From the NCBI GenBank assembly GCA_016748015.1, contig JAAOMT010000577.1, positions 248,001 to 312,000 of the forward strand: DNA of 64,000 nt, given 5' to 3'. Below are positions 1 to 64,000 of this stretch, in pieces; positions within the stretch are counted from its first letter, which is position 1; each line of letters starts with the position of its first letter. Under the pieces are notes generated by a model that saw only the letters and a list, made by a program, of their open reading frames with translations, was not told the DNA's origin and searched no databases. The translations under genes were made by a program, and so were the position numbers. Origin of the DNA: Geosiphon pyriformis uo1. Taxonomy: Eukaryota; Fungi; Glomeromycota.

Positions 1-497
1 TACTTGAACAAATGGCATTTTTATCACAAATTATTAACTTCACCACAATACCATAATTCGCCAAAATAACACATTAAATTATAATATGTGATATATTTTG
101 TATTTATAATTAGATGAAAATTATATGAACAGACAAAGAATAAATTCAGAGTAAAATAATATATTGCAAAGTAAAATGTATTGAACATAATCATTTTTTA
201 AAAGTTGTGTTTTATGTTTTTGTTATTCATGATTATATAGCTGAAAATTTTCAGGCTACTTATTTTGGAATTATTTTTAATTAAATCTTGAATTAAAAAT
301 TTTTTTTGATTAATAACAAATAAGTCATCGATTTTAACAAGAATTGAAAGCACAAGGAATCGGACTTTTTTATATTTTTATATTAATGAATGCTTTTTAG
401 TAGTGTAGTTTAATACGACAAAGAACCAAAAAACCAATTTAAAGAAGCTTTTAATCCTGATTTCCGATGGAAGAACTAGATGGTTCTAATTTAGCGG

Positions 498-582
498 TGA
501 TGATGATAATGATGATAATGATAATGATGATAATGATAATGATGATAATGATAATGATGATGATGATAATGATGATGATGAT
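498..582. repeat. (GAT/AAT)n microsatellite
   Basis: Run of gatgataat/gatgat triplets visible in sequence. Confidence 0.9.
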
Positions 583-2735
583 TTAATCAACACTTCGCTC
601 CCACGATTACCAGGAACGGACCAATTACGACAAAAAGACCCAAAGTTATCATCAAAAACTGTTGTTTATGTAAATATTTTGATATAAAGAACATATGGAA
701 ATTCAACTTCGACGATCCTCGATTACTTATCAAAAATTTTGAATAAAGAAAGAGGTAAAATCTTCAACTTATAAGATGAAAAAGTTGTAGTGGAAACTAT
801 TAAAATATTGTGTCGAAAGTGGTACTTGAACGTTTTATTAAAAAGTTGTTGTAGAAATTCAAATCATTCAATTATATCAGTTTATATGGATTGTGAAAAG
901 ATGGTCTTTTTAGATACTTTGAGATGATAAAAATCATATTTATCTAGAATAATTTATATCTCAAAAAGTCCTAATTCAAATTTAAATGTTTTATTTTTTC
1001 TCTTTAAAAAATTTATTATAGCCTAATGTGAATTCATTTAGATATTCATCACATATATTATTTAATTTAAATCAATTATTTTGAAAAAAGAAAAAAAAAC
1101 CGATCGATATCACTGTGCGATCATAGTAATTATTTAAATTGCTTCCCATATATAAACTTCTTTTAGAATGTTGAATGAACCGAATAAGTAATTTATTTTT
1201 GATATTGAGTCAATTGGTTTTTATTAATCTTTGAATAGACTAGTTTAATTTTTGATTGTTTACATAATTAACGCTGTAATCATAAAATTTAGCTCTTATT
1301 GGATTGGGGTTCCTTACTTAATCATTATAGAGGGAATAATGATTTAAATTTATCGCATTAATACCGTTTTAGGGAAAAAAAGAAAGAAGAATATTTTTTA
1401 AAAAATTCTAAAAATTAAAATCTTAAAATAAGCAGTGAAAAAATCTAAAATCGATTGGACACAAAGACAAAAAAGTTTCTCATTATATGTACATGCATAA
1501 TCTTTTTTCGGGAGCTGATTGGCCGTCATAATTTCTCGTTAGAATTCTCGAGTTTCAAGTTATTCGTCTCAGAATATTCTTATAACGCACTTTCTATTCA
1601 ATTGTTATAAGTCATTTTTCGAAATTAAATTTAGTTTAGTTTTATATAAGGTTTAAAATTTTTTAAAGTTTACCAAAAATGAAACTAAACACAGATTCAT
1701 GTTGGAAAAATTGGAAAATTGTTCGAGCTACCTACAAAATATTAATAGCTTTCAAATTCTGACAGCCTTGATACTCTGTTATAACGAAACAATATTTTAA
1801 AAAATTTAAAATTTCCTCACTTTATAGAAAAAAAAGTAGTACAAAAGAAGGATATTTGGTTTTAATAATTATTTATTTGAATATAAAAAAATAACCTTTT
1901 AATGTAATTTTTAAAATGATAAATAAATGGCCTTCCTAGTAATATTGCGTTTAATTTTTTTAAAAACAATTTTCTTGAATTCAAAATCATGACCAATTTT
2001 TTTTATTTTTTATTTTATAAATTATAAAGTTTTATTTCACACCAAAAAACTTTATTTAAAAAAAGTTTTTAAAACAAAAATTTTAATTGAATTTAAAATA
2101 TATATATGTTTCAATTAATGATATTTTGAATTTTTGAAAATAAAATATATCTAAATTGGAATTAATAAAAAATTAGTACTAAAAAATAAACTGAAATAAA
2201 AAAAAATTATAATTCATAATTCATAATTTATATTTGTTTGTTTTTTATCTTTTTCTAAAGTAAAAAAAAAAAAATGTTTATTTCAATTTTTTTCTCAAAA
2301 TAATAATCATTTTATCAGCTTTTATGAATAATTCAATTTAACTGAAAAAAATTATAGCTTTTAAATCTATTGCAATAACTTAAAATTAATTATAAAAAAA
2401 ACCATTCAATCTATATACTATATTTATATGTCTAATTTTTATTTTTAATAATTAATATTAAAATATTTACTTGGGAAATTTAATTTTAACTTGATTACAT
2501 AAAATAAAAGTGTAAATTTTATTTTTATTTTTAGTCCTTTTACTAATTTTTTTTTATAATACAGAAATAAAATCTGCATTAGTCGCATTGAATAATCAAA
2601 TCAGTGTTTTAAAATTTAATTTTTTTTTCTAATCAGATTTACAAAAATGAAATCTTTTTAAATCAAAAAAAATATTTGATAAAAAAATCATTTATTAAAG
2701 GAATTGAAGAATCAAATATATATATATATATATTG

Positions 2736-4322
2736 TCAATCATCCATTGAATCTTTGGAATGAAATTCACTAGGATGATATATCGTGTAACCAATACTAA
2801 CCAACTCTCCTTCATCATCTGGCACCGATAATTGATGCAATCGTTGAGCAAATGACGAAAAGGTACTTCCCATAGTACCAAAAAATTTTCCACCCCGTGA
2901 AGCAACAATCAAATCTACCAGTGGTACAAAATATTGATACAACGGGGCATTATCTCTTTGGTTTCGCACCATGGTTAATGGTAATAATTGATCGGTGAAA
3001 TTGCTGAGTGTGAATACACAGGAAAAGGTTGAAAAAATCGGTGCGAGAGCTGGATCTTCCGGAACAAGATCTGTAGCCATAAAAATTGGTTGATTGTCGA
3101 ATTCAGGATTTAATGATGGGATCGCGCGTTGTGGGCATGCTGTTTGATAAGATTGAACTAGGGCGGGGAGCGTACCGTTAGCCTTTATTGCTGACATCAT
3201 ATGTTCAACTATTTCCCCGAGATGTGTTTGGTAACCATGATCTCCAAGTCGCCAATGAGACCCAATAAAATTTCCGACACCACCTAATCTTGTCACAATA
3301 CTATCGACAACTTGTAATAAAGTTTTATGACCAAATACTAGATTCCTTTTTATGAAATCTCTGGATTCAACATTATTGGGCAAATGTGTAAGGATCCGAG
3401 TCGAACTGAATAGACTGGAAAAAAAAATCAATCTCTCTTTTCGTTCCTGATATTTACACAAACTCATTCGTGCCAGAAACGGTGTCTGTTTATCTGTCTT
3501 TCTTAATTCGTCAAATAACTGATAATCATATCGTGACGAACTCCTCGTGTGATAAGTCTCATTAACATTCAACATCTCATATAAATTCTTTTCCGAGAAA
3601 TCATCCCGATTCATGATCCGAATATGTTTTCTCAATTTTGAAAAATCAAATAACTGATCCCATGGCATCAACGTATATGAATAAAATCTTTCCACACATC
3701 TTGAAGTATCTTTCGAGTTTTTTGAATGACAATCCGATAATCGTTTGTCAGGTTTTAGAAATGATAAAATCCCTTCCAATCTCCCAGGGAACGCAGACCA
3801 AGACACAATTTTTCCAAAAATTATAGGAGGCATAACCAGTGTCCTGTTAGTGTACCATGCTAGAAAAATTGCATTTTCTAATTCGATTCTTTGATTGTGA
3901 AAACCGCTATGTGGTAAATAAGTTAAAAAATTTTCTTGATTCGGGGACCCAAACTTTTCATCGAGAACACATTTTGAAATGTCTGGTTTAAAATTACCAT
4001 TTCCTATTTTAGTTTTATGTTTCGGGGTGAATGTCTTTTCTAAAACTGGCATTGGTTCTTTCTGGGGATATTTTGAAGTAAAAAAACGATCGAAATTCCA
4101 AAGCTCAAGATTAACGAAAAAAAAGTAACCAAAGACGAATGAAATAAAAGTAATTAAAAGAATTGCTGGTCTTGAAAAAAGTCTTTTAAAGAAAATACGC
4201 GTCCTTATGTGGCGTCCTGAACCATATTTTACGAATGGATATTTCGATTGAGATTTTTGAGGCAAGTTCCATCTTGAATATGGTGATTGGTTATATGCCA
4301 ATATTGGCATTTGTGAGTTCAT
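2736..4322 (-). CDS. GDP-fucose protein O-fucosyltransferase-like glycosyltransferase (O-FucT family), type II membrane protein
   Basis: 528-aa intronless ORF; N-terminal TM (AILLITFISFVFGYFFFV); YLPHSGFHNQRIELENA..RTLVMPP, FIGSHWRLGD, IFMATD and FFGTMGSTFS motifs typical of fungal O-FucT-like proteins. Confidence 0.85.
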   Translation of the reverse strand: MNSQMPILAYNQSPYSRWNLPQKSQSKYPFVKYGSGRHIRTRIFFKRLFSRPAILLITFISFVFGYFFFVNLELWNFDRFFTSKYPQKEPMPVLEKTFTPKHKTKIGNGNFKPDISKCVLDEKFGSPNQENFLTYLPHSGFHNQRIELENAIFLAWYTNRTLVMPPIIFGKIVSWSAFPGRLEGILSFLKPDKRLSDCHSKNSKDTSRCVERFYSYTLMPWDQLFDFSKLRKHIRIMNRDDFSEKNLYEMLNVNETYHTRSSSRYDYQLFDELRKTDKQTPFLARMSLCKYQERKERLIFFSSLFSSTRILTHLPNNVESRDFIKRNLVFGHKTLLQVVDSIVTRLGGVGNFIGSHWRLGDHGYQTHLGEIVEHMMSAIKANGTLPALVQSYQTACPQRAIPSLNPEFDNQPIFMATDLVPEDPALAPIFSTFSCVFTLSNFTDQLLPLTMVRNQRDNAPLYQYFVPLVDLIVASRGGKFFGTMGSTFSSFAQRLHQLSVPDDEGELVSIGYTIYHPSEFHSKDSMDD

Positions 4323-6163
4323 TTTTCCAAGAAATTTGTGAATATTTTACTTTTTTCTAGTTTTGCGAAAATATTTCTTTAATCGAGCTGGTTTCTGCCC
4401 CTTCCAACTTGAATAGAAAAAAAAATGGTGAAAAGAATTTTGATAAAAATAACAAGAAAAAACTATCAAAAGTGTAGTTATATGGCAGTTCGTCTAACAT
4501 TGGTCGATCATTAGAATATGGAAGCGGTCTATTTTCCTATCAGCTAGCTAAAATTTATTTGACTTAAATAATTATATGTAATTAGAAATTTGTGAAACCT
4601 AATTTGTAGAAAGGAATATTCTCTGGTGAATTTTAAGCATTCATTCACATATTCACGAGTGGTTAAATACAATTGTGAGATTTTAATGATGTGAACAAAC
4701 ATTTTTATTATTATTATTTATTTACAAATTAATATACAATACCTGGCTTACTAATCATCATATTGTTCTCTCTGGAATTGGGAAATCTAACTTAGAAACT
4801 TTATACAAGACCTTATAAAATTGTTAAAAGGTCAAAAAAAAATGTGTTTTAATTTATTCAACAATAAAATATGCATTGAACTCTATTCATCTTTCATTCA
4901 AACTTTCAAAGGGCAAAATTTCATTGACAATTAGTTGCTTTGTTTATGAAAAAATCTAATAAAAATCACATAAATTTTATTTTTTTCTAATTTGTTTTCA
5001 AATATTCTCTTATTTTGTTTTTGAAACAAACTTTTTTATAATTTTGTAAATAGTTTGTTTTCTTTAAAAAAGATTATAAGTTAAAGATATGACAAAATAT
5101 AAAAAAAAGTCTTGTAAAATATTTTTTAAATTTAATTTCAATTCTTAATTCAAGAATTTCAATTTTCTATTATTCTTAAAATTTTTTTTATAGATCCAGA
5201 AATGATAAGATCTTAGTAGAAAAAATGTAAAAACTTTTTGAATAAAAAGTAAACTATAACTATAGCATGAATAGATAGTAAATTACTTCGTGATGAAAAT
5301 TGACCAATTATCTTTAACAATATAATGGCTTTAGTTGAAAAAAATATATATCTGGTTAAAAAATTTTGATTAATTTTTACTAGTAGGGAATTCGAGAATG
5401 TAAAAAATTATAATTTTATATTTCAATATATGTATTTAGTTTATTGAATTAATTTAAAAATATATCTCGACTACTAAAATGATTTTGCTTTAAACATGGC
5501 CACTTTTGAAAGGGATGGTTATTTTAAAAAAAGTTTTAATGGGCAAGTTTAACAATTAAAGCTATTATGTTCGGTCAACCATGTATGGGTAAAAATTTAC
5601 AGAATGACCAATGGAAATAAATAAGTTTCCCAATTTCTAAAAAATCTAATGACGAGAGATACAATATTGGTATACTGAAACTGAATATTAGATTCCGGGT
5701 ATTGAAGATTGTAATAGCTAAAGAAAAAAATATAATAATGGCTTGTATAGAGTCTATCAATGTCCTGACTTTTTCTATAATGCTCGAAAAAAGTTTAGAA
5801 AGAATATGGTAAGAATTTGAAATAAAATCTTTTCAGTATAAATATTATCTTTAACATGCAAAATTGGTAAGATTTCTCGGGGGATTTAAAATTAAAATAT
5901 AATCTAAATTTTAGGAAAAAGATCCAGTAGAAGATGGATTAAGTAATTTTAATTTATAGTTTAAGATAACTTTTTAACATTTCTATCTTTAATAACGAAA
6001 ATGATTTGAATTTTTATATTTTTAATCTTTTTGTTTTTTTCTAGCCAAAACCTGGGATGTTTTAAGTGTTCAAAAATTCAGTTTACAACCACCTTTCAAT
6101 TATCGTACTTTGTGACCTCAAAAATATTTTTTCTTAAAAAAATTTCATTTTTGAATTTACCAA

Positions 6164-7860
<1,697 letters not shown>

Positions 7861-9180
7861 TTGAATAGTAGAGCAAAACAATAGAGCTCTAAAGTCTTCT
7901 TGTAAGAAGTAATTCAAAAAATAAAAAAAAATGGTATCTTTTAATCTTAATTTAGGGCTTAATATTATTTTAATGTTTTTGTCAACAAAACAAAATAAAA
8001 CGATTTTAAACAAATTTTAATATCTCGAATTTTATTTTGGTTAGGAAGAAGTTTAAATTACGTCGAATTTTTTACTTTGCACCCATTTTAATTGATTTCA
8101 CCAAGACCAAAAGGAAGCAATATTCATATTTCATCAACAATTGATCATCGGAGTATCAAAGATCGTTATGAAAAATTAGATACATATTTTTTTTTGTTTG
8201 GTGATTTATGAGTTGGGAATTTTCCCAATCGGTTTTGTATCCTTTAAATTTTATTTAGCTTTAAAGGTAGATGCAATAAGTTTGAGAATTTTGTGTGAGT
8301 TCACATGGGAGCTATCTAGTAATAGCTAGGTAACAACTTTTGATTCCAATAAAACTCTTGATTTTTTCGATATTTCCTTTTTAATGAAAATGGGCTTGTA
8401 AATTTTTTTTTAGGGAATAAGAAAATCTATCCAAAGCTATTCAGAAGATGGGAAAAAGTGTCCAAGATTAGTTAGATAATTTTTTTATTCTGACCCCAAT
8501 CCATGTTTTATAAACTGGAAATAAGATTTTCCCTTAATACTTTGAAAGTTTGTAAGGCATTAAGAATAATATTTTAAAATTATCTTATTTGAATCTTTAA
8601 AATAAAATATTATTATCGAGAACTCATTAAAAAGAAATTTCTTTTATTTGGAAATTTTATTCTTAAACTTGGAAAATTTCAATCTAACCTCTAGTTAGTA
8701 ATTTTCCAAAATTAATCTAAATTTTATTATTCTTTTGCATACAGTAAAAATAATCAAGTATTTGAAAAAAAAATTAGTTTCAAAATAAATGACAAAACTT
8801 TTCATTCTTAAAGTAAATTACTACTGTTTTGTTTAAATCTTTATACATTTGGTTCCTAAATTTTTTTCTGCCATTTTTAAAAATATAGAAATCTTTTAAC
8901 ACAAAAAATATAAATTAAAAGAATGAGAGAATAACTTAAAGTCAAAATGCGAAAAAAAAAAAAATTTCGCTTGAGAATTTCAAATAAAGTAAAACACGAT
9001 GAATGGAAGCTTTGTTGAAATATAAATGTTCAAGGCAGTGATTCAAAGCCGTTAATATATTTGATACAAAGGCTAATTCCTGAATATATATATATATATA
9101 TATGATAGAATCTAGTATTAAAGAAATTGCAAAAGGAAAGAGTCAGTGTACAAAATTTTTGAAAATCTTTTCAATAATTT

Positions 9181-9960
9181 TTATGGGTACGTCAACAATT
9201 GAGTCTTAATCTCTAAATCATACTGATCACAGGAATTCTCGGCACAAAAATTATCACGATAGTCTTGCGCGAACCCTGCTAATCGACTACTTAAATCTGA
9301 TTTCATCACTTCTAGAATGAGATCGACGTTCACTTCTTCCAAAATGTCAACCCTATCCAATGTTTCTCTTACACCGTGTAACAATATATCCAGAAATTCT
9401 CCACTAACTGCTGTAGCTAAAACCTCATTAACACTATCGACATTTCTCTTCTTAATCATATCTAAAAAATGACAGATTGATGGAGGATTTCCACAAATAT
9501 AATCCATTTTTTCACAGTCGTCCATTTTCCAAATTTGAGGAAGTTTCGGCTGTTTTACACGAAAAGGATGATTACAATCCCCACGGAATTGAGGTGTTTT
9601 TTTAAATATGGAATCTTCGATTACAGTTGGAAGTCGAGAATTAAATATAGTTGAAAAATTCTTAGCTTCATGCACTAAGGAAGCAACAATTTTTGAGATT
9701 AGAACAGGATGTTCTTCTACGGCTAAGGAATTTCCTATGTTCAATGTTGGAAGTGGTGTTTGTGCCAAGTCATTATAAAAGTCATCCCATATTTGGGAAG
9801 TTGCTATGGCATATTTTTCTGAAAATGTTGTGCTTATTCCAATTCTACATGTTTTTTCACAAGCTTTAGCTATGGGTATTATGAAAAGGTTTAAAATTAT
9901 AAATAGTAAAAATGAAAACCGAATTTTACTTTTTATCTGATTGAAAATTAAAGATTTCAT
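9181..9960 (-). CDS. secreted Cys-rich uncharacterised protein
   Basis: Intronless ORF; first ATG at 9960 (the track start at 9987 is TTG); signal peptide ending AKA-C; CEKTC, GDCNHP, CEKMDYICGNPPSICHF, CAENSC motifs. Confidence 0.75.
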   Translation of the reverse strand: MKSLIFNQIKSKIRFSFLLFIILNLFIIPIAKACEKTCRIGISTTFSEKYAIATSQIWDDFYNDLAQTPLPTLNIGNSLAVEEHPVLISKIVASLVHEAKNFSTIFNSRLPTVIEDSIFKKTPQFRGDCNHPFRVKQPKLPQIWKMDDCEKMDYICGNPPSICHFLDMIKKRNVDSVNEVLATAVSGEFLDILLHGVRETLDRVDILEEVNVDLILEVMKSDLSSRLAGFAQDYRDNFCAENSCDQYDLEIKTQLLTYP

Positions 9961-10042
9961 TTTTTTGCTTGAGAAAGATTTATTCAAAGAATAGATAAAG
10001 ATTATGGGATTAAAAGTTTTTAAAATTTTCTAATTTCAAAAA

Positions 10043-10112
10043 AAAGAAGAAGAAGAAGAAGAAGAAGAAGAAGAAGAAGAAGAAGAAGAAGAAGAAGAAG
10101 AAGAAGAAGAAG
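10043..10112. repeat. (GAA)n microsatellite
   Basis: Perfect gaa run upstream of the 9960 gene. Confidence 0.95.
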
Positions 10113-10957
10113 GGAAATATGCAATTGAAAAAAAATTAATTTCAAACCTTTATATATATATATATATATATTAATGCAAATTCTATATGTTTAATAGAGT
10201 ACGAAATTAATAATCTCGTTCTTTGACATTTATTGTTGGTCTATTATCCAGTCAATATGCACCGCATTTATTGTTTCTTAATATTTTCATTGTCTGAAAC
10301 GTTGGACACGCATAGTCTTACGAAATTCTGAATCATTTACAGGCCCGAAAAAATAAATCCGCAAAGGGATGCACAACATACATCTCATAAATACTTTATA
10401 ACCCAAAATATTCTAGGAGTTTTTATTCCGTTTATTTCAAATGGATTTAAATCTTGATTTTTTTACTTTTAATGAAGCAACAGTTTAGGAAATTATCATT
10501 GCGGTAAAAAAAATTAATTCTATCAGAAGGATCTATCTCGGATTACCTCAAAAATCTCACATAATGGGATCGTTTTTCCAGAACCAAAGTATTTCTAAAA
10601 ATATTTTCAGATCGGATTTTAATACTAAACTAAATATACCCTTCCCAATTTAAATTCACTTTTTGTAAAAATTCCTTGGTTTAGTTAAAAGAAACTGCTT
10701 ATTATATGCAAAGATATATATTTAAATTCAATTTATTTTCAAATTATAAAAAATATTTAATCAAATTTTGCATTCCTACAGTTGTAAGTTTTTATAAATA
10801 CTTTTTGAATTACCTAAATTCTGATTTTTATCTCGTTTTTCGTCCCAATTTATCATTATACTTTCTTGTATGCTACAAGAAAATAATTCCAATAAGAAAT
10901 AAAAATTGAGAAAACTAAATACTCAAAAGATATTTTGAGCTTTCGAGATTCTAGTCA

Positions 10958-11840
10958 TCAAATAGTTAAGCTCCATTGAAAATTTTCTTGTAGCCAAGTA
11001 TTTAACAACTTTTCCCAAAGCTTTCTTTTTTTAATCTGTAACCCATCAATGATAGTAAGTTGATGGTGAGGTTCTGGGCCGAGCAATTGGTCATATTTAT
11101 AGGCTCCTTGTATTGGGCACGTCTCATCTTCAGATCCATGCACAGTAAGAACCCTGACCTTTGCCTTATTAATATTGCGTGTAATAGACATATCCAAAGC
11201 TGCTCGTTTTTTCAAGTCTTCCTGTCTTATAAAATACTCACGATCTTCGTTCTGTCCATCCATAGCCCAGAAAAATGTACCTTTTTCTTGCAATTCTTTC
11301 AGTTGCCCATAAGTGAACAGAGAAAGTGAGGCTTGGGCAAAGTCATAAGGCGCTGATATACTGACCACCAATGGGACATCTTGATAACGAGATGCGTACA
11401 AAAGAACTACTGCAGCACCTCTACTATGTCCTATTGTACTAATAACATTTAATTGCAAGATTTTACGCGTGTACGAAATAATCTTTTGTAAGTTCGATAC
11501 TTCTTCAAAGTAGTTTCCATAATCTTATGTAAGTGTTATAGAATATAGCGTAATATTTAGAAAACATGACACAAATTAAATAAAAGAGTAAGTCAATTAT
11601 AGAATCATACTAGTTGTTCCTCCGCTCTCGCCGTTTCCCTGAAAATCGAAAACAATTGTGTGATAGGGAAGCCTTTCAGTGAGGGCACTAAGGGTGTGAA
11701 ACTCTTTGGTACTTCTCAAACCATGACAAAGAACGATAGCCCCTTCTTTCTGAGGTTGTTTTTTTATTTGAAGTACTCCACATAGAGAGAACCCATTCTC
11801 CGTATCAAATTCAAAATTTCTTGGTTGACAAAATTGTCAT
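10958..11840 (-). pseudogene. alpha/beta hydrolase (serine hydrolase), probably disrupted
   Basis: Two exons: IVLCHG..FDFQGNGESGGTT | NYGNYFEEV..GHSRG..VHGSEDETCP. The ATG at 11840 is out of frame by +1 (A4 run 11813-11816), and the expected catalytic His after IIDG is absent (IIDGLQIKK). Confidence 0.7.
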
Positions 11841-12305
11841 AGTTAATTATTTCATGTGGTTAAACAATGGGATGGGGATATTTTGAGTTGATCATTTTTT
11901 AGCATAATCATTTAATAGCTGAAATCCGAATTCCCAACCAATTAGGTTACGACGCTTTTTTGGATGAGCCCCCCACAACGTGACTTTTCGAAAAATGATT
12001 TTTTCCAGACCTTGATTATTATGGATGAATTCATTTTATATTTGTTGGAATGTTGAAAAATCCGATATCTCTGTTCTCGATCGCCTCAGTGCCAAGTCAA
12101 ATGGAGGGGTGAAAAAGTATTAAATTAGATATAATTTTTATGTCCAATCCTCACAAACTTTTACTCATCCCTTTCCCAGAAAAAAGAAAGTTGGAATAAA
12201 ACATAATCTAAAAATTTTACTTCACGTTCAAAGTGAACGCTTAATGCTGAACACCAAGTATCCGAGATTAATCTTACCAACTACTTTTAAAGTTTTCAGT
12301 TATTA

Positions 12306-12380
<75 letters not shown>

Positions 12381-12742
12381 CTTTATAATAGATTTTGTTA
12401 AATTCTCGTAACCTCTGACTTAACAAAGAACTCTAATCAAAAATATTATAACTTGATACGTGTTTTTAATCTCTTGATGACTATAACAAAATAATTTGAA
12501 TTTCAAAAAAGTATTTTTTTGAGATTTTTATTCATTTAATAAAAGTACATGTATAAAGCAAAAGGACTTTGTAAGAAAATCTTATTTGAATGAATAATCA
12601 TTTGTCTTTTGCATGCATTTCACCTTTTGATTTACGATTTGTAAAAACTTTATATATTTTCATTCAAAAAGAGAAAAATAATGTTGATACTAATTTAAAT
12701 CAAAATATCTTACAACTTTCACACATATAGTAAATCATCAAT

Positions 12743-14134
12743 TTAATACTCTAGATTGTAATGAGGAATAAAAATTGGATCAAAATCGAGATATTCTTTA
12801 GATTTTGGTTCAACGTCAACTACTCTTATATCCGGCTTGAATTTTTCAGATTGTCCGTTATTCTTTACACCGGATTTTAAAAAAGTCTTCTTCCTTTTCT
12901 TGAATGTTGATGAAACAAAAGCGGAGATTCTGAAGGAAATTCGTTTTTTTGTCGAAGCAAACAATAACCTCGTCCTTCGATTAGGATTCTTTCTGACCGT
13001 TGGAATATTAACGCTTACAAAGGATGGGAAGTTTTGACTTGTTGTTTCTCGTCCCATATCACTTAATCCTTTCGAATGTCTTCCTTTATCGTATAACATC
13101 TTCGCAGGCGTTGTTACTTGGTCAACAATCCCATCGCGTTTGCACAATTTGAGACGTTCTTGCGCAACTTTATTTCCAATCGCAGCCGATTGTTTATAAC
13201 ACCGATAAGCGGCAAGGTAATCAGATCGAGTACCAATCCCTTCTCGATAACAATCTCCAACGTACAATAAACCCACCGAATTTCCAGCCATTGCAGCCTT
13301 TGAAGACCATACAAATGCTAAATAATCGTTCTTTGCCACACCACATCCATCAAAATAGCAATTGGCCAGTCGTACGGCTGCATCAGCGTTCTTACCATTT
13401 GCCGATGCTTTGTACCATCGAAATGCCTCGTTCTCATTAATCAATGTCCCTTTTCCATCACGATAAAAATCACCAAGATGTAATTGACTCAGAGTATGTC
13501 CTTTTTCAGCGGCTGCTTTAAACCATTCAAATGCCTTTAAATGGTTAACTGGAGTTCCAACACCATATCTATAAAACATTGCTAATTGTCCTTGCCCTAA
13601 CCCGTAACCACCTTTTGCCGATTTCGTATACCAGTAAAGCGCGTCATCAACGCTTATTTTGGTACCAAATCCTTGACGATAACAATTGGCCAATTGATAT
13701 TGAGCTGCTGGAAAGCCATTTACCGCCGACCTTCTATACCAAACAAAAGCCAAATGATGATCTGGATCAACGCCAAATCCATTCTGATAACACCATCCAA
13801 TCTTATACTGAACAAATGGGTCGACAACTAACGAAGCCGATTGTTTATACCAGAAGAAAGCTTTTTGTTCATCAACCAAAGTTCCGATTCCAAGATTATA
13901 TAAATATGCCAGTAAAGCTATAAAATCAACATTATGCCTTCTTTTCTCGACTAATTCAAAAATCTCTTGGTATTGATATCGTTGAGCTTTGCTCCATTTT
14001 TTCAGAATTTCTGATATTTTAGCGTCGCTTTGGTAATCATCTTTAACGGTGTTAAATAATGTTAAAAGTTTCATTGCGGCTGATTGTCGATGAAGGTTTG
14101 AAACCCATGTTAAAAATGAAAATTTAGATTTCAT
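12743..14134 (-). CDS. Sel1-like repeat protein
   Basis: 463-aa intronless ORF with about 7 SLR repeats (AQYQLANCYRQGFGT..ALYWYTKSA) and a basic C-tail. Confidence 0.92.
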   Translation of the reverse strand: MKSKFSFLTWVSNLHRQSAAMKLLTLFNTVKDDYQSDAKISEILKKWSKAQRYQYQEIFELVEKRRHNVDFIALLAYLYNLGIGTLVDEQKAFFWYKQSASLVVDPFVQYKIGWCYQNGFGVDPDHHLAFVWYRRSAVNGFPAAQYQLANCYRQGFGTKISVDDALYWYTKSAKGGYGLGQGQLAMFYRYGVGTPVNHLKAFEWFKAAAEKGHTLSQLHLGDFYRDGKGTLINENEAFRWYKASANGKNADAAVRLANCYFDGCGVAKNDYLAFVWSSKAAMAGNSVGLLYVGDCYREGIGTRSDYLAAYRCYKQSAAIGNKVAQERLKLCKRDGIVDQVTTPAKMLYDKGRHSKGLSDMGRETTSQNFPSFVSVNIPTVRKNPNRRTRLLFASTKKRISFRISAFVSSTFKKRKKTFLKSGVKNNGQSEKFKPDIRVVDVEPKSKEYLDFDPIFIPHYNLEY

Positions 14135-15053
14135 TTTTGAATAAATGAATGAATAAAAGTTTAATAATTAAAAAAACAAAAATGATTTTGACTTGGTGAT
14201 AAGTCTTAAAAAAATAAGCATTTTATTCTTATTTTTTTAAAAAAAGTTTGCTCTGTTGAAACGGAAAACAATTTTGCTATTTTTTTTTTATTTAAAACAG
14301 GCTTCGTCACGTCCACTCATAAATACACATTACATATTGTAATGGTGAAATTTGTGATATCATGCTGTAATCCGCGAGAAAACAAAAAATTACCCCGGTT
14401 TCTTCCTCAGAAAAACGTTTCAATAATAAAGTTTACAAATAAATGATTTGTTACAAAGATCGACTCGGTAATCTCCCGAATTTCTAACAAGTGATCGTTA
14501 AAATACTCCGTTGAAGATGATATCTCCGGGGGTTCTACTTTAATGAAGATGGCTTAGAAGATTGGATAAATTTTATCTTGTGCGTATGGATGGAGCTCAA
14601 AACCGTGTTTTTTCCTGATAGATCGGCTTGGTCGGAGGAAAGTTTTTCACTATGGCTTGGCAATGTTTTTGATCATATTAAAAGAATTTTCGAGAAGGTA
14701 ATACTTTTTACTCCCAAATATCATTGGGACAAATATTCCCAAAATTTTAAATCATAAATTTGTTTCCTACATTTCTAGATCGATAACACAGAAAAAAGGT
14801 TTAGCCGAAAATTAATAGAATTATTTGAGTAAGTAAATAAAGTCAATTATGACCCTCTCTTATTTTGAAAAATGATTTAAAATGACTAGAAAATTGGAAA
14901 ATAATTATCAAGTTACATTTAACGACCACCATGACTAAATCAAAAATTCAATAGGGGGCAAATTTGAAGTTATTCCGAAAACCTGTATTAAAAAAGATGT
15001 TAAATGTTTCATTCAGGATTTAGAAATATTGTTAATCCGAAATTGAAGAAAAC

Positions 15054-15092
<39 letters not shown>

Positions 15093-15209
15093 TTGTAAAA
15101 CTGCGTCGTTAAATAATTTGAGTATAGAACAAATTAAATGATTACTTTTCTATAAATTATATATATATATTATGAAGCAAATAGGCTTGTAATTTTAGGA
15201 GTTCTATCA

Positions 15210-15250
<41 letters not shown>

Positions 15251-42222: not shown

Positions 42223-43139
42223 AGTTGAACAGGGGAATATATATATGAGTAGTGAATTATGGGACATGTTGGCGTTAAATAGAAATTTTTAAAATGATAA
42301 TCAACAATAATGACTCATTAAAGTTAAGAAATTTTGAGAAAAAAGTTTTAGTTATTGCAATAGAAATTTTGGACTTCAAAAACTATGGCCTGGGGTTCTG
42401 AAGTTTCAAAAAAAAAAACTGAAGAAATATGTTTAGAAATTTCTTTCTACCTTTAATAAAAATTTTAAGAATAAGTACTTTTATTTTATTTTATTTTATT
42501 TTATTTTATTTTATTTTATTCTATTTTATTTAGTCAATTTCCATATCACACCATGAAAAATTTGAATAGTTTGATTTTTAAATTAAATTTACAAGTGTGA
42601 AAGCAATTTACATGTGATTAAAGCAATAAAAACAAAAATCTTTCCAAGAAAACTTGATAATATAAATTTAAATTTAAATTTAAATACTTTAAATTCTTAA
42701 CTTTTAGGGAAATAAATAAATTCATTAAAAAATCATGTTAAAACAAGATTAAAAAGACTTTTTTTTTTAAACTGAATAAATCAATATGAGAATTTAATGA
42801 ATTGAAAGGTTTTGAAATTTCTTTTATGTAGTTTCTAATTTTTTAAAATATAACTTCTTACTTGTAGACTTGTTATGATAAATATCCCAGTAGAGCGATT
42901 CTCAGAATTAGCAGTCCAACACTTTTCATCGAGTTTATCGATAGAAAGGTGGGAAAAGTATAATTGATATTGATCAGATTAAAAAATTTATATATACACT
43001 TATTGATATATTAATTATAAAAATATATAATTAAAAAATAAAGTAAAAATTATTATTTATAATTATTTTATATTATATATATATATATATATATATTTTA
43101 CAATATTTTTATTTAAAACAGTTTTACTTAAAAAAAAAA

Positions 43140-43390
43140 CAAAAAAAAAAACGAGGAAAAAGTGTTTGAACTCTATTCAAAAAGCAGCAGACACGAGAAA
43201 TACAAATACATAATAATACAACCTTGGATGGTGTTATCAAAATGGATTGGGAACAACGAAAAATTCCGAAAAAGTGGAAAATCCAACTCACACAATCCAA
43301 AGCTTAGAGGAAGTCATCGAAATGGATCGGGAACAAAAAATAATGAAAAAAAAAAAGTGTTTGAACTTTATTAAAAAGCAGCAGAAACAG
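43140..43390 (+). pseudogene. decayed Sel1-repeat fragment
   Basis: EKVFELYSK(A)A.., NLGWCYQNGLGTTKNSEK, RNGSGTKNNEKKVFELY*KAAE in shifting frames; explains the ~35-bp direct repeat at 43156/43351. Confidence 0.7.
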
Positions 43391-43846
43391 ATAATTTAAG
43401 TTATCAAAATAATTTTCCTGATTTGGATTCCCAACAACCTGGAACGTATCATTTTTTAAAATACCAGAATCGAGGCTCAATACTTAGATCTGGTGGGAAC
43501 GATAGGATTTGGTATTGTTAAAAAAGGCGTATAAGGGAACAGAATTCTATTTTGGTATATGAAAAATCAAAAGTATGAGCCGACTGGGCTCACGAAAATT
43601 GTTTTAAAATATCCTAAAAACAGCTGAATATATAAAATGTGTTAATTAAGATGAGGTATTGCCTTTTAAAAAATATATGGGATTTTTGTTATTCTAATTT
43701 CTTTTCAAATACTAAAAACCGTATTTACATAGTTTTTACTCCCTGGATTTGACTAAAGCACTCCTAAAGTTTATAGTATAGACTAGAAAAGAAACCGATT
43801 CTTGTTACTTTTGCCAATCGAAAATAAGATTTTTTCAGATGTGAAA

Positions 43847-43914
<68 letters not shown>
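43847..43914. repeat. (ATT)n microsatellite
   Basis: Perfect att run. Confidence 0.95.
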
Positions 43915-44422
43915 CGTTATGGAATAGATAAAGAATATATTTTCTTCAAAACTATCCAATTTTACGATTGCTTACATGATAAAATCCATACCGTTATTAT
44001 TTTAATCGTGCAAATCAAAGATGCTGAGATAGAGTTTTTGCTTTTTCAATCTGTTCTGCGTCATATGACGCTGTTAGGAAATAACTTGTTCCATTCGTTG
44101 GGATAAGCCTTTAGCATATGCATCGTAATCATAATCATCATCATCATCATCGTCATTATCATCATCATCATCATCATCATAGCATAATGAAATATGCTAA
44201 TTCTTAATTCTTAGTACAGTACATTTTAGTAGATGACAAACATTTCTCGGTGGTGAAATCAAGAATTTTCACTTTTGGACCACCATAGACATATACTTTC
44301 GACGACTGGTTAATTTTAAATAAAAAAATGCTCGACCAAGAAAAAGCACTCGATCTACCCATTACTGAATGTATTCTTTTTTTCTATTAAGAAATCAAAC
44401 TATTAATCATGATATGGTTGTA

Positions 44423-45067
44423 CTATTTTCTACAAGTAAGTCTAACTGACTTAGGTAAAGAAGCATTATACGATAAGCTCATATTAACTATCAAAATATT
44501 AGCCTTATATCTAATAAAATATTCAGGTTGCAGGATTTGTCCTGCAACCTGAATTCCAACAACCCTGAATTCCAACAATTCCGAATTCATTCTTATCAGG
44601 CTCACAACTCTTATGACCCCAATACATAACATCATTCGTTTCTCTCGATAATTTTACCAGAAATTTTCTCCACCACGTTTCATAACAAATATAATATCTG
44701 GTAGTCACCCTGATCATCCATCTCCTCTTCTATCAGCGCTTGCATTGCTTTGTTTTTCGAAATTGCTGATAAATGTAAATTGCCAACAAGATCTTTTAAT
44801 GTTGCTCGAATGGCAGGTATGATCACATTGGCAACATAAGTGTCTTTTTTTGATACTTTTGTAAAATCAGTTTCAAATATTGGCTTATTCCAAGCATCAT
44901 TTCTATATTAATAATAATAACTTTTTGTAAGCTTTAATCAAAATACAATATACTTACAAAGTATTTAAATTATACTCACTCTCTTTCCATATTTCATCAT
45001 GTGAAAGCTCTCGTGAAAGAAAGCTCATTTTGTGGTGTCCAAGGGTCTTGGTAAATGACAAAGCCAT
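44423..45067 (-). pseudogene. Crinkler-related restriction-endonuclease-fold (PD-D/ExK) pseudogene
   Basis: TYVANVIIPAIRATLKDL; EKQSNASADRRGDG*SG*LPDIIFVMK; VKLSRETNDVMYW..KNEFGIVGIQ(V)AG; CGA->TGA-type stops, a deletion and a duplicated GTTGGAATTCAGG. Confidence 0.7.
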
Positions 45068-45740
45068 TAGTAATATTTTCTTCGGCAGTGTTTGTTTAAA
45101 AGTTGTTTAGATATATTGATAAGAAAAATAAAAGTAAAAGAGTGAGAAGAGAAAAAAAACCCCATTTATTACCGGAAATAACTAGTGTGAAAAAAAAATC
45201 TATCTTCTATCACTTTCGAAAATGTTCTATGCAGATTGATAACACATAGCCGGGTAATCACATGTACTTTGGGATTGTGCGATAATCTTCACATATGTAT
45301 CTTTGATCATTATGAAACTAAGAATAAAGCTTCATAAACATCATTCAGAAAAAATATTTCTTATAAATTTTTTTCATACAATTATTAAATTAATTAAATA
45401 TCAAAATTTCAAATTTTATTAATATTAATTTAAATAAAAGCTTTTTTTATTAATTCTTATATTACAAAGAAAAAAATATCTTAATACTTTTAATACACTT
45501 TTGTTTAAGAATAACCAAAATAAAAAAAATAAAAAAGCTTATTATAAAAAAAATATTATTAATTATAAGATTAAAAGCATAAATAAAATAATTAAAAAGT
45601 CTAATATAATAAAATTATTGTCAAAAAAGCCTATTAATAAAATAAAATTAATTAATACTGGTTTTATTATATTTATAAACAAATCAGAATCTTAAAAAAT
45701 AAAATATATAGTTTTTATAATAGTATTAATAATAAATATA

Positions 45741-47440
45741 CAGTCAAACCTGAGATAACCTATATTCTTGGTAAATATAAATTGTTATAGGTTATTACAA
45801 GTTATGAGTTTTTTTAAATTTAAGTATATATAGTATATATATAATAAAAATAGATATAATATTATTAAAAAATAAATTTATTTGCATATTCTTATAAGAA
45901 TTTTTAAATATTTTTATGCAATATTAAAGAAACTTGTAAGAATTATTTGTTTTTGTTTATTTTGTATTCTCTTATAAAGTATATATTTAACATAAGCAAA
46001 CTTATATACTGTATTATAAAATTTTTTGCTATTTTCAAGCTTTATAAACTGTTCAAAATTTGTAATAACAATTAATACATTTTTAATACTTATTATTTTC
46101 TGTATCTATTTTTTTTTATTAGAGCTATCATGTTTTGTTTTATGATTTATTATAATATAATTTACTATCTTATTATTATCTAAATATTCTAAAGTAATTA
46201 TATTATTTTTTTTAGATAGATTTATTAATTTTTCAATTAATAAGTATGTATAATTTGGTTGTATACAATTAAACTTTTTATAGCAATTTTTAATCTTTTT
46301 TAATAAGTTTGTAGTTTTATTCTGAAAGTTGTTATTTATATTGATTAGAAAAATACCAACTTTGTATTAGCAATAAGCAATTGTTTTATTTAAAATATTT
46401 TTCTATGTTTTATAAATTAGATTCATTGTTTAAAGTTGGTTAATTGCATAAATATTATCAATATCATCATTAAAAAGATTTAATACATAATGAAAAAAAT
46501 AGTAATGGTAATATGTCTTAAAACAATGAATAATTCTAGTATTTATAGGCTAAATATGTACTGTTAAATTAAATACAAACTGTTTTATATAAATATTTAT
46601 AATAGATTTCATATTATAATTGTGATTAGCAAAATTGTTTATTAATAACAATATGTTTTGGTTTTTTTTATACAGCTAATAGTCTTAATTAACAAGCTAT
46701 TATCAAATAATATTACCAGTTATTTAAGCACAAGTGTTTAAATAATACTAAAAACCAAGTTGTTTTTCTGTTTTTTTTTAAAAACAATGTAGATATTTAG
46801 CATAATCAATAATAAGTAGTAGTAAACATTCAGTTCTATTAGCATTAATTGTAAAAATAAGTGTCAATTACATTTTTAATTGTTTAATACCATAACATAA
46901 TATTATAACAAAACCTTGATTTAATGATATAGCATAAAATAGTATAGTTTTATTTATGTTAAAAATATTATATAACTTCCAATTAACAAGAAATATTATT
47001 ATATGCACTTATTTATCTTTAATATACTTAATATTGACTGATAATACATTATCATAAAAGTGAAATAAATGCAATCTAATATAGTTTTTAAAGCTTTCAA
47101 GCCAGCCATTAAATAGTTTTTGGCACTTATTTTCTAAAATATCTAATTAATTATAGAACTTTATGCCAGCAGCTCAAATTACATCTTCAGTAAGTATCAT
47201 TTTATGTGATTCTGCTTTTTGAACAAAAATAACAAGTGCTTTATCAAAGTTAATATTACATACTATATATATATACTTATTAGTCAAGTCATGTATTGTA
47301 TTTGTTTATAAACAAAAATTTGGTTTATCTTTGATCCAAGCCGAAACTAAAGGTTGTTTTATGTATGAAAAACCGTTTTTCTTAAAGTGTTTTGCAGTTT
47401 TTGATTGGTTTTTATCATTTGCATGATATTAATCGAGCAC
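45741..47440 (-). mobile_element. heavily mutated pogo/Tc5 (CENP-B HTH + DDE_1) DNA transposon relic
   Basis: FDKALVIFVQKAESHKMILTEDVI*, NGWLESFK, NIFNINKTILFY (from NMDETGLFY), NANRTEC, A*ITGNI (AWMT), LLLINNFANH, HI*PINTRII; TA|CAGTCAAACC TIR-like end at 45741; the other end was not found. Confidence 0.8.
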
Positions 47441-50400
47441 CATGAAGTGTAGTATTTTCACAACTTTGTGAAATGCAAGCTAAAGAGATAGCATGCTTTT
47501 TGCTATTAAACATAATAGAATTAAAAGACAAAAAAAAAGTACAATTAAGACTCTGATCAGATATGGCTGATTCAATTATCCGACTTAATTATTCATACAA
47601 TTGATAATAATTTAAAACTTGGAATAATTCGAAACTCTAATTTGATTACTCACACAATTGATATTAATTTAGAACTTGAAACAATTCAAAATTCTGACTT
47701 AATTTTAAAAAATTATAATATACAAATTTTTAATAACAAATAATAATATTATATTAATATAAAAATTACACTTAAATTTGGTTTAAATAAAAAAATTTTA
47801 TTTTAATATCCATTTATTATTTAAATATAATATATAAATATATAATAAATAAATTAATTTGTTTAAAAAAAGTTTACATAAATTTATTAGCTTTTATATT
47901 GCTATTTATTTAAAATTTTTATAATAAAAATTTAGAAATTATGATTGTATATATTTTTATTTCTTTAAAAAAACTATTCATAATTTTAAAACGTATTATA
48001 AAAATAAATTATTTGTACAATTACAACAATTTTTACAAAATTCGGAGTTTTTATACAAATTTAATTATTATAATAAAAAAATTATTATTTATTAGAAATA
48101 TATTGTTATATTTAAAACTTTTAATTTTTAGTTTTATTTGTTTACTCGACCATAATTAATTATTAATATTATTAATTAATCATTTTTAAAAGTAATTATT
48201 AATATGATTATTAACTTGATTATTGATAAAATTATTAATCTGATTATTGATTTTTTTTAATAGTATATAAGTAAAACTTTTTAAAGCTGTAAAAATTTAT
48301 TTATACTAAATCAAATTTATTTAAAACAAAAATTAATGCAACAATATTGATTCTTTTTTTTACTATTTTTTTCTTAATTTGTATGATTATTAGTTTTTGT
48401 AAAGTATATTGAATAAACATTTATTAAAAAATACAACTAATATTTGATATTAAATTTTAAAAATGCCAACATAATACATAAAATTATATTAGTGTATTAT
48501 TTTTTTTTAATAATATAAACTAATTTTTTAATTTCAAATTTTCTTATTTTTTAAAAAGAATAACAATTAAAATATTTATGAAACTAATCTTGTATATTGA
48601 ATTCTTACTAATTTAATTTATTTATTAAAGTTAAATTACTTTTTGATTATTTTTTTCGTTATATAATATTGTTTTTTCTTGCTATTTGTTAATATATTAT
48701 CTCTAATTATAATAATATGTTATAATTTATAAAAAAAATTTTAATTTTTTTGCTAAAAATAATTTTAATTAAGATATTTACATCAAATTTGTTTAGTAAA
48801 TACTTATAATAATTATGTTAACCAAAATTATATATTTTATTTTTACAATTATAAACATAATTTTAATAGATAATTAATAATGATCATAAATATTATAATT
48901 TTTTATTTGTTAAAATTAAAAACAAAATTAACAATATTATTAAGCATTTTTTATAATAATAATTGGGTTTATAAAAATTTTCATAATAGTAATTTCTTAA
49001 TTAAAATTAATAAAAATAAAAATTTATTTTTTGTTATATTAATAAATTTTTATTGAATAAAAAAATATTTACAATACAATATTTTTTAAATATTAATTTT
49101 ATTAATATATAATGACTAAATACAATAAAATAATAAGTTAATTACAAAAAATTTTAATTTTAATATTTTTATAATTATATAAAAAGAGTTTAAATATAAA
49201 AAAATAAAATATTTTAAATAAAAACAAGTACTTATTAAAAACTTGAATAAATTACCAAATAAAAAAGTTAATAAAAAAGCATTTGTTTTTATATAATAAT
49301 TTAATTTTGATTAATATTATTATTATAATTTAGTATTAATTAACTTAAACATATTGTACAATTTTTGTTTTAAAATATTTATTTTAAGTTTAATTAAAAA
49401 TAATTGATTTTAAACTTTATTATTAATATAATTAACAAAACAAAAATTACATAAATTAAACAATAAAATTACTTGATATTATCAAATATTTTATTATTTA
49501 TTTAGAAAATATTAAAAATTATTCACAAACTGTTTATTAAAACTTTCTTATAAGTTTTAAAAAATATATTAATACTTTTTTTTTATTATATTTTACATGT
49601 AGTTCAATTATTATCTAATACAATGAGTTAAATTAAGTGACTTAAATTAGATGTAGTTCACGTGTTTTCTATATATGACCAGATATAAGCCAAATTTTAA
49701 AAAATTTAGATTATTTGCTTTGAAAAAAACTACTATTTTTATAAACTATTTAATTTTTTTAAAAAAATTTTCAACATAGAATTAATATTAATATATTAAA
49801 CACTTTTTTTTATTTTTATTGCAATTACACAATTTAAAACTATTATTGTAGTTAAATTCGAATATTTAGTTATTTACTAAAAACTACTTACTAATATTAA
49901 TTAAAACATTTAAAATAAAATTGAAAAAATGTTAAAAAATTACAAACTATAATTATTTTTATTCTAAATTATAGTGGCAAAGACAGAAAAGACCAGCTTG
50001 TTAGCTGGCCTATTATTAAATATACAAATAATATCACAATTTTTTCCAAAACTAAACAAAATAAAACTAAAATATGACATTGAAACAACAAAAATCACTT
50101 AGTCATTTCTTTACTTTTGCTCAAAATTATCAATTTTATTTTTGTTTCAAATTAAGAAAATTTTGGCCAAACCAAACACAAAACCTTGAAGTTTTGGTTT
50201 AATTAATTATCTTAATATAATTATTGAAAATTTTATTATAAGCTTAAGAAATTTGATTAAACTAGTTTTAACTGCATTAGTATTAGTTATCTTGAAAGTT
50301 ATTAATTTATAGTGTAATAAAAATATTGAAAAAAATATTTTTGTTGATTTTATTATTAAATAAAAGAGACTTTTATTAGTAAATTGTATTTATTTTAAGT

Positions 50401-52823
50401 ATAAACTTCTTAACTATTATAAAATGCACTTATTAAGTATTATTTTTTGCAAAATTTTTAAAAAATTTATTGTTATATAGTTTAAAATTATACATGACTT
50501 AATTATAATATTTAGTTGCATATGTAAATTGCTACAAATTGAGTATTGATAAAATAAAAGACAAAAATAATTAATATAAATAATAAGATAATAAGAATAA
50601 TCTTATGGTAATTTTTGGTTCAAATAAATAACAGATAAACGAGAAACTATAAAAGCAAGTTTTTTACTTATCAAGTTAATTTTAACAATATACAAATTAA
50701 AAAAAAAGTAATTGCAAAAACTAGATTCTATATTTTCTGGATATGAAAAAGTAGTTTTCTTCTGGAAAAAAGATTTTAATTAAATTCTCCGCTAAAGTGC
50801 AAGAAATATTTAAGGCCCTTATAAAATGCCTATCTCAATTTATTTGCATAAAGAATTTGTTTTATAAAAAAATCTCTTTGTCGAAATTAATGAAGTTTCT
50901 TAATTTTAGGATCCTGTTTATTGTTCTTTTAAAAATAAGCAATACAATACATTACTTTCGATCAAGAGCATGTTATCACTTGGAAAAAAAATAATTATTT
51001 GAATGTGAAAATTGCTAATTATTTGTTGAAAATGATCTTGCAGCATAAAAATGGTTTAGAATATTTTACTTTAAGTTTTATTGAAAAATCAAATTTTTTA
51101 CTAAACTTCTTAGATTTGCTAACAATAGTATTATAGTTAATTTTTCTATTTAGCTATTATAGGTTAATTATAGAGAAAAATATTTTATTTTAAAAAGAAA
51201 TTGTTGACTTGATTATTGACTGAATTTTTAATCTTTTTTAGAAAAATATAATTGACATAGTATAAAATCTCCAAATCTCTTTCTTATTATTCCAAATTTT
51301 ATTTATTATATATAATTAGGTTTAAAATTAATAAAAACTATTTGTAATTTTAAATCGTTGTTGATTGAATTTGATTTCTTTTATTAAATAATTTACAATA
51401 TTTAATTCAAACCACATTTTTTTATTTTATCATTATACTTATTTTATTGTTTTTAATACTTCATATATGTTTTTACTTATTAGTTCCAAATTTAATTAAA
51501 TCAAAGATTCATTTTTGATTAACTAATAAATCAAAATCAATATTATTTGAAAATTTAGTCTTTGATATACAATTTTAAAAGTATTTATAGAAAATATGAA
51601 GAATTATTTAAATAACGTTTTTTATTTGTTCATAAATTAATCAAGGTATTTATTGATTTTATACAAAAAACACTATTTGATTGTGGTTCTATTTGCAGCA
51701 ATTACATATTTTCGATCAAATTTTCATAATAAATGTATTCAAAAGTATGATAATAGTTTATTATTTAAATAAGAGCTTCTTTTAATTTTATTAAGCAAAT
51801 AAATGAATAACTAAATGACGCGATTAACTCAAAAAATGGATAGTTTAGATATTTATAGATAAGCTAATTAAAGAATTTAGGATGCTTTAAAAAACGGGGG
51901 TATTCGTAAACGCAATAAAGATCTGTTTCCATTGACGATCAAAAAATAAAGGGGGAAACATCTATTGGACTCGAGTAATTTGCTTTAATGTTTGGAGGCG
52001 CTTTCGTCTATGAAATATGAACACCATGTTCTTTATGCTGTGGCCATTTACATTATTTAGTCTAATTTATTAATTTTTGCATAAGAGATATGGGTCCCAC
52101 GGTTTTAAGGGGGATGTGAATTTGATTTCCCATTCTGATTGTATTTACCCATTATAGGATAGCAGAGTCAAAAAAAAAATGAGTCATGAGGATCTGCTTA
52201 ATATTACATTAGTCATGAGGATCCGCGTAATAATATAAAAAATTTCCAGAAAGTACCAAGGTTTCAAAAAGTGACGCTTTGTTTTTAATCACTACATATT
52301 AGTTAAACCCACCCTTGTATTATTTGATACTTGTTTTCGCGTTTTCGCATGAAAAACAAACGCATAATTTTTGATCTCAAAATCAACAACTTAGTGGCAG
52401 TAACATATATAAAGAGGTATTCTCTGCCTTTAAGCAAAATTTTATCCTATATGGGATTACTCTTATCTTTATCGGCGACGAATTACCGGCGTCCACAAAC
52501 TTACGAACCCAACAGCTATAACCAGTACGACTAACGACTCACCAATCACGACTCACGAATCCAAAGAACACTAAAAAAATCTAAGAGAGGTTCATTCTCG
52601 TCCCCAGTCGTACTGATAACCGCAGCAGGTCTCGAAGGTTAAAAGCCTCTAGTTGATAGAACAATCCAGGTAAGGGTGTTGACGTATCTCTTCTAGCTCT
52701 AAGTGTTGGGTGAGGGAGGGGGGCATCCTTTACCGGAAAGAACCCCAACCTTAACCGAAGAAACTCAACCAAGCACGGGGTTTCCAACTCCTTTATATCG
52801 CCAAATGTGGTGTTCTCTAACCA

Positions 52824-53088
52824 CTGTGCCTGCACCCATTCTGCTGAATGTCTGTTTTCACTTACGGTCTATGACATGAATTGTTATACCTCTGTGCATG
52901 TACCCGTTCTTCCGAATGTCTGCTTCCACTGACGGTCAATGACATGAATTGTTATACCTCTGTGCATGTACCCATTCTGCCGAATGTCTGCTTCCACTTA
53001 TGGTCAATGACATGAATTGTTATTTAACCTCTGTGCTTGCCGCATTCCAGCTAAATGTCTGTTTCCACTTATGGTTATTGATGTGCAT
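52824..53088. repeat. tandem repeat, 68-bp unit x ~3.8
   Basis: Units start at 52824, 52892, 52960, 53031 (ctgtgcatgtacccattctgccgaatgtctgcttccactta..). Confidence 0.92.
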
Positions 53089-53199
53089 CATGGGTTAAAC
53101 TATTCCTATCTACTATCTAGTGAAACCACAGCCAACAGAACGGGCTTGGCAAAATCAGCGGGAAAAGAAGAGCCAATTGAGCTTGACTCTAATTTGACA
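53048..53199 (+). rRNA. isolated LSU (25S/28S) rRNA fragment (non-functional)
   Basis: 53099-53199 matches conserved ACTGTCCCTATCTACTATCTAGCGAAACCACAGCC..GAGCTTGACTCTAGTTTGACA with transitions; weaker match extends to ~53048 (AGCCAAATGCCT, GACGCGCATGAATGGATTAA). Confidence 0.85.
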
Positions 53200-53214
53200 C
53201 CAACAATTGACGGA

Positions 53215-53550
53215 TAACCACTGCTTACCAATAATTCGCGAATTCAACATTCGAATAACCATCACCCACCAATAATTCGCGATTCAAACTTCGAATATAA
53301 CCATCACCCACCAATAATTCGCGATTCAAAATTCGAATATAACCACTACTCACCTAAAATGCACGAATTCAACATTCAAATAACCATCACCCACCAATAA
53401 TTCGCAACTCGACATTCGAATAACCACCGGCCACCAAAAATGCACGAATTCAACATTCAAATATAACCATCACCCACCAGTAATTCGCAATTCAACATTT
53501 GAATAACTACGCTCACCAGCAATTCGCAATTCAACATTCGAATAACCAAT
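53215..53550. repeat. tandem repeat, 40-43-bp unit x ~8
   Basis: taaccatcacccaccaataattcgc(g/a)attcaacattcgaa units, abutting, no unique spacers. Confidence 0.92.
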
Positions 53551-53658
53551 GAATATGGAATAGGAATGCATGAACAATCGATCATCAAATAACTGAATTA
53601 AATTTTAGGGTTAGGTGGTGAGGAATTGATAATTTTTAGTCTGTTATTTATGCCTTGC

Positions 53659-53764
53659 AAGAATGAAGAGTGGGAAGAGGGCAGTTTAAGATTTCTTACA
53701 AGAATAAAGAGTGGGAGGGGGGTAGTTTAAGATTTCTTACAAGAGTGAAGAGCGGGAGGGGTAG
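53659..53764. repeat. tandem repeat, 41-bp unit x ~2.6, purine-rich
   Basis: aagaat(g/a)aagagtggga..g(c/t)agtttaagatttcttac repeated. Confidence 0.85.
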
Positions 53765-54671
53765 CCACATTTGTCAATTATCTTTTCTATATCCATCTAG
53801 TCTATATAGGAATAAAACTTTATCAGTATATAAAAAAGTTATCAGGGAAGGGTTTTTACAATAACAAAATTGTTCGCCCGTTGCCAATTCTGATAAACTT
53901 TTGTTATTTACTGTTTATTGTTTAAGCCTATTGAAATCTAATTCAGAAATTTGAAATGATCGATATAAAATATTTAAGAAACCTAATGTATAATAAACTA
54001 TTGTAATTAATATAAGTATTTTTAAATGATAATAGTTCGGTTATAAGATTAAGAATTGGTAATATTAGCTTAAGTCCAAGCAATAATAACTTTATTTTCA
54101 AACCACTGATCAAATATCCTTGAGACCTTTTTTACACAAGTACGGATTTAAATATTAAAATAGGTAATATTGAACATGCTTAATATACTTTTTCACCGTG
54201 TAAAACGAAAACCCTCTGCCCTTGCTATCGAAATATATTAATTTGATCAGCATGAATAAAAAATTTTATGGTCACTATTAATTCGGAAATATTTTTATGT
54301 CCTTAAGTTTTAAATGAGAAAAATGTGAGTGTTTATTTTTAATTAAAACCAGAATTTTAAATTGAAAACCAAATTCTATTGGGATTTGATAATTTTATTT
54401 TAATTTGCCTCAATTAAATCCACGCTGAAATAATTTTTCAATGAAGGCAAGGCCAAAATAAAATTTTAATTACTTCAAGTTTTTTAAACCTTTTTATTTA
54501 AAAATAGTGAAGCCTTTGATTTAGTTAAATAATTAGAATATTCATAAAAAAATTTATTAAAAAAAAGGCAATAGACAATATATCTAAATAAATATTTTCT
54601 AGAAAAATTTAATTATCGGGATTAAATTTAATTTTAGTGTCATTATTTTTGATAGTAATAAAAATGGTCAT

Positions 54672-55800
54672 TTAAGAATGATTGATTGTTATCATAGGAG
54701 GACATTGTGACATCATTTGTCCTAAATAAGGACCAAGATGTAATGCAAAAGCTTCTTCATTTGATGCAGCCTCGGTTCTACCATTGCATTCATAAATATA
54801 TAAAAAATGATTAATAATTGTAAAAGAATTGTTCAGATTAAAAACAAAATTTTGATTCTATAACAACTTACTTGGCTTTCCAACTTTATTCTGCTCGTGG
54901 TTTTGGGGCCTGGGCATCCCCATTATTATTATCGGAAGTAGCACAGCCACAATCTTTTGGCAATATCCAAAGCTCCTTTCCATGGTGTAAATATTATACT
55001 TTCTGATAACTCCTTAGATACTTTGGTATAAAATCATTATAATATGTCACTCTATATATTTTAGATTATTAAAGGAATTTAGCTTATGAGCGAATTGGTA
55101 GTTTCCAAATCGAGGTTCACCATATGTGTAAACTTTAATCTGAGATAATTCAGGTGCTTTACTGTCAAGAGTTCGAAAGCTCCAAGTACAGCAAACACTA
55201 AAAATTAATGTCAATTAGATGAGTCTTGTCAAGAAATTTGATTAAAATATAAATATTTATGTACCACCACCAAGCCCATGTCCAACAAAACTCAAATTAT
55301 GTGCTGGCGGAATTCCTTTTCGTCTATGACCAATATGACGCCTTAACTCTGTCCATCCAAGTTGAAATATAAGGGAAAAATTTTCATCGATCATCAGATC
55401 ATTTATACTTTTGTATCGCGTTCGGAGTTGTTTTTCCGAAGTAATCTCAAAAATCTAACTCATTGGCACGAATCTGGATCAAGAAAATTTGGTTTTTATG
55501 TATGCTTGTTATTTTCACTAAGATAGACAATTGAGATTTGAATTTTAAAAAAAAAGAAATTTTGGGGAATTAATCATAAAGTAATATAAAGTATATAATG
55601 TAAGATGCTAATACTATAAATTCAACAGTCAATTTTATAACGTCTTGATCGTTGACCGGATTTAAACAAGATGCTTCACTAGCGAAAAGAGTGAATTTTT
55701 TCAATTTTTCCATTTTTTAGATAATGTGTTGCTTATATGACGTTTTTCAAATGATTTCGATCGGTTCCAATAGCCATAATAATTATTATCGCTTTCATGA
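54672..55800 (-). pseudogene. lipase-like pseudogene with GHGLGG elbow
   Basis: LKKFTLFASEASC; FVGHGLGG|VFAVL; YTYGEPRFGN; HGKELWILPKDCGC; ECNG..LHLGPYLG; internal stops/frameshifts; 5' boundary approximate. Confidence 0.75.
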
Positions 55801-56894
55801 GATAAATTTACTTGAGTGTTGAACGACACTTTTCTAATAATTCTACTCGAATTTAACTGTATGGTTGACTTTAATCTAAAGATAAAAAAAAATTTAAAGT
55901 ATAATTAATCTTGACTTTTGAATTTTTTTCTAAGGTTTTGCTATAACTAGATTTTCAATTGTGATATTATAATTAGCAAAAACTATTTTTTTTTTACAAT
56001 TAATTTCTCTTTAATTAAAATTAATAGCCTCAAAAACAATTAGCCATTAGCTCTGTTGAATTAATCAACTGTCTTTATTTTTTAAATCCAAAATTAATTT
56101 TTTTATAATGATTTTTTAGAAATTAAATTATTTTGTTTTGTAATATTAATAATATTTGATTTAGAAATAATCTAACAACAAAACTATGAAAATTTATTTT
56201 TATTACATTGGAGTAGTTTTAAAATAGTCTTATTACAAATTTTTCGAAAAAAAGCTTGTAAACCTTAAACATCTTCAGAAATAGGAAACCCAGCAAATAA
56301 TTTGTTAAAAACAAAACAAATTAAATTATCAGATGATTTTGGCATTCAAGTCATAAATTTTTTAGATGTTTAACAACAACACTGTAGCAAATTCGCTAAT
56401 AAAACCAGCATTAGCATTTTGAAAAAAGGATGTTTCAAATAATATTTGGTTAATTAAAGAAATGAATTTTCAGTTTTTTAGAAACATGATGAAATTACTA
56501 ATATAAGAAAGATTTATTAAATTTTTTAATTCCAAAATAAAGTTTGTCATATTGATAATGATAAAAGAAGAGATAGGTATAATTGAGATAAGTATGAATA
56601 ATTTTAAGAAGAAGAGTTTCAAAATTTTATGATTCAGGTCTAGTGAATCTTGAGAAAAGAGTGATATGTATATCAAATACAACTGCCAAAAAATCAAAAA
56701 CTTGTTTTTTGGACAACTTCTTTTATATATAGGATTCGCTTTAACACAACAGAAGATATACCTTGGAAGGGTATAATAGATGAATAAACATTTATAATTA
56801 TAACAAGTGTAGTCTCATAATATTAGGAAAAATCTTTGTTTTCAAATTATTTATTAAACATTAAATTGTTATGAAACAAATCTTTATGTAATGT

Positions 56895-57030
<136 letters not shown>

Positions 57031-59049
57031 GGTGAATTTTACCACTGTTATGAATGTATGTACATGGAGAAATAAAATCGTTTTTACTAAAATTCACAAC
57101 AACATTTGGGTAATTTTTTTAGTATTTGTTTTAAAGACTACTTTCTCGATCATTTCCTAATCCAGAAATCAATCTCTAGATACGTTATTTTCCTTTTAAA
57201 TTCAAATAAGCACTTTTAATTTGTAATTCAAGACAAAATGATTATAATTTCGTTTTTCTTTGAATGAATAATAAATTTTCAACTACTCAAAACAAATTGA
57301 ATAATTTTTCTTTATTTATCACGTTTCGAAGTGAATTTTTGAAAAAAGCTTTTAAATTCGGGTTTAAAAAAATAAAGTTGCTTAAAAGTGATAATTTGTA
57401 AGCTATGAATGGAATAGCAAATTCTTTATCTAATATTTTTAGAGCAAAGAATTATCTCAATATATAATAAATTATTTGGTTGGCAAGTAAATTTGATATT
57501 TTGTAAAGAAAATATTTAATAAAAGGGTAATTTTCCTGAATTGATATCACAAAATTATGGGTTAATTTAAGAAATAGTTTAGTATCATTGACGGAAAAAT
57601 GAAGATATTATGATAAAAGTTTAGAAAACAAAATTAATAATCATAAATTTGATAAATGACTAACTTGGAGGAATGTTCAAATTAAAAGAAAGAAAAAATA
57701 TTAGATTATTAATATTTTTACAAATTTGTATGTGGTAAAAATTTTAATTGCGGTTGCATCCTATTTTAAAAATGCAACATGAGAATAAATTTGGGAACAA
57801 TTAAAATTAAATAGATGACTTTGTTGAATGCCATACCAAAATTTACTATAATTGATCTGTTTCAAATTTTATTTCCCGCTAATATCATGAATTAGCTAAA
57901 TCGAGATCACTCAGAAATTCGTTTTTGATATGCCTATTCATCAATTTTCATTTTCTCTTGATTATAATTATTATAAAACAAATATGATCAAAACATTTGG
58001 TTATTAAAATAAATAATCTAAAACATTGAAATAATCAAGAGGTAATTATTAAGTTAAATAATTAAGAGAAACTCCCTTTTATATTATAAATTTTAAATTA
58101 AAGTTTCTAATATTTTTTATAATAAAAATTAAAAAGATTCATCAATTAATATATCAATAAAATTAAGAATTTAGCAGAAATTATATATTTTTATAATAAT
58201 CTTGAAAATAACAATAATATAAAATTTAATATATTTTTAAATTAAAAAGATTTTAAGCAAATAAAATTAAAACAATAACAAACCAATAAATTTAAAATAA
58301 TATAAATTATTTAAAACTTGTTAATATATCTTATAAAGTTCAACAATATGGTTGTTAAAATGCAACACATAAAAAATATACAAAATTATTATTTTATAAA
58401 ACTTTGATTTATAATTTTAAACATTAAATATTTTATTTTAATAAATTGCACTATATTACAAATTATTATTACAATATAAATTATAATTAATTGAAACTAC
58501 ATAATTTGAAATTATATTTATTAAATAATTTTAAAAACAAAAATTAAATAGGAAATTACAAACTAAACTACGATTATAAGAAAATTCTTTAAAAATTCAA
58601 TAAAGCGAATTAACTAGAATATAAATATTGATTTTAAAAATTATTAAAATTGTTATTATTGTTGCTTTGTTATTGTTATTGCTATTAAACTATTTTTAAA
58701 GATACTGTTTAATATTGGTATTTAATTACAATAGATTTTGTTGTATTACAATTTATAAATTTATAAAATTTATAATTAAAAAAAGTTTTGACTTTTGTAA
58801 TTATTTATTTTCAACAATTATTATGTAATTTTTGCCTTTAAATATTTTTATATAGTTTTAATACACTAATTATTAATCTAAATAGAAACAACTTTAACAA
58901 TTTTTAAACTTTTTTTTTGTTTTAATAAATATTAATTATTTGTTTAAAAAATACTGAGCTATAATACTAACTGAAAAGCCATTATTTAATATAAACAGAC
59001 TGTAACAAAACCAAACAAAATAAACATTCTATAAATAAAGAGCTTATTA

Positions 59050-59395
59050 TGATGTAGTTGTAAAATTGATCAGTATAACTAATAACATTTTGAAAAGTAA
59101 TAATAGTGTTCATTTATAACTTATAAACTTGTTAATTTTAATGTTCACTTTATCATATCAGAATGTGATGAATATAAACCATAACATGATTAATATAAAA
59201 TTAATTTGCATTAAATTCACTATAAAATCCAAGAATTACAGCACAATTAAAAGCATTTTAAAGAAAGCTCAAGAAGAAAAAATTGCTTTATTTGTTTTTA
59301 AAATCAATGATACCCAAACTCTTTAGAAATATCTGAATAAAGAAAAAATTACTTATAAAATTTATCTTTGCCATTGCTTTGCTTATAATATATTA
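59050..59395 (+). mobile_element. possible hAT transposase relic
   Basis: EKIALFVFKIND..IYLCHCFAYNI resembles the hAT ..D.. / CxAHxLNL region after C->T and G->A decay. Confidence 0.35.
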
Positions 59396-59399
59396 ATTC

Positions 59400-60380
59400 T
59401 TTCTAAACAGTTTTTCTGTACTATTATAATTTTAATTACTAAAGTAACTAAGATAAAAATTAGTAATTCACTAATTATTATTCAAAAACTCAACTGTTTC
59501 TCTCTTGTATTTGCAGAAATATTAGTTTTTTCTTTAAATGATTATTTTTTATCTCTAAAACAACAATAGTAAAGTCTTCATTTTTTAGATCAACAATATT
59601 AGTCTCTAGATGGTAAATATTGGGAGCTTGGAAGTAATTGTTACAAGCAAATTTTGGTAATATATAAGAGCTGTTGGGAATAATTTCACTAATTTTCTTA
59701 ATTGAAAGGGAATGGTTATTAATATATTAATCAAAATTGGGATAATGTTCTTTAATATAATCTCATCTAGTAGATTGAACTAATTCTTGTTCTAAAACAA
59801 CCTTAGTTTCAATAAAATCAAACTTGGCTTGTGGAAATTGTCCCCAAGTTTTGTCAAATTTTTTCTTTTTGCCTATTGGATACCTTTCGCATGGTTTTTT
59901 TTTAAAGGCTGTTACAATAATTAATTCTTTAAACAAATCATCCTTTAAAGCTTGCAATAATTCTTTATTTAGTGATAAAGGGGGCGATCGGTCATAAAAA
60001 GAATGCTGCTCACTATAATGTTGAGTTTCCTTTTCATTTCTTATTCTTTTTAATTCTCCCGAAGCTAATCTTTGAATATTTGTCTTCTCATTTGGGTCAT
60101 CTTTATCAATGTAAGATCATTCTCATGAATTTAATACATCAGCATTGATGGTTGAGCCATGACCTTTAGGATTGTGAGTAGCAATTTCCGCTTTACTTCA
60201 AAATCTTTTAAAATAATCCTTAAAAGAAAGATTTTTCTTTCCCGCTTCTCACAACAAAAAAGGTTTACTGCTTTGTAAACATTCATCTTAATCACAAATA
60301 ATTTTTAATTCTCTCCCTTTGAGTTTGACTTGTTCTTTGATAAGAGTGTAAAGGGAATCAATTTTGTTTTGATTATTCAT
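59400..60380 (-). pseudogene. bacterial-type HAD-fold gene in genetic code 4 (Mollicutes-related endobacterium-like), decaying
   Basis: One ~300-codon intronless frame from ATG 60380, interrupted by five TGA at Trp-like sites and two TAA; IICD[*]DECLQ (DxD motif I), LIIVTA (motif II), FD[*]YINNH (degenerate DD motif IV); C-terminal hydrophobic stretch after a frameshift. Confidence 0.72.
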
Positions 60381-60431
60381 ATTTCTACAGCTTTGGTATT
60401 ATAAATATGTTTTATTTATTGACAGTGTAGA

Positions 60432-62181
60432 TTAAATTGGTTCTGGACAAGTGATATCTTTGAATTCATCCCGGACAAATGGACGAATATTGTGATAAAG
60501 GTATTCTTGCCTTCTGTAATCCAAAGGAGGAGGGGTTAATACTAGGATTGAAAAGGACTTAATTTCTTTGGTAATTTCAGAAACACTTGCTTTTCTAGTT
60601 TTTAACAGATTAAATTCAGTATACGAACCATTAGCAACCAGCTGAACTTTGACAATACCAGGTTTGGCTGCTTCAAATACAATATGCTGATATTTTTGTA
60701 AACCACTCAATTTTTTAAAGAAAATACCTAACACAGAATTAAGATCTAAATATTGAAAACCTTTGCCGTTTTCATAGCACTGAGCTTTGTTTAATCCTGC
60801 AGTACTTGACATTTTCACAACCTTAACAATATGATCCACACAATCTACCGTCGTTTTTCGATAAAGCCTTTTAATCAATCCAAAACTGCCATCACATTTA
60901 AATTTAGTATGTCCTGGTACCATGAAATTTAATTCGATACTTTCATAATAGCCGCAGAATACTAAATATAGGTAAAATCAAATAGTGGCATTATTTTTAT
61001 TCTGTCCTCCCGCGTTACCGCAAGTAATCTTTAGATGTTTTTCGCCTTTATTCAATCGTTTAATCCCATCGAATACCATGCTTAGCGTACCATTAGGACC
61101 TTTGCCGATAATTTCATCTTCATCGAGAACGTAATTAATTTGTTCACGTACTGCTTCATCTTGGATACCAAATAAATGTACTTTACGCGGACTAAGATAA
61201 TAAATCTTACTTACCTGTTGATCGGAATGGGGAACGTGAACGTTTTGTGCTCAATCGTAACTGTAATGCGCAGTCGCGTCAATGCTACAATAGGCTTTAT
61301 ATCTTGTTATAAAATGCTCGTTTTACTAATTTTCTCTGTTGTTCTGCTAATTTCGTATTTTTGTTGTAATAGTTTCTCTCTAACTTAGCTTTAACTAAAT
61401 GTTCTTTGTATTTTTTCAGTAAATCTCTTGCTTCTTCTTCCTTGCGAGCATTATACTGCAAGTCATTCCGAAAATGTTGGCAAGTATCGCATAAATCTGT
61501 TCTCGGACTCATAATTTGAATATAAGGCGTTAATTGGTGTCATAACTTACGAAACGCATCATATTTTAACAATTTCAACGTGCTATCGTTTTCGAGGCCT
61601 GCGATAAAATCATGATAAACCGATTTATAACTCGTTTCGGCTGGCAATAATGTAAGCGATTGAGTAATGCGATTAACATTTCTACCAGGACTTGGTAACC
61701 CATGAATTTCAGCATAGTTTTCAAGAAAATTCTTCACAGATGTAGCAACAGTTATATCAATGGTTATCTTGGTTTTCCATCGTGGCACCTTTTTTACATT
61801 ACCATGAACACGTGGTATTATACCATTCGTCGCTAGGTGGTTTCTGACGTTTTCGAAATGAGTGCGACTAATTCCTAACATATTGAGATACGTTTTCTGG
61901 CAGAGAGGCGTATTGCGATCTCAATAGTAAAAAGTTCTCTTATTAGTACGCGTTTTCTTTTTAAGACGTCGGCTGGCCGTTATTCCTCCACCATTCATTG
62001 CTTTCAGCTGGGCCATTAAAAATATATCTTGCTCGGATCTAGAGAGGGCTTGAAACGCTTCACGTAATTCAGCAAAATTCTCTCTCGGAATCATTTTTGA
62101 GCAACCACAACTGCATCCTATTTCCAAGAAACGCATGGCTTTTTCATATTCAGTCGAACCGTTATAATTATAGTTTTCCAT
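60432..62181 (-). mobile_element. Sola-like DDE transposase gene read with TGA=Trp (~582 aa), one frameshift
   Basis: Track ORFs join into one frame: GCSCGC, PLCQK, PRVHGN, PRTDLCDTC, HYSYD[W]AQ, C(D>G)NAGGQNKNN, MVPGHTKFKCDGSFGLIK; four TGA at Trp positions; +1 A at 61321-61324; no introns. Confidence 0.8.
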
Positions 62182-62519
62182 ATACAGGTATTCCTATATA
62201 TAATTTTATGTATAATCCAGGCGTATATTCAAATAGAACATTAATTTAATTTCGTTGATTGAAATTTAAACTGATTGACCATAATTTCTCCTGTATAATT
62301 AATTCATCAAACATTACTATTTATATTGATACATTCCAAATTCACATTCTTTGCAAATGATAATACTGATCAAATCATTCTTATTCTACTCACTTCATCA
62401 ACAATAATACACTCAACTGAACAAGATACATGAAGTCTGAGAAGAGCTCAAATATATGGGTAGCATTTTTTATTTAATATAAGTCACTGACATATCACAC
62501 AGTATTGAAGCCATTATCT

Positions 62520-62810
62520 AGCATGTACAAGTCATAAGCTGGCAGGGTGCCAATCAATATCAGGATTCAGGAGGGGTGGGTAAACAACCTCTCCAACCTT
62601 ACCAGACCCGTCAAAGTCTATTATCTTTACTGAATGAGGTTTGAAAGTCTCATATCACCATGCACAAAACCCTGGTTATGCATTTTCTTTACTGACTCTA
62701 TTGCTTTCTTCTGTATGAACAGCTTTTTGTCTTGAGCAAGAGAAGATAGTGAGCTATATTCCCTCAGCTGTTCCATAATCACAACACACCAAATGTTTCC
62801 ACATCCCATA
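62520..62810 (-). pseudogene. Crinkler-type protein kinase fragment
   Basis: VVIME; MHNQGFVHGDMRLSNL; IIDFDGSGKVGEVVYPPLLNPDIDWHP; YDLYML; frameshifted and truncated. Confidence 0.75.
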
Positions 62811-63430
62811 AAAAGCAGTCACCGTCTATCGTGTGGTCATATTTTTCATTGTATCTGTGTTGAGAAAAAACTATTACTTTCGCGAAAAGAATCATGTCCT
62901 TATCCTAACTGTACGTCATCAATAATTGGTAGAATGGAAAAACATCTCACGATAGTATCTCAAGGAAATCCGGACGAGGATATGGTGGATGTGAATGACT
63001 CGTGAAGGGAGAATACTCCCATATCTGAAGCCGAACATATCGCTCAAACAGTAAAAGTGCAAACTTAGGGCCTAACAAAAGATCTCTCAGTAAGGAAGCG
63101 AATTAAAAAAGAAGACTTGCCCTCACTAAAGAGACTTATATCTAAATTGACCGCTGAAACTTCTGAGACTTCTAAAATAGCTGAAGCATACAGTAAAAAC
63201 ACAACGGATCTTTTACACCTCAATAATATCATTACTCATGCAGAATCCCGAAACGAAAGCACAAACTGAGAAGTTATTCATTGCTATTATTGTTTTGGCG
63301 ATATTCTGTCACAGCGATTAAACTATTATAAAAGTTTAGAATGCGGTGACTTATCGGTTAATGAAGTTCGAAAACAATTGGGGACAAAATCTCAAACGAC
63401 ACTACGTAAAAGAACTCAAAGGGTATTTGC
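62800..63430 (+). pseudogene. RING-finger/helical protein pseudogene (Glomeromycota multicopy family)
   Basis: LSCGHIFHCICVEK..CPYPNC, then LKRLISKL..IITHAESRNESTN*EVIHCYYCFG..VNEVRKQL; stops and frameshifts. Confidence 0.65.
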
Positions 63431-63779
63431 TCTTCTTAATAGCATTTTCATAGATAGGGAGATATTTGTAATCATGTGTTTACTGCGCCTGTGAACTAAT
63501 GTACTTCACCGTTAATTGGCCCACTTCTGAATTAGAATGTGATTTAGCTTAACAAATTTTCCTCCTCAGGAGTTTTACCTGATTTGGGAGACCAGTTCTA
63601 GAAAATTCAAGCAAATATCACAATGACGCTTTTATTGATCCAAACACTGCAGTAAGAATCAAGCTAAGAGTTGAAATACACTTTTACGAGTATATACTTT
63701 CAGAATCCACGGGGATCCATGCAACTTTGCAAAGCCGCTAGTTTAATTTTACTATTGCTGTACACTTTGTTACACACGT

Positions 63780-64000
63780 TTCAGAATGAGCTCAAAACTT
63801 GAAGCTAAAGATCTACCTTGCCCTTTGGAACCTCTCCCTATTGATCTCACACCTTCCCTCCATCCTCCATCATCCACTCATATCTTCCCTCAAACATTAA
63901 ACACATTGCTCGTTTAATCCAATCAGCTGTCCTCTGGACCATTTGGATCTCCTACACTCAAACATCCTTTGGCTCCTCTAATCCCCCCTCTAATCCTGAA
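63780..64000 (+). mobile_element. possible LINE ORF2 C-terminal fragment
   Basis: C-rich stretch encoding RLIQSAVLWTIWISYTQTSF, like the LWxIW..F motif at the end of L1/Tx1-type ORF2; runs off the window. Confidence 0.4.

Follow-up and report, generated by a model that had tools for sequence, protein, structure and literature searches.

A code-4 transposase gene within a Sola1-like, cargo-carrying transposon of the Geosiphon pyriformis genome

Two adjacent genes written in genetic code 4 (TGA read as tryptophan), lying in a 64,000-nucleotide stretch of the Geosiphon pyriformis genome (the window; positions 248,001 to 312,000 of contig JAAOMT010000577.1), form the interior of a transposon of ~12.2 kb that is bounded by terminal inverted repeats (TIRs), with ends at ~58,993 and ~71,237 (a window-equivalent position, ~7 kb past the window). 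From one end to the other it holds a TIR, fungal cargo in the standard code, a DUF7869 transposase, cargo in code 4 and the second TIR. We propose, with a probability of roughly two in three, that the transposase is translated in Mollicutes-related endobacteria (MRE) and that the element transposes into host chromosomes. A preliminary description of this DNA had seen an island of MRE sequence in the host; the code, the origin of the downstream gene and the nuclear site stand, and the unit and the mechanism are replaced here.

Architecture of a Sola1-like element

The near end of the window copy was read directly, and positions in its far half come from match tables. At the near end, an ATAT target site of the AWWT class (58,989–58,992, plus strand) adjoins a decayed TIR (58,993–59,364, plus strand) that constitutes the 3' end of the element and is 80% identical to its partner (G000:C771:318826-319227, G000 being the Geosiphon genome); a repeat finder returned no TIR pair within the window because this partner lies outside it. 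The junctions formerly placed at ~59.4 and ~62.2 kb are thus both internal to the element, and what had been taken for an AT-rich host repeat on the left (59,480–58,993) is the element's own 3' region and TIR. Inside or near the TIR lies the TAG-broken remnant of a small conserved accessory ORF (59,189–59,389, plus strand). Intact versions among its 701 homologs are 80–110 residues long, poor in Trp and in many cases terminated by an NLS-like PRKKRK; their place is either within the TIR or immediately ahead of the transposase.

Six-frame translation bears out the earlier account of two co-oriented, intronless genes on the minus strand, a transposase-like gene (62,181 to 60,432) and a HAD-like gene (60,380 to 59,478) separated by 51 nt. 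The transposase is preceded by a conserved leader (62,192–62,209, minus strand) with a Shine–Dalgarno-like AGGA 10 nt before the ATG, a signal that had been noticed previously and that is kept in two of three clades. A TATAAT at 60,398–60,403, once read as a promoter box, is private to the window copy, most other copies having TATATT, and promoter-like matches occur at chance level (18 versus 20.4). Upstream of the transposase, the cargo comprises a broken fungal protein-kinase-like remnant that uses TGG for Trp (62,535–62,904, minus strand) and a broken fungal RING-finger-like gene divergent from the transposase (62,736–63,491, plus strand; zf-RING_2, E = 0.007, below cut-off), with a GT..AG intron at 62,639–62,722 (plus strand); the spliced upstream gene was queried as separate stop-free pieces. 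Copies cease to resemble one another at ~62,209 owing to differences in upstream cargo: ahead of Geosiphon transposases there is usually a fungal kinase-like gene with TGG codons, and kinase- or Crinkler-like genes take this place in many copies. The genes downstream are likewise variable, ranging from several HAD paralogs and an LRR gene to further code-4 ORFs.

Inspection of the transposase places it with DUF7869 (E = 9e-18 for the full-length protein P0410), with a weak match to DDE_Tnp_ISAZ013 (E = 0.045) and conserved aspartates in the motifs YSYD, CDNAGGQNKN and GHTKFKCD. The protein has no sequence match in the PDB, and its AlphaFold model (pLDDT 45) is unusable for fold assignment; its nearest Atlas clusters are 85–100% eukaryotic. 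A 4-bp AWWT target site (ATAT) is a hallmark of Sola1 transposons (Bao et al. 2009, as summarized in PMC3845634). The same site appears in our set: one complete element from another fungus (L037, JGI 3300063414) has 492-bp TIRs that are 99.6% identical and ATAT on both sides, and, across all loci, 15 of 20 TIR tips are flanked by ATAT and 18 of 20 by AWWT. Between its ends, L037 carries fungal genes of Crinkler-like type, a code-4 transposase that stays open over 593 codons and has two TGAs, and a code-4 LRR gene. We therefore describe the element as Sola1-like, a putative membership that rests on TIR and target site rather than on comparison with Sola1 proteins. The element shares with Sola1 the AWWT site, G-rich TIR tips, a single eukaryote-type transposase of ~590 residues and MITE-like derivatives; it differs from Sola1 in its code-4 transposase with a Shine–Dalgarno-like leader, in TIRs of 370–490 bp that may hold a small ORF, and in cargo written in two genetic codes.

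Two recurrent features of related elements were also seen. Of 18 intact elements, 9 have a further, internal copy of the 23-nt TIR core motif ahead of the transposase, 55–105 nt upstream of the YEKA motif (L039, L040, L041, L053, L087 and others; shuffle p <= 0.01), which is not detectable in the window copy; it may be either an autoregulatory binding site or the remnant of an inner end, in which case the element would be composite. Code-4 cargo also includes a recurrent pair of genes, one for a coiled-coil protein (starting MVN...) and, within the next 3–13 nt, one for a Cys-rich zinc-finger-like protein (L038, L040, L042, L044, L047, L048, L058, L064). Elsewhere in the window, a cluster of coiled-coil ORFs (16,883–21,835) includes one of 417 residues that, by eye, ends in a putative jacalin-like lectin domain, and an intronless ORF of 463 residues (12,743–14,134) is, also by eye, putatively Sel1-repeat-like.

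TGA as a tryptophan codon

Both window genes are readable only with TGA as Trp. Together they contain 10 in-frame TGA codons, two TGG and no TAG. Four of the TGAs are in the transposase (first codon base at 61,923, 61,542, 61,253 and 60,980), which has a single TGG, and six are in the HAD-like gene (60,251, 60,200, 60,125, 60,119, 59,765 and 59,492). The preliminary tally of nine TGA against two TGG and no TAG had missed 59,492 and was otherwise correct; the sites it gave are real, its coordinates marking the last codon base, so that the first base lies 2 higher. Host genes in the window, by comparison, use 31 TGG for Trp and TGA serves as a stop. In the transposase all four TGAs occupy columns that are TGA or TGG in relatives, and 61,923 and 60,980 are fixed across nearly all Geosiphon copies. 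Among 37 full-length HAD homologs, the column of 60,200 is W in 31, that of 59,765 is W in 21, and that of 60,251 is Y, W or F; 60,125, 60,119 and 59,492 lie where alignment is poor, yet are TGA in most Geosiphon genome copies. The HAD TGAs are common to subfamilies with only 68–69% likeness.

The window copy itself is dead. Its transposase has a +1 frameshift near 61,321, and its HAD-like gene has TAA at 60,290, in a column that is W in 35 of the 37 homologs, and at 59,729, together with a DD-to-NN change in motif IV. Of the lesions proposed earlier, this DD-to-NN change and the TGA-to-TAA change at 60,290 are genuine; the PNFD motif is common to other copies. The TAA at 59,729 is derived from TTA. 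Measured against the copy majority, the G-to-A decay said to rise leftward shows no gradient, with GC-to-AT versus AT-to-GC differences, from right to left, of 18/20, 19/15, 2/3, 10/5 and 8/11.

In the wider family, over 31,206 aligned codons of soil transposase loci, TGA occurs 159 times on Trp columns versus 39 times elsewhere, and 23 transposase frames are open (without TAA, TAG or frameshift), each with two to four TGAs. At each of the five Trp sites some lineages have TGA and others TGG, a mixture that spans three clades (a quick tree of the 23, for drawing only), and median dN/dS in open transposases stands at 0.074 for the part beyond the first Trp site and at 0.097 for that beyond the last. 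We also considered the lack of frames with zero or one TGA among the 23, which is not significant given their relatedness. The Trp columns, open frames and dN/dS values uphold the earlier assignment to code 4; purifying selection keeps the transposase only in a reading with TGA as Trp, and TGA in this family is a genuine synonymous Trp codon under selection.

The share of Trp codons that are TGA differs along the element, being 0.82 in downstream cargo, 0.52 in the transposase and 0.02 in upstream fungal cargo (1/45); therefore, one element holds genes selected for two translation systems. In the downstream cargo, the A-ending share at Lys, Glu and Gln codons (0.72–0.83) matches the TGA share, and genes are intronless, carry up to 8–10 TGAs and lie 3–13 nt apart in an operon-like manner. 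The intermediate TGA share and higher GC of the transposase suggest that a gene of eukaryotic type has become adapted to code 4 in part. The upstream cargo shows no recoding, so it would either have spent little time under MRE mutation pressure or be held by nuclear selection.

Copies, nuclear location and transcripts

The Geosiphon genome contains 44 transposase and 19 HAD DNA matches, mostly in the same order, as well as 84 TIR tips (versus none in the control); inward-facing TIR pairs 4–8.6 kb apart surround transposase copies. The window element is thus one of dozens of nuclear copies. Beyond Geosiphon, we collected 79 soil-metagenome loci in which, wherever enough DNA is present, a common layout recurs, with fungal cargo in the standard code, then the transposase, then one code-4 gene or two separated by a few nucleotides, and finally the TIR; annotated relatives of the transposase occur in Ambispora, Diversispora, Gigaspora and Dentiscutata assemblies. 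A locus that might have been a circle (L048) proved to be two head-to-head elements 335 bp apart (L048:5087-6255). Their 428-bp TIRs hold the small ORF, and a 98.7% identical element occurs in another sample (L063).

Such abundance could in principle reflect a few MRE imports that were then amplified in the nucleus as non-autonomous elements by a helper transposase in the standard code. Short TIR-bounded derivatives in Geosiphon (pairs 0.4–1.9 kb apart), and the identity of some copies over short stretches, would fit such an origin. The window copy, however, differs from other Geosiphon copies at dS 0.47–0.62 with dN/dS of 0.05–0.12, and is no closer to them than to soil copies; therefore, these lineages diverged while translated, and are not duplicates of one dead insert. 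Many different cargo sets are carried, and the Geosiphon genome holds no long standard-code DUF7869 frame apart from probable N-runs; no intact helper is in view, although assembly gaps could hide one. Amplification by a hidden helper consequently seems to us quite unlikely. As a separate observation, TIR pairs that have no transposase match, and are MITE-like or otherwise non-autonomous, lie at C348:37692-38112, C718:2169520-2170058, C787:141772-143644 and C669:920973-926193 of the Geosiphon genome.

Short-read contigs of run X1, possibly the assembly's own sample, span the junction between TIR and host (58,311–59,141, depth 80) and the boundary between transposase and fungal cargo (62,011–64,000, depth 84) without differences, and contigs of the HAD region have depths of 61–78. 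Both spans are at flank-like depth, which sustains the preliminary claim of true nuclear integration as opposed to mis-assembly. That the codon pattern is an artefact, either of TGG-to-TGA decay in a standard-code transposon or of host/MRE mis-assembly, has some surface appeal in an AT-rich genome whose copies show G-to-A damage, and MRE contigs often contaminate such assemblies (PMC11423566). The difference-free contigs, the concentration of TGA on Trp columns and its presence in otherwise open frames under purifying selection make this account extremely improbable.

Two further depth anomalies concern the copies as a group. A contig at 920x over 60,411–60,594 was considered as a sign of an MRE reservoir and set aside, since identical nuclear copies explain its depth. 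A transposase variant within 61,873–61,961 (61,920 C>T and 61,927 G>A) reaches depth 632 in X1, is present in both RNA-like runs described below and matches only L035 among the fetched copies; it may represent a transcribed subfamily of high copy number that has collapsed into gaps of the assembly.

Two other runs skip the GT..AG intron in the upstream cargo; therefore, these runs are RNA-like and the upstream cargo is spliced in the nucleus. Both contain transposase-like pieces, in which the TGA at 61,923 is unchanged, and neither has anything over the HAD gene; contigs of this kind lose rare variants and cannot give strand, level or compartment. Transposase-like RNA would suit an element confined to the nucleus that depends on UGA readthrough in the fungal cytosol, whether by a suppressor tRNA, in a context-dependent manner or by A-to-I editing of UGA to UGG, as would the nuclear flanks of every copy whose flanks are visible and the NLS-like accessory protein. 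Host genes, however, end in TGA, and the fungal cargo of the same element avoids it, whereas the code-4 cargo carries its many TGAs in intronless, operon-like genes; the unedited codon at 61,923, as far as such contigs can report it, also speaks against editing. Readthrough in the host is therefore, in our judgment, unlikely.

Proposed endobacterial translation and possible two-way gene traffic

In 37 homologs of the downstream cargo gene of the window copy, the D-W-D and DD motifs of the HAD family are at least 90% conserved. The model of one homolog has pLDDT 88, and nearly all of its top Foldseek matches are HAD proteins (E only ~2e-3); Atlas clusters give NT5C/HAD at 0.92–0.94, and the family has no Pfam match. 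These data argue for a HAD-superfamily, phosphatase-like protein resembling NT5C, or 5'(3')-deoxyribonucleotidase: the cargo gene shares with the superfamily a DxD motif I (DWDE here), a DD motif IV and a Rossmannoid model, and the window copy departs from it in having lost motif IV and been inactivated.

Full-length HAD homologs sit in code-4 contigs (L117–L121) that are 81–91% coding and 28–35% GC, with XerC/D integrases, AIG1 GTPases, LRR and kinase genes, ParA, PemK and AG repeats as neighbors; one homolog lies among gyrB-gyrA, leuS and greA. Annotation of MRE uses table 4, and these bacteria possess kinases and LRR genes derived from their hosts and undergo host switching (PMC10507103, PMC11423566), and their mobile regions hold XerC/D integrases, IS630-type DDE_3 genes, ParA and toxin-antitoxin systems (PMC4916391). 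The contig features fit these published descriptions, and on such contig hallmarks the HAD cargo is probably of MRE type, in line with the origin first suggested for it. Among these contigs, L121:1-4369 shows a gyrB-gyrA fusion (1872 aa called), and L120 (GCA_958305055.1, Entrophospora sp. SA101), gene-dense and annotated as fungal with false introns, holds two divergent HAD paralogs.

Many fungal mitochondria use code 4, and the code-4 compartment might accordingly be a mitochondrion, a mitochondrial plasmid or some other code-4 replicon instead of MRE. Cargo homologs that lie among XerC/D, ParA, PemK, gyrase and leuS genes, and the lack of any match among plasmids or in IMG/VR, leave this a very improbable source.

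Passive, NUMT-like integration of MRE chromosomal DNA, the mechanism first put forward, would account for the code, the MRE-type HAD gene and the true nuclear location. It is largely refuted by the precise TIR ends flanked by ATAT; in addition, no MRE housekeeping DNA lies alongside and fungal cargo lies inside the TIRs, so that we consider it a remote prospect. What the element has in common with known endosymbiont-to-host transfers (Wolbachia insertions, NUMTs and gene transfer between MRE and fungi; PMC10507103) is symbiont-coded, untranslatable, decaying DNA; it differs from them in its transposon ends and target site, its dozens of copies, its occurrence in several fungi and the host genes inside it.

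Under the reading that we favor, translation of the transposase in endobacteria, a Sola1-like eukaryotic cut-and-paste DNA transposon would have become dependent on MRE translation. Copies resident in MRE would supply the transposase, made in the bacterial cytoplasm, and either the whole transpososome or the enzyme itself, perhaps helped by the NLS-like small protein, would then reach the host nucleus, with insertion at AWWT sites. A nuclear element might pick up and express fungal genes and, from MRE, acquire bacterial ones, and nuclear copies, having no transposase supply of their own, would decay unless remobilized from the symbiont. Host switching by MRE would spread the family among unrelated fungi. 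The family seems to move DNA between symbiont and host nucleus. A stronger form, in which the element is an obligate two-genome shuttle that is translatable in the endobacterium alone, inserts in both the MRE chromosome and the nucleus and carries genes both ways, strikes us as an even wager. All long flanks examined are eukaryotic (L036, L037, L123–L126); no element with bacterial chromosomal flanks was found, GTDB scanned with the HAD gene and with the transposase, IMG/VR, and plasmids searched by tblastn all giving no match, although public MRE genomes are scarce. The MRE contigs on which HAD homologs lie have neither the transposase nor the TIR.

Pack-MULEs, Crinkler-associated transposons and Starships are cargo-carrying eukaryotic elements that capture host genes. 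The present element resembles them in the kinase, Crinkler-like and RING genes between its ends, and is unlike them in that their mobility genes use the code of the host and they are not known to include a code-4 bacterial operon. Its HAD cargo family lives in regions of the kind described as mobile in MRE (PMC4916391), and its mobilizer is instead a putative DDE transposase of eukaryotic type. In a broad survey, no conclusive case emerged of a eukaryotic DDE transposon having passed to prokaryotes (bioRxiv 10.1101/2021.09.26.461848), and the family described here would run against the finding that such transposons do not establish there. Our literature search returned no description of this transposon family; the element would be categorically new if the two-genome cycle were confirmed.

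Horizontal acquisition accounts for about 5% of the genes in MRE genomes (PMC13315312); host-like kinases and LRR proteins are among them (PMC10507103). No described vehicle for this exchange was found in the literature. The element offers a concrete, testable one, in which the Trp codon of each gene traces the ribosome under which it was selected. Elements of this type are annotated in error as spliced genes of the fungus, or would be thrown out as contaminants, and they may open a genetic route into uncultured mycorrhizal fungi and the endobacteria that live in them. If the shuttle is real, the known exchange between MRE and fungi would have in it a natural vector, as would, through host switching, the transfer of kinase and Crinkler-like genes from fungus to fungus.
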